From an uncultured Bdellovibrio sp. (GTDB lineage: Bacteria > Bdellovibrionota > Bdellovibrionia > Bdellovibrionales > Bdellovibrionaceae): a stretch of 64,000 nucleotides of DNA. Shown one piece after another: positions 1-64,000 of the stretch. Positions within the stretch are counted from its first letter, which is position 1. Each line of letters begins with the position of its first letter. The position numbers were made by a program, and so were the translations under genes. The notes under the pieces were generated by a model that worked only from the letters and a program-made list of their open reading frames with translations, was not told the origin of the DNA and did not search any database. The stretch covers positions 160,001-224,000 of the forward strand of contig CAWVRN010000002.1 in NCBI GenBank assembly GCA_963932905.1, in the 5' to 3' direction.

Positions 1-20
1 ATTAATTGGATACAACTCCT

Positions 21-57
21 AAGCCCTTCCTCGAAATCGAGGAGGGGCTTTTTTTTT
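21..57 (+). terminator. Rho-independent terminator of a gene upstream of the window
   Basis: AAGCCCTTCCTCG-aaat-CGAGGAGGGGCTT stem followed by a T run. Confidence 0.85.
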
Positions 58-95
58 CCTACTCACGATCAAAGTCTAGTAATTCTGCCCAAGCC

Positions 96-123
96 TTTAG
101 CTTTTTCGACCTCTGACCGAACT
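96..123 (+). promoter_or_regulatory. putative sigma28/FliA-type promoter
   Basis: TTTAG-N15-ACCGAACT upstream of ORF 197; resembles TAAA-N15-GCCGATAA. Confidence 0.4.
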
Positions 124-137
124 AAGAAATGCCAAGT

Positions 138-152
138 GTTTCAGGATGAGAC
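138..152. promoter_or_regulatory. palindromic motif GTCTCA-N3-TGAGAC copy
   Basis: GTTTCA-GGA-TGAGAC, flanked by T/A that extend the palindrome. Confidence 0.55.
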
Positions 153-196
153 ATTTCACGAAAGTGATTAAAGGTAAATTTCACAGGAGGTGAAAT

Positions 197-634
197 ATGG
201 AAAAGTTAAGTTCGATCCTACCAAAAAGCCCACGCACTCAAAACGTTGATAATTCTAGAGCGCAACCGGCACGCCCCGGAGCTCCGCTATTAGGTCGCCC
301 AGCGGGTAAAGTAACTCAAAAAGTAGTATTTGATGATATGGAACCGGGACCAGTGGCAGCCAAAGCATCAGTGCCGGATTTGTCATTCGCCGAAAAATTT
401 TCTGTAATTACTCCAGAAGATAGAGTCAGCATCAGCAGCATTGGCGCTGAAGATGAGGGCCCTGAAGCAAAACTTGCGGGATACACTCGTAAGGGCGAAA
501 TGCAAAAAGTGAAAATAGCTGAAGACGTCAGTCGAAAATTTGCGGACCTGAAATCGATAGCCGATAAAGAGGCTCCAGGAAGTGAACAGGCGATGACTAA
601 ATCTATTGATGCAACGGAAGTCGCGGCCTCTTAA
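197..634 (+). CDS. hypothetical protein (likely disordered)
   Basis: 145-aa ORF with strong AGGAGG RBS. Confidence 0.75.
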   Translation: MEKLSSILPKSPRTQNVDNSRAQPARPGAPLLGRPAGKVTQKVVFDDMEPGPVAAKASVPDLSFAEKFSVITPEDRVSISSIGAEDEGPEAKLAGYTRKGEMQKVKIAEDVSRKFADLKSIADKEAPGSEQAMTKSIDATEVAAS

Positions 635-1737
635 GCTATCCATCGATCTAAAAGAAAGCCGGATGTTTCAAGGGATGTAATTTGATACGCACCTTTGAAT
701 AATCGTTTTCCATTGGTTTCTTTGGATAGCACCAATATTCCATCTAAACTCAAAAATATAAGCTTGCGAATGGCTTCAAGGCTCCATTGTGGTGCACCCA
801 TTTGTATCAGCATTTCCAATCGGATCAGCGCTTGCTGAGGATCACTGGCGTGTAAAGAGCCAAACGATCCGTCATGCCCTGTTGACAATGCCATTAGAAA
901 ATCTTTTGCCTCTGATCCCCTGATCTCGCCCATAATAATTCTATCTGGCCTAAGTCGAAGGGATGACTTCACCAGGTCCGTCTGTGTTATGTCAATCAGC
1001 TGTGACCTATGCGTGCGAGTCAGCAGCTTGATACTGCATGAATTTACCGAGGTGATTTCCGGAGTATCTTCAATCACTATCGATCGACAATTTGGATCGG
1101 TTAGATCCAATAAGGCGTTGATTACTGAAGTTTTGCCACACCCTGTAGGGCCAATTATTAAAAATCGCTTTCGCTGTTCAATCAGGCGTTTTAGTAAAAC
1201 AATATCGCTATCTGTACACCAACCTTCGCTTCGTAGTTTTTCCAATGTCCATTGGTAATCGGGATGACGACGGATACTGATGATAGAATTTTTATGAGTC
1301 AGGCATTCATCGACCATACAAATTCGGAATTGCGACATAGTGCGATCCAGTACCGGTGACTCCTTGTCGATGACACCATCGATCTGCAATAGAAGCTTGC
1401 TTAGAAATAGTTGGTAGGTGAAATCACAATAGAACCGGTCGTCAACGCGTGATAAGCACCCGCTTTTCTCTATCCAGATATCTTTCCGACTGTTAATCAT
1501 GATTTCTGTTATTGTATCGTCGGTAAGGAGAGGATCGATTGGCCCAAAACCAAGAAATTCGTTTTTTAGCCGAGCTTGATCTTTTGGCGATAGGTCCACC
1601 AAATGCGGTTCTATCCAGGCTGATAGATCTGAATCTGGCCGAAATTCTGATGGTAGTCCCTCGAAATTAAACTCTTTCAAAGACTGACTTTTTATCGATT
1701 CTACAACAGCATAAATTTTCTTTTCTAAAATTGCCAT
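631..1737 (-). CDS. cpaF: Tad/Flp pilus assembly ATPase, CpaF/TadA family
   Basis: GFGPIDPLL..ITEIMIN, Walker A GPTGCGKT, LRLRPDRIIMGEIRG, TGH..SLHA. Confidence 0.9.
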   Translation of the reverse strand: MAILEKKIYAVVESIKSQSLKEFNFEGLPSEFRPDSDLSAWIEPHLVDLSPKDQARLKNEFLGFGPIDPLLTDDTITEIMINSRKDIWIEKSGCLSRVDDRFYCDFTYQLFLSKLLLQIDGVIDKESPVLDRTMSQFRICMVDECLTHKNSIISIRRHPDYQWTLEKLRSEGWCTDSDIVLLKRLIEQRKRFLIIGPTGCGKTSVINALLDLTDPNCRSIVIEDTPEITSVNSCSIKLLTRTHRSQLIDITQTDLVKSSLRLRPDRIIMGEIRGSEAKDFLMALSTGHDGSFGSLHASDPQQALIRLEMLIQMGAPQWSLEAIRKLIFLSLDGILVLSKETNGKRLFKGAYQITSLETSGFLLDRWIA

Positions 1738-3018
1738 TTATAACCTCTGTATATGGCGAGGTTTGGTAATCAAATTTATATCTGTTTCGCGGGTCATGAC
1801 TTCGGGTTTTACGAAGATGACCAGTTCGGTGCGCTTTTCTTTGAAATCGCGACTGGAAAAAAGTGGTCCCAGTATCGGTAGTTGGGACAGCAATGGCAGC
1901 CCTGAATAGCTGTTGCCATCAACTTCCTTAAGAAGTCCTGATAATGCAATGATCTTGGTTTCTGGTAAGTCAAAAAAACTAGAAACCTTATTTGTCGTAA
2001 TACCAGGAACGCCATCAACGCTTAAACTGGAATCAATTGAAGAAACTTCCGTTTGTAGTGAAACACTGATTCGGCCCAGATAATCCGCTTTAGGCTTAAC
2101 TTTTAGGTAGACTCCATATTTTTTCCAAACGATATCACTTGAGTATCTAGATACAGTTTTAATAGGGATTTCTCCACCAGCCCAGAAGTCGGCTTCTTTG
2201 CCACTTTTGCAGAGAATATTTGGACTGGCTAGCAGGCGGCCTTTACCCGCCGTTTCCATCATATGCAGTTCTGCTTCAAATGATTTAATTTGATTGGTAG
2301 GCAGTATTTCCGATTTAAGTGGCGAGCCTAATTCTATTCCGTATCGCTGAATAAATGCGCGATCTATTTCAGCTACGGTGATTTGGACTTTGATGATGGG
2401 TTCTAAAATCAATGATGTAGTGTCTTTAGAAACAGGTATGCCGAATTTTTTTAAAAGTGTTCGGTAAGTTTGGATATGCGGATCTTTTGGATTCAGTTTA
2501 AGTTCCGGTTCGCTTTCAAAATTAATTCGTTGATCTGCGAGCCCGCGATTTCTAAATTGTGAGATAAAATAGGCTTTAACTTCTGGAATTAATTCCGGTG
2601 CAATTTTCGCTTTGAAAACGTATTCATCGTTATTCCCCATATGGTCCGCTATGTAGAGCCAGTCTTTTAAGCGAAACAGATGTCCGGCAATTTCAACTCG
2701 CGATTGATTTACGTTCAGCTTTAAACCTAAGCGATTTTTTAAAATTCCCGATAGTTTATTATAGAGGTCCATTTCGTTAGGCTTTATCACTTGAACAAGA
2801 TAAAGAGAGTTTTTATTTTTCAAGTAACTAGTGCCTGTTTCAATTGCTGTAACCTTGAGTTGATTGCCAATGGCGCTAACTCGAATGATGCTTTTTTTTT
2901 CGATCCAGACTTGGTTGCCTTGAATGGGTATTTGAGTGCTGTCCCCAAGGGGAATGATCAGGTCTTTGCATAGACCGGGCAGGACAAAAAGAACGCTGAG
3001 TAAAAAGAATTTTATCAT
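1738..3018 (-). CDS. cpaC: Tad pilus secretin, CpaC/RcpA family
   Basis: signal peptide; secretin C-domain motifs LASPNIL..SGKEA, GGEIP, GLPLLSQLPILGPLF, TELVIFVKP; adjacent to cpaF. Confidence 0.85.
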   Translation of the reverse strand: MIKFFLLSVLFVLPGLCKDLIIPLGDSTQIPIQGNQVWIEKKSIIRVSAIGNQLKVTAIETGTSYLKNKNSLYLVQVIKPNEMDLYNKLSGILKNRLGLKLNVNQSRVEIAGHLFRLKDWLYIADHMGNNDEYVFKAKIAPELIPEVKAYFISQFRNRGLADQRINFESEPELKLNPKDPHIQTYRTLLKKFGIPVSKDTTSLILEPIIKVQITVAEIDRAFIQRYGIELGSPLKSEILPTNQIKSFEAELHMMETAGKGRLLASPNILCKSGKEADFWAGGEIPIKTVSRYSSDIVWKKYGVYLKVKPKADYLGRISVSLQTEVSSIDSSLSVDGVPGITTNKVSSFFDLPETKIIALSGLLKEVDGNSYSGLPLLSQLPILGPLFSSRDFKEKRTELVIFVKPEVMTRETDINLITKPRHIQRL

Positions 3019-3088
3019 GGCCAGCGCCGATGCAAAAAAGGAAAATCAGCCTATGTTTAATAGACCGAATTGATTTCCATAAATCGGA

Positions 3089-4219
3089 TTAGTTGTGCAT
3101 TAATGGGAAATAGAATGCCACTTGAACGCCATTTTCAACATTGCGAATATTTAGTGACGTGCCATGCATTTTTAGCAGCTTGTCGCAAATGCTTAGGCCA
3201 AGACCCAATCCGACCGAATGATTCATTATATTTTCATCCATGAAAAAAGGTTGAAAAATTTTTTTCAAAGCGGCTTCCGGAATATTTTCACCACGATTAA
3301 TAATTTTAAATTCATAGAAATTACCAATTTTGGAACCTTTAACTTCAACCGTCGCACTTTCTGTAGAAAATTTAAAAGCGTTATTTAATATTCTGTTTAG
3401 AATTTGTTCAAATAGTCGTTTGTCAGCTTTAAATTCTAAAGGATCGATCGTTTCTGCCAGCACAAGATTTTTTTTAGTTTTAAGCGCTTGATTATCGGCA
3501 TTCACTAAGTTTTCTATTGAGTTTAATATGATAGCTTGTGGGTCCAGGTGCAGCTGATTTAATTCAGCGCGAACCAAAATCAACACATCTTCGATAATTT
3601 GTTTTAATTTATTGGAACTTTTAATCGTGCGATCAACATACAGTTTTTGTTCTTCAGATAAGGGACTCTCATTCAACAAAGACAAAAAATTGATAATTGA
3701 AGTCAGCGGAGTCTTAAGTTCATGGTTAATTAGAATCATGAATTTAGATTTTGCATCGTCCAATGTTTTCAATTCATTGTAGGCCACTTCCAATTGTTTG
3801 GTTCTGATAGCTAGTTCCCGGCCTACAGTGAAACGTTCGACAGCGCGGTCGACGGTGTTTGATAATTCCACTGGGTCCCAAGGTTTAGTGATATATTGAT
3901 AGATTTGACCCTTGTTGATAGCTTGGATAACAGACTCTAAATCTGTAAAACCTGTTATCAGAATACGTATCATTTCGGGATACTGACCAATAACTTTCTC
4001 TAAGACTTCAATTCCCGTCATTTCGGGCATTCTTTGGTCAGTTAATATCAGACTTATTTCGTTGCCATGCTGCTGAATAACCTCAAGCGCTTGTTTGCCT
4101 GAAGCCGCCTTTAATATATTGTATTTCTTGCGAAATATACGTTCTAAAGCCTCTAAATTGTCGTTTTCATCGTCGACACAGAGGATGGTGGGTTTTGTTT
4201 GTGTGCTAGTCAGCGCCAT
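3089..4219 (-). CDS. hybrid response regulator / histidine kinase (REC-HisKA-HATPase)
   Basis: ILCVDDE, TDQRMPEMTG, KPW receiver motifs; H-box NHELKTPL; N-box NAFKF; GLGLGL. Confidence 0.9.
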   Translation of the reverse strand: MALTSTQTKPTILCVDDENDNLEALERIFRKKYNILKAASGKQALEVIQQHGNEISLILTDQRMPEMTGIEVLEKVIGQYPEMIRILITGFTDLESVIQAINKGQIYQYITKPWDPVELSNTVDRAVERFTVGRELAIRTKQLEVAYNELKTLDDAKSKFMILINHELKTPLTSIINFLSLLNESPLSEEQKLYVDRTIKSSNKLKQIIEDVLILVRAELNQLHLDPQAIILNSIENLVNADNQALKTKKNLVLAETIDPLEFKADKRLFEQILNRILNNAFKFSTESATVEVKGSKIGNFYEFKIINRGENIPEAALKKIFQPFFMDENIMNHSVGLGLGLSICDKLLKMHGTSLNIRNVENGVQVAFYFPLMHN

Positions 4220-4297
4220 TCTTTAAAATGCTACCTGAATTCGTAATATTTCTTAAGTCTAGTTTTTCAAGAATTAAGTCCAGCGAATAAAAATGAG

Positions 4298-4325
4298 TCA
4301 AGTTTTCTTCTTATTAGGACGATAT
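4298..4325 (+). promoter_or_regulatory. putative sigma28/FliA-type promoter
   Basis: TCAAG-N15-GACGATAT, about 33 nt upstream of ATG 4359. Confidence 0.45.
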
Positions 4326-4358
4326 CCTGAAGGTGATACAAGAAATTAAGGAGAAACT

Positions 4359-6446
4359 ATGAGATTCTCGATACTACTGATTGTTGGTGCAATCTTAACT
4401 ACGATGCATGCCCAGGCGCAATTTCACGGTTATGGGCTTTATGGCGGATTGCAAGGTTGCGGCTATGATGTTTCTCAAGGTGATGAAGCCAGCAGTTATA
4501 AAGATGAGATAGCTGAATTGAAAAAACAAATTGCGGAGTGGAATAAAGAGCTTTCGGCAAGCAAGCGTGAATTGTCGAAAGAACAAACGAATCTTCGCAA
4601 ATATGATGCTTCATTAAGAAGTAATTTCCAACCAGAAGCCTATTCATTTATTAAAGCTCACTTTGACGGCCAAAATCGTTGTTTGGATTACAAGGGTCAC
4701 GTGGCTCCGGTTAAGACAGATGCTAAGGTTGATGTTCAAGGCGCACAGACCGGAACTGTGGGAAAAGATGCATGTTGTGCAGCGCCTCCGACCGAAACGG
4801 TTGAAAAACCAGGCACGCCATCTAAAACAGTAGGGCCAAAATCTACTATGATGGTTATTATGGAAAGATCTCGTATGCCAGCGTCCAGCAAAGATGATGA
4901 CGAAGAGACAGCCGAATTGGTGGTTGAGCCAGAACAGTTGAACAAAGAATGGGGCGCAGTTTGCGATAAAGCAAACAATCCGAAAGGTCGTTTAGCTGCA
5001 TCTATCTGCCAAAGAAAATATTTAACAGGCGGATCGAAATTCAACTTAGCTGATTGCCAAGCTTCTGTTTTAAATTATCCAAAATCTTTCCGTACTGTAG
5101 AGAATCTTAAAAAAGATATCGAAGCTAAAAAAGAAGCAATCAAAGCCGCAAAAGCTCAAATTCCTGAAATGCAAAAATCAATGCGTGAAGAAATCATGGA
5201 AGCTCGCCGTGCACGTATCGAAGAAATCCGCGAAGGTGGAATTTGCGTCGAGTGTTTAGGTTCAGTCAGCGGTGGTGCTGGTGGACAAATCGAAGGTCGC
5301 GAACCTAACTGGGGCGGCGTGATCGGTAACTCACTAGTAGCATTGATGGCTTATTCATCGACAAAAAGTTTCTACGGAAACATGCAAGATAGAAATGCTC
5401 AATTGGGTTTCCCAACTCAAATGCCAATGGGTTCACCATTTATGGCAGCACTTCCTGGTATTATGGGCGCATTGGGTGCGGGACTTGGGCAAGGCTCATT
5501 CGGTTGCGCGGGCATGGCCGGCGGAATCGGTGGTATGGGCGGAGTTATGGGACCATACGCAGCTCTGGGTGGTATGGGACAAATTGGCGGCGCATTCGGT
5601 TTACCAGCGTGGGCACTGGGTGGCGCACTGGGCGGCGGTATGTACAATGCCGGCGCGGCTCCATGGGGATTGAATGGTCCATGGGGATTGAATTCAGCTG
5701 GTTTAGGTATGTATCCTCAGTTGATGGCAGCCGGTGGTTTAGGTTTCGGACTTCCAGGAATGTCGGGAGCCATGGGTGGAATTGATCCAATGGCACTTGC
5801 GATGTTAGGTCAAGGTGGCCTTGGCGGCTTAGGCGGTCTAGGAGCACTTGGTGGAATGGGTGGTTTAGGTGGACAAGGATTAATGAATCCCTACGCAGCA
5901 CTTGGCGGAATGCCTTATGGTTTGGTCGGTGGCGCTGGAATTCCAGGAGTCATGGGACTTGGTGGCTTGGGTGGTTTAGGCGGTGGCCTAGGTGGACTTG
6001 GAGGACTGGGTGGTTTAGCCGGTTTAGGTGGACTGGGCGGTTTAGGCGCAGGAGGCTTAGGCGGTCTGGGAGGACTGGGAGGTCTCGGTGGTTTAGGCGG
6101 CCTTGGCGGCTTAGACGGCGGACTGGGCGGACTTGGTGTTGGTGGTCTACAAATGCAGCAGCAAATGATGCAAATGCAACTGCAACAGCAACAGCAAGTG
6201 ATGCAACAACAAATGCGTTACTATGAAAATGCGATGCAAAAGCAACGTGCGGTTTCAGGTCTTCAAGCTGAGCTAATGGGTGTGATTCAAAGAATTCAAT
6301 CTGTTCAGTACGGAATTAATTCAGGTGGTGGATCTAGTTATCTTGGTGGAAGCTATTCTTTAGGTGGCGGCGTAAGTGGCGGCCTTGGTGGTTTGCCAGG
6401 CGGCGTGGGATCGATAGCATCTCCGCCACCATTACCTACCCGATAA
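4359..6446 (+). CDS. secreted glycine-rich low-complexity protein (coiled coils, Cys, GGL repeats, Q/M tract)
   Basis: AAGGAG RBS; Sec signal ending AHA/AQA; two coiled-coil segments; CVEC; long (GGL)n region. Confidence 0.85.
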   Translation: MRFSILLIVGAILTTMHAQAQFHGYGLYGGLQGCGYDVSQGDEASSYKDEIAELKKQIAEWNKELSASKRELSKEQTNLRKYDASLRSNFQPEAYSFIKAHFDGQNRCLDYKGHVAPVKTDAKVDVQGAQTGTVGKDACCAAPPTETVEKPGTPSKTVGPKSTMMVIMERSRMPASSKDDDEETAELVVEPEQLNKEWGAVCDKANNPKGRLAASICQRKYLTGGSKFNLADCQASVLNYPKSFRTVENLKKDIEAKKEAIKAAKAQIPEMQKSMREEIMEARRARIEEIREGGICVECLGSVSGGAGGQIEGREPNWGGVIGNSLVALMAYSSTKSFYGNMQDRNAQLGFPTQMPMGSPFMAALPGIMGALGAGLGQGSFGCAGMAGGIGGMGGVMGPYAALGGMGQIGGAFGLPAWALGGALGGGMYNAGAAPWGLNGPWGLNSAGLGMYPQLMAAGGLGFGLPGMSGAMGGIDPMALAMLGQGGLGGLGGLGALGGMGGLGGQGLMNPYAALGGMPYGLVGGAGIPGVMGLGGLGGLGGGLGGLGGLGGLAGLGGLGGLGAGGLGGLGGLGGLGGLGGLGGLDGGLGGLGVGGLQMQQQMMQMQLQQQQQVMQQQMRYYENAMQKQRAVSGLQAELMGVIQRIQSVQYGINSGGGSSYLGGSYSLGGGVSGGLGGLPGGVGSIASPPPLPTR
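5812..6150 (+). repeat. coding tripeptide repeat (Gly-Gly-Leu)n
   Basis: GGLGGLGGL arrays encoded with varied synonymous codons. Confidence 0.85.
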
Positions 6447-6458
6447 AATTAACATTAA

Positions 6459-6758
6459 TTATTTTGTACCATTAGAATCAGCAGTTGCAGAGACTGCTGA
6501 TTTTTTTTTGGCCTTGGTTAACGCGCCGTTGTTTCCTGAAAATCCAGTGCTGTCTGCAGTAATCGATCTAGCCTGTGGTTTACTGTTAACTCTGTTGAGC
6601 TGAGCCAAAACTATATTCATATCATCAATTGTTTCTGCTGCTAAATTACGTTGTTGGGAATTCTTTTTACCAAAACCTTCCATATTTAAACCGCCTTCAG
6701 TTTTAGCGTAAACAGAAACGCTGATAACTAGCACGCAGATAAAAGTTATGGTTTTCAT
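6459..6758 (-). CDS. small secreted hypothetical protein
   Basis: start re-assigned to ATG 6758 (GAGG RBS); signal peptide MKTITFICVLVISVSVYA. Confidence 0.7.
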   Translation of the reverse strand: MKTITFICVLVISVSVYAKTEGGLNMEGFGKKNSQQRNLAAETIDDMNIVLAQLNRVNSKPQARSITADSTGFSGNNGALTKAKKKSAVSATADSNGTK

Positions 6759-6875
6759 AAATACCTCGTTTGTTACAATCCTATAGTTCAATATTGGCGC
6801 CACTGAACGGCCAGAAAAGAGTTTCAATTTGATAATTCTTCTAAGTGTGATACATGAAATGTATCATTTCTAAAC

Positions 6876-8252
6876 GTGAAAAAGGGGACGTCAAGAGTAC
6901 GCCTAAAATCGTCACTCGCTGAACTTATGAACGACAATATCACTTCGGTAACAGCTTTATACGATAGTCATGTTCACTGGCTAATGACCGGGGAAAAGAA
7001 GAGTTATTTTGACGTTCAAAATTTTAAAACGTTATCGGCTATTCCTGTTAATTCTTTTGAACCGAAGAATTTTCGTGGCGATTGGATATTTGGCTTTGGC
7101 TGGGATGACTCGCAAATAACAAATTCAATTCCTTCTTTGGAATTAGATCGCCTGAATTCTGTATCTCCCATTTGTTTTATTAAAAAAGATGCCCATAGTT
7201 GTTTGCTTAATTCTACTGCGCTTAAAATTATATTACCTTTGATTGAAAATATACCGGCACTGGCGCCTTTTATCGAACGTGACGAAAATTTTAAACCCAC
7301 GGGAATTTTGAAAGAGAGCGCATTTTATTCTATCTATTCCCACCTCCCTCCACTTTCGGATTCTGAAATACGACGTTGTTTGCTAGAAGCTCAAGATTAT
7401 TTTTTAAAAAAGGGATTCACACATATTCGTGACATGACCTGTTCCTTGGCTCAGTGGCAGGTTCTGAAAGAAATGCAAAAGTCAGGTGAACTAAAACTTT
7501 TCGCCGAAATTAATTTTAATGCCGAAACGCGGGGACATGCCTTGCAAACCATTCTGCCTTTTATTTTAAGTGAGGTGAAGGGCAGCTATCCTAATCTAAA
7601 AATCAAAGGAATTAAGATTTTCTCTGATGGTTCGTTAGGTTCCAATACGGCGTGGTTGATTGAAAACTATAACGGGTCTAATAAGAACGGCTATAATCTG
7701 TGGCCTAATGAAGATATATCTGAAGTCATGAAACAATGCTGGCAAAACAATTTGGAATTTAGCGCACATACGTTGGGTGACAAAGCCGTGGACAATATTG
7801 TGGACATCGCCCGTAGCTTGTATTCACAAAAAATCCGCGGTTATTTAAATTTGGAACATGTGCAATTGGTTGATCCTGAAACGATCGTGAAAATGAAATC
7901 ACTTTTTGTTCGTTGCCATATGCAGCCATCTCACTGGCTAAGCGATAAAAAATTTCTTAAAGATAAACTAAGTCCAAAAACATTGAAAAATTTATTTGCG
8001 TGGGAAGCTTTACGGCGCGCCAAAGTCCCAATTAGTTTTGGATCAGATTCACCAATCGAAGAAGCCGACGTTGAACTTACTTACGCAGCGTTAGAAGACT
8101 CAAAGACCGCTGGTGTAGATGAACTCAATGCACCGTTCTTTGATTTTTACACCTACCCGAACGCTACGGGCCAATGGGCACAGACCAAAACCTTTTTCGA
8201 TTCCTACAGACCAATCAAGGTAGAGTTACCACAAGATCATACTTCGAACTAG
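6876..8252 (+). CDS. amidohydrolase family 3 (YtcJ-like); true start may be ATG 6928
   Basis: DSHVH, KIFSDGSLG, HTLGD, LEHVQ, MQPSH, FGSDSP. Confidence 0.85.
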   Translation: MKKGTSRVRLKSSLAELMNDNITSVTALYDSHVHWLMTGEKKSYFDVQNFKTLSAIPVNSFEPKNFRGDWIFGFGWDDSQITNSIPSLELDRLNSVSPICFIKKDAHSCLLNSTALKIILPLIENIPALAPFIERDENFKPTGILKESAFYSIYSHLPPLSDSEIRRCLLEAQDYFLKKGFTHIRDMTCSLAQWQVLKEMQKSGELKLFAEINFNAETRGHALQTILPFILSEVKGSYPNLKIKGIKIFSDGSLGSNTAWLIENYNGSNKNGYNLWPNEDISEVMKQCWQNNLEFSAHTLGDKAVDNIVDIARSLYSQKIRGYLNLEHVQLVDPETIVKMKSLFVRCHMQPSHWLSDKKFLKDKLSPKTLKNLFAWEALRRAKVPISFGSDSPIEEADVELTYAALEDSKTAGVDELNAPFFDFYTYPNATGQWAQTKTFFDSYRPIKVELPQDHTSN

Positions 8253-9060
8253 CGTACAAAGCAGCCAACGAAATCAAAATACCTGAAATAATATAGTACT
8301 TGTTTCGGCCAATGAAAGCTAGTGTGGCCGAACCCGGTTGCTTGGCATTCTGGACGCAATCCTTTGAAAAGTAAATTTTGATGGGGTCTGATAACCCAGT
8401 ATTGTCTTTGGTGATGTTATCGCAGCTGCCTTCGATCCATGGTTCCAGTTTTAAAGGTGTTTTCTTAAGTGTTTGTGTCGTCGCGGTTATTTCTTTTGTG
8501 GCAAATTGATTGGAAATAAAAATAAACTGATGAGCCTGTCCTGATGAAAAGAAGTAAGGAGATTGCCTAATATCAATCTTATTGCCATCAACCAAAACGT
8601 AGTCGTATTTCAACAAATCTGAATTTATTTCTTTTAACGAAACTCTTGATAAACTGCAGTTTCCATCAAAAAAAGGTTCGGACGTTTTTAAATAGTCGTC
8701 GTTGGCGTAAAGGTGACACATAGACTTGGCACCGGTAGCATTTTGCTTAAAAAATTCAAATAGTAGCAACCGGTTGCTAGAACTAAAAACATATCCTTTT
8801 TGAAGGTCTTTAACTTCATTGTCTAATATTTTTTCTGATGTCTGTTGCTTGGACCAAAACTCAGACTTAGATAAAAGATAGGTTTGATCGACACTACGAT
8901 CTTCAAATAAATTTAGGTAGTAGTCCGCGATTGAAATGCCGTCCTCGCTGTAAACATTTGATTGAAAATCGTTTTGATCGTTGCCTTGATTAATCCAAAT
9001 ATTCGGCGCAGAAAACGAACATACTGACAGCAGAAGGATAGAAATATAAATACCTATCAT
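8215..9060 (-). CDS. exported hypothetical protein with C-terminal TM anchor
   Basis: N-terminal hydrophobic signal and C-terminal hydrophobic helix; last gene of the flp-cpaB run. Confidence 0.7.
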   Translation of the reverse strand: MIGIYISILLLSVCSFSAPNIWINQGNDQNDFQSNVYSEDGISIADYYLNLFEDRSVDQTYLLSKSEFWSKQQTSEKILDNEVKDLQKGYVFSSSNRLLLFEFFKQNATGAKSMCHLYANDDYLKTSEPFFDGNCSLSRVSLKEINSDLLKYDYVLVDGNKIDIRQSPYFFSSGQAHQFIFISNQFATKEITATTQTLKKTPLKLEPWIEGSCDNITKDNTGLSDPIKIYFSKDCVQNAKQPGSATLAFIGRNKYYIISGILISLAALYASSKYDLVVTLP

Positions 9061-9069
9061 GATCGACTC

Positions 9070-9546
9070 CTAATTTTGGTAAATAATCCGGATTCCCGGT
9101 TTAGAACTATGTTCTGATTCGATCGCTTTAGCTTTCGGATTTTGAACAGCCGCAAAAAAGGGATCGTCGTTTCCGGAAAGTAAATGAGCTTTGGTTTCTT
9201 TTACTAAAACAGCAAAGGTAGTTTCATCTGCCGTGGATTTGATTATTTTAGCACGTGAAAACAGTAATTTTGTTTTCTCGCCTTGAATCGTGGCGTAAAT
9301 ATCGGCAACGCCATAGGATCCAATAACGGCGGAAATCGAATCTGCATTTAATAACTTTATCGGGATCAGGACATAACCAGACGGAATAATTGTGTCTATT
9401 TGAAATTTATTGTCATTTGCTTCGGCATTGTGGGCGCTTAGTTTGGAAAAACCCACCACCATAAAACCGACTAGGAAAAACAGAATAAGTCTGTTTTTCT
9501 GATCTAAACTGTTTAGTAGTTTTGCTATTTTACTTTTGAAATTCAT
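9070..9546 (-). CDS. CpaB/RcpC-like Tad assembly protein
   Basis: N-terminal TM, then IPSGYVLIPI..SISAVI..ADIY, resembling the RcpC core; lies in the Flp operon. Confidence 0.6.
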   Translation of the reverse strand: MNFKSKIAKLLNSLDQKNRLILFFLVGFMVVGFSKLSAHNAEANDNKFQIDTIIPSGYVLIPIKLLNADSISAVIGSYGVADIYATIQGEKTKLLFSRAKIIKSTADETTFAVLVKETKAHLLSGNDDPFFAAVQNPKAKAIESEHSSKPGIRIIYQN

Positions 9547-9647
9547 AATCCCCCCGATCGACCTGTGGCTATAAAGGCCAAGAATGCCAAAATCATTGCA
9601 AAAATCAGTACAACCAAAGATTCAAAAAGGAAGTCACTATTCTTCAT
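9543..9647 (-). CDS. 34-aa pilin-like peptide MKNSDFLFESLVVLIFAMILAFLAFIATGRSGGL (not in ORF track)
   Basis: fills the operon gap; its stop overlaps the next start (ATGA); Glu followed by a hydrophobic helix. Confidence 0.6.
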   Translation of the reverse strand: MKNSDFLFESLVVLIFAMILAFLAFIATGRSGGL

Positions 9648-9658
9648 TCGATCGACAC

Positions 9659-10354
9659 TCATAAATCATAGCTAATGATCAGATCATTCTCTGATGTTTT
9701 TACTAATGTGGCTGAACAGCTAAAGTCCTCTGAAAGACGATCTATAGCCAGTGTTTGAATCCAACTTTTGGGTTGGATGCTGCTTTTAATGGAAATTGCA
9801 AACCGTTGTCGTGTTTCAATCTTCGGATGCGGATCGTAGGGCGGGAATATAATATTCATTCGTTTTGTAAGTTGCAGTTTGGGATCAACCTTATAACTGG
9901 CTAAACTTTGGTGAGTTAAGACGCTTTTAATTTTTTTATTTTCGGAATAGAGCGATCGTTGAATCGATCCGAACGTTTGAACAGATCGAAGACGATTCAT
10001 GGTATTGAATACATCAATGATCCTATTTTGTAGACGTTCCATTTTTTCACGTAGGTCTAGAAGTGTTCGATAGGCTTTTGCTATCGGTGGAAGCCATATC
10101 ATGGGAAGCAAAATCATTTGTGCTTGATAAAGCGCCGTTGCGGCTGCCCCAAACATTTGGATCGTGTTCATTTCATTTTTAAGTCCAGAGAAATAGAAAT
10201 GATATTCAGTTTGGCAGACGGTCTTCATTTTGTGAATATGTCGAGTTTTCAGCAAACTAAATGTAACAAGGCCAAGACTAATCAATACAAGAGGCAGCAG
10301 CAGAGACGTTGCGATCAGGGCATATCCTTTAGAGTTGTTCAGTGTCATTGCCAT
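9659..10354 (-). CDS. TadG/TadE-like pseudopilin
   Basis: NNSKG|YALI class III-like signal plus hydrophobic helix, in the Flp operon. Confidence 0.55.
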   Translation of the reverse strand: MAMTLNNSKGYALIATSLLLPLVLISLGLVTFSLLKTRHIHKMKTVCQTEYHFYFSGLKNEMNTIQMFGAAATALYQAQMILLPMIWLPPIAKAYRTLLDLREKMERLQNRIIDVFNTMNRLRSVQTFGSIQRSLYSENKKIKSVLTHQSLASYKVDPKLQLTKRMNIIFPPYDPHPKIETRQRFAISIKSSIQPKSWIQTLAIDRLSEDFSCSATLVKTSENDLIISYDL

Positions 10355-10683
10355 TTTCCTGGCTGCAGGGATGACGAAAGTTTAATATCTTTGATACCGT
10401 GGCTAAGCCCAATGATCGGCAAGCTATAGTCGAAATTCAAATGCACCGTTTTCTCACGAAGTGAGTTTTCAGTATATAGTTGATTTACTTTCACAAATTT
10501 GAGTGAGTCGACCTTACGTTTAAGTTGAATCCAGCATTCACGACGGTTTGAGTTTAGTTCACAAAACGAAAAATCGTTTAAATAGAATCCGGCCAGGGCG
10601 TAGTTGCATCCAAGATAGCTGGTCCAAAAAATGAAATAGAGGCCAGAAAAAAGAGAGGTCATAGTAATCAAAAATTCCTTCAC
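10345..10683 (-). CDS. TadE-like minor pilin
   Basis: N-terminal Glu plus hydrophobic helix; GTGA overlap with flp. Confidence 0.45.
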   Translation of the reverse strand: MKEFLITMTSLFSGLYFIFWTSYLGCNYALAGFYLNDFSFCELNSNRRECWIQLKRKVDSLKFVKVNQLYTENSLREKTVHLNFDYSLPIIGLSHGIKDIKLSSSLQPGKWQ

Positions 10684-10946
10684 TTTGATCCTTCCCAGAA
10701 ATTATTAAAATCTTTAGACTCGAAATGAGATTTTCTGATTTCACCCTTTTGTGGGCGTTCGGGTGCATGGGAACCTAAAGATTCTGCCACTTGCGTAAAA
10801 TGAAATCGCATGTTTTGACTGATCACTTTGACGATGCCGATGGCGCCGACGGCGACAATAGAAACAATGATCAGGTACTCGACTAATCCTTGCCCATTGG
10901 AATGTCTATTGAGGTAATTTTTTCGCTGTTTAAATGTGGTTTTCAT
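10680..10946 (-). CDS. flp: Flp family pilin
   Basis: NG|QGLVEYLIIVSIVAVGAI Flp motif (E5-Y6); GGAGG RBS before ATG 10946. Confidence 0.85.
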   Translation of the reverse strand: MKTTFKQRKNYLNRHSNGQGLVEYLIIVSIVAVGAIGIVKVISQNMRFHFTQVAESLGSHAPERPQKGEIRKSHFESKDFNNFWEGSK

Positions 10947-11027
10947 GCTGCCTCCGCGCAGGGAAGCAGGCAATTTAAGAACTAGAGTGTATTAGAATTT
11001 AGAAATAAAAGGCGAACGAGGTTCGGA

Positions 11028-11282
11028 CTATTTTTTCTTTTTAGCGTCTTTTTTATCTTCAACCGCTTGTTTTTTGTCGGCCTGTTTTTTTAATTTACGT
11101 TGAGTGATGATTTTATCCAAAATTTCGTAGCCTTCTTTTTGTAAATCATTTTCAAAAATAAAACGATAAAAGCCTTCGATTTCAGGACTTTGGCGGAATT
11201 TTTTTAGTGATGTAGGGACATTTTCAGATTGAACGAAATCGATGCTGCTGCCGTCTTTAGATAGTTTTACTTTTTCAGACAT
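11028..11282 (-). CDS. small basic hypothetical protein
   Basis: 84-aa ORF with AAGGTGGA RBS. Confidence 0.7.
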   Translation of the reverse strand: MSEKVKLSKDGSSIDFVQSENVPTSLKKFRQSPEIEGFYRFIFENDLQKEGYEILDKIITQRKLKKQADKKQAVEDKKDAKKKK

Positions 11283-11453
11283 AGTTCCACCTTGTTTTTT
11301 CGATGTGTTCGATTCTGTGGCATCCTCTTAATTTGACATAAAGCGGTAGCCGATGACCTGAAAACTAATCAATTCTGTATAGAGGGTCAATAAATAATTT
11401 AAATAATTCAACAGTATAGGGTAAAACAACACTATTCAAGGACAGGAGAGAGC

Positions 11454-12302
11454 ATGATTCTTTTAGATGGACGTAAAGTTGCCGACGACCTGCGAGCTAA
11501 ACTGACCTTAGACGTAAGCGAATTCGCCAAAAAATATAACCGCAAGCCCTGTCTAAAAGTGATTATAGTTGGCAATGACCCCGCCAGCCACGTTTACGTT
11601 AAAAGTAAGCATGTCGCCTGCCAAAAAGTAGGAATGCTATCTGAGATCGTTAACTTAGACGCCTCAGTTAGCCAGGCCAATCTTGAAAACGAGATTCAAA
11701 AATTAAACACAGATCCTAATGTCGACGGTATTCTGGTTCAGTTACCGGTGCCTAAGCACATTGATTTAACTTCTGTTTTGAAAACTATCGACCCTTTGAA
11801 AGATGCGGATGGCCTGACGTTCTTATCAGCCGGCTATTTGTGGTCGGATTTCGAACATGTTCAGCCATGCACTCCGAGTGGAGTCATAAAAATTTTGGAC
11901 TATTACAAGATTCCGATCAAAGGTAAACGAGCCGTCGTTATAGGTCGTAGTCAGATTGTAGGTAAACCCATGGCGGCACTGTTATTAAAGAAAAATGCGA
12001 CGGTAACCATTGCCCACAGTCATACGGAAAATTTGAAGCAAGTCATTCAAGAGTCTGAAATCGTTGTTGTCGCAGCTGGAAAGATGGGTTTCTTCGGAGC
12101 TGAATATTTCAATAAAAATCAAGTCGTTGTTGATGTCGGTATTCACAAAGACGAGAATGGCAAATTAGGCGGCGATGTAAAATTTGACGAAGTGTCGAAG
12201 ATTGTAAAAGCGATAACCCCCGTGCCGGGCGGTGTTGGGCCAATGACGATCGCTTGTCTTTTGGAAAATACAATTCAGTTAGCAAAAATGAGAATGCGAT
12301 AG
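11454..12302 (+). CDS. folD: methylenetetrahydrofolate dehydrogenase/cyclohydrolase
   Basis: YVKSK, GILVQLP, KDADG, PCTP, GRSQIVGKP, TPVPGGVGPMT. Confidence 0.97.
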   Translation: MILLDGRKVADDLRAKLTLDVSEFAKKYNRKPCLKVIIVGNDPASHVYVKSKHVACQKVGMLSEIVNLDASVSQANLENEIQKLNTDPNVDGILVQLPVPKHIDLTSVLKTIDPLKDADGLTFLSAGYLWSDFEHVQPCTPSGVIKILDYYKIPIKGKRAVVIGRSQIVGKPMAALLLKKNATVTIAHSHTENLKQVIQESEIVVVAAGKMGFFGAEYFNKNQVVVDVGIHKDENGKLGGDVKFDEVSKIVKAITPVPGGVGPMTIACLLENTIQLAKMRMR

Positions 12303-12312
12303 GTTTATTTAG

Positions 12313-13350
12313 ATGTTCAATAAGTTCACTATTGCTATGAGTGTGGTGCTGGGTTTAGGTCAATCGACCATATCCTTTGGCGATCCATTAACATCATTGG
12401 TTTTAAGGCCTACTCAGTCCATCGTTATCGATACGTCTAAAAAATTTCAAAATACTAAATTAGGCGGTTTTTCCGGATTGTATCTGAAAGGCAATCAACT
12501 ATTTGCAGTGACGGATGATCGCGGTCGATTTGGTGAACCACGCCTTTATCGTTTTGATATTTCAGAAACGAAGACAAAGTCTGCACTATTCGAGTTGAAA
12601 CTGCAGGAGAAAATTTCTTTAATCAAAAAGACCAAGAAACTGCCGGTTTATGATCTAGAAGCAGTGTCTGGATATGGCGGTGGTTGGCTGGTCAGTTCGG
12701 AGGGTGACCTGAACGCTAAACCTAAGATCGCGCCCGAAATAATGTTCGTAAAAAACAAAGTGATTCAAAATAAATTAGAATTGCCTAGCGAATTTCTTCC
12801 TAAATTTGAAGGAAAACAGATTGCCGGCTTCTATAACAATAAAGCTTTTGAAGGCCTTTATTTCGACGAGCCTAAAAAGCGACTCTACCTGGTGTCGGAA
12901 AGTGGCCTTGTTCAGAACAAAGATGGCGATCAGGTTTTTTACATTTTGGAATTCGCTGAAAACGGCGGGAAATTTGTTTTTCAAAAAAAATCAAGATTGG
13001 ATTTTACGGAATTAATCGGCCCTAACTTTGTATATAATGGCGCCAGTGATTTTGTAAAAGTCGCCGATAACACGTTTCTTTTGTTGTCGCGATCGGTACA
13101 AGCCGCACTAAGCCTGCAGTATACAAATATCGTTTGGTTGATTAAGCGCAAATCTGAAAATGATCCGTGGGAAGTAAAAGGTAAATATATTTTAAATCCC
13201 GATGGCGATAGTGATGATCTAAATCAAAACTATGAAGGTTTGGTCATCTATGAGTCTGACGGTAAGAAGTATTTGATCATGGTCAGTGATGACAACTTTA
13301 ATAAATTCGAGAAAACTGTGTTTAGTTTTTTTGAGCTTGAGGTTAAATGA
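12313..13350 (+). CDS. secreted esterase-like activity of phytase family protein
   Basis: signal peptide; GGFSGL..VTDDRG, SSEG, NKAFEGL, NYEG..VSDDNF. Confidence 0.8.
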   Translation: MFNKFTIAMSVVLGLGQSTISFGDPLTSLVLRPTQSIVIDTSKKFQNTKLGGFSGLYLKGNQLFAVTDDRGRFGEPRLYRFDISETKTKSALFELKLQEKISLIKKTKKLPVYDLEAVSGYGGGWLVSSEGDLNAKPKIAPEIMFVKNKVIQNKLELPSEFLPKFEGKQIAGFYNNKAFEGLYFDEPKKRLYLVSESGLVQNKDGDQVFYILEFAENGGKFVFQKKSRLDFTELIGPNFVYNGASDFVKVADNTFLLLSRSVQAALSLQYTNIVWLIKRKSENDPWEVKGKYILNPDGDSDDLNQNYEGLVIYESDGKKYLIMVSDDNFNKFEKTVFSFFELEVK

Positions 13351-14651
13351 TTACGTTAAACGTAAAGAAAAATATCGATCCTAAGGTTTTACTTCGTCAT
13401 CCGTGGATGACGAAAGCCTTGTTTGACAAGCCTAGCGAGTCTGTTAATCCGAATGAAATTGTTGAAGTGCGTGATGCTCAAAATCAGTTTGTTTCCAGAG
13501 GCTATGCGAATTCGCTGTCACTTTTCTATTATCGTGCTTTGACGTTTGATTCGCGCGAAAAGTTAGAGGATAAATTTGGGTTTTTAAGTTCACGATTGTA
13601 TGAGCTTTTTATTCAAAGATTATCATTGGGATATCAGAAAAGTTTTCGTTTGTGTTTTAGCGAAAATGATTTTTTACCAGGGCTAGTTATTGACCGATTC
13701 CTGTCCGAGAAAAATGGGAAGCAGTATCAAGTATTTGTTGTTCAAGTAACTACGGCGGGAATGAATAGCTATCTTTCAGATCCTCTTAAATTATTTAAGT
13801 CTTTAGTTGAAAAACTGAATCAGGAAAAGCTAATTTTAATTCCTTGGGAGCAATCGATTTTAGTTCTTCGCAATGACATCAAAATCCGTGAAAAAGAAGG
13901 ATTGCCGTTTGGTCCGGCGCAAATTCTGAATAACCTGGCTCAATTAGACCTTTCAGTGATGCCTGTTTCTATTGATCACTGGTTTTTGAAGTCAGAAATG
14001 AAAATTCAGTCGGACTTGATGGGCGGGCAAAAGACAGGTTTCTTTCTGGATCAAAATTACAATTTATTTCGAGTCGCTGAAGTTTTCACTGAGTACGTAA
14101 AATTCTTTAAGCCTTCCAAAGTTCGCATCATGGACATCTGTTGTCATTTGGGCCAGTGGACGGCGTATCTAGGGCTTGTATTAAAACAAATGGGCGTCGA
14201 CGCTGAATTTGTTTTGGTGGATATATCTAAAGATGCTTTAACGAATGCCAAGGCAACAATGGACGGATACGGTATCCAGGCTCAAGTCCAAGCAGTTGAT
14301 GTGATGGATGATGTGTTTACGATTGATGAAAAGACATTTGATTTAATCATTGTCGATCCGCCGGCGTTTGCAAAAAGCAAGGAACATATTCCGGCGGCAA
14401 AATCAGCCTACCAGAAATTAAATTTGAAAGCATACAAAGGCATTAAGAAATACGGTTATGTCGTTTCTTGTTCGTGTTCGGGAGCTATTGCCTTAGAAGA
14501 CCTTAAAGATTCAGTGAATCGCGCACAGATTAAGGCATTCCGTACCTCTAAAATCGTCGCACAAGGTGGACATGCACCTGATCATCCTCATTTGTGCAGT
14601 TTTCCAGAGGGTTTTTATTTGAAAATGTTTATGTCACAAGTAACGAACTAG
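13347..14651 (+). CDS. RlmI-like class I SAM-dependent rRNA methyltransferase
   Basis: RHPW (PUA), ENDFLPGLVID, GQKTGFFLDQ, DPPAF, SCS, DHP..PEGFYLK. Confidence 0.85.
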   Translation: MITLNVKKNIDPKVLLRHPWMTKALFDKPSESVNPNEIVEVRDAQNQFVSRGYANSLSLFYYRALTFDSREKLEDKFGFLSSRLYELFIQRLSLGYQKSFRLCFSENDFLPGLVIDRFLSEKNGKQYQVFVVQVTTAGMNSYLSDPLKLFKSLVEKLNQEKLILIPWEQSILVLRNDIKIREKEGLPFGPAQILNNLAQLDLSVMPVSIDHWFLKSEMKIQSDLMGGQKTGFFLDQNYNLFRVAEVFTEYVKFFKPSKVRIMDICCHLGQWTAYLGLVLKQMGVDAEFVLVDISKDALTNAKATMDGYGIQAQVQAVDVMDDVFTIDEKTFDLIIVDPPAFAKSKEHIPAAKSAYQKLNLKAYKGIKKYGYVVSCSCSGAIALEDLKDSVNRAQIKAFRTSKIVAQGGHAPDHPHLCSFPEGFYLKMFMSQVTN

Positions 14652-15466
14652 TTACCGGTGCAGTCAACGGTAGCAGGATTAATTTTTTCTACGTCTGTTG
14701 TCGTTGGATTATACGACGGGTGATTCTTAATCTTATCAATGCGATCCTGAGTCAGAGGGTGAGTATTTAGAAAGCTAGCTAATTTAGAGGCGTCGGGATT
14801 GATTTTCTGGATCATATCGAAGAAATCGTTGGACGTGTACAAACCTTTAAATCGCTTGATTGTGTAATCAATTGCTCGGTCGTCGGATGCAGATTCTTGG
14901 CCTTGGCTAAATCGTCTATCTATAACTGCTTGGTTGATAGAAAAGAACGAATTCGAATCTGCACCCACATTGATGAAGAACAACCCTAACGAAATGGCAA
15001 TGGCCCGGCCCATACTTTTTAAATGGTCTCGATTAAGTATGTGACCAATTTCATGTCCCAAGATGAAGTAAAGTGAGTTCAATGTCAGCGTTTCGTTTAG
15101 AAGACCTTTGAATACAATGATTTTTTTCCCTGGCAGCGCAATCGCATTGACGGTTGGATCGCAAGACAAAAAGACCTCAGGTTTATAGACGGGATCAATT
15201 GAGTTACGCTTGAAAATATCATCGGCCAAGGATTGCCCAAACGGCCATGGTTTTTGGCCCATTTTCATATCTAGAAAAGAAAAGAGTTTAGTTTCGTATT
15301 TTGCCGGAATAGATGTCGCCGCTGTTTCACCGGCTATACCCAAGGCAACCAGTAGCAAGAAGTACAATCCAAAAAATCCTACTACCAAAATTAAGGCATT
15401 TAACCAAGGGTGTCTTTCAGTTTTATAGTTTATTTCTTCGGACTCTTCAGACGGAATATATTTCAT
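14648..15466 (-). CDS. M48 family metallopeptidase
   Basis: NAIALPG, HEIGH, FSQGQESASD, THP. Confidence 0.88.
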   Translation of the reverse strand: MKYIPSEESEEINYKTERHPWLNALILVVGFFGLYFLLLVALGIAGETAATSIPAKYETKLFSFLDMKMGQKPWPFGQSLADDIFKRNSIDPVYKPEVFLSCDPTVNAIALPGKKIIVFKGLLNETLTLNSLYFILGHEIGHILNRDHLKSMGRAIAISLGLFFINVGADSNSFFSINQAVIDRRFSQGQESASDDRAIDYTIKRFKGLYTSNDFFDMIQKINPDASKLASFLNTHPLTQDRIDKIKNHPSYNPTTTDVEKINPATVDCTGN

Positions 15467-15921
15467 TAAGCTAGTACGTCACTAGTTTTGTGTTTTTTAA
15501 CGGCTGTTCCGTAGGCGAAAACTTCGATACCGATGGCGTCTAATGCAGACGATTCTAAACGAACTTCCAGAATTTCATCAGCGCCCCAACGACTAGCACT
15601 TTCTTTCATACGCAGTATAGATTCGCGACGACCGCGATCCATCAATGATTCGTAGCTGTTTAGGCGACCACCGAAGAGATTTTTAATGGAAGCTATGAAA
15701 TTTTTGAAATAATCGCTGGCGATGACAACGCTACCGGTAACAAGGGTAGCATCGGAGTACAGCGACAAATCACGAATCTTTTCGGATCGAGTTGCAATTC
15801 GTGAATACTGTTTCTGACGTTCTAAAATACTTTTATAGTGTTTTTTTTCGCGGTTGCTACCGAAAAAGAATCCGACAACCAATAAAATAACGAATATACC
15901 TAATTGAAATAATGCTTCCAC
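15466..15921 (-). CDS. YbjQ family protein with N-terminal TM
   Basis: GSVV..KNLFGGRL.SYE.LM.RGRRE..AYGTAV. Confidence 0.85.
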   Translation of the reverse strand: MEALFQLGIFVILLVVGFFFGSNREKKHYKSILERQKQYSRIATRSEKIRDLSLYSDATLVTGSVVIASDYFKNFIASIKNLFGGRLNSYESLMDRGRRESILRMKESASRWGADEILEVRLESSALDAIGIEVFAYGTAVKKHKTSDVLA

Positions 15922-16235
15922 TATTCAACCTTTACGGCTGTTCCGTAGGCAAATACTTCCGCAGCGCCGGGCGCCACATCGCTGGTAGCATAACGAATTC
16001 CGATTATGGCATTGGCACCCAATTTTGTTGCTTGGGCTACCATTCTTTCAGTCGCTTCATCGCGAGTTTCTTCCATCAATTCAGTATAGCCTTTTAGTTC
16101 GCCGCCAATGATATTTTTAAGACCAGCGAATAAATCTCGGCCGAAATGTTTAGATCTGACTGTGGAACCCGTAACGATACCGAAATGAGCAATAATCTTC
16201 TTTTCTGGCACTGCTTCGATAGTGGTTAGAATCAT
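15921..16235 (-). CDS. YbjQ (UPF0145) family protein
   Basis: GRDLFAGLKNIIGGELKGYTELM..AYGTAV. Confidence 0.9.
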   Translation of the reverse strand: MILTTIEAVPEKKIIAHFGIVTGSTVRSKHFGRDLFAGLKNIIGGELKGYTELMEETRDEATERMVAQATKLGANAIIGIRYATSDVAPGAAEVFAYGTAVKVE

Positions 16236-16245
16236 GGTCTATCCT

Positions 16246-17205
16246 TTAATTTGGTTTAGAGCTGGCTTGAGTCGTTTGAGCTACTTGTTGAGCCGTATGT
16301 TGGCTTGCCTGCAATTGTTGTTGCTGTTGCAAGTACTGGTTTACCTTTGCCACGTATTCTTTCAGACTTGTGTTTTCTTGTTTTAGAAGATTGATCTGAG
16401 TCATACCTTGTTGCAAGTGATTGTAATAATCTTGTGATTCCAAGTGTTTTTTATCGTAGCCCATTTTCAGTTCTACGATTTTGTTTTCGGCCACCGTCAT
16501 TAAATTTTTCATATTTTCGTTTTGCTTATGACTAGCTTCTTCGATTTCGTTCAATGCATTTTGCATTTCTTCGATTTGAACATTTAAAGCCGTGATTTGA
16601 CGGTCTTTATCTAGCATTTTTTGGTTTAGTTCTTCAATCGTGGCGCTGATCTGTTCTTTTTCGGAAAACCATGAATCACGATCCATTTGGTACTGATTTT
16701 TTGTCTTAGCTAATTCGAGGCTAAGCTCTTCTTTTAAAGCATCATTCAGTTCAAGGTCTTTTAGGCTGCTTTTGATTTTTTCTTGAAGTTGTAAATTGTA
16801 TTTACGTTCTTCATTTTGAATTTGTTGAGCACGAGTTTTAAGGCCTTGCATTTCAAGTTGTAAATGAAGTGCGATTTCATTTGATTTAACTAGATCAGCA
16901 TTCAGCTTGGTATTGATGTTACGTTCCGCTTGTAGCTGTTCCGTAATCATGCGCAATTGGCTATTGTGTTCAGACTTAGATACTTGCAAATTTTCAAGTG
17001 AAGCGATTTTATTTCTGAATTCGTCTTGAGTATCCAGCAGATCACTATGGAATTTTTTAATCTGTGTCTGCATTTTTTCAAACTTGTTAGTTTGCGGAAG
17101 TGAAATGTCATCACGGTGTGATAGTTCATTCAATTTATTGCAAATCTCATCAAATAACTTTTCGTGTTCTGGCGTAGTATTGTTCATAGAGCCTAAGGCT
17201 AGCAA
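16246..17205 (-). CDS. long coiled-coil hypothetical protein (start probably ATG 17187)
   Basis: heptad-rich E/Q/K/L sequence, Q-rich tail. Confidence 0.75.
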   Translation of the reverse strand: MLALGSMNNTTPEHEKLFDEICNKLNELSHRDDISLPQTNKFEKMQTQIKKFHSDLLDTQDEFRNKIASLENLQVSKSEHNSQLRMITEQLQAERNINTKLNADLVKSNEIALHLQLEMQGLKTRAQQIQNEERKYNLQLQEKIKSSLKDLELNDALKEELSLELAKTKNQYQMDRDSWFSEKEQISATIEELNQKMLDKDRQITALNVQIEEMQNALNEIEEASHKQNENMKNLMTVAENKIVELKMGYDKKHLESQDYYNHLQQGMTQINLLKQENTSLKEYVAKVNQYLQQQQQLQASQHTAQQVAQTTQASSKPN

Positions 17206-17299
17206 GCCAGCATAAAGTCCGTCAAACGGGTACCCTATAAGGTCTAGCTTTTCATATCGAATATTAAGAAGAATTGTTTCACTGGAACAATAAATTTAG

Positions 17300-17734
17300 T
17301 TGTCTATTTTTGTGACATTCGCTATCTACATTTGGAAAATGTTTTGGAGTTTTGCCGTGGATGTTGATCGTCCTTCTACTTGGAAGAAGTTTAGTTCAGA
17401 TGAAGTTTGTCATAGCTGTGTGGCTAGTTGTTGTACTATGCCGGTGGAAGTGACTTTGTCGGATTTGATTCGATTGAATTTAGTTTCTGAGGATGAAGTT
17501 CAGAATATGGGGATTCGCAAAATCGCAAAAAAACTGATTCGAGAGAAATGGGTTTCTACCTATCGTGAAGGGACTGGGCTGTTTATGTTAACTCAGAAGG
17601 CGAATCGGGATTGTGTGTTTTTGGATTCGCGCACTCGTCGTTGTACGAACTATCATCTGCGACCTGATGTGTGTCGGCAGTTTCCAAGTATTGGGCCTCG
17701 ACCTGGGTTTTGTCCGTACATTAAAAATGTCTAA
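17300..17734 (+). CDS. YkgJ family cysteine-cluster (CxxCxxCC) protein; start probably GTG 17357
   Basis: CHSCVASCC..CVFLD..CTNY..RP.VC. Confidence 0.85.
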   Translation: MSIFVTFAIYIWKMFWSFAVDVDRPSTWKKFSSDEVCHSCVASCCTMPVEVTLSDLIRLNLVSEDEVQNMGIRKIAKKLIREKWVSTYREGTGLFMLTQKANRDCVFLDSRTRRCTNYHLRPDVCRQFPSIGPRPGFCPYIKNV

Positions 17735-18676
17735 TTATTCTTTTGTGATTTTGTTGTCTTCCATCGAAGCGATTTTTTCCATCGTTTTCGTTTGGATTTC
17801 TTGTAGTTGAACTTTCACTTGATCTGCTAGTTCTTCTAAATGCTTAAATTCGTCTCCAGCGCGCAATTTCAGGTGAGCGGGCCGGCCCGCTAACGTATCA
17901 TCTAGGAAACGTTCGAACGCATACAGGGGCCCAGCTATTCGATGCGAGATCGTTTTTCCCACCGCAAATAAAATCGCGCAAAACCCAACCGAAATTATCA
18001 AGAATGTGATTACGAATGGCGATATAAATTTGTTAATCAGAAATTGATTGCCGCCAACAAGTTCAGAAATTGATACGCGTAAGTATGTGTAAGAGAACAC
18101 TAAACTGATAACCGTTAGACCTATACCGACACCCAACAGGACGAAACAATATTTTAATTGGAACGACGGGTTCACCCAGTATTTTCGGCGCGAATTGTGT
18201 TCTGGCCATAGGATTTCACCCTCTTTAATAATGGCGGAAACAATCATCGCATAGCCAACCCATTGAACGGCATCAGCAATGTTGAATGCCGGACTTGAAA
18301 GTGAAGGGGTACCTAAAACGATAAAGTCGACGACATAACCCCAAATAATTCGGTCCGCAACATTTCCTAAAATGCCACCAATCAAAATGGATAGACCTGT
18401 TCTGAGAACCAATGATTTTATGGGAAGTAAGTACTGGATGATGACATAAATACATAATAAAAATGCGCCGCCCGTTGATAAGGATACGATACGCAATACT
18501 TGCGGCAGCTCGGAAAATAATCCCAGCATTGCGCCATGATTGTGATGTAAAACAAAATTCAAGTAGCCATACGAATGTACGCCTTCTAAACCATTGGCCC
18601 ACAGTTTTGTAAAGCGATCCAAAACCCAACATACAACAAGAGGAAAAAGTACAATCACCCATTCGATTCGTTTCAT
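17735..18676 (-). CDS. lspA: lipoprotein signal peptidase II with C-terminal 2TM-HAMP-like extension
   Basis: DRFTK, NHGAM, GNVADR, VVDFI, AFNIAD; tail SHRIAGPLYAFER..LRAGDEFKHL. Confidence 0.85.
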   Translation of the reverse strand: MKRIEWVIVLFPLVVCWVLDRFTKLWANGLEGVHSYGYLNFVLHHNHGAMLGLFSELPQVLRIVSLSTGGAFLLCIYVIIQYLLPIKSLVLRTGLSILIGGILGNVADRIIWGYVVDFIVLGTPSLSSPAFNIADAVQWVGYAMIVSAIIKEGEILWPEHNSRRKYWVNPSFQLKYCFVLLGVGIGLTVISLVFSYTYLRVSISELVGGNQFLINKFISPFVITFLIISVGFCAILFAVGKTISHRIAGPLYAFERFLDDTLAGRPAHLKLRAGDEFKHLEELADQVKVQLQEIQTKTMEKIASMEDNKITKE

Positions 18677-18762
18677 AAACGTCAGTATGAATTCAAAAAA
18701 AAAATCAGTAAATAAAGATAAACTTTTTGCTTAAAGACTAGAGGGAGGTCTACAATTATTGA

Positions 18763-20193
18763 ATGACAATAAATAAAATATCTAAGACCTTAGTCGTGAC
18801 CGGCGTGTTATGCTTTACAGTTGCGAATTTCGCGATGGCAAGTGAGAACGCAAATGAAATTAAAAAAAATGTAGAAAAAGTCGTTAATCAAAGCAAAGTT
18901 CCTAAAGGGGATTTAAGTCTGATGATTTCTTATATCAACAATCAGAAAAGTGAAGTTATCTACGAATTAAATTCTTCCGAGAAAAAAATTCCCGCATCGA
19001 TTAGTAAACTGACAACAGCGGCGGCCGTGTTAGATCAGTTTCCTCCTGGATACAAATTCAAAACTGTTTTAGGATTGGATCCTGATAAAATTTCGGGCGA
19101 TACTTATTCTGGCGATCTATATCTAAAAGGTGGCGGTGATCCTTCATTTGTTTCCGAGAACATGTGGTTTTTAGTGAATCAGTTTGAACGTAGCCAAATT
19201 AAAAAAATCAAAGGCTCAATTATCGTAGATGATTTACTTTTTGATAGTGTTCGTTTTGATGAAAGCCGCCAGGAAAACCGTGTAGATCGAGCTTATGATG
19301 CACCAGTGGGCGCTATGTCGTTCAACTGGAATTCGATCAACATTTTTGTGCGTCCAGATACCAGCGGCAAAAGACCAAAAGTATTTTTAGATCCTGATGT
19401 TGGTATGTTCACGGTAGAAAACAAAGCCACGCAAAATGAGGGCGATAAAGCAGAAATTTATGTGGAACGTAAAGGAACCCAAGTTATCGTCAGCGGCACT
19501 ATTGGCAAAAAGAGCAAAGAGTTCGTAGCATATAAAAATGTAGAAGATCCAGCTGACTGGAGTGGACGAAATCTAAAGTTATTCTTAAAACAACGTGGTA
19601 TCTTGGTCGATGGTGAGGTGAAGCCTGGGGTAATGCCAAAATCGATGAAGATTGTTTCTGAATATGAAAGCAAACCAATTGAAGCTGTCCTTGCCGACAT
19701 GAACAAGTTCTCAAATAACTACGTGGCTGAAATGTTAACCAAGAATCTTAGTATTTCTGGCGAGGCCGACATTGGAACTTTGAAAAAGGGCATGGTTAAA
19801 ATTAACGATTATCTGGCTCGTATTAAATTACCTAAAGATCAATATTATATGGTGAACCCTTCGGGTTTAACTCGTGAAAATAAAATGAGTGCAAAAGCGA
19901 TGACTCATTTACTGGAAACTATTCACAAAGATTTTAAAGTTTTCCCTGAGTTGTTGGTTTCCTTACCAATCGCGGGTGTAGATGGAACTTTGAAAAAACG
20001 TATGAAGGGCGAAGCCGCGGAACGTTGGGTTCGCGCGAAAACAGGATTTTTGACCGGCGTTGTAAGTCTAGCTGGCTATGCCGGACGTGCCGATGGTCGT
20101 GTTTATCAGTTCACTTTTATATTTAATGGCAGTGCAGACGAGGCCAGAATTAGAAACTTTTTTGATAAAATACTGAATACCTTGATAGACTAA
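18763..20193 (+). CDS. dacB: D-Ala-D-Ala carboxypeptidase/endopeptidase PBP4 (S13)
   Basis: PASISK (SxxK), GGGDP, SNN, KTG. Confidence 0.93.
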   Translation: MTINKISKTLVVTGVLCFTVANFAMASENANEIKKNVEKVVNQSKVPKGDLSLMISYINNQKSEVIYELNSSEKKIPASISKLTTAAAVLDQFPPGYKFKTVLGLDPDKISGDTYSGDLYLKGGGDPSFVSENMWFLVNQFERSQIKKIKGSIIVDDLLFDSVRFDESRQENRVDRAYDAPVGAMSFNWNSINIFVRPDTSGKRPKVFLDPDVGMFTVENKATQNEGDKAEIYVERKGTQVIVSGTIGKKSKEFVAYKNVEDPADWSGRNLKLFLKQRGILVDGEVKPGVMPKSMKIVSEYESKPIEAVLADMNKFSNNYVAEMLTKNLSISGEADIGTLKKGMVKINDYLARIKLPKDQYYMVNPSGLTRENKMSAKAMTHLLETIHKDFKVFPELLVSLPIAGVDGTLKKRMKGEAAERWVRAKTGFLTGVVSLAGYAGRADGRVYQFTFIFNGSADEARIRNFFDKILNTLID

Positions 20194-20197
20194 ACAA

Positions 20198-21409
20198 ATG
20201 AAATATTTGTTTTTATATCTGTTTTTTTTGAGCGCTGGAATTACTGTTTCCGCGTCTGCAAATTCTGAGGATACTCCTGTTACTCATGATGAAATTTTAG
20301 GTGCCTCGAATCCTTTTGGAGCCCGTGAGTGGCGCAACCCTGATTTTGAATCGCAAGGTAACTATATTGGTGCCAGTAAAAATGCATTTAAGGTCCCTAA
20401 AGGAATGGAAGAACGGGTAGAGTTCTGGAAAAAAGTCTACACTGAGTATACGTCAGAGCAGGGAGTTATTCATAACACCGAAAACATCGGCGAGATTTAT
20501 AAAAAAGTCGACTTTGCCGATATCGTTAGCAATAAAGACCTAACTCGTTATCAAATTGAAAAAGAAAAGCAGAAGCGTGTTGATAATTTAAAGAAAATTA
20601 TTTTATTAGAGAAGCCAAGTCTGAAAATGGATGACCTTCGTTTTCAGTTAGGGCAGAAGGATCGCGTAGAAACAGCTATTTTCCTATCCGGTCGCTACAT
20701 CGAGGATTTCGAAGATATTTTCCGCCAGAATCAATTACCAATACAACTCACTCGGCTTGTATTTGTGGAAAGCTCATTTAACGTGTTAGCGCGCTCGAAA
20801 GTAGGTGCCAGTGGATTGTGGCAAATTATGCCATCCAATGCGCGTCCTTATCGCATGATGGGACCACTGGTAGATAAACGAAACCATCCAATCGAAGCGA
20901 CCAAGTTGGCAGCGAAGCTTTTAAAAAATAATTATGGCATGCTGGAAGACTGGCCTCTGGCCGTAACCGGCTACAATCACGGTCCTACGGGTGTTATGAA
21001 AATGACGAAGAAGTATAAAACGCGCGATTTAGCGGAACTGATTGAAAATGTTAATTCAAGGAAAAGTTTTGGTTTTGCCTCTAGAAATTTCTATGCTAGT
21101 TTTCTTGCGATCTTAGAAGTCGAAAGTAATGCGCCTAAGTATTTCAAAAATATCAAATGGTCGAAACGCATTCCTGGTGAGCCTTTAAAAATGAAGCATC
21201 CTTTGCCGTTTGAAATGCTGACTCGTTGGTTTGATAATGATTTGTTGAAATTGCAAATTTATAACCCCCATTTAAGTCGCAAATTGATTTCTAAATCAGA
21301 TCCGGTTCCACATGGGACTTGGTTATTGATTCCAGAAAAATCATATCTGACGGCATTGTCAGATATGGCGCGTATCAAACGAAGAGTCGCGAGTTTAGAG
21401 AAGAACTAG
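20198..21409 (+). CDS. lytic transglycosylase (SLT, MltD-like)
   Basis: VESSF, GASGLWQIM, GYNHG; signal peptide. Confidence 0.9.
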   Translation: MKYLFLYLFFLSAGITVSASANSEDTPVTHDEILGASNPFGAREWRNPDFESQGNYIGASKNAFKVPKGMEERVEFWKKVYTEYTSEQGVIHNTENIGEIYKKVDFADIVSNKDLTRYQIEKEKQKRVDNLKKIILLEKPSLKMDDLRFQLGQKDRVETAIFLSGRYIEDFEDIFRQNQLPIQLTRLVFVESSFNVLARSKVGASGLWQIMPSNARPYRMMGPLVDKRNHPIEATKLAAKLLKNNYGMLEDWPLAVTGYNHGPTGVMKMTKKYKTRDLAELIENVNSRKSFGFASRNFYASFLAILEVESNAPKYFKNIKWSKRIPGEPLKMKHPLPFEMLTRWFDNDLLKLQIYNPHLSRKLISKSDPVPHGTWLLIPEKSYLTALSDMARIKRRVASLEKN

Positions 21410-21855
21410 TTTTTAGATAAGCAGTAATTAAGAGCGACATTTCTGTTATGAGGAAATGTCATTTCATCTGTGATGCTTTTGCAACGAGAACGTTTAACAT
21501 TGATGTTTTCAATGCACGTCCATAGCGCGCGATCGCGATTTTCAGAGTAGTAAAGTTTTTTTGCAGTTCCTATGCATTCGTCCATTTTCATTTTAAAAAT
21601 ATTATCATTGATGCAGCCAGCAATCAGTGAATCCGATGATGTTGTATGTTCTAGAACACGAGCTAAATTAAGGCATAGGTCGACAGATTTTTTAGCACGG
21701 CCTTGATTGAAGCAATTGATTTTCTCTGCGTCACGATCTGCCGGTGATTCCAGTTTATTGGATGCGCTTAAACACATGCGATAGTTATCGCGAGGATTGG
21801 CTGCCAGAGAAAGTAGAGGTAGTAGTATGAACAAAATTATGTTTTTCATATTCAC
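21406..21855 (-). CDS. secreted Cys-repeat protein (4 x C-X19-C)
   Basis: signal peptide; four ~33-aa repeats, each with two Cys 20 apart. Confidence 0.75.
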   Translation of the reverse strand: MNMKNIILFILLPLLSLAANPRDNYRMCLSASNKLESPADRDAEKINCFNQGRAKKSVDLCLNLARVLEHTTSSDSLIAGCINDNIFKMKMDECIGTAKKLYYSENRDRALWTCIENINVKRSRCKSITDEMTFPHNRNVALNYCLSKN

Positions 21856-21998
21856 AGCAACCGGAGTATAGCACGAAATTGGGAAAAAGTCTCAAATTTC
21901 ACGTAGAAAATGATTGTAAACAAAGATGACGGTGTAGCGAGCATTAAAACGCTTTTAAAATGTGTTTTAAGGAAAGTGACACTTTCGGGCTTTTCGAG

Positions 21999-22316
21999 CT
22001 ATTGAAACCGTGAAAGCATTTTCTTAGAAATTTCGTCTTTTTTGATAAAAGTGATTCCAAAACCAACGCCTTTTTTCCAAACAACTTGGCCAAAAAGGTT
22101 GCGGGTTTTGTTTAAAGATTTAAGAGGTAGGATAATTCGAATGCAGTCTCCTTCTTGTGGAACGTAATCACCTTTTGTTAATTCCAAAAAGCAACCTGAC
22201 GTTGAAAGGTTTTTCATCGTACCTTTCATGGTCTCCATCCGGCCAAAAACCTCTATGTTTGCCATTTCATTGGTAGTGAATCTTCTCGCAACTTCTTGCA
22301 TACGTCCCCTCGACAT
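21999..22316 (-). CDS. PilZ domain protein
   Basis: NLSTSGC (D/NxSxxG), GQVVW..GFGITF. Confidence 0.8.
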   Translation of the reverse strand: MSRGRMQEVARRFTTNEMANIEVFGRMETMKGTMKNLSTSGCFLELTKGDYVPQEGDCIRIILPLKSLNKTRNLFGQVVWKKGVGFGITFIKKDEISKKMLSRFQ

Positions 22317-22449
22317 ATTAAGTATATCGTACTTTTTCGGTTCTATATGAAGGCCGTTTCTAGATTTCTTTTCTATAGGAAATTATGTCATTTGAAACAG
22401 ATCTGCGTCTAAATTCGAGAGTCTCTTACCATAAACGTCTGTTTGAGTT

Positions 22450-22464
22450 GTATCAAATCGAGAC
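22450..22464. promoter_or_regulatory. palindromic motif GTCTCA-N3-TGAGAC copy (second degenerate copy at 22407-22421)
   Basis: GTATCA-AAT-CGAGAC; GTCTAA-ATT-CGAGAG. Confidence 0.45.
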
Positions 22465-22478
22465 TTAGTGGGACGTTT

Positions 22479-22976
22479 TTATTTGCGATGATAAACTTTA
22501 AAATCCATGCCGACATTGCCGTCGAAAGAACGTTTTAGAACTTCTTCGCGGAATTGGGTCTTGTCAAATTCAGGAAAGAACGTATCGCCGTCATAGTTTT
22601 TGCTGAGTTCTGTGAGAACGATCTTGTTTGCTAGTGGGATAAACAACTTATAAATTTCAGCACCGCCAATGACACAGACCTCATCGGGCCAGCCGGCTTT
22701 GATCAGCTCTTGTGCTTTGGCTGTGGATTGATCGACGCTGGATACAAACTGAACTCGGTCCTGTGCCTGCGACGGAGCCGATCGCGAAATAACAATATGA
22801 AATCGGTTCGGCAGCACTTTAGGAAGCGAGTCGAATGTTTTTCGACCCATAATCATAACTTTGTTTTTCGTATATGTTTTGAAAAACTCTAGATCTTCCG
22901 GCAGGTGCCAGATCAATTTGTTATTGTTTCCAATCGTGCGATTTTTTGCCATCGCGGCTACAAGAGACAAAATCAT
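22479..22976 (-). CDS. folA: dihydrofolate reductase
   Basis: [37 protein letters not shown]. Confidence 0.95.
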
Positions 22977-23767
22977 ACGCTGATTTCTGCTTTGATCGTA
23001 GGATGTGATTCGTATCCGATAACTTGAATATCTTCGTATTTGAAATCATCGATGTTTTTAACGTCAGGATTTAAAACCAGTTTTGGTAGAGGCAAAGGCG
23101 AGCGTGTTAATTGCAGTTTTGCTTGCTCGACATGATTTAAATATAAATGGGCGTCACCCAATGTATGAACAAATTCACCCACACCTAGTCCGCAAACTTG
23201 CGCCACCATATGCACTAACAATGCATAACTAGCAATATTGAAGGGAACACCTAAAAAGATATCAGCACTACGTTGGTATAACTGACAAGATAGCTTTCCA
23301 TTGCTTACATAAAATTGAAAGAAGGCATGACAAGGTGGAAGTGCCATTTTGCTGACTTCACCAGGATTGAACGCGATCACAAGATGACGACGTGAATTAG
23401 GGTCTTTTTTGATCGAATCGATCACTTGCTGAAGCTGATCGATGGTTTGGCCATCGGCTGTTTTCCATCTGCGCCATTGTTCGCCGTAAACGGGGCCAAG
23501 ATCGCCATTTTCATCCGCCCATTCATCCCAAATGCTAACTTTGTTATCACGCAGGTATTTGATATTTGTGTCGCCTTTAACAAACCATAGCAGTTCGTGA
23601 AAGATAGATCGTGTATGTAGTTTTTTTGTCGTAACTAGAGGAAATCCGTTTTCCAAGTTGTAGCGCGCTTGATGACCGAACACGCTTAATGTGCCCGTTC
23701 CCGTGCGATCTGATTTCTTTTCTCCGTGCTCTAGAACATGACTTAAAAGGTCTAGGTATTGCTTCAT
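22973..23767 (-). CDS. thyA: thymidylate synthase
   Basis: [37 protein letters not shown]. Confidence 0.98.
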
Positions 23768-23910
23768 TTCCAGCCTCCTTAGCTCAACATATAGACTCGA
23801 TTGGGGAGTTTCAAAATCTTTTTAAAATTGATGAAAGGCGATGTAAATTTCCAGTTGTCTTTAACGCGTTTAAAAATTAATTTAAGGGAGACATATTTAG
23901 GAGAAAGCAC

Positions 23911-24051
23911 ATGGAAAAACTACCTCCATCAGAAATTAAAGCTAAAAACCCGGAACAGACATTCAAAGAAATGATCCCGTTTCTGTTTTATGCCGCCATC
24001 CCATTGGCTATAACGATTATATTAGCCCTAACATTCGGCCCCCCATACTAA
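23911..24051 (+). CDS. 46-aa single-TM small protein MEKLPPSEIKAKNPEQTFKEMIPFLFYAAIPLAITIILALTFGPPY (not in ORF track)
   Basis: AGGAG RBS before the ATG; one hydrophobic helix. Confidence 0.65.
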   Translation: MEKLPPSEIKAKNPEQTFKEMIPFLFYAAIPLAITIILALTFGPPY

Positions 24052-24059
24052 GCGCAACC

Positions 24060-24140
24060 GAGTGCCTTTAAAACGGGCTAACTCTTCGTTCGGGGACGCT
24101 AGTTTCCGCGGCCTCGATTTAGCCCCTTTTAAAGACACTC
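24060..24140. repeat. 22-bp inverted repeat enclosing a GC-rich 37-nt core (REP/MITE-like)
   Basis: GAGTGCCTTTAAAACGGGCTAA ... TTAGCCCCTTTTAAAGACACTC, 20/22 complementary. Confidence 0.7.
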
Positions 24141-24171
24141 TAGAGCTGTTTTCAAAAGTTATTTTAATACT

Positions 24172-24204
24172 AAAAAAATAAAAAAAGGCTGCCAGGGGCA
24201 GCCT
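24172..24204 (-). terminator. Rho-independent terminator of the upp-hpt transcript
   Basis: AGGCTGCC-agg-GGCAGCCT preceded by A runs (U tract on the minus strand). Confidence 0.75.
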
Positions 24205-24212
24205 AATTATTT

Positions 24213-24470
24213 GAACTGGCCCCTTAGCCTGCGGCTAAGGCCAGGTAAAATATCGCCAAATCAAGTGAATTTAAAACGTGCTCTCTAAAATCCAGAAAGA
24301 TCCAACACGCTCGCTTTTTTGAGGGATCGAAACTCGAATGTATTACGAGTTAATTCGGATAATAATTTTTTTTTGAAAAACTGTTTCAAGACAGCGCTTT
24401 AAAATTTCAGCTAAACAACTGTCTTTCCAATAGAATTTGGCTTCTTAGCCGCAAGCTAAGGAGCCAGTTC
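24213..24470. repeat. 258-bp element bounded by 27-bp inverted repeats that are themselves hairpins
   Basis: GAACTGGCCCCTTAGCCTGCGGCTAAG (24213-24239) vs reverse complement of 24444-24470, 25/27 match. Confidence 0.7.
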
Positions 24471-24475
24471 TTAAA

Positions 24476-25000
24476 TTATTGGAAGTTTTGTACTTGGCCG
24501 ATGTAAGGTAGGTTTCTGTATTGGCCTTCGTAATCTAGGCCGTAACCTACTACGAATTCGTTGCTGATTTTAAAACCAACGTGATCTAGCTGACATGGGA
24601 CTTTTAGCGCTTCTGGTTTTTCTAGAAGAGTTACTGTCGTTAGGCTTGCTGGTTTACGAGATAGGATTGAGTTTTTTAGGTAGTTCATCGTTAAACCTGT
24701 GTCTACGATGTCTTCGACTAGCAGTACGTGGCGGTTTTCAACCGGTTTGTTTAAATCTAGAGTTACTTTGATTTCACCTGATGATGAAGTGCCGTGATAG
24801 CTAGAAACACCGTAGAATTCACAGGCTAAATCAGTGTCGATGTTACGAATTAAATCAGAGTAAAACATGAACGAGCCTTTTAGTACGCAAACAGCGACAA
24901 CGTCTTTGTTTTGGAATTTCTTAGTTAACTCTTTACCTAGCTCTTGTACGCGTTGTTGAATTTTTTCTGCAGAGATAAACGGCTTGATTTGTAATTCCAT
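24476..25000 (-). CDS. hpt: hypoxanthine phosphoribosyltransferase
   Basis: VLKGSFMF, SSY, VEDIVDTGLT, FVVGYGLDY. Confidence 0.96.
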   Translation of the reverse strand: MELQIKPFISAEKIQQRVQELGKELTKKFQNKDVVAVCVLKGSFMFYSDLIRNIDTDLACEFYGVSSYHGTSSSGEIKVTLDLNKPVENRHVLLVEDIVDTGLTMNYLKNSILSRKPASLTTVTLLEKPEALKVPCQLDHVGFKISNEFVVGYGLDYEGQYRNLPYIGQVQNFQ

Positions 25001-25103
25001 GTTTTTTCCTTATTCCTTAAAAGCTGATGTCAGCATTCTAGTTAAAAATCGGTGTAAAGTTCAACCTTAAAGTGGACCAACGAGGCTAACTCAGGCTTAA
25101 AAA

Positions 25104-25892
25104 CTACACGAAAGAGTTATTCATAACTTCACCGAAACCACCACCGCCAGGAACGATGTAGTCTTTGGCGTTTAACCCTTTTTCTTCGTTCCAAAGTGCT
25201 CCGGGTTCGCTTGCTAACGCTTTTGAACTAGAAAGTCCTCGATCTAAACGAATAGCCACAACTAGGACATCCGGGTGTGTTTCTGTGATTTTCTTCAAAT
25301 ATTCGGGGGTCACAATTAAATGCATTGCAATAAAACGAACCGGCCTACCTGGCACGTTGTGTTTGTAATGATTAATAGTCGACATAATCGTATTGCCGGT
25401 AGCGCCCATTGGATCAGGGATTAGAACAAAGCTGTTCTCGATTCCGCCGCCAATTTTAAATCCATCCAGTTCTGTTTTAGTCACTTGGCTGTTGGAATTG
25501 ATCGCACGAGCCGCAAAGATATGATCCTGGCGAATATTTTCAGGCTTCAAAAACAAATGAAGTTTTTCGTAGCAGATGTGGGACGGGTAGGTACCGGCGC
25601 GAGCTAGGTTTATACAAACGGCCTTAGCTTCCGGAGTGATCTGCTGAGTTTTTAGCAAAACCTCTGGGTGGTCTTTGTGCATTCGAGTCGCCACTGAGAT
25701 GTCTTGCACAGGAAAGAAATTATTTACGACTTCTGCTAAAAGCTGTGAATACAAGTAATCAACATAGCGGTTGATTTCAGGTTGGAATGTCGTTGGCTGA
25801 CACAATTTAGCTAGTAGACCAAGAAGATAGGGGTGATCAAAAAAGTGAACGTTTTTTCCGTAATGATGTTTCATTACGAGGTCTTTTACCAA
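25104..25892 (-). CDS. upp: uracil phosphoribosyltransferase (divergent type); start likely ATG 25874
   Basis: HP, ARAG, PDPMGATG, LN.KDYIVPG.G. Confidence 0.8.
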   Translation of the reverse strand: MVKDLVMKHHYGKNVHFFDHPYLLGLLAKLCQPTTFQPEINRYVDYLYSQLLAEVVNNFFPVQDISVATRMHKDHPEVLLKTQQITPEAKAVCINLARAGTYPSHICYEKLHLFLKPENIRQDHIFAARAINSNSQVTKTELDGFKIGGGIENSFVLIPDPMGATGNTIMSTINHYKHNVPGRPVRFIAMHLIVTPEYLKKITETHPDVLVVAIRLDRGLSSSKALASEPGALWNEEKGLNAKDYIVPGGGGFGEVMNNSFV

Positions 25893-25909
25893 AGGTTGTG
25901 CACAAGTCT

Positions 25910-26974
25910 CTATTTATTTTCGATAGTGTAAAAAAATACTGAGAAAGTTTTTCCGCCAAGAAAATTTTGCGACTTAAAAATCTCAAACGGGCTAATGGCC
26001 GTTAGGTATTCCTGCTGCGAGGTCATGGGGAATTTTGAAAGTATTTCAGCCATGTAGTAGGTCTGCATGCGGTCTGAATCGACATCGATCTCGCCACCGC
26101 CGATATAATCCAAATTTTGGTAGCTTTTGGCGCCGCTGTCCTGGCCGCCCACTTGGAATCGCTTAATAACTTTTACTTCTAACTGCAAACGGCCATTCGG
26201 TGAGTCTTTGACGGTTACGGTGTGGGTAATCCCTACGTCACTATCGACACCCGAGCTTTTAAGTCCCTGAAACCATTCGGTCGGTTTGTCTTTTTCGATC
26301 GTTTTAGATAGCTCAGTGTAGGCATTAAAGTCATCGCGGTAGGACAACACTCGAGTCATAGGAATGTTCATCACGCCTTGAGCAAAATCTGTGCTGTTCA
26401 TTTGGCCGTTAGCGCGTGCTTCTTGGGCCAGAATATCAAGGCCCTTTTGGGAGACTTCGGCAAAGTAAATTTTTAGTTCGTATTTACGAGTCGCAGTTTC
26501 GTCTTTAGCGGCTACCGGGTCCTTTTTAAACAGCTGATTTTCTAAATGCTGACGAATCTCTTCCGGAGTTTGATGTTTGATATCTTTGCCACTATCTGCT
26601 GCGGCGGCTGCCGTAGAAGGTTGGGGCGCAGTGTTTGGAGGCGTTTGCGAAGCATTGGAATTTGAATCTTCTTTTACGCCCCCAGTGACTTCAACTTGAG
26701 TAGATTCCTCATTGACGTATTGACGTTGAGAGAGACTAAATTTTTTGGAGTCTTTAGAGGCCGTACTGTGGACGCCGCGACTGGTTTTGAAAAAGTAAAA
26801 TGTGCCGGCGAACAAGGCTAAAATAACAAAAAAGAATACAGCCGTGGCGTTTTTAAGGATTTTGCCCACCAGTGTATCTGCTGGCGGTTTAAACGCAGCC
26901 ATCTCAATTCCGCATTTGGCGCAGAATGGATCTTTGGGCTGTTCAAAATGGCATTTCGGACATCGGACTAACAT
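25910..26974 (-). CDS. zinc-ribbon membrane-anchored hypothetical protein
   Basis: start re-assigned to MLVRCPKC..CAKC; one TM followed by an extracytoplasmic domain. Confidence 0.7.
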   Translation of the reverse strand: MLVRCPKCHFEQPKDPFCAKCGIEMAAFKPPADTLVGKILKNATAVFFFVILALFAGTFYFFKTSRGVHSTASKDSKKFSLSQRQYVNEESTQVEVTGGVKEDSNSNASQTPPNTAPQPSTAAAAADSGKDIKHQTPEEIRQHLENQLFKKDPVAAKDETATRKYELKIYFAEVSQKGLDILAQEARANGQMNSTDFAQGVMNIPMTRVLSYRDDFNAYTELSKTIEKDKPTEWFQGLKSSGVDSDVGITHTVTVKDSPNGRLQLEVKVIKRFQVGGQDSGAKSYQNLDYIGGGEIDVDSDRMQTYYMAEILSKFPMTSQQEYLTAISPFEIFKSQNFLGGKTFSVFFYTIENK

Positions 26975-26980
26975 ATCTAC

Positions 26981-27027
26981 AGGATAAGAGAATAGCCATT
27001 GACGCACAATTAAAAAATTCTTACTTT
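26981..27027. promoter_or_regulatory. overlapping divergent sigma70-type promoters, both apparently leaderless
   Basis: + strand TTGACG-N17-TACTTT-6nt-ATG(27034); - strand TTGTGC-N17-TATCCT-6nt-ATG(26974). Confidence 0.55.
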
Positions 27028-27033
27028 CGGCCC

Positions 27034-27906
27034 ATGCTTCATATACCGGTCCTTTCGAATGAAATAGTCACTGCTTTTGAACCTTTTGTAGATCAATCTG
27101 AGATCGTTTATTTAGATGGTACCTTCGGGCGTGGTGGCCATTATAAGCTACTTCTGGAAAAGAATCCCAACCTTAAAACCTTTGCTTTTGACCAGGACCC
27201 AGATGCCCACACGTATGCTCACGAACATTTTGCGGATTTAATTCAATCAAAAAGATTGAATTTGTACCAAGATAACTTTTTGAATTTTGATAAACACTAT
27301 TCCGGTGGTATCGACTTCGCACTTTTAGATTTAGGTGTCAGTTCACCACAGTTAGACCGCCCCGAGCGCGGTTTTAGCTTCTATCATGATGGCCCACTGG
27401 ATATGCGCATGAATAATTTAGAAGGCGAAACGGCAGCTGATCTTGTGAATAGCATGAGCGAAAATGATCTAGTGGTCTTGTTCAAGACTTTCGGAGAGAT
27501 CCACAATCCATTTCGTGTGGTTCGCGCCATTGTTGAAGATAGAAAAGCGACTCCCTTCACAACGACAAAACAGTTAGCTGGTTTGATTGAACGAGTGGAT
27601 GGATGGCGCAAGAAAGGATTCCATCCGGCGACTCAGTATTTCATGGCATTGCGACTGAAAGTAAATCGTGAATTAGAAGTTGTCGATCAAGTTTTGCCAA
27701 AACTGATGGAGAAAATGAACAAGAATGGTCGCTTGGCTGTTATCACGTTTCATTCGTTAGAAGATCGTATTGTCAAAAATCTATTTCGTATTTATCCAGA
27801 ACTTGGCGATCCATTACGCCGTAAAGTGACTCACCCAACACGCGAGGAAGAATTAGCAAATCCTCGTAGTCGCAGTGCCAAGCTGCGTGTGTTTGTACGT
27901 ACGTAG
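27034..27906 (+). CDS. rsmH: 16S rRNA m4C1402 methyltransferase
   Basis: HIPVL, DGTFGRGGH, DLGVSSPQLD..RGFSF..GPLDMRM, NPRSRSAKLR; start re-assigned from 26926. Confidence 0.96.
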   Translation: MLHIPVLSNEIVTAFEPFVDQSEIVYLDGTFGRGGHYKLLLEKNPNLKTFAFDQDPDAHTYAHEHFADLIQSKRLNLYQDNFLNFDKHYSGGIDFALLDLGVSSPQLDRPERGFSFYHDGPLDMRMNNLEGETAADLVNSMSENDLVVLFKTFGEIHNPFRVVRAIVEDRKATPFTTTKQLAGLIERVDGWRKKGFHPATQYFMALRLKVNRELEVVDQVLPKLMEKMNKNGRLAVITFHSLEDRIVKNLFRIYPELGDPLRRKVTHPTREEELANPRSRSAKLRVFVRT

Positions 27907-28012
27907 CTAAGCCTGGACCCGATAATAGTCGCGTCCAGAGGTCTGGCGGCTATTGTCTTAGGTTTTCCCTTTTTTACCACAATAATGTTTAATTAAGGGA
28001 AAGAGGTCATGG

Positions 28013-28342
28013 ATGAACTCGGTTTTCTATAAGCGCAATCGTAAAGATATTAATCCCTTTTTAAGTATCATGATATTGGTGGGCACATTGTTTCTAATTG
28101 CCTTCTTGCACATGGAAGAGCGCCGTTTGGGATATCAGATTTACTATTTAGCCCAGCAAAATAAAAAAATAGAAATCGAGAGAAAGATTAAAGAAATCGA
28201 TTTAGCAAAGCTAGCGATTCCTTCGCAGATTATGTCGTTCGCGAAGCACAAGCTAACTCTGCGTAACCCAGAGTTAAATCAAATAATTCATTTAGCGTCA
28301 CCAACACCACAAGCAGATATAAAAGGGAAGTCGTTCGATTGA
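28013..28342 (+). CDS. ftsL: FtsL-like cell division protein
   Basis: TM plus short coiled coil, between rsmH and ftsI. Confidence 0.65.
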   Translation: MNSVFYKRNRKDINPFLSIMILVGTLFLIAFLHMEERRLGYQIYYLAQQNKKIEIERKIKEIDLAKLAIPSQIMSFAKHKLTLRNPELNQIIHLASPTPQADIKGKSFD

Positions 28343-30240
28343 AAGCTAGAATCATCATAATATTTTTATTCTTTTCGACAGTTTGGTTACTTGTGCTTTC
28401 GCGCGCATTTTATATTCAAGTTTGGCCCAATGAAAAATTGGCTCAGCTACAAGAAAGAAAGTACCAAACTAGAATCAAGTTGAATTCTCAACGTGGCAGC
28501 TTTTTAGATAAAGACAAACGTGAAATTGCGATGTCGCAGATTTCGTATTCCATCTACGCGGATCCGAAGTTAATTAAATCACCTAAAACCACAGCCCGCC
28601 AACTAAGTAAGATTTTGGGCGTTAGTTACGAATCTATTTTTCCTAAAATCAAAGACAAAAATCGACGTTTTGTCTGGTTGCAACGCTTTATCGATGATAA
28701 CAAATTCGCTAGAGTAAAAGCGGCCGATCTTGAAGGCATTTCGTCTGTCCAAGAATGGAAGCGTGTTTATCCGTTTGAAAATCTATATAAAGGAATCATT
28801 GGGATAGTGGGGCAAGAAGGCAATGGACTTGAGGGCCTTGAATTGCGCTATGATAAAGCGATTGCGGGTGATAGCGAAAAAATCAATGTTAAGCGAGATG
28901 CTCGCGGACGCCCACTGAACATCGACGGGATGATCGTAACAGAAAATCAAATGGGTAATGATTTGGTAATGACAATTGATACCGATTTACAGTTCTATTT
29001 TGAAACTCAGCTGCGCGAAACAATGCAAACGTTCGAAGGTGAAGGGGCAATTGGAATTGTAATGGATGCGGCAACGTCAGAAATTCGGGCGATGGTATCG
29101 TTAACTAACAATAGTCGACATGATTTAGTTCTAAAACAAAAAGCAATTACGGATGTGTTTGAACCTGGCTCTACATTGAAGCCATTTGTGATGGCCTTGG
29201 GATTAGAAGAAAACTTAATTCAAGCTAACTCTAAAATATTCTGTGAATATGGAAAAATGAAAGTAGCCGATCGATGGATTAAAGAATCGGATTCGCATCA
29301 TCAGTTTGCTTATCTGAGTCCGTCTGAAATTTTAGCGTTTTCATCCAATATCGGTATCGCTAAAGTTGGGTTTCAGTTAGGAACTGAAAAATTACGCGAT
29401 GGTTTACTAAAATTTGGTTTTGGGCAAAAAACAATGGTCGATTTCCCAGGGGAATCAAAAGGTGTCCTACATGAAACGCCATGGAATTCGCATTTATTGG
29501 CGAATATTTCTTTCGGTCAAGGTATCTCTGTAAATGCGTTACAACTGACAAACTCGTTTGCGGCCTTGGTGAACGGCGGTTTGTTGAATAAGCCCACCTT
29601 ACTTAAAGGACGTAGAAATACAGAAACTCTGGAATATACAGAGATGGAAAAAGCGCCGGCGACGCGAGTGATTTCGAAAAAGACTTCGGATTTGCTGAAA
29701 GTTATGTTGTCATCGGTAACTCACGAAGGTGGAACGGGCGTGAATGCGCGAGTTCCCGGCTTCTTAATTGGTGGAAAAACGGGAACCGCACAGAAGGCAA
29801 GCTCGAAGTTCCGTGGTTATGAACCTAATGCCTACCTTTCTAGTTTTATAGGATTTATTCCCGTGCATGAACCTAAATATGTAATCTACGCGATGGTCGA
29901 TACACCAAAGAAATCTTTTTATGGTTCGCAGGTAGCGGCGCCTGTGTTTGCTAAGGTCGCCTCTTTTCTTGCCCGTAAAGATGGAATGGTCCCAAATTTA
30001 ATTTCGGATAAAAATCTGGTGGCTGGTTTTGACAAAATTAAAAACCAAAAAACAAAAACTAAATCGGCGATTGACGGACTTAATTCTGCACCTAAAATTT
30101 TGTCGCTCCGAGATGTTTTAAAATCTCCACATGCTACAGACGATTTGGAATTCTCGGGACGGGGATCAAAAGTGGAATTAACAGAATCTGAAGACACGGT
30201 TACGGGGACGAAGAAAATAAAAGTGATTTTAAGAAATTAA
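28339..30240 (+). CDS. ftsI: class B penicillin-binding protein (FtsI/PBP3)
   Basis: RG..D, R.YP, GLEGLE, EPGSTLK, SSN, GKTGTAQ. Confidence 0.92.
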   Translation: MKARIIIIFLFFSTVWLLVLSRAFYIQVWPNEKLAQLQERKYQTRIKLNSQRGSFLDKDKREIAMSQISYSIYADPKLIKSPKTTARQLSKILGVSYESIFPKIKDKNRRFVWLQRFIDDNKFARVKAADLEGISSVQEWKRVYPFENLYKGIIGIVGQEGNGLEGLELRYDKAIAGDSEKINVKRDARGRPLNIDGMIVTENQMGNDLVMTIDTDLQFYFETQLRETMQTFEGEGAIGIVMDAATSEIRAMVSLTNNSRHDLVLKQKAITDVFEPGSTLKPFVMALGLEENLIQANSKIFCEYGKMKVADRWIKESDSHHQFAYLSPSEILAFSSNIGIAKVGFQLGTEKLRDGLLKFGFGQKTMVDFPGESKGVLHETPWNSHLLANISFGQGISVNALQLTNSFAALVNGGLLNKPTLLKGRRNTETLEYTEMEKAPATRVISKKTSDLLKVMLSSVTHEGGTGVNARVPGFLIGGKTGTAQKASSKFRGYEPNAYLSSFIGFIPVHEPKYVIYAMVDTPKKSFYGSQVAAPVFAKVASFLARKDGMVPNLISDKNLVAGFDKIKNQKTKTKSAIDGLNSAPKILSLRDVLKSPHATDDLEFSGRGSKVELTESEDTVTGTKKIKVILRN

Positions 30241-32603
30241 TTGGCCTCGGCGGGAGCTCTTGTATTTTGGATCCAGTGGTAACCGCGGCAGCCCAGCTTG
30301 CCAGGTTGTGAGAAGCATGTCGAAAATTCGCCCAACATAAAATCGCTGCTTGGATTTAATTTAGCCGTAATTTCCGGATTGGCAATAAATGCGACTCCTT
30401 TTGAAGATAGCTGGAAATAGTTGTTTCGACCCCAGCAATAGAGTTCATCGCTAGTAGATTCTGCGCAAGTATGGAATTTGCCGACTTTTACTTTTTTAAA
30501 TTTCAAATTTTTCGAAACTAGGGTTGGTTTCAAAGTTGGTTCTTGGTGACCAAGTCCAATTTGTCCAAAATCATTTTTTCCCCAACATTTAACTTGATCG
30601 TCCATGGTTATACCGCAGGAATGGAAGTCCCCTAGTGATATCTGTTTATAGCGAGTCTCAGGATCAATGTTTTGTATTGTGCCTTGGTAATGAGCTTGTC
30701 CAGTTCCCAGTTGGCCGAAATCGCTACGCCCCCAGCAGCGTAATGTGTCGTCTTCTTTTATTCCGCATACATGGTAGGCACCAGAAGAAATAGATTTAAA
30801 TTTTGTAGTTGGATCAACTGTCAGTGGCACTTTAGATGATTTAATGTGAGCTAATCCCAGCTGAACAAAATCACCCCGTCCCCAGCACTTTGCTAATCCA
30901 TCCACGCTAATTCCGCATGTGTGATACAGGCCAACACTGATCGATTTGTACTGATTGTTGGGATCAACAGTCGTCGGCGTGGCCACGTTTTGTTGAGTTG
31001 GGTCGCCTATCTGGCCGTAGCTATTGTCGCCCCAGCATTTAAGTGCGCGCCAGTCCCGGTCATCTTTTTTTACAATCGTGATCCCGCAGCTGTGGAATAA
31101 GCCAATCTGCAAGGATTCCCATTTTGGAAATGTATTGATTTCCAGCATTTGAACATAGTCTTTGCTGGTAGCGGCTCCCAGTTGATGAAAGCGATTGTCG
31201 CCCCAACAAAACGTTTTTCTATCAGATGTTTGAAGGCAACCCTGATTTCCGATGGCTGTCATTTCAATGATATTCTCGAAAGGCATTTCAAAATTTTTAA
31301 ACAGGTCCAATTTGCTCTTCGCAATTTCTGAATTCGATACAAGTATTGCATTGTTTTTCGTTTTATTTTTTGGCATCTCATAGCCAACGAAATAAATCAT
31401 TAACAATAGGATTACCGCAAATGCGCCGTATATCCATTTCAAATCTTTTTTAGTTTCGAGCTCTTTAAATTCGCTTAGGTCTTGAACTTTAAAATTGATT
31501 GCCTTTAGCGATGTTGTTGTGCGCGAGTTTGATGTTTTACCATCAGCCTGACTGGCAACGATAACCGAATGGCCGGTCGAAGAATCGCTATCGGGATGAT
31601 ACGAGTATTCAGAAAAGTCATCCGAGTTTAGCTTTAGCTGACTAAATTTGAGAAGTTTATCCTGGGACTTTTCAAACGAGTGATAAAATGTATTTTTCAA
31701 ATAGTCGCTAAAGATATGTTTGTTAAACTCTGGAAAATGAATGTTTAAAAAAGTACTAACTGCATTGGATAACTCTTGGCCTGATTGGTAGCGTTCATTT
31801 TTATCTGTCGAAAGGCAGCGATTTACAATTTGGACAAGCTCCTGATATTTTTCGTCGACGTGCAATCCTAAATCAGGAACAAAACCTTGTTTGATTTTAT
31901 TTAAAGTTTCAATTTCTGTTTCAGAAGCGAAAAGGCGTCGATTAGCAATCAGTTCCCAAGTTATCACACCCAACGAGAAAATGTCGGTTCTGTAATCCAT
32001 GGTTTCGCCCTTAACTTGTTCGGGACTCATGTAGCCAAACTTACCTTTTAGAGTTCCAGAACTTGTTGATTCTGATTTTCCGGTGGATTTAGCGATACCG
32101 AAGTCGATCACCTTAACTTCGCCATTGTAGCTGACCATAATGTTTTGCGGACTGACATCACGATGAATGATATTTAACGGCTGACCAGTATAAATGTCTC
32201 TTGCACTGTGAGCATAGTCTAAACCGCTGGCGACTTCTTTGATAATGTAGGCGATAAATTCTATAGGCAATTTTCTATTTTCGTTCCCTAGTGCCTGAAT
32301 AATTTGCTTCAAATTTTTACCGTGAACAAATTCCATCACTATATAAAATTGATTGATCTTATCTACGCCAAAATCGAAAATGTTTACGATGTTAGAATGA
32401 TTTAATTGCGAAGCAACCTTGGCTTCCTCTTTGAACATGGCAATGAAGTCGTCATTTTCAGAATACGCTTGTAGAATTTTTTTGATGGCAAAAAATTTGT
32501 GGACACCCTCGGCACCTGAGCCAATAGCCAAATGGATTTCGGCCATACCACCGGCGGCCATCTGTTCTAATAGTGTGTATTTACCCAATTTCTGAAACTT
32601 CAT
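30237..32603 (-). CDS. Ser/Thr protein kinase with TM and extracytoplasmic RCC1 repeats
   Basis: GGMAEI, AIKK, HRDVSPQN, DFG, YMSPEQ; TM; repeated HxCG..CWG.N..GQLG. Confidence 0.92.
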   Translation of the reverse strand: MKFQKLGKYTLLEQMAAGGMAEIHLAIGSGAEGVHKFFAIKKILQAYSENDDFIAMFKEEAKVASQLNHSNIVNIFDFGVDKINQFYIVMEFVHGKNLKQIIQALGNENRKLPIEFIAYIIKEVASGLDYAHSARDIYTGQPLNIIHRDVSPQNIMVSYNGEVKVIDFGIAKSTGKSESTSSGTLKGKFGYMSPEQVKGETMDYRTDIFSLGVITWELIANRRLFASETEIETLNKIKQGFVPDLGLHVDEKYQELVQIVNRCLSTDKNERYQSGQELSNAVSTFLNIHFPEFNKHIFSDYLKNTFYHSFEKSQDKLLKFSQLKLNSDDFSEYSYHPDSDSSTGHSVIVASQADGKTSNSRTTTSLKAINFKVQDLSEFKELETKKDLKWIYGAFAVILLLMIYFVGYEMPKNKTKNNAILVSNSEIAKSKLDLFKNFEMPFENIIEMTAIGNQGCLQTSDRKTFCWGDNRFHQLGAATSKDYVQMLEINTFPKWESLQIGLFHSCGITIVKKDDRDWRALKCWGDNSYGQIGDPTQQNVATPTTVDPNNQYKSISVGLYHTCGISVDGLAKCWGRGDFVQLGLAHIKSSKVPLTVDPTTKFKSISSGAYHVCGIKEDDTLRCWGRSDFGQLGTGQAHYQGTIQNIDPETRYKQISLGDFHSCGITMDDQVKCWGKNDFGQIGLGHQEPTLKPTLVSKNLKFKKVKVGKFHTCAESTSDELYCWGRNNYFQLSSKGVAFIANPEITAKLNPSSDFMLGEFSTCFSQPGKLGCRGYHWIQNTRAPAEAN

Positions 32604-32648
32604 TTCAGTATATAAAATCGGTTTTTACGTAAAATAAAACAGGGAACT

Positions 32649-33332
32649 TTAGTCCAGAACCTGATCGATGAACTGGCCGAATTGAGTCAACACTCCGGGC
32701 GGAATTTCATGGCCCCCGTTAAAGAAATGTGTCTTCGTCTTTAGTCCAGCTTCCTTTAAAAAGGTATCTAACGCACGCGATCCTGCAATCGGTAGTACAG
32801 GATCAGACTGCCCGTGACTTATGAATGCATTTTTACCTTTCAAATTTTCTGGGGGCTGGGCTTTTAGATAGGCTTTGTTGATCAAATTTGTCGATAACAA
32901 CCCTAATGAGCTGAAGTTTTGAGGAAACGTAAAAAATAAATCCTGAGCCAGCATACCGCCTTGGCTAAACCCAGCAATGAGAGTTTTTTTGGGATTTAGA
33001 TCTTTCATTGCTAACCATTTCTGGAATTCGCTGCGCAATTTTTCAATGCCTTTAGGAACTTCAACCGATGTATCCAGCGCAGAACCGGCCTCTTGATAGC
33101 GATCAATAGGAATTGGCCACCATGCTCTTCCGACCCAATGGGCACCAAGGGGTATGCTTAATGGGCCATTAGGAAAAAACCAATTACATTTCACCTTTGT
33201 TTGAATCATTTTCGATAAAGGGTATAAATCCTGTGCATCAGCTCCATAGCCATGAAACAGAATAACGTTTGCATATTTGTCATCTTCGAATATTTCTACA
33301 GCGTCTTTATCAAATAGATTCATGGTGGACAT
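32649..33332 (-). CDS. alpha/beta hydrolase (phospholipase/carboxylesterase family)
   Basis: FHGYGA, GFSQGG, HG..DPV, GGHEI. Confidence 0.9.
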   Translation of the reverse strand: MSTMNLFDKDAVEIFEDDKYANVILFHGYGADAQDLYPLSKMIQTKVKCNWFFPNGPLSIPLGAHWVGRAWWPIPIDRYQEAGSALDTSVEVPKGIEKLRSEFQKWLAMKDLNPKKTLIAGFSQGGMLAQDLFFTFPQNFSSLGLLSTNLINKAYLKAQPPENLKGKNAFISHGQSDPVLPIAGSRALDTFLKEAGLKTKTHFFNGGHEIPPGVLTQFGQFIDQVLD

Positions 33333-33361
33333 CTTAACACTAAAACGTTTACTGTATAAAG

Positions 33362-34864
33362 ATGAAATTTTCTGAATTCACTGATTTTTTTCCTCCTAAT
33401 TCGGTCGTTTTCCCTAAAAAATCGCGCTCTTTAGCTCGTACTGGCAAAATTAGCCAGCTGGTGGATTCGTCAAATAAAGTCGTTAAATCGAGTGTGTTTT
33501 TCGCCATCAAGGGAAATGCGAGTGATGGACACAAATATATTGCCGATGCTGTCAAAAAAGGCGCAGCGCTTGTTGTCCTTGAAGATAAATCGTTTACTCA
33601 AGATGTAAAAACGGTTCCGTACATTTTAGTTAGCGATAGTCGACGTTATTACGAGAAAATGTGCTCGTTATTTTTTGGACGTCAAGACGAAGCGATGTTC
33701 AATGTCGGTATCACTGGAACGAATGGTAAAACTTCGACCACCTATATTATTGAATATTTATTGCAGGGGCACGGGATAAAAACGGGAGTTATCGGAACCG
33801 TTAACCACCGAGTTGGAAAAAAAGTATGGCCTACAAGTCATACGACACCTGACCCATGGACAGTACATAGTCGTTATAAAGATTTCCGCAAGCAAGGCGC
33901 TCGCGCCACGGCGGTTGAAATCACCAGCCATGGTATTGATCAGAAACGTATGCATTCCGTTAATTTCGACATCTGTATTTTTACAAATCTAACCCAAGAT
34001 CATCTGGATTATCACGGTACCATGGAGAATTATTTTTCGGTAAAAGAGAAACTTTTTACTGAATTACTGGCGCAATCAAGCAAACTAGAAAAATTTGCAC
34101 TGATCAACGGTGATGACTCTTATGGTAAGAAATTGAAAACACATTCGACTGTGACGAAACATTTTTTTGGAAAAAATAAAACGTTTCCCATTTGGTTCGA
34201 GGTAAAAGAAAAATATTTCGAATTCCAAAAATTAGAAATTGGTTATTTTGATCAACGCTTTCAAATGAAGTTTCCGCTGCTGGGTGATCATAATATTTAC
34301 AATTTCATTTCTACATTGTTCGTCTGTGATTATCTGAAAATACCAATGCCTTTGGTTATTAAGAAGATGGAATCATTTGCTGGTATTCCCGGTCGACTTC
34401 AGAGAGTTCGTGAAGTAAAAAACAAAAATGTATTTGTTGATTTTGCCCATACGCCAGACGCGATTGCCAAAACTATTGAAACCGTTCGCGAACTTCGTTC
34501 AGAATTAAAAATGGCAAATAAAATCATCACCGTATTTGGATGTGGTGGTGATCGCGATAGTACAAAACGTCCGATCATGGGCCGAATTGCTGAAGAAAGA
34601 TCAGATGTGGTGATCGTGACATCAGATAATCCAAGAACCGAAGACCCCAACGCCATCATCGAGCAAATCAAAGCTGGATTTAAAAATCAAAACGATAAAG
34701 TATTTGAACCCAATCGATCGCTTGCGATTCAAAAAGCCATGCAGGTTTCTAAACCAGGGGATATCGTTTTAATCCTGGGTAAAGGACACGAAAACTACCA
34801 AATTATTGGCGATAAGAAGCGTCCGTTTGACGACTACAAAGAGGTTATAAAGTATGCAAAGTGA
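33362..34864 (+). CDS. murE: UDP-MurNAc-dipeptide:meso-DAP ligase
   Basis: GTNGKTS, TTPD, DHLDYH, DFAHTPD, DNPR, GKGHE. Confidence 0.96.
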   Translation: MKFSEFTDFFPPNSVVFPKKSRSLARTGKISQLVDSSNKVVKSSVFFAIKGNASDGHKYIADAVKKGAALVVLEDKSFTQDVKTVPYILVSDSRRYYEKMCSLFFGRQDEAMFNVGITGTNGKTSTTYIIEYLLQGHGIKTGVIGTVNHRVGKKVWPTSHTTPDPWTVHSRYKDFRKQGARATAVEITSHGIDQKRMHSVNFDICIFTNLTQDHLDYHGTMENYFSVKEKLFTELLAQSSKLEKFALINGDDSYGKKLKTHSTVTKHFFGKNKTFPIWFEVKEKYFEFQKLEIGYFDQRFQMKFPLLGDHNIYNFISTLFVCDYLKIPMPLVIKKMESFAGIPGRLQRVREVKNKNVFVDFAHTPDAIAKTIETVRELRSELKMANKIITVFGCGGDRDSTKRPIMGRIAEERSDVVIVTSDNPRTEDPNAIIEQIKAGFKNQNDKVFEPNRSLAIQKAMQVSKPGDIVLILGKGHENYQIIGDKKRPFDDYKEVIKYAK

Positions 34865-36284
34865 ATCGTTAAAACTAGATGATGTTTTAAAATGGACGGG
34901 CGGAAAGCTAGTCCATAAAGCGAAAGATACATTCGATTTTATCGGCACGGATTCTAGAGCAGACTTAAAAGAAAAACTTTTCATTCCCTTGCGCGGTGAC
35001 GCGTTTGACGGTCATCAATTTATTAAAACGGCAATTGAAAAGCAGTGTAGCGGAGTCATCTTTGATTTGAAGTCTAAAGATCCCGTGGCATTTGATAAGA
35101 CTGCAGTCACGCTGATTCAAGTCGCCGACACACTAAAAGCTTTGCAAGATATCTCTCACGGCTATCGCAAAAAATTAAATAAGACGATCGTGGCCATTAC
35201 AGGTTCTGCTGGAAAAACAACGGCTAAGGAATTCACATCACAAATTTTTAATACATATAAAAAGTCATATGCGAATGTAGGTTCATTTAACAATCATTGG
35301 GGCGTACCATTTTCGTTACTGAATATGCGTTCCACTGATGAATACGGCATCATTGAAATGGGAATGAATAACTATGGTGAAATTCAGCGATTGGTTGAAA
35401 TCGCCGATCCGGACGTTGTCGTTTGTACTATGGTTGGCCTAGCTCACTTTGAACATTTTGGGTCACAAGAAAATATTGCTAAGGCAAAAAACGAGATCTA
35501 TCAGTTTTCACGGCCAGATGCGCTGCGAATTTTTAATATTGATGATGTGAATGTTAAAAAGATGATGGGCACGTTTTTGAAAAATCATCCTGGAAAAAAA
35601 ATATTGCAGTTCTCGCATAACAACGCGAATGCCGATGTTTATTTAACTTTGAAAAAAGTGTCTTCAGAAGGATTGTCTATCGAGGGACTGATCGCGGGGC
35701 AAACGGGTAAAGCACTGGTTCCCGTATTTGGTAAACACAACGTCACGAATGTACTAACGGCAGCGACATTGTCTTTGGCCATTGGAATGAAGCCGGAAAT
35801 GATTTGGGCAGCGCTGGGCAAACTAAAAACAAACTGGGGACGTAATCAATTGTTAAAAGCGGATGTGGGAGCTCAGGTTATTTTCGATGGCTACAACGCA
35901 AATCCAGATTCTATGCAAAGCTTGATTGAAAATGTCAGCGAGACACCGGTCACCGGCAAACGTGTTCTAGTCTTAGGTGAAATGCTGGAGCTGGGTGAAA
36001 CTAAAGCTCAGTTTCATTTTGAATTGGCTAAAAAAATTAAGGCGAAGAATTACGATCAAGTTGTATTTTATGGGCCCTCATGGAAACAATTCAAAGACGC
36101 GTTTGATACAGCGAGTGCAAAACCACAAGTTTGGGCGACTGAAAAAATGGATGAATCTATAATTAATGAAATTAAAAGGGATCTGAAGCCAGGTGACCTA
36201 GTGGCAATCAAAGGGTCACGAGGCATGAAGACCGAGAAAGTTGTTTCTCTGCTAGTTAAGGCTTTCTCGCACGAAAAGATTTAA
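34854..36284 (+). CDS. murF: UDP-MurNAc-tripeptide:D-Ala-D-Ala ligase
   Basis: TDSR, GSAGKTTAKE, NNHWG, EMGM, DGYNANP, KGSRG. Confidence 0.96.
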   Translation: MQSESLKLDDVLKWTGGKLVHKAKDTFDFIGTDSRADLKEKLFIPLRGDAFDGHQFIKTAIEKQCSGVIFDLKSKDPVAFDKTAVTLIQVADTLKALQDISHGYRKKLNKTIVAITGSAGKTTAKEFTSQIFNTYKKSYANVGSFNNHWGVPFSLLNMRSTDEYGIIEMGMNNYGEIQRLVEIADPDVVVCTMVGLAHFEHFGSQENIAKAKNEIYQFSRPDALRIFNIDDVNVKKMMGTFLKNHPGKKILQFSHNNANADVYLTLKKVSSEGLSIEGLIAGQTGKALVPVFGKHNVTNVLTAATLSLAIGMKPEMIWAALGKLKTNWGRNQLLKADVGAQVIFDGYNANPDSMQSLIENVSETPVTGKRVLVLGEMLELGETKAQFHFELAKKIKAKNYDQVVFYGPSWKQFKDAFDTASAKPQVWATEKMDESIINEIKRDLKPGDLVAIKGSRGMKTEKVVSLLVKAFSHEKI

Positions 36285-36773
36285 ATAAAACTTAACCAAG
36301 AATTCGACTTTAAATTCAGATCCATTGAACGTCCAAATGACTTCGTCAAATGGGCGAACTTGGATTTGTAATTTCTGATCATCAAAAATCTTAGAATTAA
36401 CTTTTGATTCAATTGCATGAACCGAGCTAATCAACTGTGATCCGATGAAATTAAAACGAATTTCGATAACACCTGGCTCTTTCATTGTGAATATCATTTT
36501 GTAACCATTACGGAACAACATGAAATCAGAATGAGTTTGAGCAATCGTATAGATTTTTATTTTGCTTTGAGGTGTTGGTTTTAGCTCGTTATACATCTGA
36601 GTCGCTTCAGTGAACTGAGCTTTTAAATCGTAAAGTAAATCTAAAGTGGATTTAACGATTAGGCGCTGTTTTTTATATTCTGGATTAGAATCAACAATGC
36701 CTGATTCTAAAATTTTGTTTTCGGATTCGATGAGTTCCTTAATCCATTCCATTTGATTCATCCATGCCCCCAA
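36252..36773 (-). CDS. hypothetical protein (start uncertain, possibly ATG 36761)
   Basis: 173-aa ORF with protein-like composition. Confidence 0.65.
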   Translation of the reverse strand: MGAWMNQMEWIKELIESENKILESGIVDSNPEYKKQRLIVKSTLDLLYDLKAQFTEATQMYNELKPTPQSKIKIYTIAQTHSDFMLFRNGYKMIFTMKEPGVIEIRFNFIGSQLISSVHAIESKVNSKIFDDQKLQIQVRPFDEVIWTFNGSEFKVEFLVKFYLNLFVRESLN

Positions 36774-36779
36774 TGGTTA

Positions 36780-36808
36780 CTAAGTCCTTATTAGGATAAG
36801 GGCTTAGC
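36780..36808. terminator. stem-loop, possible terminator
   Basis: CTAAGTCCTTAT-tagg-ATAAGGGCTTAG. Confidence 0.45.
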
Positions 36809-36848
36809 TCGTTGGTTTGCAACATAAAAGATACAGTAGGGAGGGCTC

Positions 36849-39767
36849 TTAGAAAAAAGAGCCGACTTGAAAGCTGGTCGTAGCAGATGAATTAGAAGTG
36901 TATGAACCGGCCAGAGGGTTATAGATACCGATAATTGCCGTTAGTGGCATTTGATACGCAATATTTAAATCAAAACGGAATTCAAAACCCATGTTCCAGA
37001 AACTTTGGTTCGTAGAAACACTTTTGAATACGTTATCTGTTTTATGGTAAGCACGACCGTCCAAGAAGACGCCATCTGAAATAATTGCGCCATGCAAACG
37101 ACGTAAAAAGATCGGGTGGGTTGAATTACCACGATTGATTTCGCGCATTGGGAAGCGATATTCAAACTTAGGATTGATCATTGTCTCACCCACAAATTGC
37201 CCTTGCAGGTAGCCGCGCATTAGGAAATACGGAACAATGGGGTCTTGTTGCAACAATAATGAATTAGTGGCCATTCCTAAAATGGGGCTAATTTTATCGC
37301 TTGAATAAAGAGCATCTAACTTGAAGTAAATGACGTGATTTTCAATAAGCAAATCTGGCCAGTATTGAGATGTCCCTAACAAGAACTGTGTTTGTTGAAC
37401 TTTTTCGCCGCTTTTTAAATACTGATTCATTCCAACATAATAATTCTGCCCCGAAAACGGTGTCGAAAGTGCGTTGGTGCGCTCTAGATCTGCATAGTTA
37501 AACATGAAGCCTGCGCCTTCACGGCTATACTGAGTCGTCGAAGTTCGTGTATCGATCTGTTTCGCGCTGATTTGTAAAGTGGCGTTCTTGCTCATATGCC
37601 AAATGTTAGGCTGAACGAAAACGGAACGAGTTGAATAGGTGGCTGCGTTGGAAGCGAAAACGAAATATGTGGTGTATTCGTTGTAAACAAATCCAAATTT
37701 ATGCTTATAAACCTGGTTTAAGTATGTTCCATCAACAGCTGTTTTTCCCGTTGCGGAATCGAAAATTAAATCTAACGAATACGTATGTTTTTTTAGCGGA
37801 TCGAATCCACTTGTTTGAGCTTGCAAAAGGAAACGACTGTCGCTGCTAGATGTGGCAACAAAGGGAATCCAGTAACGTGGCCAAAGATAGGAATAGGGTG
37901 AATAATCACGTACGGGATAGTTTCCTTTTGGTTCTTGTGCCATAGGAGTTTTTGTTTTGTCAGGAAACTGATTCGCATAGATACGGCTGATTTTAGGCAG
38001 CTCCCCCGGTGTTTTAGTCAAATCTGTTTGGCTAGAAAAATGAACTTGTGGACCTTTTGATGTTTGCTTTGTGTAGTAAATATCTTTTGTCAGCGGATCC
38101 AGAGCGTAAGAAAAAGATCCCGTATAAATATGTGTAACGGCTTGAGCCGTGTTGTCTTTCAAATTGTTGATGTATACGTTGCGGATACCATTTTTTGTCG
38201 ACGAGAAATATAAATTGCCACCAATGATTGTCGGGTAGCGAGCCTCTGAGAAATCGGTCAGTATCGGTTTCATAGAGCCGGAAGAAATATCATACGATAC
38301 TAAATATTCTTCTGTTGTTGGTTTTCTTAACGAAAAAATGATCGTATTCGCATCGACATAGCTTGGATTGGAAATACGTTCTTGCAGTGGCGCTGACCAA
38401 AGAATTTTTACTTTTTTTGTTTTCAAATCCAAAATCGCTAAACGAGTTTTTAACGCATCTAATTTTACAAATACGACGTTTTCGCCGTCGGGTGACGGTG
38501 AGGCTTCTCGTGCGCGTTCACCAGATGTCAGGCGCTCTGTTTTCTTTGTAGTAAAATCGAACATGAATAAATCAGAAAATGATTCGGCCGGGCTATAGGA
38601 ATCGATCTTGTCGTAGATGATTTTGTATGTCTTCGGAAGCCACGAGATGCGTTGAATGTTGCCCGCGATAGGACCGTCGGTATGCTGGTCTTCATCGCCC
38701 TCTTCGTAAATATCGTCAATTTGGTTAGCATTTTCGATTTGGCTTGGATCTAGAACCACGAAGTTATTGTTTTTATTTTTTTCGATGATTTTAACTTCTT
38801 TAACATCGCGATTTGAAACGGCTAAGTAAGCGAGATATTTACCATCTGAACTGATAGCCGGGCTAGATGAGTATTTTGATTTTGGATCCATCGGCTGAGC
38901 GATGGATTCTGGTAATTGCTTGATGACATCAATCTGTTTCAATATTTTTTCTTCAGTGATGAAAAGAGTATCTTCGAAGAATTTTTCATAATCGCTGCCT
39001 AGATAGTCTTCGGCGGGAGTATTGATAAAAAACGGGACGCGGCCAGCTTGGCGATCGTGCAGTTGCTTTACAATCGTAGGCGTTTCTTCCGCGGCCATTT
39101 GAGCCCAAATAATAGAGCCAAATAGGTACGGGCGATTGCCCTCGGGCCATGTATGCAAGAATTCATTGATTTCGAAAATCTTAAAATCGCTCAAGGTGTC
39201 GCTGAGAACAAAAGATCTTAGCAATGATTCTTGGTAATTGGATCGAAGGCGGCCACCATTTGAAAGCTGTGTTTCAAGATAAACTGAAACACCTTCTTTC
39301 CACCAACGTGGCATCAATCCATTTGGGGAAATAATGGAGCCAAAAACAGGACGTAAGTAACGATAAAAACTGCGGGCACCCTCGAAGGTTAAAATATGAG
39401 CATATTCGTGCGCTAAAAGCTCGAAAGCCCAGTCGCCGTAGTCAGCTAGACTTTCACTTGTATTCGGTAACACTGGATAGATCATGATATGAGGATACGG
39501 AATGCGAGTTGCATACCCATTGGTCAAGTCGGTTTTGTCATTGATGACCACGGTTGTTTTTGTCGGTTTTTGCGAGAAATATGGGTCTAGTGCCTTGTAA
39601 GCGCGCTCTAAACTACCGGCGATGAAAAAGCCGGTGTCCATTTTTTTTTCGTCTACAACGACGTAAAAATGCGGAGTTTCGATTGTTTTAAAGCGTATCC
39701 TAGGTGGAACTTCAAAACTATGGGCTAAAACAACAAGAAAAAGAAGAGATAAAAATATTTTTGACAT
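36849..39767 (-). CDS. outer-membrane protein: peptidase MA-like domain, TolB/PD40 propeller, Omp85-like barrel
   Basis: signal peptide; HEYAH..WWKEG; SPAISSDG and SPSPDG repeats; MRGY..EYRFP barrel motif; terminal Phe. Confidence 0.75.
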   Translation of the reverse strand: MSKIFLSLLFLVVLAHSFEVPPRIRFKTIETPHFYVVVDEKKMDTGFFIAGSLERAYKALDPYFSQKPTKTTVVINDKTDLTNGYATRIPYPHIMIYPVLPNTSESLADYGDWAFELLAHEYAHILTFEGARSFYRYLRPVFGSIISPNGLMPRWWKEGVSVYLETQLSNGGRLRSNYQESLLRSFVLSDTLSDFKIFEINEFLHTWPEGNRPYLFGSIIWAQMAAEETPTIVKQLHDRQAGRVPFFINTPAEDYLGSDYEKFFEDTLFITEEKILKQIDVIKQLPESIAQPMDPKSKYSSSPAISSDGKYLAYLAVSNRDVKEVKIIEKNKNNNFVVLDPSQIENANQIDDIYEEGDEDQHTDGPIAGNIQRISWLPKTYKIIYDKIDSYSPAESFSDLFMFDFTTKKTERLTSGERAREASPSPDGENVVFVKLDALKTRLAILDLKTKKVKILWSAPLQERISNPSYVDANTIIFSLRKPTTEEYLVSYDISSGSMKPILTDFSEARYPTIIGGNLYFSSTKNGIRNVYINNLKDNTAQAVTHIYTGSFSYALDPLTKDIYYTKQTSKGPQVHFSSQTDLTKTPGELPKISRIYANQFPDKTKTPMAQEPKGNYPVRDYSPYSYLWPRYWIPFVATSSSDSRFLLQAQTSGFDPLKKHTYSLDLIFDSATGKTAVDGTYLNQVYKHKFGFVYNEYTTYFVFASNAATYSTRSVFVQPNIWHMSKNATLQISAKQIDTRTSTTQYSREGAGFMFNYADLERTNALSTPFSGQNYYVGMNQYLKSGEKVQQTQFLLGTSQYWPDLLIENHVIYFKLDALYSSDKISPILGMATNSLLLQQDPIVPYFLMRGYLQGQFVGETMINPKFEYRFPMREINRGNSTHPIFLRRLHGAIISDGVFLDGRAYHKTDNVFKSVSTNQSFWNMGFEFRFDLNIAYQMPLTAIIGIYNPLAGSYTSNSSATTSFQVGSFF

Positions 39768-39909
39768 TCTTTAAGGGTAATACCTAAAGCGTTGCAACAT
39801 CAAACTCGTTTGACTTTTAGAAGCCATGCAATAGATTTTATACTGTTATAAAAATGCACGTCGTGAAGAAAGTCGTGGATACACGTCAAGAAATAACAGG
39901 AGAATTGAA

Positions 39910-40440
39910 ATGACAACAATGAAAAATGTAACAAAATTAATCTGTATCTTAGCTATCGCAGTCGCTTTCGTTAACTGCCGTGGTAAAGAAGAAAAACCGT
40001 CTGATGCGACTCCAACTGAATCAACTGGTCCAACTGCAGAAAATTCAGCCGTCGATTCAACGGCGATGTCGTTTGATCCGTCTGGTTCTGATAGCGGTAA
40101 AATCGATGGTCTAAAAACAGTATTTTTTGACTACGATAAATCAACCCTATCTGGCGAAGCAAAAAAAGTAATTGCTGGTAATGTTGAGTGGATGAAAAAA
40201 AATACAAACGCTAAAGTTCAAATCGAAGGTCACTGCGATAACCGCGGTTCAATCGAATACAACGTAGCTTTGGGTGAGCGTCGTGCCAATGCCGTTCGTG
40301 ATTACATGGCTAGCCTTGGTATTTCTGGAAACCGTTTAGCAACCATCAGCTACGGGGAAGAAAAACCTCTAGTGTCATCAGAAAACGAATCAGCTTGGAA
40401 GAAAAACAGAAGAGCTAACTTCGTTCCTTCATCAATGTAA
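39910..40440 (+). CDS. pal: peptidoglycan-associated lipoprotein
   Basis: lipobox FVNC; VFFDYDKS, IEGHCDNRGS.EYN.ALGERRA, SYGEEKP, NRR. Confidence 0.95.
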   Translation: MTTMKNVTKLICILAIAVAFVNCRGKEEKPSDATPTESTGPTAENSAVDSTAMSFDPSGSDSGKIDGLKTVFFDYDKSTLSGEAKKVIAGNVEWMKKNTNAKVQIEGHCDNRGSIEYNVALGERRANAVRDYMASLGISGNRLATISYGEEKPLVSSENESAWKKNRRANFVPSSM

Positions 40441-40448
40441 TGTAGGTA

Positions 40449-40763
40449 ATGATTAAAAAATTATTCTTATTTTTAATCAGTGTTGTTAGTTTATTAACCA
40501 TCGGATGCCAAACCGTTGAGCCTCCTCTTGAGGAATGGGTTTTGGCTAGAGCGGCTTACGAAGCCGCTCGTTCCGTTCAGGCTGCCAAATACTCGCCTGG
40601 GTTTTGGCATCAGGCCGAAGAGTCTTACAAAAAAGCACGCATTTTGTACAAAGAAGAAAGTTACGAAGAAGCTAAGCTTGAATTCGTAGCTGCCCGAAAA
40701 GCCGCTGAAAAAGCGGAAAATTCCGCCCGATTAAAACGTCAGCAAAGTGGAGAGGTATTATGA
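40449..40763 (+). CDS. small helical lipoprotein (DUF4398-like)
   Basis: lipobox TIGC; Ala-rich helix AAKYSP..AEE. Confidence 0.7.
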   Translation: MIKKLFLFLISVVSLLTIGCQTVEPPLEEWVLARAAYEAARSVQAAKYSPGFWHQAEESYKKARILYKEESYEEAKLEFVAARKAAEKAENSARLKRQQSGEVL

Positions 40764-41431
40764 AAAAGTTAGTAGCCGGTCTTTTGTTAGCAGCCATGAT
40801 GACGGGTTGTTTGAAAACTCGCACCGATGTTAAAGAGACAGAAACTAAACAAGTAATGGCTCAGCAAGTAACAACTTTGCAGCGTACAAACGCGGACACA
40901 GCAAATCGTATTGCTGAATTAGAACAAGAGATTCGCGAAATGAACGGAAAAGTTGAAGTCCTGGAAAACAAGCTCAGCAAGCAAAATCCTGAAAATGATA
41001 AACAAATAAAAAATATGAACGAGCAAGTAGGCGAAGCGAATAAAAAGCTAGCAATTTACCAAGAAGAATTATTAAAACAGGAAAAAACGATTCAACAACT
41101 GACTCACGAAGTTGAAACAATGAAAGCGGAAGCCGCGGCCGCGAACAAACCGGCAGAAAAAGAAGTTGAAAAGAAAACGCCACTTCAGTTAGCAGACGAA
41201 CACTTCAAGCAAAACGACTGGAAAAAAGCCATCATTCAATATCAAAAATACAGAGACGAAAACCCTAAAGGCAAAAAGTTAGCTGAAAGTACCTACCGCA
41301 TCGCCTACGCGTTTGGTGAGCTGGGAATGAAAGAAGAAGCTAAAACGTTTTACGAAGAAGTTATTGCAAAGTTTCCAGCTTCCGTAGAGGCTAAAAAAGC
41401 CAAAGCAAAGATCAAAGCATTTAAGAAATAA
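40760..41431 (+). CDS. cpoB: CpoB/YbgF-like coiled-coil TPR lipoprotein
   Basis: lipobox MTGC, coiled coil, TPR ending KFPAS; downstream of pal. Confidence 0.8.
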   Translation: MKKLVAGLLLAAMMTGCLKTRTDVKETETKQVMAQQVTTLQRTNADTANRIAELEQEIREMNGKVEVLENKLSKQNPENDKQIKNMNEQVGEANKKLAIYQEELLKQEKTIQQLTHEVETMKAEAAAANKPAEKEVEKKTPLQLADEHFKQNDWKKAIIQYQKYRDENPKGKKLAESTYRIAYAFGELGMKEEAKTFYEEVIAKFPASVEAKKAKAKIKAFKK

Positions 41432-41543
41432 TTTTAAAAACCAGGCTCCTATGCCACATCTAGTTTTTTAAGCAGGACTTGTTGGGGGCCGTGTTAGCCC
41501 AGAAACGCGCTATTTTCCGCAGTGTATTTCATTTTTTGTCACT

Positions 41544-41558
41544 GTCTCATTTTGATAT
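41544..41558. promoter_or_regulatory. palindromic motif GTCTCA-N3-TGAGAC copy
   Basis: GTCTCA-TTT-TGATAT. Confidence 0.5.
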
Positions 41559-41647
41559 AAGAAACTGTCTCTGGCTGAAGCGTTCCAGGCGCCAAATCGA
41601 AGGTAAATTGGCACGTTCAGTGCTCTTCTTATTCTTAAGAGGAGTTT

Positions 41648-42703
41648 ATGTTTTTCAAGGAATACAAACTAGAAATATTAATAGGATCATCATTAGCACT
41701 AGCTTCAGTGTATATGTTCCATCAATTGATGACTATTAAGCCTAGACATGTAAGTCCAGGGGATAAAATTTCTTTTGAAATGATTCGCCCTCAAAAAGAT
41801 ATCGTAAATGAATTTACTTTAGATGGTCGTGAGATCGATTCACGATTTGAAAATCCTTTTGTTAAGAAGGACCTGGGTAAACATGCTGATAAAAAGAATG
41901 TAAAGCCTAACATGGTTCCTATTCAGAAAAAAGCAACCGACAAGAAGAAAGAAGCAGCTAAAACTGAACCTAAGAAAACGGGCATCCAAGTTAACGTGGT
42001 GGCTCGGGATCAAAAAGCTCGTATGAAATCGGATGTTAATTACGATGACAGTGTCGGTGGTGTTAACTATCAAACGACTGCAACTGGTAATAACAATAGA
42101 GATGAACAAAAGAAAGACACGGAAAAGAACTCAAAGCGCAGCCTGTCTGAATTTGCAGATCTTTTAACGGATCCAAAAACCGAGCGTATTGCTCAGCTTG
42201 TGATGGCCATCCAAAATGGTGAAGTAAATCAAAGTGAACTTTATGATTTCATGGGAAAAATGATGAATTCAGACAAACCTAAAGTTCAATCGGTAGGTAT
42301 TTACATTGCTTATTACGTACCTACCTATGAATCATTCAGTTTGGTAACAAGTAACCAAGACAAGATGACTGGTGAAGTAAAAACGTACTCGGATCAATTC
42401 TTGAATTCGTTTAATCAAGCGGCTAAGCTGCCCGTGTTAGCGCAGGCTTTACAGTCAAGCGACATTAAAGTTGTTGTCAAAGCTGGAGAGGTTATTATTT
42501 TAGGATTGCAAAATATCAAAAATGGCCAAACGATAGATTATGGAGCTCGTAGTAACAGAGGAACGAATGAAATTAAATCGTCTAGCTTTTTGGATTACTT
42601 CTTACCAATCGCTGAAAGTCTTAAATCAAGTCAAAATCAAACTATCGCAAGTCTTGGCTCGGCTCTGTCTCAACAACTTTCATCAATCGCTAATACGCCT
42701 TAA
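41648..42703 (+). CDS. membrane-anchored hypothetical protein with helical-repeat C-terminus
   Basis: GAGGAG RBS; N-terminal TM; Lys-rich linker. Confidence 0.75.
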   Translation: MFFKEYKLEILIGSSLALASVYMFHQLMTIKPRHVSPGDKISFEMIRPQKDIVNEFTLDGREIDSRFENPFVKKDLGKHADKKNVKPNMVPIQKKATDKKKEAAKTEPKKTGIQVNVVARDQKARMKSDVNYDDSVGGVNYQTTATGNNNRDEQKKDTEKNSKRSLSEFADLLTDPKTERIAQLVMAIQNGEVNQSELYDFMGKMMNSDKPKVQSVGIYIAYYVPTYESFSLVTSNQDKMTGEVKTYSDQFLNSFNQAAKLPVLAQALQSSDIKVVVKAGEVIILGLQNIKNGQTIDYGARSNRGTNEIKSSSFLDYFLPIAESLKSSQNQTIASLGSALSQQLSSIANTP

Positions 42704-42719
42704 TTTCAAAAACTTAAAT

Positions 42720-43448
42720 TTGCACAACGTAAAGATTCTTATGTTGTTGCTACTTTTTACGCCGTCTACTTTTGCGTCCTTAAAACTACCAAACGGGCTA
42801 GATTCGGAAAAAAGAAAATCAATGATGAAGACAATAGGTTTTGTTGGTACGACAAAATATGTATCTAACGGATATATGCTGGGCGGCTTCGATGGTTTCG
42901 AAATTTCTTCTCAGTTAGAATCTGTAGCTTTTTCTAGTGTAAATTCGTTAAGTGCGACTGCTATTGATCAACAGAATCAAATACTGACCCGATTTGGTGT
43001 TGCTAAAGGTTTTTATCACGACATCGAAATTTCGTTTCAATTTATTCCATTTTTTCTACAAACAGAAATGTCAGGTTACAGCGGATCTTTGAAATATACA
43101 TTTTATGAAGATCAGGGTATGCCTTTGACGATTGATGTTTTAGTTCACGGTGGCGGAATTAATTTTGGCAATTTATTGGGTGTTCAAAGTACAGGTATGG
43201 ATTTCGTTATAAATTATTTCATGAAGTATTGGTCATTCTATGGTGGCTTTGGCCAATCACGAATTATCGGATCGTTCATTGGTGGTAATAATGGTTTAAC
43301 TGAAGATCATATGACTGCGACCGAAGATCTGGCTCAAAACCGTGTGTTAGCTGGTTTGTCATATGATTTTCAGAATTTTCAAATGGGATTGCAGGTTGAG
43401 CGATTCTACGAAGGCACCGCAATTTTGAAAATCGGTAAACGATTCTAA
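42720..43448 (+). CDS. putative outer-membrane beta-barrel protein (start TTG 42720 or ATG 42741)
   Basis: signal peptide ending STFA; alternating beta strands; C-terminal LKIGKRF. Confidence 0.65.
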   Translation: MHNVKILMLLLLFTPSTFASLKLPNGLDSEKRKSMMKTIGFVGTTKYVSNGYMLGGFDGFEISSQLESVAFSSVNSLSATAIDQQNQILTRFGVAKGFYHDIEISFQFIPFFLQTEMSGYSGSLKYTFYEDQGMPLTIDVLVHGGGINFGNLLGVQSTGMDFVINYFMKYWSFYGGFGQSRIIGSFIGGNNGLTEDHMTATEDLAQNRVLAGLSYDFQNFQMGLQVERFYEGTAILKIGKRF

Positions 43449-43452
43449 TTGT

Positions 43453-43467
43453 ATTTCAATTTGAGAC
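43453..43467. promoter_or_regulatory. palindromic motif GTCTCA-N3-TGAGAC copy between convergent genes
   Basis: ATTTCA-ATT-TGAGAC. Confidence 0.5.
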
Positions 43468-43532
43468 CTCTAAATCTGGTACGTCAACATGCTCCCCTGG
43501 TGGGATTTCTATTTTTAAAAATAAGAAACAAC

Positions 43533-44093
43533 TTATTTAGGCGGTTGCTGAGCTTTTGAGTCTTTGCTAGTTCTTTGTTTTTCTAGGAAGTCATCGCAAA
43601 AACTTTTGTATGAGAATTTGTCTGGTATTTTAGGGAAATTTAAACTTTCGGCTCGTGCTTTTGCCTTTAATTCTTGGGATCCGAAATCGGATGGTTTCAC
43701 CCCTTGGGTGATGAAAGACACGTTGGCATTGGCTAGCGTTCGTCGCGCTTGATATTCGACATTTTCAAGACGTTCAATTTCCTTTTCTAGTTCGGCACGT
43801 TCTTCGTACACCGAGATTTTTTCGTTTTCCGGTTTAACTAGAAGTAGAGGAATACACATAGTAGTGATTTTTGGTTTTTCTTTTTTTAGTTCGAAATTTA
43901 AAACGCCTTCAATTTTTTTCAATCGATCTTTAACGAGTTCTATATTTTCGGCCACTTGCTTTTTTATAGCTAAATAAGTTTCTTGGCGCTTCAGTCTGTT
44001 TTCTTTGGAATTGCGATAGTTATCAGGATTCGCATTTTCCGCAAATAGAATACGAGATAATAAAAAAGTAAAAATAACACATAGTTTGATCAT
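43533..44093 (-). CDS. secreted hypothetical protein
   Basis: signal peptide ending ILFA; helical and charged. Confidence 0.7.
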   Translation of the reverse strand: MIKLCVIFTFLLSRILFAENANPDNYRNSKENRLKRQETYLAIKKQVAENIELVKDRLKKIEGVLNFELKKEKPKITTMCIPLLLVKPENEKISVYEERAELEKEIERLENVEYQARRTLANANVSFITQGVKPSDFGSQELKAKARAESLNFPKIPDKFSYKSFCDDFLEKQRTSKDSKAQQPPK

Positions 44094-44098
44094 ATCTT

Positions 44099-44887
44099 TT
44101 ATTTTGCCCCATAAATCTTTTGAATTAAAGCTTTATCACCAGCACTTAAAGATGTAGCCAAGCCCATTGCCGCACCCATAGCTTCATACCCAGGACGAGG
44201 TTTCATGATGATTTTTCCATTTACGCTGTAGGCTGCATTCCAATAATGCATAATTGACAAGAAATCATATGGTCCGCTGTTATCCATAGCCCCCAAGGAA
44301 AGTTTGTCATAAGAGTAGGCCATCTGCCCGGCATTTTGAGCGAAAACTTCGATATAGGTATCACGATCGGGCCGTTGATGTTCATGCATTAAACCAAAGA
44401 CGTGTCCTAGTTCGTGTAAAAGTGAAACGGAATTCCAGCACCAAACGGCGGCAAAATTAAATACACGCTCGCCGCCATTGGCCCCAGCGCCAAGGTCAGT
44501 CCAGCAACGATCGGCCATTTTCGTATTGGTTACAAATAGGTAATTTGATTCGAATAAACTTTTAGCGCGACATCTGATTTTGGCAACATCGCCCCAAGCT
44601 TCGCAGGCTTTCCAAAATAAATTTCGCTGTTCTTCCGTGATATTCGAGTGAAATTTGACGGGCACAACACCGTTCTTCCATACTTTTGATGAATAGGCTT
44701 GAAAACCAGAAGCGGCTTTTTCGGAAACTTGTGAGGCCATATCGATGCGATAGTCGCCATAATCGACGAAACTTTTTGTGTCGTCTTCTTTTTCTGTCGG
44801 TATGCCCGGAGGGTAACTAACTCCTTTTTGGCACGCAAGGATTCCAATGAAAACAGCAAATGCAAGGATCTGTTTTAGGTAATTCAT
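44099..44887 (-). CDS. astacin (M12A) zinc metalloprotease lipoprotein
   Basis: lipobox ILAC; HELGHVFGLMHEHQRPDRD; Met-turn SIMHY. Confidence 0.92.
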   Translation of the reverse strand: MNYLKQILAFAVFIGILACQKGVSYPPGIPTEKEDDTKSFVDYGDYRIDMASQVSEKAASGFQAYSSKVWKNGVVPVKFHSNITEEQRNLFWKACEAWGDVAKIRCRAKSLFESNYLFVTNTKMADRCWTDLGAGANGGERVFNFAAVWCWNSVSLLHELGHVFGLMHEHQRPDRDTYIEVFAQNAGQMAYSYDKLSLGAMDNSGPYDFLSIMHYWNAAYSVNGKIIMKPRPGYEAMGAAMGLATSLSAGDKALIQKIYGAK

Positions 44888-45011
44888 TTCTTAATATTAC
44901 CACGAGCGCCTAGAGCCGTCTGCGCGTCCAAAGTAGTGAACGCGAAAAAAAAAATGAGCGAGACCAATGAAGAGAACATGGTACGCATCAATATTTTGAG
45001 GTTATTCGAAG

Positions 45012-45482
45012 CTAGCTTTTTTCGATTTTAGACACAATCGATGTAGTTGATTTTCCATCGATAAACATTAACGAGAGCACTTGTCCCCCGTAGCCTTGAA
45101 CGAATTCGCCGCCAACGATCTGGTTGATCTTCCAATCGCCACCTTTAACAAGAACGTCCGGGTGAACCATCTTGATCAAGTTTTCAGGAGTGTCTTCTGT
45201 AAAGATAACTGTAGCGTCAACAGACTCTAGCGCGGCTAAAATTTCAGATCGGTCGTTTTCGCTTTGAATGGGACGAGTTGGCCCTTTAAGGCGTTTCACA
45301 GACGCATCAGCATTGATTCCTACGATTAGGAAATCACCTTTAGATTTTGCTTCTTTTAAATATTTAACGTGACCGATATGAAGTAAATCAAAACAGCCGT
45401 TGGTGAACACAATTTTTTTGTTTTTTCTAACGGCGTTTAGTTTTTCTAGGAGAGCATTAGTGTCGGAGTAGAATTGGCCCAC
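45012..45482 (-). CDS. rfaE2: D-glycero-beta-D-manno-heptose 1-phosphate adenylyltransferase
   Basis: FTNGCFDLLHIGH, KGPTRP, LVKGGDW, STTSI. Confidence 0.9.
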   Translation of the reverse strand: MGQFYSDTNALLEKLNAVRKNKKIVFTNGCFDLLHIGHVKYLKEAKSKGDFLIVGINADASVKRLKGPTRPIQSENDRSEILAALESVDATVIFTEDTPENLIKMVHPDVLVKGGDWKINQIVGGEFVQGYGGQVLSLMFIDGKSTTSIVSKIEKS

Positions 45483-45495
45483 GGTTTTTACCTGT

Positions 45496-46326
45496 TTATT
45501 TTCTGCGAACTAAAGGTAAATCCAAAAATTCACCCAGGAAATCACGATCGAATGCCCATGATACCAACGGAACAATGAACCCACCAGTTACCATGATCAA
45601 GATACTTCTTAAGGCAATTTTAGTTAGCGCAAAGAAATCAACCTTGTCGCCGCGAACTTGGATTTTTTGATCATAAGCCCATTCACCCGGCGTGTAGCCA
45701 AGGAATGACCGAAAGGTAACATAGTAAATGAAACCAACGCTGCAGAATAAAAGAAACAATGAAATGTACACAGAACCCTGATCATCTGGGTTTCTGATAT
45801 TTTGTAGCAAATCGATTTTTGTGATGGCAAGCAATGCAACCAAGAATAACAAGCTAGAGGCTACTACCAGCATTAAATCTAAAACCATCGCCGTAAATAA
45901 TGGGCCAGAGGCTTTGTAAACCGCTTCGGTTTTAGACGTAATAACTTTGGTAACTTGATTTTTTGGAATTTCAAACTGTTGAGAGGCTTTCTGTTTCGAC
46001 GTTTCGATATTTTTCAAAATCTCGTCCACGATATCGTGAGTTTGGCCTTGAGCCAATGAAGCGCGTGTTTGATAGCTGTCTAAATCCGAAGTATCGACGG
46101 TTACAGGTTTCGATTTCTTGTTTGGTAGTGGAGTTGAAAACATCGCCGCAGCCGATTGGCCAGCAACAGACTTGGTCTGTTTAGACGTCTGATTCGTTGA
46201 AGCTTTGTTTTCAACCAAAGGCGCCGCTTTTTCATTCAGTGGTTTTTGGTTTCTGTGAAAACCTAGACCATCGGTAATTGGTTTGAATTCAAATTCTTCG
46301 AAGGGATCTACTTCATTGTGCATCAT
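45496..46326 (-). CDS. RDD family membrane protein
   Basis: C-terminal TM domain with LD, GYTPG, R..D pattern; disordered N-terminus. Confidence 0.7.
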   Translation of the reverse strand: MMHNEVDPFEEFEFKPITDGLGFHRNQKPLNEKAAPLVENKASTNQTSKQTKSVAGQSAAAMFSTPLPNKKSKPVTVDTSDLDSYQTRASLAQGQTHDIVDEILKNIETSKQKASQQFEIPKNQVTKVITSKTEAVYKASGPLFTAMVLDLMLVVASSLLFLVALLAITKIDLLQNIRNPDDQGSVYISLFLLFCSVGFIYYVTFRSFLGYTPGEWAYDQKIQVRGDKVDFFALTKIALRSILIMVTGGFIVPLVSWAFDRDFLGEFLDLPLVRRK

Positions 46327-47093
46327 GCCTCCATAAGATCAAATTCATACTTTAGGATGGACAGTCCAGTAAGGCAAGCCGTTTCGACCCTTAAAACCTG
46401 AGTTCCCAGAGTGACAGGACTTAAGCCAAGGTTCTGTAAGCCATTGATTTCATTGGTGGAAAATCCACCCTCGCTGCCAATGACCAATCCTATGTTTTTG
46501 ATCGGTTTGTGTTTTGCTTCGTCCTTGAACTTGGCTATCGCCTGTTTCGCATTTAGGGCTGATTCCCCTTCATAAAAGAATAGACACTGATCGATCGCCA
46601 ACTGGTTAATTTTCTGCGAGAAGTCTTTCCAGGCGAAGGGTTTTTCAAGACGCATCAGTTCGCCGCGGCCGGATTGTTGAGTCGCGGACACGATGATTTT
46701 CTGCCAGCGTTCCAGTTTATGGGCGAAATCCTTTTCTTGCATGCTTTTTACAAATGAATAGTCAGAATAGAACGGGTGGATGGAATGAACACCCATTTCC
46801 ACAGCTTTTTCCATAACAGATTCTAGCGTCGAGAATTTTGGCATCGACATGAACATGTGAATATGAGGATGTTTTAGTTCGGGAATTTTTCTAACTTCGA
46901 CAACAGTTACGGACGCGCGTTTTTTTTCGACGTTATCCACATGAACTAAAAAGCCTTGTCCGGTCGAATTGATTAATTCAAAATGCTGATCTTTGCCGAC
47001 TCGACAGACGTCAAAGATATGATGAAACAAATCTTTATCGATAACGAGCTGTTCACCAACTTGAAGATTGATGTCAAGCCAGTATCTACGCAT
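46323..47093 (-). CDS. rsmE: 16S rRNA m3U1498 methyltransferase
   Basis: EKAVEMGV, A.QQSGR, IGSEGGF, LG..VLRVETA. Confidence 0.93.
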   Translation of the reverse strand: MRRYWLDINLQVGEQLVIDKDLFHHIFDVCRVGKDQHFELINSTGQGFLVHVDNVEKKRASVTVVEVRKIPELKHPHIHMFMSMPKFSTLESVMEKAVEMGVHSIHPFYSDYSFVKSMQEKDFAHKLERWQKIIVSATQQSGRGELMRLEKPFAWKDFSQKINQLAIDQCLFFYEGESALNAKQAIAKFKDEAKHKPIKNIGLVIGSEGGFSTNEINGLQNLGLSPVTLGTQVLRVETACLTGLSILKYEFDLMEA

Positions 47094-47991
47094 GAGTAAC
47101 CCAGTAGCCTATCCAGTCGTCTTTTTCTAGGCGCATTTCAATTTTTAAATTTTGGTCTTCGATAAAGTCAGAAAGGAATTCAGCTTCATGTTCTTTCAGA
47201 ATTCCAGTAAGAATCATAGAACCATTGGCTTTCATACACTTCACAAGGCTTGATTTTATTTTTAAGAGAACACCATCGATGATGTTCGCTACAACCAGAT
47301 CATAATTTTCACGTATCTCTTCTATGGGAGTTCCAGAAACGTCAAACTGAGTTGTATTATTTTTAGTAACGTTTTCGCCCGCAACGCGAATGGCTTCTGG
47401 ATCCACTTCTAAACCCTTAACGCTGGCAAAACCTTGATGACGAGCCAAAATACCAAGAATCCCCGTGCCTGTGCCGACATCAAGTAACGTGTGCGTGTTT
47501 AGGTTAGATTGCTGTTTTCCGTATTTCACTATTAAGTAAGAAGCCATCTGAGTCGTCGCGTGGGTGCCAGTGCCGAATGCCATTCCGGGATCGATGAATA
47601 TAGGAACCGGGCAATCGGCAGGTACAGGTTCCCAGCTAGGGACAACCCAGTATTTATCTACCAGCTTGAATGCTTTGAAACCCTTCTTCCATTCCTCTAA
47701 CCAGTCTTTGGTTTCTTCTTCCGTAATTTCCCAGTCTACATTCGGAGCCATATCAGTTAAACCGTCAAAGAAATTGCATCCTGGGCGTTCATTGAAAAAT
47801 ACATCGACTGAAAAGTTTTTTTGGTACAAAACTTTTGGATCATAAACCAAACTCGGTTGGACAAAATTTAGTGCCTCTGAAACGCCTAAAGCGCCGCAAT
47901 CAAAGCAGTGTTTAGTTATCGTAGATTCATTTTCTGAGGTAATATTTTTAAGCTTGATCTTGATATACGTATTGGCTGCAGTAGTTGTCAT
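47086..47991 (-). CDS. prmA: ribosomal protein L11 methyltransferase
   Basis: DW..WK, IDPGMAFGTGTHATT, LDVGTGTGIL, VANI. Confidence 0.93.
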   Translation of the reverse strand: MTTTAANTYIKIKLKNITSENESTITKHCFDCGALGVSEALNFVQPSLVYDPKVLYQKNFSVDVFFNERPGCNFFDGLTDMAPNVDWEITEEETKDWLEEWKKGFKAFKLVDKYWVVPSWEPVPADCPVPIFIDPGMAFGTGTHATTQMASYLIVKYGKQQSNLNTHTLLDVGTGTGILGILARHQGFASVKGLEVDPEAIRVAGENVTKNNTTQFDVSGTPIEEIRENYDLVVANIIDGVLLKIKSSLVKCMKANGSMILTGILKEHEAEFLSDFIEDQNLKIEMRLEKDDWIGYWVTHA

Positions 47992-48101
47992 GGGCGTAAG
48001 AACTAGCAGGTTACTCTGACGTGGTCAAAAACGTTTTTCTTTAGTGCTGTTAACTATTTACAGATTACAGGGTTGGGGGCGAGAAAGGGTGTAAAAAGCG
48101 T

Positions 48102-48479
48102 TTAGTTAGTTTCTAATGAATCGCCGATCATGAACCATGGGTTATCTAGCATAGGAAGCTCTTCACGTGAGAATGTCTTTACTTCGCGGGCAACGGCAAT
48201 TTTTCCATAGACAGCGATAATTTTGAGTTGGCCAACTGGGGCCTGGATTTCACCCATGACTTGTGAGCCAGAAGCGTCTCTCAGAGTGACTTTACGGGTA
48301 ACCGTGTAGACTTGATTTTTCTTAAGTTTGGCACCGTCGCCATTCTTGATGTAGAAGTCTTTATAAACAGGATCTGTATCAGATAACGGGATGTTTCTGC
48401 GTACTTCAAATATTGAAATTTCATCGGCCGAAGCTAAAGAGTGCATTCCTAGTAAGGCCAGAACTAAAATCCATTTCAT
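48102..48479 (-). CDS. secreted hypothetical protein
   Basis: signal peptide ending LASA. Confidence 0.75.
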   Translation of the reverse strand: MKWILVLALLGMHSLASADEISIFEVRRNIPLSDTDPVYKDFYIKNGDGAKLKKNQVYTVTRKVTLRDASGSQVMGEIQAPVGQLKIIAVYGKIAVAREVKTFSREELPMLDNPWFMIGDSLETN

Positions 48480-48486
48480 ACTAACC

Positions 48487-48513
48487 CTATCGGAGTCTCA
48501 TTTTTAGACTTCA
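48487..48513 (-). promoter_or_regulatory. putative sigma28 promoter whose spacer is the palindrome GTCTCA-TTT-TTAGAC (48495-48509)
   Basis: minus strand TGAA-gtctaaaaatgagac-TCCGATAG, 7 nt before ATG 48479. Confidence 0.55.
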
Positions 48514-48675
48514 CAGAACATAGGACTAGATTTCAAAGTAGGTTGTTATGGAAAACACGACCTTTGTGGCTACTCTTCGTTTGAATTGGTGAAAGATCAG
48601 TCATAGGTCGTATTGAAATTTGAATTTAATTTAATACTATGAATTTGAGCCAATAATATTCAACCTGGAGACGAA

Positions 48676-49701
48676 ATGATCGAACTTAATAATTTGAAAA
48701 CTATTTTAAAAATACTGGGCGTAACGTCACTTGCGATAGGTTTTGCTGCATGTAAATCTGGTGATAATGGATCTGGTAGTGGATCTAGTTTGGAAATTCC
48801 TCAAATGGCCGGGCCTGTTTCGGGCGGCACAGGTACGGCGGTTATACCTCAAGCGACAGGAACGGCTATTACCGGAAGTACAACACCAGCCAATTCCCAA
48901 GCGGCTGCGTTTAAGAGTTTAGTAAAATCATTTTTAGATTTTAGCAAAGTGACAGATCAGTTTTCGTGTTTTGCAAAAACTCTTGTTAACAACGGTGTGG
49001 TTCAAGGAGATGGCACAAGCGTTGTGTTTTATGATGATCAAGATTCTTCGGCTTACAAAGCCAAATTTAGTGTCACTGCTAACGGAACCGAGCTTGTGAA
49101 TTATAAAATGTACCTGTGTTCAAGTGGTGCTTCGACGAACAGTTTTTACGTCACGGCTGCGAAATCGGGGAACAATATTTCTTTCACTATGAAATACAAA
49201 TATTCAACATCCGTTGAAGGCTCAATGACTGTAACAGGACAAGTGAATGGTGGCGACTGGTTAAACAAGGTGGTTGAAATGCAAAATGTCGCTTCCAACA
49301 ACATTTATAAATTTCAAATGACCCAGACATCGTCAACAATGACTTTAAAATCAGCCTCTGATGCGGCTTCGGGAACAGACTATTTGATGTATGGGAAGTT
49401 TGGAGTGTCGGGAAGCGGTGCCGATAGCTATGCGATGACAGAAGGCACAGCGAAGTATTATATTAACGGCACGGGTTCTGAGCTTGTATCTCATTGGAAT
49501 TCCACGGGTGCAAATGCTTCAACAAGCGCCTACGCTGCCGATGTTTCAGCGGCCAGTTATTACTCTTTACCTTTGAGTTTTTCTGGCGCTATCGGTGGCG
49601 ATGAAATTTGGGATTGTTCAAATGGATCTACACAAACGGTTTCTTCGTCATCCTTAAGCGCTTCGGTCAAATCCCAACTAGAGGCTTGTAGCAGCAACTA
49701 G
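48676..49701 (+). CDS. Ser/Thr/Gly-rich lipoprotein
   Basis: GGAG RBS; lipobox FAAC; beta-rich body with four further Cys. Confidence 0.8.
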   Translation: MIELNNLKTILKILGVTSLAIGFAACKSGDNGSGSGSSLEIPQMAGPVSGGTGTAVIPQATGTAITGSTTPANSQAAAFKSLVKSFLDFSKVTDQFSCFAKTLVNNGVVQGDGTSVVFYDDQDSSAYKAKFSVTANGTELVNYKMYLCSSGASTNSFYVTAAKSGNNISFTMKYKYSTSVEGSMTVTGQVNGGDWLNKVVEMQNVASNNIYKFQMTQTSSTMTLKSASDAASGTDYLMYGKFGVSGSGADSYAMTEGTAKYYINGTGSELVSHWNSTGANASTSAYAADVSAASYYSLPLSFSGAIGGDEIWDCSNGSTQTVSSSSLSASVKSQLEACSSN

Positions 49702-49718
49702 AACTTAGCTGCTGCAAG
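49685..49718. terminator. hairpin between convergent genes
   Basis: CTTGTAGCAGC ... GCTGCTGCAAG. Confidence 0.45.
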
Positions 49719-49721
49719 AAA

Positions 49722-50630
49722 TTAATCTTTGAATAGTTTATTAAAATCGCGATTTTGCTTATGAGTCGCTTTGAACGACCGCTTGCCCACATGCTTACCT
49801 GGAGCGGGTTTGGCCAGTTTTGGCTTAGCATTCAATTTAGGTTTTGCGTCAGCGGGTAAGTCTTTGATGAATACTTTTTTAAGATCAGTTTCGTCAAGGT
49901 AAGTCAGTTCACCGCGCTCAAGGTGGCCCAGTTTCAATTGGCCGATAGCGATACGTTGAAGTTTTAAAACGTCGTAACCAATTTTTTCAAACATGTAACG
50001 GATCTGACGATTTTTACCTTCGTTGATAACAATCTTGATCCAATTGTACTGTTTGGAGCCTTCTTTGCGGCTGATTTTTTCGATATGGATAGCGCGCACG
50101 CGGCCACCAGGGATAGACACGCCCATTTTCAGCCGGTTTAAATGCTTTTCATCAGGTTGGCCATCGATTTTCACCAAATAGGTTTTAGTGATATCATTCT
50201 TTGGTTGCATTACCTTGTTAGCGAATTCACCGTCGTTTGTGAATAGCAGTAAACCTTCAGAATCCCAGTCTAGACGTCCCACAGGGAACACGCGTTGAGA
50301 AATATCGCCAAGGTAATGAGCAACCGTTGGGCGACCTAGTTCGTCTTCCATCGTAGTCAAAATGCCTTTTGGTTTGTGAAGCATTAAGTAGATTTTTTCA
50401 GTGACTGGCTTGATAGGCTTACGGTCAACAGTGATGCGGTCTTCTTTAGGATTTACTTTGATACCTAACTCGAATACCTTTTTGCCGTTAACTAGGACGC
50501 GGCCGTCAGCGATGATACCATCGGCGGCCCTGCGGGAACAAATACCAGAATCAGCTAAAAACTTGTTGAGTCTTACAGTTCCCGAGTTGTCGGAGTTTTT
50601 AGATGTGGTTTTATTTGATTTGTCTGCCAT
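49722..50630 (-). CDS. RsuA/RluB-family rRNA pseudouridine synthase
   Basis: S4 domain RLNKFLA..CSRR; PVGRLDWDSEGLLL; EGKNRQIR. Confidence 0.93.
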   Translation of the reverse strand: MADKSNKTTSKNSDNSGTVRLNKFLADSGICSRRAADGIIADGRVLVNGKKVFELGIKVNPKEDRITVDRKPIKPVTEKIYLMLHKPKGILTTMEDELGRPTVAHYLGDISQRVFPVGRLDWDSEGLLLFTNDGEFANKVMQPKNDITKTYLVKIDGQPDEKHLNRLKMGVSIPGGRVRAIHIEKISRKEGSKQYNWIKIVINEGKNRQIRYMFEKIGYDVLKLQRIAIGQLKLGHLERGELTYLDETDLKKVFIKDLPADAKPKLNAKPKLAKPAPGKHVGKRSFKATHKQNRDFNKLFKD

Positions 50631-51586
50631 GGTTCGCCGCTCTTTGCTGGATCGTTTTGTGTCGTCACAAGTAAGTGACGGACTTTTCTTATCAAGTCCT
50701 CTAGGCGTTTGTCACCTACATACACGTTTTCAAGAGCGGATTCGGATTGAGAGAGTAAAATAGTAATATAATTCTGCCAAGATTCTGAATTTTTTTCCCA
50801 GAAACCAAGGGTAATGTCCTCTAGCTTCTTAACGATATCGCCATAGAACGGATCTGTGCTTCTCGACACAAAGAACTGTTCTATGCGCTTAACCGGCCAG
50901 AATAGCTTTGGAATATCATGCAGTTTGGCGCTTTGGATGTCCTGCGATTTCTGGAACATGTATCCGCGAGTCAGGGCGCCCGAAATAAGGCCATTTTTGA
51001 TCGTAAACTGCATCAAGTGATGGGGGCTGACTTCCAGAGTGTGAACAAACTGAGAATCAATCTCCATCGATGAATCAAACGAGATTTTAAGCTGAGTGCG
51101 AAGAGGCTCTAGAACACCATTGCGGATCGTGAATTTGCGGTCTAACTGAAGAACGTCGATGCCGCTGCCATCTTTTAAAATAAACGCGAACCACTTTTTC
51201 TGTTCCGTGAAAATTTTGAATTTTACTTCTTTCATGTAACGGGCCCGAATGTATCGAGTCAGAATTTCTTCAACGGCCTTAGGAGATTCCACTTCGATAA
51301 TTTGGATTTGATCAGGGAAAGTAATTTTTGTTAGATCAAAGTGGTTTTGATAAAAATCGTTAAAGTTTTTTAATAAAATTTGTATTTCGTGGCTTAGATG
51401 CCCTCGATTTGAGTACCAGTGCGAGTATTCAAGACATTGGTAAAAGAATTCGCTAATTAAACCATCAGATAATTCTTCTTCAGGCGAATGAAAGGCTTTT
51501 AAGTAGTTGTACAAAGCCAAACGCGTTGGAGACGTGTGTGGATTTATTTCGGTTAAAAACTTGATTAAATAGGCAACTTTCAACAT
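50573..51586 (-). CDS. hypothetical protein
   Basis: 337-aa ORF; promoter TAGACT-N17-TATTTT 6 nt before the ATG. Confidence 0.75.
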   Translation of the reverse strand: MLKVAYLIKFLTEINPHTSPTRLALYNYLKAFHSPEEELSDGLISEFFYQCLEYSHWYSNRGHLSHEIQILLKNFNDFYQNHFDLTKITFPDQIQIIEVESPKAVEEILTRYIRARYMKEVKFKIFTEQKKWFAFILKDGSGIDVLQLDRKFTIRNGVLEPLRTQLKISFDSSMEIDSQFVHTLEVSPHHLMQFTIKNGLISGALTRGYMFQKSQDIQSAKLHDIPKLFWPVKRIEQFFVSRSTDPFYGDIVKKLEDITLGFWEKNSESWQNYITILLSQSESALENVYVGDKRLEDLIRKVRHLLVTTQNDPAKSGEPWQTNQIKPHLKTPTTREL

Positions 51587-51655
51587 AAGAATAAAATAGG
51601 AATTTTTTAGTGATTAGTCTAGCATTATCTTCTATATTCTCGGTTAGAAACCATC

Positions 51656-52186
51656 TTGGGAGGGTTTGTGAAAAAAGAGCTGAATTACACTTTCTTTGAT
51701 ATCAACACGGGCATGCCGGCGAAACAGAGCGTTTTTGTCACTGCCAATCAGCCTCCTCCGGCCAACTGGAATTTTGCCCAAGATCAGGAAAAGATAGCCA
51801 TGACCAGCGTTCCGACACCAGAAATTTCTGGAAATCAGAATGAATTGGCTGATGTGAAAATGGAAATCATGGAAATTCAAAAAGCCTCAAAGCTGCGCAC
51901 TGACCGATATAATTTGTCATTGCAGCGCCTAGAAGCCCAGCAAAACCAAATGGCTAATGATATTTCGGAAAAATTTGCTTTGCTTTTACAGAAATTGAAC
52001 GAGCAAAAAAAGTACGATCAAAAAGTTCAAGACATCGTTGATCGCCACAACAATTTGTTAAAAGGCTACGAAGTTCGTTTAAATCAAATGCAGAAATTGT
52101 TAATGCAAAAAGAACAAGATTACGTTGAAGCCGTAACGTCTCTTAAAGAACTAAAAGCTGAAATTGGACGCTTGAAGCGTTTATAA
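51656..52186 (+). CDS. coiled-coil hypothetical protein (start probably GTG 51668)
   Basis: GGAGG before the GTG; heptad-rich C-terminus. Confidence 0.7.
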   Translation: MGGFVKKELNYTFFDINTGMPAKQSVFVTANQPPPANWNFAQDQEKIAMTSVPTPEISGNQNELADVKMEIMEIQKASKLRTDRYNLSLQRLEAQQNQMANDISEKFALLLQKLNEQKKYDQKVQDIVDRHNNLLKGYEVRLNQMQKLLMQKEQDYVEAVTSLKELKAEIGRLKRL

Positions 52187-52190
52187 AAAA

Positions 52191-53480
52191 ATGAAACAGC
52201 TGGGATTGCTTTTCCTTTTGGGTTTGTTGCTGGTTGGATGTACGACAGGACAAATTATCGAAAAAAAAGAGTATGCGCCCGTAGTTGAAGCTTTAAAAAA
52301 TGATAATCGTAAACTGGCATTGAATCGCTTTCCCAACAAAGAACAAAGTCATTTTATCCCGCTATTAGAAAAAGTGTACCTACAGTTGATTGATGATGCC
52401 GACGTAATCACTAAAGACTCAAAAGAGACTCCCGAATTTACGCAGCTGCTGCGCGAATCACGTGAAATTGAACGCAACGAAAAATTATCGGTGTCGAACG
52501 AAATCAACCAGCTGTTTTTTATCAAAACGGATGAAGGATACTATCCGGCTAATCACGAAATTTTTTGGATGCACTATTTGTTAGGGCTGACATTTATTAA
52601 AAGAAATCAAATTGCGAGTGCGCGAGTAGAAGCTAAGCGTATTTCTGAATTGTTCGCTCGCGTTGATATGAGCGGTAAACCATTTTACGACAATGCGGGA
52701 ATTCGAATTCTTTCAGCGTCATTGTGGGCCATGTGTGGTGAAAAAGAAAATGCCATCGTAGATCTTCGCAAAGCCGAAGCTATGGGCGGTTTTGTAGGCG
52801 CCAATCAATACGAAACAAAACCGATCAATTGGAATCTACTATTCAAAGGCACTGGGTTTACACCGAACAGTGATTCAAGTTCGTTTTCAGACAAAATTAG
52901 TGGTTTCAAGGCGATTCAATTTAAAACTGAAATTCCTGTACAAAATGTTCCTGAACAAAAGACAGAGAGTTCACGGATTGTTTTTTCTTCCAAGTCTTGG
53001 CACACGGAAAACTTAGTCCGCAATGAATCATTCAAAGAAACCATTCAGAAATCAAAATACATGTCGCGTATGTTTAAGAGTGAGCTTGAATATCAATCGT
53101 TGAACTTGCTTACCAGCGTTGCGACGGGTGTAGTTTTAGCGACGGGAATAACGGTTGGTGTGGCTATCGTTGGTGGCGGTATATATTTATTGGCTCAGTC
53201 GGGTGCCTCTGGAAGTGCCGGTGAGGGTATTCTGCAAATCATGGGTATTGGAATTATTGCAGGTACCGAAATTTATAATTCAGGCATGAGGTTTTACGAT
53301 TCAACTCAGAATAAAATTCAATCAGAACGTAAAGAATTCCAAGATGTAAGCCGGTTCTATCGTTACGTTCGTTTTGTTCCTGATTATTTTGTGTTGGATA
53401 TAGACTCATCCGCAAAAACACCTACATTCTTGAAAAACGAAAATTCTGCTGGTCGTATTAATCTTCAATTTGAACCCTAA
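52191..53480 (+). CDS. lipoprotein with TPR-like helices (COG3014-like)
   Basis: lipobox LVGC; YYP..HE..HY..L..A.VEAKR. Confidence 0.65.
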   Translation: MKQLGLLFLLGLLLVGCTTGQIIEKKEYAPVVEALKNDNRKLALNRFPNKEQSHFIPLLEKVYLQLIDDADVITKDSKETPEFTQLLRESREIERNEKLSVSNEINQLFFIKTDEGYYPANHEIFWMHYLLGLTFIKRNQIASARVEAKRISELFARVDMSGKPFYDNAGIRILSASLWAMCGEKENAIVDLRKAEAMGGFVGANQYETKPINWNLLFKGTGFTPNSDSSSFSDKISGFKAIQFKTEIPVQNVPEQKTESSRIVFSSKSWHTENLVRNESFKETIQKSKYMSRMFKSELEYQSLNLLTSVATGVVLATGITVGVAIVGGGIYLLAQSGASGSAGEGILQIMGIGIIAGTEIYNSGMRFYDSTQNKIQSERKEFQDVSRFYRYVRFVPDYFVLDIDSSAKTPTFLKNENSAGRINLQFEP

Positions 53481-55260
53481 GGTCGTCGATACGTTTAAAG
53501 AATTTTTCTTTGCTTTCAAATTCAGTTAGGGTTTTTGCTTTGATCCAATTCCCGTGCGAATCAAAGAATAGAATTGTCGGTAGACCAACGATACTATACT
53601 TTTTCTTCAGTTCATTAAGCGAAGTTGAATCTTTTGTCGCATCCATTTTAAGAAGAACGATATTTTTTGTGCGTTCTCTGAATTCTGCCGATGAAAACAC
53701 TTTTTCTTCTAGTTCCCAGCAGGCTGCGCACCAATCAGCAAAGAAGTCGACGATCACTATTTTCTTATCTAATTTAGCCTGATCTAGCGCGGCGTCAGAA
53801 AATGGAGTCCATAGTTTATCTTTATTGAACTTAACTTCTTGGAATTCAGTGCCAGGACCTGATTTCCCATCAAGACCCGTGATGCCCATTACAAAAAATG
53901 CAAAACCTAAAATCAAGACAGCTTGCATGAAACCTTTGCGAACTAAATCACGTTTTCTGTTCGTCGGCTTTAGGAAAGCACCATATAAACTTGCAAGGAC
54001 CACAAGTCCCACTCCCAACACGCTTTGGAAAACGCGCAGAGGAACTAATAGTTCGAAGTAGTAAAAGAATCCTACTAGCATCAATGTACCCAGGATAACT
54101 TTCGTGGTTTCCATCCATGGGCCTGAACGTGGTAACTTGCGCATTAGTTCCGTTGAAGATCCTAGGATAATGAAAATCAAACCCATGCCCATCGCGTAGG
54201 TAAATAGTAGAAAAAAACCAAATACAGAGTTTTGTTGGGTTGAGACATAAGTCAAAATAGAAACTAGCACTGGTCCCACGCATGGACTTGCTACGATGCC
54301 AGCGAATAAACCAGAAAGATACGCGCCTAGGTATCCCTTTTTCTGAGGACCTTGACCAAATCGTTGTGTGATAAATCTTGGCATTTGCAAATCGAAAGCG
54401 CCGTACATCGAAAGAGCCATCAAGAAAAACAGGCCGCAGATGAATGTCAACACATAGGGATTCGACAGAATTGAGCCAAATAACATTCCTGATTTAGCTG
54501 CTATTAGTCCCAAAACAGAATAGGTTGTGGCGATACCCAGTACGTAAACAACACTGATCAAAAAGTTTGTTAATCGCGTTCGTTTTTCGGAATGATTATT
54601 TAAAATAGCTAACGTGATTGGGATCATTGGGAAAATACACGGGGTAAAACTAGTTACGATACCGGCCAAGAAGGCTAGGATCAAGGCAAGCCATAAACTT
54701 TGCCCTAAAAAGTAACTAAATCCTTCAGCAGAAAATAGCGACATATCTTTTGGCATATTAGCCAGTGTGGGCTTTTCTTTTCCGACAAATGTGACAGGTA
54801 GAGAAACATCTTTGCTTTTTGGGAACAAACAAAACGCATCCGAGCATGCCTGATATGTTAATTCGAAAACTAGCTTTCCGTTGTCATCGACAAACCGGTC
54901 CGGCGTTTCTAGAAGTATAGACATGGCCGAATTGCCTTCAACACCTGTGCGATCTTTTTTAGAAAATTTATCGAACCATTTTTTTAATGGATTCAGAGAA
55001 ATTGATTTTACGATGATTCCCGATGGTTCTAGAACTGTAATTTTAAATTGATCTTCATAAGCATGAAAACCTTTAGGCAATTGCAAATTCAGCTGAACAG
55101 AATATTCGTTCTTAGGTTTGATTTCCGACGGACTTGACGCCACCTGAATGCTGAGAGGATCTTTTGCATTTTCTTGTGCGTGCGAAGTATTCATGCCCCA
55201 AAGGCCAGTTGTCAGCGCAATAAATGCTAGTAGTGTGGTTGTCAGTCGAGTGTTATGCAT
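53458..55260 (-). CDS. dsbD: thiol:disulfide interchange protein DsbD
   Basis: YQACS..CL; SFTPCIFPMIP; ASPCVGP; PRSGPWM; DFFADWCAAC. Confidence 0.93.
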   Translation of the reverse strand: MHNTRLTTTLLAFIALTTGLWGMNTSHAQENAKDPLSIQVASSPSEIKPKNEYSVQLNLQLPKGFHAYEDQFKITVLEPSGIIVKSISLNPLKKWFDKFSKKDRTGVEGNSAMSILLETPDRFVDDNGKLVFELTYQACSDAFCLFPKSKDVSLPVTFVGKEKPTLANMPKDMSLFSAEGFSYFLGQSLWLALILAFLAGIVTSFTPCIFPMIPITLAILNNHSEKRTRLTNFLISVVYVLGIATTYSVLGLIAAKSGMLFGSILSNPYVLTFICGLFFLMALSMYGAFDLQMPRFITQRFGQGPQKKGYLGAYLSGLFAGIVASPCVGPVLVSILTYVSTQQNSVFGFFLLFTYAMGMGLIFIILGSSTELMRKLPRSGPWMETTKVILGTLMLVGFFYYFELLVPLRVFQSVLGVGLVVLASLYGAFLKPTNRKRDLVRKGFMQAVLILGFAFFVMGITGLDGKSGPGTEFQEVKFNKDKLWTPFSDAALDQAKLDKKIVIVDFFADWCAACWELEEKVFSSAEFRERTKNIVLLKMDATKDSTSLNELKKKYSIVGLPTILFFDSHGNWIKAKTLTEFESKEKFFKRIDDLRVQIED

Positions 55261-55268
55261 TTCATATC

Positions 55269-55295
55269 CTATCGGTCTTTGGATAGTATAACTTA
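55269..55295 (-). promoter_or_regulatory. putative sigma28-type promoter of dsbD
   Basis: minus strand TAAG-N15-ACCGATAG, 8 nt before the ATG. Confidence 0.5.
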
Positions 55296-55362
55296 GTTCT
55301 GAAGAAAGGTTGAGAATCTTTTCAGACCTAGGTCCGGAAAAATCAAACTTTGTGCCCTGGTC

Positions 55363-55389
55363 TCAATATTTTACGGCGAGTGCCGATTA
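55363..55389 (+). promoter_or_regulatory. sigma28/FliA promoter of motAB
   Basis: TCAA-N15-GCCGATTA, close to the FliA consensus, upstream of motA. Confidence 0.65.
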
Positions 55390-55406
55390 TTTACTCGAGG
55401 TAAAAT

Positions 55407-56273
55407 ATGGGATTTGTAGGTGTTATAGTCGTTTTCGCCATGGTGTTCGGTGGTTTCATTTTAGCCGGTGGACATTTAAGCGTTATCATTAGTGCAGCCC
55501 CACTTGAATTGATGATCATCGGGGGAGCCGCTCTGGGCGCGTATATTATCGCTAACCCTCTAAAAATTATCAAAGCGGGATTCAAGCTTGGTATACACGC
55601 GATGACGGCAAAAGGTCCTCAAAAAAGTGACTACTTAGAGCTTTTGCAATTGTTGTTTCAGATCTTTCAAGTGTTCCGTAAAGAGGGACCTCAAGGGATC
55701 GAGAAACATATTGAAGATCCAACCAAGAGTGAAATTTTTAAGGCGTATCCAAATTTTATGAAGAATCATCACGCCGTACATTTTCTGTGCGACACGATGA
55801 AGATCACACTATCTGCTGAATTATCTCCATATGACGTAGATGATTTACTAGATGGCGATATCAAAGCGATCCACGCCGAAGAACATATGGCTCAGCATGC
55901 AGTGCAAGCCGTAGCCGACGGGTTCCCGGGACTAGGGATCGTTGCCGCCGTTCTTGGTATCGTTAAAACCATGGGACATTTAACTGAAGGTACCGAAGTT
56001 ATCGGTCGCCTTATCGGTAATGCCCTTGTTGGAACGATGTTAGGGGTTTTCGGTGCCTACGGTATGATCGGTCCAGTTGCATCTAAGATGGCTGCTGATA
56101 TCGAAGCGGAAGGTCGTTATTTAGGATGTATTAAAGCAGCTATGATTAGCTTACAGCGAGGCGCCCCTCCCTTAGTGTGCGTAGAGTTTGCTCGTCGTGG
56201 AATCATGCCTGAAGAAAGACCAACATTCGAAGAAATGGACAAGGCAACAAAAGACATTAAGAAAGCGGCCTAA
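55407..56273 (+). CDS. motA: flagellar stator protein MotA
   Basis: GGH..ELMIIGGAA; PGLGIVAAVLG; ALVGTMLG; VEFARR; RPTF. Confidence 0.95.
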   Translation: MGFVGVIVVFAMVFGGFILAGGHLSVIISAAPLELMIIGGAALGAYIIANPLKIIKAGFKLGIHAMTAKGPQKSDYLELLQLLFQIFQVFRKEGPQGIEKHIEDPTKSEIFKAYPNFMKNHHAVHFLCDTMKITLSAELSPYDVDDLLDGDIKAIHAEEHMAQHAVQAVADGFPGLGIVAAVLGIVKTMGHLTEGTEVIGRLIGNALVGTMLGVFGAYGMIGPVASKMAADIEAEGRYLGCIKAAMISLQRGAPPLVCVEFARRGIMPEERPTFEEMDKATKDIKKAA

Positions 56274-56293
56274 TCAATAGGTCAGTTAGAAAT

Positions 56294-56315
56294 AGAGTCG
56301 CACTGATGCGACTCT
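56294..56315. other. intercistronic hairpin between motA and motB
   Basis: AGAGTCGCA-ctga-TGCGACTCT perfect 9-bp stem. Confidence 0.5.
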
Positions 56316-56336
56316 GAGTAGTAAACGAAGGAACCA

Positions 56337-57278
56337 ATGGCTAAAGAAAAACCAATGATCGTTATCAAAAAAGTCATCGTGACCGGAGCCGGTCACCATG
56401 GTGGTTCGTGGAAAGTGGCCCTGGCCGACTTCATGACTGCGATGATGGCGTTCTTCCTGGTTATGTGGCTATTGGGTCAATCCGAAGATACCAAGAAAGC
56501 GATCTCTGATTATTTTTCGACTCCATCCGTGATTGAATACAATTTCAAAAACTATGGTGCGACGATCACATTGGAAAAACTATTTTTGGATTTAGTGAAT
56601 GAACCTCTGCAAGCCTTTGAATCGTTCATGGAACCAATGGATAAAACTCCGAATTTACTAGATATGGGTTCGGCCAGCGTTGTAGCGGGTTTCCTTGCAG
56701 ATTCTTTAGCCGAAGATGCTCAGAATGTTAAGATTGATCAAACAGGTTTTGAATTTGATCTGCCAGAAACAATTTTGTTTGCAAAAGGTTCTGCGGAGCC
56801 AGGCACTCGATTCATTGAAGTCATGGATAAAATCAAAGGTGTTACGACAGGTTTAGAAGATGCAAAAATCGAATTGAAATCTGTGGTAACAACTGGGACG
56901 TTGACAGATTCCCAAGAGAAAAACGCAATGGACGTGGCTCAGGCACGTTTGGATTTAGTTTCCAATAAAGTGAAAGCTGGTCTTGAAAGCACAACAGTGG
57001 ACATCAACGGCGGAACCAGTGTTGTGAACACTAAAGGTGATCCGGCTGCAGAAAAGAAAATTGGTTTTGTCCGTATTTCTATAAAGCAAAAAGACCTTAA
57101 ATCTAATGGTCAACCACAAAGAAAATTGGAATCAGCATTTGGACCGGCTAATCAGGAAGTAAATGTTTATGATAATTTTGTGAACCAATTAGCTAACCAA
57201 AAGAAAAACGCGGCTGAAGCTAAACCTGAAAAAGGTGACAATAAAGGCAGCGCGAAACCAGAGTCTATCAAAAAATAG
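56337..57278 (+). CDS. motB: flagellar stator protein MotB
   Basis: HHGGSWKVALADFMTAMMAFFLVMWL with the conserved Asp. Confidence 0.92.
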   Translation: MAKEKPMIVIKKVIVTGAGHHGGSWKVALADFMTAMMAFFLVMWLLGQSEDTKKAISDYFSTPSVIEYNFKNYGATITLEKLFLDLVNEPLQAFESFMEPMDKTPNLLDMGSASVVAGFLADSLAEDAQNVKIDQTGFEFDLPETILFAKGSAEPGTRFIEVMDKIKGVTTGLEDAKIELKSVVTTGTLTDSQEKNAMDVAQARLDLVSNKVKAGLESTTVDINGGTSVVNTKGDPAAEKKIGFVRISIKQKDLKSNGQPQRKLESAFGPANQEVNVYDNFVNQLANQKKNAAEAKPEKGDNKGSAKPESIKK

Positions 57279-57306
57279 AAACCAAGAATATTGAAACTAA
57301 TGGCAT

Positions 57307-57321
57307 TTCTCAGATTGAGAT
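57307..57321. promoter_or_regulatory. palindromic motif GTCTCA-N3-TGAGAC copy
   Basis: TTCTCA-GAT-TGAGAT. Confidence 0.5.
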
Positions 57322-57352
57322 AGGGCCGTTGGTTTGCATCGATTTAGTTTAA

Positions 57353-58051
57353 ATGAATTGGTTTCACGTACTGTTGGCTTTATTACTGCTTTCTTTAAAC
57401 GGTTACGCCAACAATAGGGTTAGTTTATCGGAATATCTGCGTAAATATAGTATTGCCGACCTTCGTCCTACGCAGGCTGCCGTTGGTTTTCGTGAAGTAA
57501 AACGGAAAAAGAACAAAATCGAAAATCTTAAATCACATAAAAATCTGCAAGAGTATTTTGAAGGTAATTCGGTGCCGGTAGTTTTGGGGCCAAATGATCA
57601 AGTCTATATGATTGATCATCATCATTTTACCCTAGCGGCTAGCCGGGCTGGGTATAACGAAGTCTATATTCACATAATTGCCGATTTATCTGCGCTCAAC
57701 ATTCAGCAATTTTGGAAAGAAATGAAATCGAGAGCCTGGGTTTATTTGAAAATTAAAGGTCGCACCATTAGTGAATATATGCTGCCACGATATATTACGG
57801 GATTGGTGGATGACCCGTATCGTGCTTTAGCCGGGAAAGTTCTTCAAAAAGACGGCTTCAAAAAAACGGAAACTCCGTTCGCAGAATTTGAATGGGCTGA
57901 TTTTTTTCGCACGCGTATTTCTTCAGAGTTAGTTGATAAGGACTATACCAGAGCCGTTGAGGTTGCTTTGAAACTTGCAAAGACCGATGCCGCAAAGAAA
58001 CTACCGGGATATAACGGTAACGCGCTTTGCATCGAAGTCTATGCTCAATAA
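57353..58051 (+). CDS. ParB-like (ParBc_2-type) protein with signal peptide
   Basis: LRPTQ.AVG..EV, PVVLGP, IDHHH, DDPYR, PF.EF.WADF.R, LPG. Confidence 0.85.
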   Translation: MNWFHVLLALLLLSLNGYANNRVSLSEYLRKYSIADLRPTQAAVGFREVKRKKNKIENLKSHKNLQEYFEGNSVPVVLGPNDQVYMIDHHHFTLAASRAGYNEVYIHIIADLSALNIQQFWKEMKSRAWVYLKIKGRTISEYMLPRYITGLVDDPYRALAGKVLQKDGFKKTETPFAEFEWADFFRTRISSELVDKDYTRAVEVALKLAKTDAAKKLPGYNGNALCIEVYAQ

Positions 58052-58126
58052 AAACATAACGTAAAATAGGTATTGAACTGCCATACGACTGTTGAATTTA
58101 AGCCCAAGTTCAAGAATACTTATTGA

Positions 58127-59350
58127 ATGACAAACACCGCGACTACATCAAAAAAATCTATTTATTTTATATTTGCTACGATCATGCTGGATATGATCGG
58201 TATTGGTTTAATCATGCCGGTATTGCCAGACGTAATTAGACGTTTTATTTCTGATCCTGGTCAGGTCACTGAAAATTTTGGATATTTTATCGCAATTTAC
58301 GCAGTCATGCAGTTTGTGGCATCACCTATATTAGGTGGCTTATCTGATCAGTTCGGTCGTCGTCCAATTTTACTTGGTTCTTTGTTGGGTGCCGGTATCG
58401 ATTATATTTTTATGGCTTTAGCGCCGTCGCTGAATTTACTTTTCTTGGGCCGTATTATCGCAGGGCTGACTGGCGCTAGCATGACGGTGGCTAATTCTTA
58501 CATTGCGGATATTTCGGACGATAGTAATCGTTCGTCTAATTTTGGAATGATTGGAGCTGCTTTTGGGATTGGATTTATTGCCGGTCCAATCATAGGTGGT
58601 TTGCTGGGACACTTTGGTCCGCAAATGCCGTTCTACGGTGCTGCCGTATTAAATATTTTAAATTTCTTATTTGGGTTATTTATTTTACCCGAATCTTTGA
58701 AAAAGGAAAATCGGCGAGTTGTTAACTGGAAAAAACTAAATCCGTTCACGACGATCGTTAACACGATGAAAATTCCGGCCATGAGTTTGTTTGTATTAAC
58801 ATACGCATTGTTGTTCCTTGCTGGTAACGTGCATCCAAGCGTTTGGACACTGTACACAGAATCTAAATTTGGTTGGAACTCAATCCAAGTAGGCATTTCG
58901 CTTAGCTTCGTTGGATTAATTTACGGAATGAGCCAGTCGTTGTTAACCTCAAAATTAGTTCCGAAGTGGGGCGAACAAAAATCACTGGTCATCGGAATTT
59001 TCTTTAATGCGTTTGGATTTTTGTTATATGGAATCGCGCCATTTGGTTGGATGATGTATGGGATTATGGTGCTGTCGGCACTACAGGGACTATCGATGCC
59101 GTGTTTGCAATCGATTATGACCAAAAAAGTAGACGTTCGCTATCAGGGAGAATTACAAGGTGGACTGGTTTCTGTTGGCAGTCTCACATCGATTTTAGCG
59201 CCGCTGATTTATACAAATACCTTCAATTGGGGATCCCAATCGGGCGAAATGATGTTGTTAGGTGCGCCTTATTTTGTGGCCACGTTGTTCGGATTGCTCG
59301 CTCTATTTTTGGTTCAAAAAAGCTTGGGAAATAGGCCAGCACAAGTCTAG
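58127..59350 (+). CDS. TetA/TCR family MFS efflux transporter
   Basis: LD.IGIGLIMPVLP, motif A G.LSDQFGRRP, GRIIAG.TGA, QGELQG. Confidence 0.92.
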   Translation: MTNTATTSKKSIYFIFATIMLDMIGIGLIMPVLPDVIRRFISDPGQVTENFGYFIAIYAVMQFVASPILGGLSDQFGRRPILLGSLLGAGIDYIFMALAPSLNLLFLGRIIAGLTGASMTVANSYIADISDDSNRSSNFGMIGAAFGIGFIAGPIIGGLLGHFGPQMPFYGAAVLNILNFLFGLFILPESLKKENRRVVNWKKLNPFTTIVNTMKIPAMSLFVLTYALLFLAGNVHPSVWTLYTESKFGWNSIQVGISLSFVGLIYGMSQSLLTSKLVPKWGEQKSLVIGIFFNAFGFLLYGIAPFGWMMYGIMVLSALQGLSMPCLQSIMTKKVDVRYQGELQGGLVSVGSLTSILAPLIYTNTFNWGSQSGEMMLLGAPYFVATLFGLLALFLVQKSLGNRPAQV

Positions 59351-59517
59351 TTGCGTGGATCATTCCGTCGAGCTTATTGACGGTGACTGTCTGTGACTCA
59401 ATGTAAATCGTTTAGCTAGGCTTGTGTGGTTATATCAAATAGGACTTACTTCAGATTGGAACGGTTATCGCTAGATAAACTCTGGAAATATCAGTCTCGT
59501 TTGAATAGAGGAAGTCA

Positions 59518-61635
59518 ATGCCACAGGCTACGGACCAGCGTCAAAGATTCTTGTCAATCTCAATGTCTATTTTACTGGTCATTTCGCTTCTCGTTTCAGT
59601 TGTCCCTTCGACATCTACGGCTGTCGCTTCAAGCCAACATTGTTCACAATTTTATCGCGGCTTTAAAACAGATGTGTTGTTCGGGATTTCCCCGACAGCT
59701 GGAGTTTATACATCTAGAGCATCCGACTTTGTTTCTGTGAAGAAGGCCATTGAACGTGTGAACGAAGCGGTCAGTTTATCACATAAAAGCCATAAAAAAG
59801 TGTCCATGGCTAATAGTCGAAATTTATTTGTTCTTAGCGAGCAATGGGAACCATTAGCAAGTTCTTTCGCAGCTTATGAAAACGCAAGATTTGTTGTTGC
59901 CGATAAAATGATCGACGCACCCACTGGCACTGTCTTGTACAAAAATGTTCAGTTCGGCTACAAAGGTGTGCAAAAGACGGGACCCTATTTAGATAAATTA
60001 AAAAAATCGGGATTTAAAAATTATGGGACATTGACCTATATTTTGGCAGACGCAATGTCTGGAAAAATATTAGAGGTTGGCGGAATTCATAAGGATCTTT
60101 TGGCCGAATTTAGGTTGCATTTACTAGGACGTGAAGTTCAAGAAAAAGAACTACGACGTTATTCAGAAGTTTATAAGATGATGATCGAGCATTTCCAGCG
60201 ACAGGCAGACGGTCGCGTTGTACTTGCCGAATTTAATAGAAAACGAGGATGGCCAGAAGGATTTGCAGAAAATGCCGGGCTTTTCTACTTAGAAAATGTT
60301 CAGGCTCTAATTGCGTGGGCTCGACAAAACCAAGTAACTCAAGAAGAACTAGTGCGAATGGGTGTTGTTCGTCGTAACTATACCCAGTTAGGAACTCGAA
60401 ACGAGTATTCGATGATATGTTCCCATTCGATAATGATCCCATATTTTTCTCCAAAAGGCGATGTGGTCAAACTTAAAGCGCGACAACTAAAAAAGACTAC
60501 GACAGGTAAAAAGTATCTCGATTTTTCAGAAGATAAAACCATCACCAATGGTAATCAGTTACATCGACGTTTATTTAATTCGGCTGTGTTAAATCATATC
60601 CAAGGCAAACCAGTTATTATTACCGAAGGCGAAATTAAAAGCCTGGTGGCCACACGAATTGGTAAAATTGATACTGTGGCTATTCCTGGAATCAGCCAAT
60701 TTGAAGACGACATGGCTCATGCGCTTGTTGCGGCCAAAGCGTCAGAATATATTGTTGTTTTAGATCGTGATCCTGAAGGTAAAGCATTGATGAATTTGGA
60801 TCATTTGACGGACAGCCAGCGTGCTGCCTACGTTATTGCTGCAAAATTAGAAGAAGCTGGAGCTCCTGTGGTTAAAGTCGGCATAATCCCGGATTCACAA
60901 GGGACTGGTAGTAAAATAGGCCTTGATGATATGATATTACAACACGGCCCTGACAGTGTAAAAGATCTTGTCAAAAATGCTAAGCCACTAAAAGCATATG
61001 CTGAAGCTATTCACGCAGATCAACAAATTGCCGAGAATATAGGGATACAAACGATATTGACTCAAGCTCTACGTGTTGGACATTTAGCAATGAAAAATGG
61101 GTTGGCTTCTGTTGATGCCAATGATGTTCGGATGTTAGAAAAATTTAGATCTCAAGTACTTGCTGATTTTGAAAATCATTTGGCGACTAATTATCCGGGT
61201 TCTCGAAATCTAAGACAACCTACTTATGGATATAAATTTATTCCACCTCAAACAGATCAAATGCCTAATCCAAGAAAATTCAAAGCTCAAGGGGGCGATC
61301 CCGAATTAAGTTTCGGTCGAAAAGACTTTCTGAATGCCATTCTACTGTTTGAAGTTGTCGATTCAAAATCAAGTTTGATAGATAACGACCTGATTGTTGC
61401 GACCAACCAAAAGACACGAGAGCAATTGAAGGTGATTTTTCCAAATGACGAATATGGATTTGCAGAAAATGTCACGATTAGTAAGTCTTTCGGTGGGGCG
61501 ATGGAGACTATTCAGGTTCCTCTGCTGATCTATCGATTGGAATCCCATAAAGTTGTGGCTCTGGCTCGTCCCTCAGAGCTGACCAAACAAGAAGAAAGTG
61601 ACTGGGATTCTGATTTGTTGGCCATGGTCCGTTAA
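59518..61635 (+). CDS. DnaG-type TOPRIM primase-core protein with apparent N-terminal export signal
   Basis: KRG..G, IMIPY....G.VV..KAR, KYL, LFN, VIITEGEIK, VAIPG, VLDRD, KIGLDD; hydrophobic N-terminus ending AVA. Confidence 0.8.
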   Translation: MPQATDQRQRFLSISMSILLVISLLVSVVPSTSTAVASSQHCSQFYRGFKTDVLFGISPTAGVYTSRASDFVSVKKAIERVNEAVSLSHKSHKKVSMANSRNLFVLSEQWEPLASSFAAYENARFVVADKMIDAPTGTVLYKNVQFGYKGVQKTGPYLDKLKKSGFKNYGTLTYILADAMSGKILEVGGIHKDLLAEFRLHLLGREVQEKELRRYSEVYKMMIEHFQRQADGRVVLAEFNRKRGWPEGFAENAGLFYLENVQALIAWARQNQVTQEELVRMGVVRRNYTQLGTRNEYSMICSHSIMIPYFSPKGDVVKLKARQLKKTTTGKKYLDFSEDKTITNGNQLHRRLFNSAVLNHIQGKPVIITEGEIKSLVATRIGKIDTVAIPGISQFEDDMAHALVAAKASEYIVVLDRDPEGKALMNLDHLTDSQRAAYVIAAKLEEAGAPVVKVGIIPDSQGTGSKIGLDDMILQHGPDSVKDLVKNAKPLKAYAEAIHADQQIAENIGIQTILTQALRVGHLAMKNGLASVDANDVRMLEKFRSQVLADFENHLATNYPGSRNLRQPTYGYKFIPPQTDQMPNPRKFKAQGGDPELSFGRKDFLNAILLFEVVDSKSSLIDNDLIVATNQKTREQLKVIFPNDEYGFAENVTISKSFGGAMETIQVPLLIYRLESHKVVALARPSELTKQEESDWDSDLLAMVR

Positions 61636-61787
61636 GGACATAGCCTTGGCCAGGTATTGCGTCAAAAGATGGCCAAGTTTTATTAGTAATTCGCAAAAAA
61701 TCCCGAACGCCTATGGTTATAACTAAACAGTTTTGACATTAGTATTTTAGCTCTAATATGATCACTCTATCTAAATAGGGGTGTGTG

Positions 61788-64000
61788 ATGAAATTATTGG
61801 TGGGGTTATTTCTATTAACAATGAATGTCTTTGCATTAGATTCACGGACTAAGCCGCCGGCAGAAAAGCCACCGGCAGATCGTTCTGCTGATGTAAACCG
61901 AGTGAATGTATTCGCAAATAAGAATTCGCTAGATCAAGTCCTTGGAGATCAAAAATTCCAAGAACGATTTGCCGCCATCACCGGTCCTTTAGAACAGCAA
62001 TGGCCAGCCATCACAACGGATTTGAAAAGTCGCTTCAGTCGTGAAATTGACCGCTACAATTTTTCAACTGTGTTTGGTCTTCAAGGAAATAAACTAAAAA
62101 TTCTGGGCGGTAATGTCGCCGAGATCGAAACAAATATTAAAAACTTTCAAATTTCTGCAGACGCATACTACCGCTTAGAATTAAAACCTTCGTTCCGTGA
62201 AGGTAAACAAATGCGTAAAGATATCTATGTGATTGGTTTGAAAGGATCGAGCACGATTTCGATCGGTTCTGAAGTCAGAATTACTTTCTTCCGTGAATTT
62301 GATTCAAAAGCCGATGCCTTATCAAATTTAAAACCGTACGGTTTGGACCGTATACCTAAAAGTTCGGCAGATTTAATTAAGAAAATTAATATCGATGACG
62401 GTGTTCGCGTAGAAGTAATGGGAAATTTAGAAATTTCGAAAGAGTTTAATAAAATCGCGAATAGTTCAAACTTGTCGGCGATCTTGGGTTACGACTTGTT
62501 TCAAGGCCTATTCACGGCCGATATCTATCGCTACACGGAAACTGATGTACGTGCGCGTTTCATGGGAACGATCAATCGGGGTACAGTGAAAGCAAAAGCG
62601 GGTTTGAACTGGCTGTATAGCTTTAAAGGAGCGAAGATTTTACCACGATGGTTAAAAGAGTTATTTGAAGTGAATTTAGATGTTAATATTTCTAAGTCGT
62701 TTAACTTTTTCGATAGGTATCCTATCGAAACTCACGTTGCTGATTACTATTTTAGATTTAACAATATGACGTTGATACAAGCTTCAGTTCCACCGGGTTG
62801 TAACTTTCAAGTTCCAACGGGTATTGCCTCTATTGATAGCGCAGGATTAAGCCCTGAGGCGGCGTTTGACGAAGTTCTTCATAATGTTCGTAGTGGTAAA
62901 TTCATGGCTGTCTTTAATCCTAATCTCGAAGAGTCTGCATTGTCAGCCTCTTTCCTAAGAAATGCCTCTCGAGCGGAAACCATAGCCTGTGTGGATGCCT
63001 CGTTGCCAAATTATAAAAAACGCGTACAGCATTTTTTCAAGGGCCGCATGTTGTCTGATGTGTTCTCTTTGAACTTTGGTCCTAAGATCAGTCATTTGCT
63101 ACGTAGTACTCAAACAGAAGGAAATTCTGAAGTGTATGTGGCCTCACTAGAAAGAGGACAAGAATTTAACTACTACATTTTGCTAAATACCGCGACGAAG
63201 ACTGAAAATTCGTTTTTATTTGGCCGGTGGGAAAACGAATACGAATCAGATTTGGATGCTTTATATCAATCGGACAAGGAAAAAAATATTCGTGGGTTTT
63301 TGGATTTCGTAAAGCGTATTCAGTACCGTGACAAAGTAATGTCGACGTCTAAATTAAGTGAAATCCGCGACATCCTAGCAAGATCAATCCCGACGAATTT
63401 TCCAGATAGAAATAAATTGTTGGATTTGGTTCCAAAAACAGAACAACGTGATGCGTGGATTTCTTTTGTCTACACATTGTCTAGTCGGGTTATTTTTGAA
63501 TTAGAAAAAATGGACAAATTGGTTTTGTACACGAAGTTAGCTAACTTCGTTGCAAATCACCCAGAAAGAAATCGGATGGGTTTGCCATCCGATAATAACG
63601 AGGGTGGTGAAATGAATCAGACTGAATATATCAATGAGTTATACTATCGCTTGGTGAAATTAACGGATTCGACTCAAAATTCAAAAGATCGTTTTCGAGC
63701 GTTAGAACAATTGATGAAAGACCGGATTTTCACTGAATATATATTCCGAGAATTCTTTCCATCATTGATTACGTCAGATATCGCCAATAATGAAATGAGT
63801 GTGGCAATGAGTGTAACCTCAAAAGATATCACTTTGGCTGAAGATCGTATCGGTAACAACCAATACTCCCAAGTCTACAGTGCTGTTCTGCTACTACGAT
63901 CGATCCTAAATGATAGATCACTAGATATCCGTTTAGAAAGCGCCACTGCGGCGGATCCGTCGGCGGACGCTGTATCTGGTCCTAATTCCTCGAACCCAGT
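61788..64000 (+). CDS. large secreted hypothetical protein, runs off the window end (not in ORF track)
   Basis: AGGGG RBS; MKLLVGLFLLTMNVFA signal; I translated only the first ~220 codons and the last codons and saw no stop; absence from the track fits an ORF open to the window end (>730 codons). Confidence 0.8.
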   Translation, partial: MKLLVGLFLLTMNVFALDSRTKPPAEKPPADRSADVNRVNVFANKNSLDQVLGDQKFQERFAAITGPLEQQWPAITTDLKSRFSREIDRYNFSTVFGLQGNKLKILGGNVAEIETNIKNFQISADAYYRLELKPSFREGKQMRKDIYVIGLKGSSTISIGSEVRITFFREFDSKADALSNLKPYGLDRIPKSSADLIKKINIDDGVRVEVMGNLEISKEFNKIANSSNLSAILGYDLFQGLFTADIYRYTETDVRARFMGTINRGTVKAKAGLNWLYSFKGAKILPRWLKELFEVNLDVNISKSFNFFDRYPIETHVADYYFRFNNMTLIQASVPPGCNFQVPTGIASIDSAGLSPEAAFDEVLHNVRSGKFMAVFNPNLEESALSASFLRNASRAETIACVDASLPNYKKRVQHFFKGRMLSDVFSLNFGPKISHLLRSTQTEGNSEVYVASLERGQEFNYYILLNTATKTENSFLFGRWENEYESDLDALYQSDKEKNIRGFLDFVKRIQYRDKVMSTSKLSEIRDILARSIPTNFPDRNKLLDLVPKTEQRDAWISFVYTLSSRVIFELEKMDKLVLYTKLANFVANHPERNRMGLPSDNNEGGEMNQTEYINELYYRLVKLTDSTQNSKDRFRALEQLMKDRIFTEYIFREFFPSLITSDIANNEMSVAMSVTSKDITLAEDRIGNNQYSQVYSAVLLLRSILNDRSLDIRLESATAADPSADAVSGPNSSNP

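Follow-up and report, generated by a model that had tools for sequence, protein, structure and literature searches.

DnaG-type primases are cytoplasmic replication enzymes. Two of them are known to leave the cell that makes them: the Toprim primases TraC1 (RP4) and SogL (R64), both of the DnaG type, pass into recipient cells, according to the accessible part of the relevant source (PMC5512222). In the portions of the searched literature open to us, these were the sole precedent for an exported primase. Neither has a Sec signal; a type IV secretion system carries them across together with the DNA, and they prime the plasmid strand being transferred.

Two further groups of described systems are relevant. 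The Toprim nucleases RNase M5 and OLD have the Toprim fold and the same acidic triad as the protein described here, and lack the DnaG N-terminal and helical subdomains; their fold matches to it extend only over residues ~362-500 (6tg6, Z 9.1; 6z2b and 6p74 are also listed). Short motifs placed behind a signal peptide are known as well, among them the RXLR effector motif of oomycetes, and Bacteroidota have a lipoprotein export signal. Powdery mildew has a post-signal effector motif, Y/F/WxC (PMC2886064, as given in the part of that paper available).

Here we describe a gene in the window, the whole 64,000-nucleotide stretch of uncultured Bdellovibrio sp. DNA that was analyzed, encoding a DnaG-like protein with a predicted export signal. 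Like replicative DnaG (5guj, 4edg, 5w33, 1dd9, and 2au3), it has a three-subdomain core (Z 18-21) and retains the Toprim Glu, the DxD, the third acidic pair, and the KY and Arg residues. Unlike DnaG, it has no CHC2 match, no Pfam DnaB-binding match, and no dnaG-rpoD context, and it has the predicted signal, a Cys tag, two unrelated flanking domains, and an invariant Lys for the EGYMD Asp. The route we propose for this family resembles that of TraC1 and SogL in that the protein would exit its cell of origin and work in a different one; the family differs from them in its predicted Sec signal and its chromosomal, syntenic locus, with no transfer genes nearby in the window or at 12 loci. As far as the available parts of the sources allow the comparison, the Cys tag is like RXLR, Y/F/WxC, and the Bacteroidota signal in being a short post-signal motif on unrelated secreted proteins of a cell-attacking organism, and unlike them in organism and motif, its -1 and -2 positions being mostly S, N, E, or Q, with no lipobox. 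Neither a Sec-exported DnaG-like protein nor a C-x-x-[F/V]-Y tag was described in the literature searched, which covered few subscription journals.

RESULTS

The gene and its neighbors

The gene (59518..61635, + strand) encodes a 705-aa protein in which a Sec-type signal (residues 1-37) is followed by an N-terminal domain of no assigned family, a DnaG RNA-polymerase domain (~209-555), and a C-terminal domain. The features of the locus, in order of position, are these:

57353..58051, + strand, ParBc_2 "putative ParB-like nuclease" (Pfam PF08857, E 3.8e-50)
58127..59350, + strand, MFS transporter, the upstream syntenic anchor (Pfam MFS_1, E 2.2e-45)
59507..59512, + strand, Shine-Dalgarno-like AGAGGA, 5 nt ahead of the ATG, as read from the sequence
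59518..59628, + strand, predicted Sec/SPase I signal peptide, residues 1-37 (heuristic and conservation in relatives)
59641..59655, + strand, tag C42-S-Q-F-Y46 (C-x-x-[F/V]-Y), found at the same place in 38 signal-bearing ORFs
59656..60141, + strand, N-terminal domain, residues ~47-208, with Y148 invariant and F146-G147 near-invariant (alignment A1)
60142..61182, + strand, DnaG-type RNA-polymerase domain, residues ~209-555, comprising N-subdomain, Toprim, and helical subdomain (fold and profile matches)
60604..60957, + strand, Toprim fold, residues ~363-480 (invariant columns and alignment to the genome's own DnaG)
61231..61632, + strand, conserved C-terminal alpha/beta domain, residues 572-705 (column counts in the alignment and a separate model)
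61785..63998, + strand, large signal-bearing protein, the downstream syntenic anchor, running past the window edge

Within the open frame, no ATG precedes the one at 59518. One database gene call (P0002, 690 aa) begins instead at M16 (ATG at 59563), which is without a comparable Shine-Dalgarno-like run; with either start, the protein keeps its hydrophobic core and A-V-A site.

Neighbors in the window include DsbD, MotA, MotB, the ParBc_2 protein, the MFS transporter, and a secreted protein without an assigned family. The ParBc_2 protein, two genes upstream of the DnaG-like gene, has a signal-like N-terminus of its own, without the Cys tag. The large downstream protein had no Pfam or NCBIfam match, and its gene has a promoter-like site at 61733-61762 (match 11/12). 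An initial annotation of this DNA had remarked that no rpoD or helicase gene was close by, and a Pfam scan of the neighbors bears this out: no rpoD, helicase, relaxase, integrase, replication gene, or reverse transcriptase was found among those in the window. A separate canonical dnaG, which the same annotation had suggested looking for elsewhere, lies on contig C1 of this genome; it encodes 660 aa with a CHC2 finger (zinc-finger sequence CPFPDHKEKTPSF...HCFGC) and is followed by rpoD. Since this canonical dnaG-rpoD pair is on another contig, the DnaG-like gene does not encode the replicative primase. It is a second, highly diverged primase core.

A predicted Sec signal shared by relatives

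The N-terminus had been read as a Sec signal, and its n-, h-, and c-region features, as judged by a heuristic and by conservation in relatives, agree with that reading. The predicted layout has R8 and R10 in the n-region, an h-region from about F11 to V29, P30, and a c-region with A35-V-A37 / S38; the h-core ILLVISLLV reaches a mean Kyte-Doolittle value of 3.53 (9-residue window). Equivalent n-, h-, and c-region features are present in P0003 and P0004 (64 and 62% identity, respectively).

Signal calls were made with a home-made, permissive heuristic, which flagged 1154 of the 3828 crude ORFs of the genome. It flagged 25/31 family members of <=760 aa, 2/27 of those exceeding that length, and 1/31 primases of the outgroup; two of the six unflagged short forms (P0018 and P0025) looked N-terminally truncated or borderline by eye. 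Inspection by eye found a signal-like N-terminus in all 11 short forms in genome loci. Such an N-terminus is also present at 8/8 loci of strong relatives (seven of the same genus and one of another genus of the family). Retention of a signal-like N-terminus by homologs, on which the initial annotation had made its reading depend, was seen down to 24% identity, with the sequence of that segment diverging.

A DnaG-type core with an invariant active site

The model for the replicative DnaG equivalog, TIGR01391, matched residues 208-513 with an E of 1.2e-12, scoring 47.4 bits against a cut-off of 283.6; the genome's canonical dnaG scores 415.8 bits. Pfam matches to DNAG_N, Toprim_3, and DUF3854 were all weak and below cut-off. 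There was also a match to the primase family PHROG_47 (E 7e-12), and the PDB profile match for the core was 5guj (E 1.4e-5). When the AlphaFold model of the whole protein (pLDDT 80.6) was searched with Foldseek, 14 DnaG chains were returned with E values of 2e-13 to 5e-10, among them 2au3 (E 2.3e-13) and 4edg (TM 0.72). VIA matched 5guj over model residues 210-555 (Z 21.2) and 5w33 over 261 residues (Z 19.1, rmsd 3.0 A). Judging by these profile and fold matches, the DnaG core is genuine and no chance match.

The motifs picked out in the initial annotation are all where it had placed them: I307-P308-Y309..G314..K320-A-R322, K332-Y333-L334, and L358-F-N, the Toprim Glu in T369-E-G-E-I-K374 (E370 codon at 60625-60627), and the LDRD DxD (L415-D-R-D418, 60760-60771). 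It was also right that a CHC2 zinc finger is missing; Pfam gave no zf-CHC2 match, and the 705 aa include two Cys only. Pfam likewise gave no match to a DnaB-binding domain in the protein, and no DnaG C-terminal domain was among the weak fold matches listed for the C-terminal domain.

Conservation within the family was assessed in alignment A1, a set of 29 sequences whose identity otherwise amounts to only 24-64%. T369-E370-G371, K374, D416-R-D418, K466, G468, and D470-D471 are invariant in 29/29, as are R243, R322, and Y333. Because these acidic and groove residues do not vary in sequences otherwise so different, we consider the active site conserved. In an hhalign comparison with the genome's own DnaG, EGEIK falls on EGYMD, DRD on DGD, and DD on DPDD; the invariant K374 sits at the Asp of EGYMD, a D-to-K change in the EGxxD motif. 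That Asp has a catalytic role in E. coli DnaG, and a D-to-K change at this position could alter or abolish polymerase chemistry.

Two family-specific flanking domains

The N-terminal domain had no Pfam match. In the model, its strands at 138-149, 166-178, and 184-189 have a pLDDT of about 90, with 88-101 and 151-164 below 50. Match ranges indicate that the domain is present in long relatives too.

The C-terminal domain carries the motif F641-P642-x-[DE]-[ED]-Y646 ... P668 ... [KR]673-[KR]674 ... A681 and was modeled separately (pLDDT 77.6). Its fold matches were weak: Z was 5.0 for the best (6wxw), and restriction-endonuclease-fold nucleases, judged by title, made up about 20 of the top 50. 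Compared to PD-(D/E)xK enzymes, [DE]644 is present in 28/29 sequences and [KR]673 in 24/29, with no acidic residue ahead of the Lys. Foldseek with the domain model returned nothing at E<=0.001, Pfam nothing meaningful for 15 C-terminal domain sequences, and an ESM Atlas search with residues 575-705 no usable match.

A Cys tag after the predicted signal in about 38 ORFs

Of the 29 relatives in the alignment, at least 90% have C42, and C-x-x-[F/V]-Y follows the signal in about 38 predicted exported ORFs of the genome. Occurrences of the looser pattern C-x-x-[FYVILW]-Y peak at ORF residues 20-39, with 23 and 22 in the two bins there compared to 0-12 in the other 18. In 400-kb samples from two other genera, the strict tag showed no enrichment, with 0 credible occurrences in each sample and 1-2 looser ones.

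A Pfam scan covered 38 ORFs, namely, 37 tagged ones and a near-tag EEP paralog described below, and 12 of these were above cut-off. The families included ADPrib_exo_Tox, RelA_SpoT, GNAT, UDPGP, PLDc_2, Pep_deformylase, a glycerol-3-phosphate-oxidase-like DAO, and four hydrolases. Going by sequence, several enzymes of this set would need cytoplasmic co-substrates (NAD, ATP/GTP, acetyl-CoA, or UTP). For 26 ORFs with no Pfam match above cut-off (25 tagged plus the window's downstream gene), NCBIfam gave two far-below-cut-off matches only.

Ahead of the tag Cys, N and S predominate at position -2 of the 38 tagged ORFs, the -1 residue is S, A, T, Q, L, or E, and an Ala-rich site lies at -7 to -5. 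We considered the tag as a lipoprotein (SPase II) signal and rejected this because no lipobox precedes its Cys; the DnaG-like protein has S-Q-H-C. An intramolecular disulfide is also unlikely for the tag Cys, since 20/36 tagged ORFs have no second Cys and 28/36 have an odd count. As for a delivery route, no VipB match was found in the genome, which is 98.6% complete; this does not imply that a T6SS is absent.

Spread of the family and an EEP partner

The family is found mainly among predatory Bdellovibrionota; ten of the 13 best genome loci carry that label. Strong matches were found in 9/61 related genomes, among them 7/9 other genomes of the same genus. The initial annotation had named a phage or plasmid replication module as the context that would undo its proposal, and none was seen at the 12 family loci with scanned neighbors. 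The chromosomal slot of the gene is syntenic across the genus. At six same-genus loci, identity is 74-94% for the MFS gene and 50-88% for the gene downstream, but only 27-29% for the DnaG-like gene. The window copy belongs to a very divergent subclade, with a clade stem of 1.79 changes per column in a quick tree that carries a long-branch warning.

A clade of relatives of 890-2099 aa is without the signal and has dsRNA-binding domains, and therefore the module acts inside cells too. Among 2.9 million viral contigs there were three weak matches, none of which we count as a family member: L046 and L048 are ~300-aa phage primases beside DnaB, and the match in L047 falls within an 855-aa DUF3987 protein.

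In two of the 12 loci examined (L014 and L017), the DnaG-like gene is directly followed by a gene for an EEP phosphodiesterase, which bears signal and tag and overlaps the stop codon of the DnaG-like gene. In P0049, signal, EEP, and DnaG-like module are fused in a single chain. EEP is not adjacent at the window locus; a signal-bearing paralog with the near-tag "ACINTY" is encoded on another contig. The EEP catalytic residues are invariant in 14/14 sequences, and the solved sequences closest to EEP are those of a mannosyl-6-phosphatase and of sphingomyelinases rather than of nucleases. This partner, the signal-less long relatives with dsRNA-binding domains, the D-to-K change, and the conserved C-terminal domain had not figured in the initial annotation.

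DISCUSSION

We lean, with moderate confidence, toward an exported, fast-evolving, prey-directed nucleic-acid enzyme, a second DnaG-type enzyme that would be sent outside the predator's cytoplasm. It probably serves against prey, as a weapon or for digestion, and not in replication, because it bears a predicted export signal and a Cys tag common to about 40 other exported enzymes.

In the mechanism that we imagine, Sec would export the protein and signal peptidase I would probably cut after A37, as suggested by the sequence and its conservation, so that the mature N-terminus would carry C-x-x-F-Y four residues in. The mature protein would retain a complete DnaG RNA-polymerase domain, with the basic residues that align with the DnaG template/NTP groove (R243, R322, and K332-Y333) and the putative metal-binding acidic residues (E370, D416, D418, and D470/D471), and with the family-specific K374 where EGxxD has its second acidic residue. 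Two family-specific domains would have taken the places of the zinc finger and helicase-binding tail. The enzyme would then act on nucleic acid beyond the predator's cytoplasm. Its most likely place of action would be prey, inside or on the surface, and it would belong to a whole arsenal of tagged, exported enzymes; in some relatives it may act jointly with the EEP-family phosphodiesterase. Whether it would synthesize short RNA on prey single-stranded DNA with prey NTPs or cut phosphodiester bonds, we rate as about equally probable.

The best of the other explanations gives the protein a digestive or housekeeping task in the periplasm or surroundings of the predator. It would be a Toprim-based nuclease that helps to degrade released DNA or RNA to nucleotides that can be taken up, with no polymerase activity and no entry into the prey cytoplasm. 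A Sec signal by itself leads only to the periplasm, and the link to EEP, the signal-bearing ParB-like nuclease two genes upstream, the altered metal site, the restriction-endonuclease-like fold matches (weak as they are) of the C-terminal domain, and the matching Toprim folds of RNase M5 and OLD would all suit such an enzyme. We nonetheless think it unlikely. The full DnaG N-subdomain is present and the residues aligned with the NTP/template groove are invariant, and we know of no Toprim nuclease with a DnaG N-subdomain. The tag is shared with enzymes that would be useless without NAD, ATP/GTP, acetyl-CoA, or UTP, and such extreme divergence at a conserved locus is unusual in a housekeeping hydrolase.

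It is very unlikely that the gene is a plasmid, ICE, or phage remnant encoding a cytoplasmic primase, with the hydrophobic N-terminus as an uncleaved anchor or a start-codon artefact. The best Toprim matches in Pfam, DUF3854 and Toprim_3, are assigned to mobile-element primases, according to the part of the source consulted (PMC5512222), and the genome has 8 TrbI/VirB10-like matches; signal-less long relatives are known, and one database call starts the gene at M16. PADLOC also reports an RTasDnaG-like (DRT) match (E 1.6e-11), which covers the DnaG core only, and no reverse transcriptase was found among the neighbors. Against this reading, the Shine-Dalgarno-like run is at M1, not M16, with hydrophobic core and A-V-A present in both forms, and the positive n-region predicts that the bulk of the protein is outside, not inside. 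In addition, scans of the gene's neighborhood and of the 12 family loci turned up no gene for a helicase, relaxase, or integrase and none for replication, the slot is chromosomal and genus-wide, and the viral contigs yielded no family member. Least likely of all is a catalytically dead DnaG fold turned into a surface protein, either structural or nucleic-acid-binding, that might hold extracellular DNA or prey components: the score far under the curated dnaG cut-off, the D-to-K substitution, and two added domains without assigned function would fit it, but none of E370, D416, D418, D470, D471, K466, and the KY/R groove residues varies across the 29 divergent sequences.

Returning to an exported, prey-directed enzyme, one can speculate on how it would reach its target. 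The tag may be an address label, read by a machinery that would pass about 40 Sec-exported enzymes from the periplasm into prey; there, the primase-like enzyme would lay RNA on prey DNA with prey NTPs, alone or with EEP, jamming replication or marking the DNA for breakdown. Taken as a whole, this scenario is unlikely.

For Bdellovibrio-like predators, experimental evidence on prey-directed enzymes and secretion systems is limited, as stated in the accessible portion of a 2025 review (PMC12428579). The apparent replacement of the zinc finger and helicase tail by a predicted export signal, a tag, and two added domains, with the active site intact, points to a new extracellular use of primase chemistry. 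The tag yields about 40 candidate effectors, most of them without an assigned family, and, being shared, it offers a mutable handle on how predators choose enzymes and deliver them to prey.

A DnaG catalytic core behind a signal-like N-terminus

The gene encodes a 705-aa DnaG-like protein (P0001, here the target), and its surroundings are as follows.

57353-58051, + strand: ParBc_2 gene ("putative ParB-like nuclease," E 3.8e-50), two genes upstream of the target
59507-59512, + strand: Shine-Dalgarno-like AGAGGA run, 5 nt ahead of the first ATG
59518..61635, + strand: DnaG-like ORF, 705 open codons from the first ATG of the frame
59641-59655: sole site in the window of the post-signal Cys tag, C-x-x-[F/V]-Y (C42-S-Q-F-Y46)
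60625-60627, + strand: codon of E370, in the TEGEIK motif
60760-60771, + strand: LDRD motif
61733-61762: strong promoter-like site (11 of 12), ahead of the large downstream gene
61785-63998, + strand: large signal-bearing protein, family unassigned, downstream of the target and continuing past the window end

One database gene call (P0002, 690 aa) starts at the second methionine, M16; inspection of the sequence found no AGAGGA-like run ahead of it. R8 and R10 stand near the N-terminus, the hydrophobic segment spans roughly F11 to V29 and is followed by P30, and residues 35 to 38 read A-V-A|S; the whole protein contains two cysteines. The motifs from which the initial annotation had proposed a DnaG core were all read in place, with IPY..G.VV..KAR running from I307 to R322, KYL at residues 332 to 334, and LFN at 358 to 360, besides TEGEIK and LDRD.

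Sequence models detect this predicted core weakly: TIGR01391 gave E 1.2e-12 and 47.4 bits (cut-off, 283.6), the Pfam matches (DNAG_N, Toprim_3, and DUF3854) each fell under their cut-offs, and the values elsewhere were E 7e-12 for the PHROG_47 primase and E 1.4e-5 for 5guj among PDB profiles. An AlphaFold model built from a 29-sequence alignment (pLDDT 80.6, pTM 0.77) was matched by DnaG RNA-polymerase domains in all of the first 14 rows listed by Foldseek, among them 2au3 (E 2.3e-13) and 4edg (TM 0.72). VIA matched model residues 210 to 555 to 5guj (Z 21.2), and 5w33 followed at Z 19.1 (rmsd 3.0 Å over 261 residues). Because the model matches such domains in both comparisons, the proposed DnaG core is real and complete, and the fold keeps a conserved active site.

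The roles of individual DnaG residues are known from E. coli and S. aureus. Across the family alignment, in which relatives are 24 to 64% identical to the target, T369, E370, G371, K374, D416, R417, D418, K466, G468, D470, and D471 are invariant, as are R243, I307, P308, R322, and Y333. A profile alignment with the DnaG of the same genome (G000) set RGW on RGL, IPF...RTR on FPI...GGR, PKYLSWP on PKYLNSP, EGEIK on EGYMD, DRD on DGD, and DD on DPDD. From these columns and motifs, the family retains all acidic metal ligands but one, the Asp of EGxxD being an invariant Lys.

Pfam found neither a zinc finger nor a DnaB-binding domain in the target, in line with what had been noted from the sequence, and the expected absence of an adjacent rpoD or helicase gene also held; the neighbors are DsbD (- strand), MotA, MotB, the ParBc_2 protein, an MFS transporter, and the large signal-bearing protein. 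The latter had no match in Pfam or NCBIfam. The ParBc_2 protein has its own signal-like N-terminus without the Cys tag, and is a second fold usually associated with DNA that appears to be exported. G000 has a separate canonical primase, as the initial annotation had suggested looking for: a 660-aa DnaG on contig C1 with a CHC2 finger (415.8 bits) and the motifs EGYMD, DGD, and DPDD, directly followed by an rpoD-like gene.

Distribution and forms of the family

A word-indexed protein search returned only three proteins, the target plus one relative at 65% and another at 63% identity (BLASTP); an exhaustive search gave 90 cluster representatives at E<=1e-3, 63 at <=1e-10, and 47 at <=1e-30. A match was present in 13 of 61 related genomes and strong (E<1e-40) in nine: G000, seven of the genus's nine other genomes, and a genome from another genus of the family. 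The weak matches inspected there were ordinary dnaG genes with CHC2 N-termini. In species-representative genomes, 10 of the 13 best loci carried Bdellovibrionota labels (Bdellovibrionales, Bdellovibrionaceae, Pseudobdellovibrionaceae, Bacteriovoracaceae, and Oligoflexia); the other three were labeled Deltaproteobacteria, Pseudomonadota, and Candidatus Saccharibacteria. The distribution of the DnaG-like family is that of a predator lineage.

Two forms exist, a short one (~630 to 750 aa) with a signal-like N-terminus and a long one (890 to 2099 aa) without a signal. A home-made hydrophobicity heuristic was positive for 25 of 31 short forms, 2 of 27 longer proteins (one being P0049, which has an added EEP-family phosphodiesterase domain), and 1 of 31 outgroup primases. 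Since this heuristic is permissive, flagging 1154 of 3828 crude G000 ORFs, we put weight on the contrast between groups and on the n/h/c pattern judged by eye, which was present at 8 of 8 relatives' loci and in all 11 short forms taken from genome loci. Thus, on the question of whether homologs keep the signal, the short forms apparently do.

The long forms make one clade in a quick tree (SH-aLRT 99). In addition to a second, weakly matching DNAG_N-like stretch, they carry dsRNA-binding motifs at the C-terminal end, which dsrm detects in P0013, P0023, and P0033 at E 4.8e-12 to 8.4e-25. They include P0013, P0016, P0021-P0023, P0033, P0034, P0039, and others (loci L015, L019, L027, and L028); the second DnaG_N-like/Toprim-like region has the motif HELDAL, and there are up to several dsRNA-binding motifs. 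Their records are labeled Bdellovibrionales, Saccharibacteria, Rickettsiales, and Patescibacteria, lineages whose members all live on the surface of other cells or within them. A separate gene (L019:2921-3541, + strand) lies a short way upstream of the 2099-aa long form; its 207-aa product has two dsrm motifs and matches Dicer-dimerisation weakly.

A cysteine tag after the signal

C42 is near-invariant in the family alignment, and for that reason the tag was sought genome-wide. C-x-x-[FYVILW]-Y occurred 201 times in 3995 crude G000 ORFs; counts in successive 10-residue bins from the N-terminus were 3, 6, 23, 22, 9, 10, 4, 12, 0, and 3 for the first ten and 2, 1, 7, 3, 2, 1, 4, 3, 2, and 3 for the next ten. 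Residues 12 to 69 held 72 matches, 45 of them behind a hydrophobic segment; removal by eye of seven that were transmembrane-like or had no signal left 38 tagged ORFs, including the target (other examples are L086, L080, L075, L065, L076, L088, and L070). Their profile is Ala-rich from -7 to -5, with N at -2 (12/38), S at -1 (11/38), then Cys, and F at +3 in 28/38 or V in 6; the Y at +4 was demanded by the search pattern and is not independent evidence. The residues preceding the Cys in the 38 ORFs rule out a lipobox. The tag Cys is usually unpaired, since it is the only Cys in 20 of 36 tagged ORFs and the Cys count is odd in 28 of 36.

Pfam was run on 37 tagged ORFs and an EEP paralog. Twelve of these 38 had matches over cut-off: ADPrib_exo_Tox, RelA_SpoT, GNAT (Acetyltransf_3), UDPGP, PLDc_2, Pep_deformylase, a glycerol-3-phosphate-oxidase-like DAO, peptidases S41, S9, and C1, an alpha/beta hydrolase, and RTC4. 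Three had sub-cut-off matches alone and 23 no Pfam match at all; NCBIfam gave nothing further on the tagged ORFs. In 400 kb sampled from a same-genus genome, three clear tagged ORFs were present besides its DnaG-like gene, and 400-kb samples from another genus and another family had no credible strict match and one or two looser ones each. Family members from other genera have a looser tag, L-x-C-x-x-hydrophobic-[F/L/Y]. A signal-like N-terminus followed by the tag is a conserved feature of the DnaG-like family, and the tag may serve as a sorting signal.

A chromosomal, fast-evolving locus

Phage or plasmid replication modules, raised by the initial annotation as a possible setting for homologs, were absent from the 12 family loci, whose neighbors were unrelated housekeeping or secreted-protein genes. 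At one Bacteriovoracaceae locus the gene directly before the family member encodes an RNase_T-type exonuclease (L025:2874-3473, + strand, E 3.2e-17); in an Oligoflexia locus, the product of a gene two ORFs upstream (L022:16-2232, + strand) is 739 aa long, contains ricin-type lectin repeats, and matches CDtoxinA weakly. Three weak matches in a viral collection were rejected as family members; two are distant ~300-aa primases with DnaB helicases next to them, and the remaining one (L047) falls within an 855-aa DUF3987 protein. The target's sole PADLOC match was the generic "RTasDnaG-like," and no reverse transcriptase was found among neighboring genes.

The DnaG-like gene occupies the same slot in six same-genus genomes, where identity to the window copies is 74 to 94% for the MFS transporter, 50 to 88% for the downstream gene (81 to 88% in four loci, 50 to 53% in two), and only 27 to 29% for the DnaG-like protein. 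In the quick tree, the stem of the window clade (P0001, P0003, and P0004) has 1.79 changes per column, and its joining to the genus clade has SH-aLRT 90 and a long-branch warning. The locus is chromosomal, syntenic, and fast evolving; either very fast divergence in place or replacement by a distant allele would account for this pattern.

Possible activities and delivery

The family is linked to an EEP enzyme by operon or fusion. At L014 and L017, 2 of the 12 loci examined, the gene after the DnaG-like one overlaps its stop codon (ATGA) and encodes an Exo_endo_phos protein of 352 or 338 aa with its own signal and Cys motif; P0049 (1174 aa) joins signal, Exo_endo_phos, and DnaG-like module in one chain. 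The adjacency is not present in the window, and G000 has two paralogs of the partner away from the target gene, one of which (L049, 389 aa) bears a signal together with "FVPACINTY." EEP catalytic residues are kept in 14 of 14 partner-family sequences. Among solved sequences, the nearest to the partner are a mannosyl-6-phosphatase, at E 2.5e-6, and sphingomyelinases, at E 1e-4.

Two domains flank the core. The N-domain (~residues 47 to 208), also present in the long forms, is partly well modeled and had no Pfam family match. The C-domain (residues 572 to 705), modeled alone (pLDDT 77.6), gave weak fold matches (best Z 5.0); judged by titles, some 20 of the 50 best rows were restriction-endonuclease-fold nucleases, including Card1, Can1/Can2, BsaXI, BpuSI, TnsA, NucS, and NucC. 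Its conserved residues are F641, P642 (29/29), [DE]644 and [ED]645 (28/29 each), Y646, P668, [KR]673 (24/29), and A681. These matches and residues may point to a fold that is nuclease-like or binds DNA.

The target may synthesize RNA or cleave nucleic acid. The conserved N-subdomain of the core, which Toprim nucleases are not known to have, argues for nucleotide and template binding; the D-to-K change in EGxxD, the EEP partner, and the possibly nuclease-like C-domain point to cleavage.

Neither a DnaG-like protein exported by Sec nor the post-signal Cys tag was found described in the full-text literature searched. One source describes Toprim_2/3/4 as primase domains of mobile elements and the transfer of the TraC1 and SogL primases by conjugation (PMC5512222). 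Secreted two-gene effector systems are described in Bdellovibrionota, in an excerpt that does not mention the DnaG-like family (PMC12419801), and lytic-enzyme export by Bdellovibrio-like predators is described elsewhere as still poorly understood (PMC12428579).

G000 has four secretin matches, one inside the window at 1738-3018 (- strand), and no VipB match. The genome also has eight TrbI/VirB10-like matches (C16:70432-71010, C3:241645-242157, C11:55109-55630, and five more).

It seems likely that the target is exported and cleaved. Because several tagged enzymes would be without substrate outside a cytoplasm and the NTP/template groove of the target is intact, delivery into prey is favored over a purely periplasmic role. 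We infer that, in the prey cell, the target would act on prey nucleic acid.
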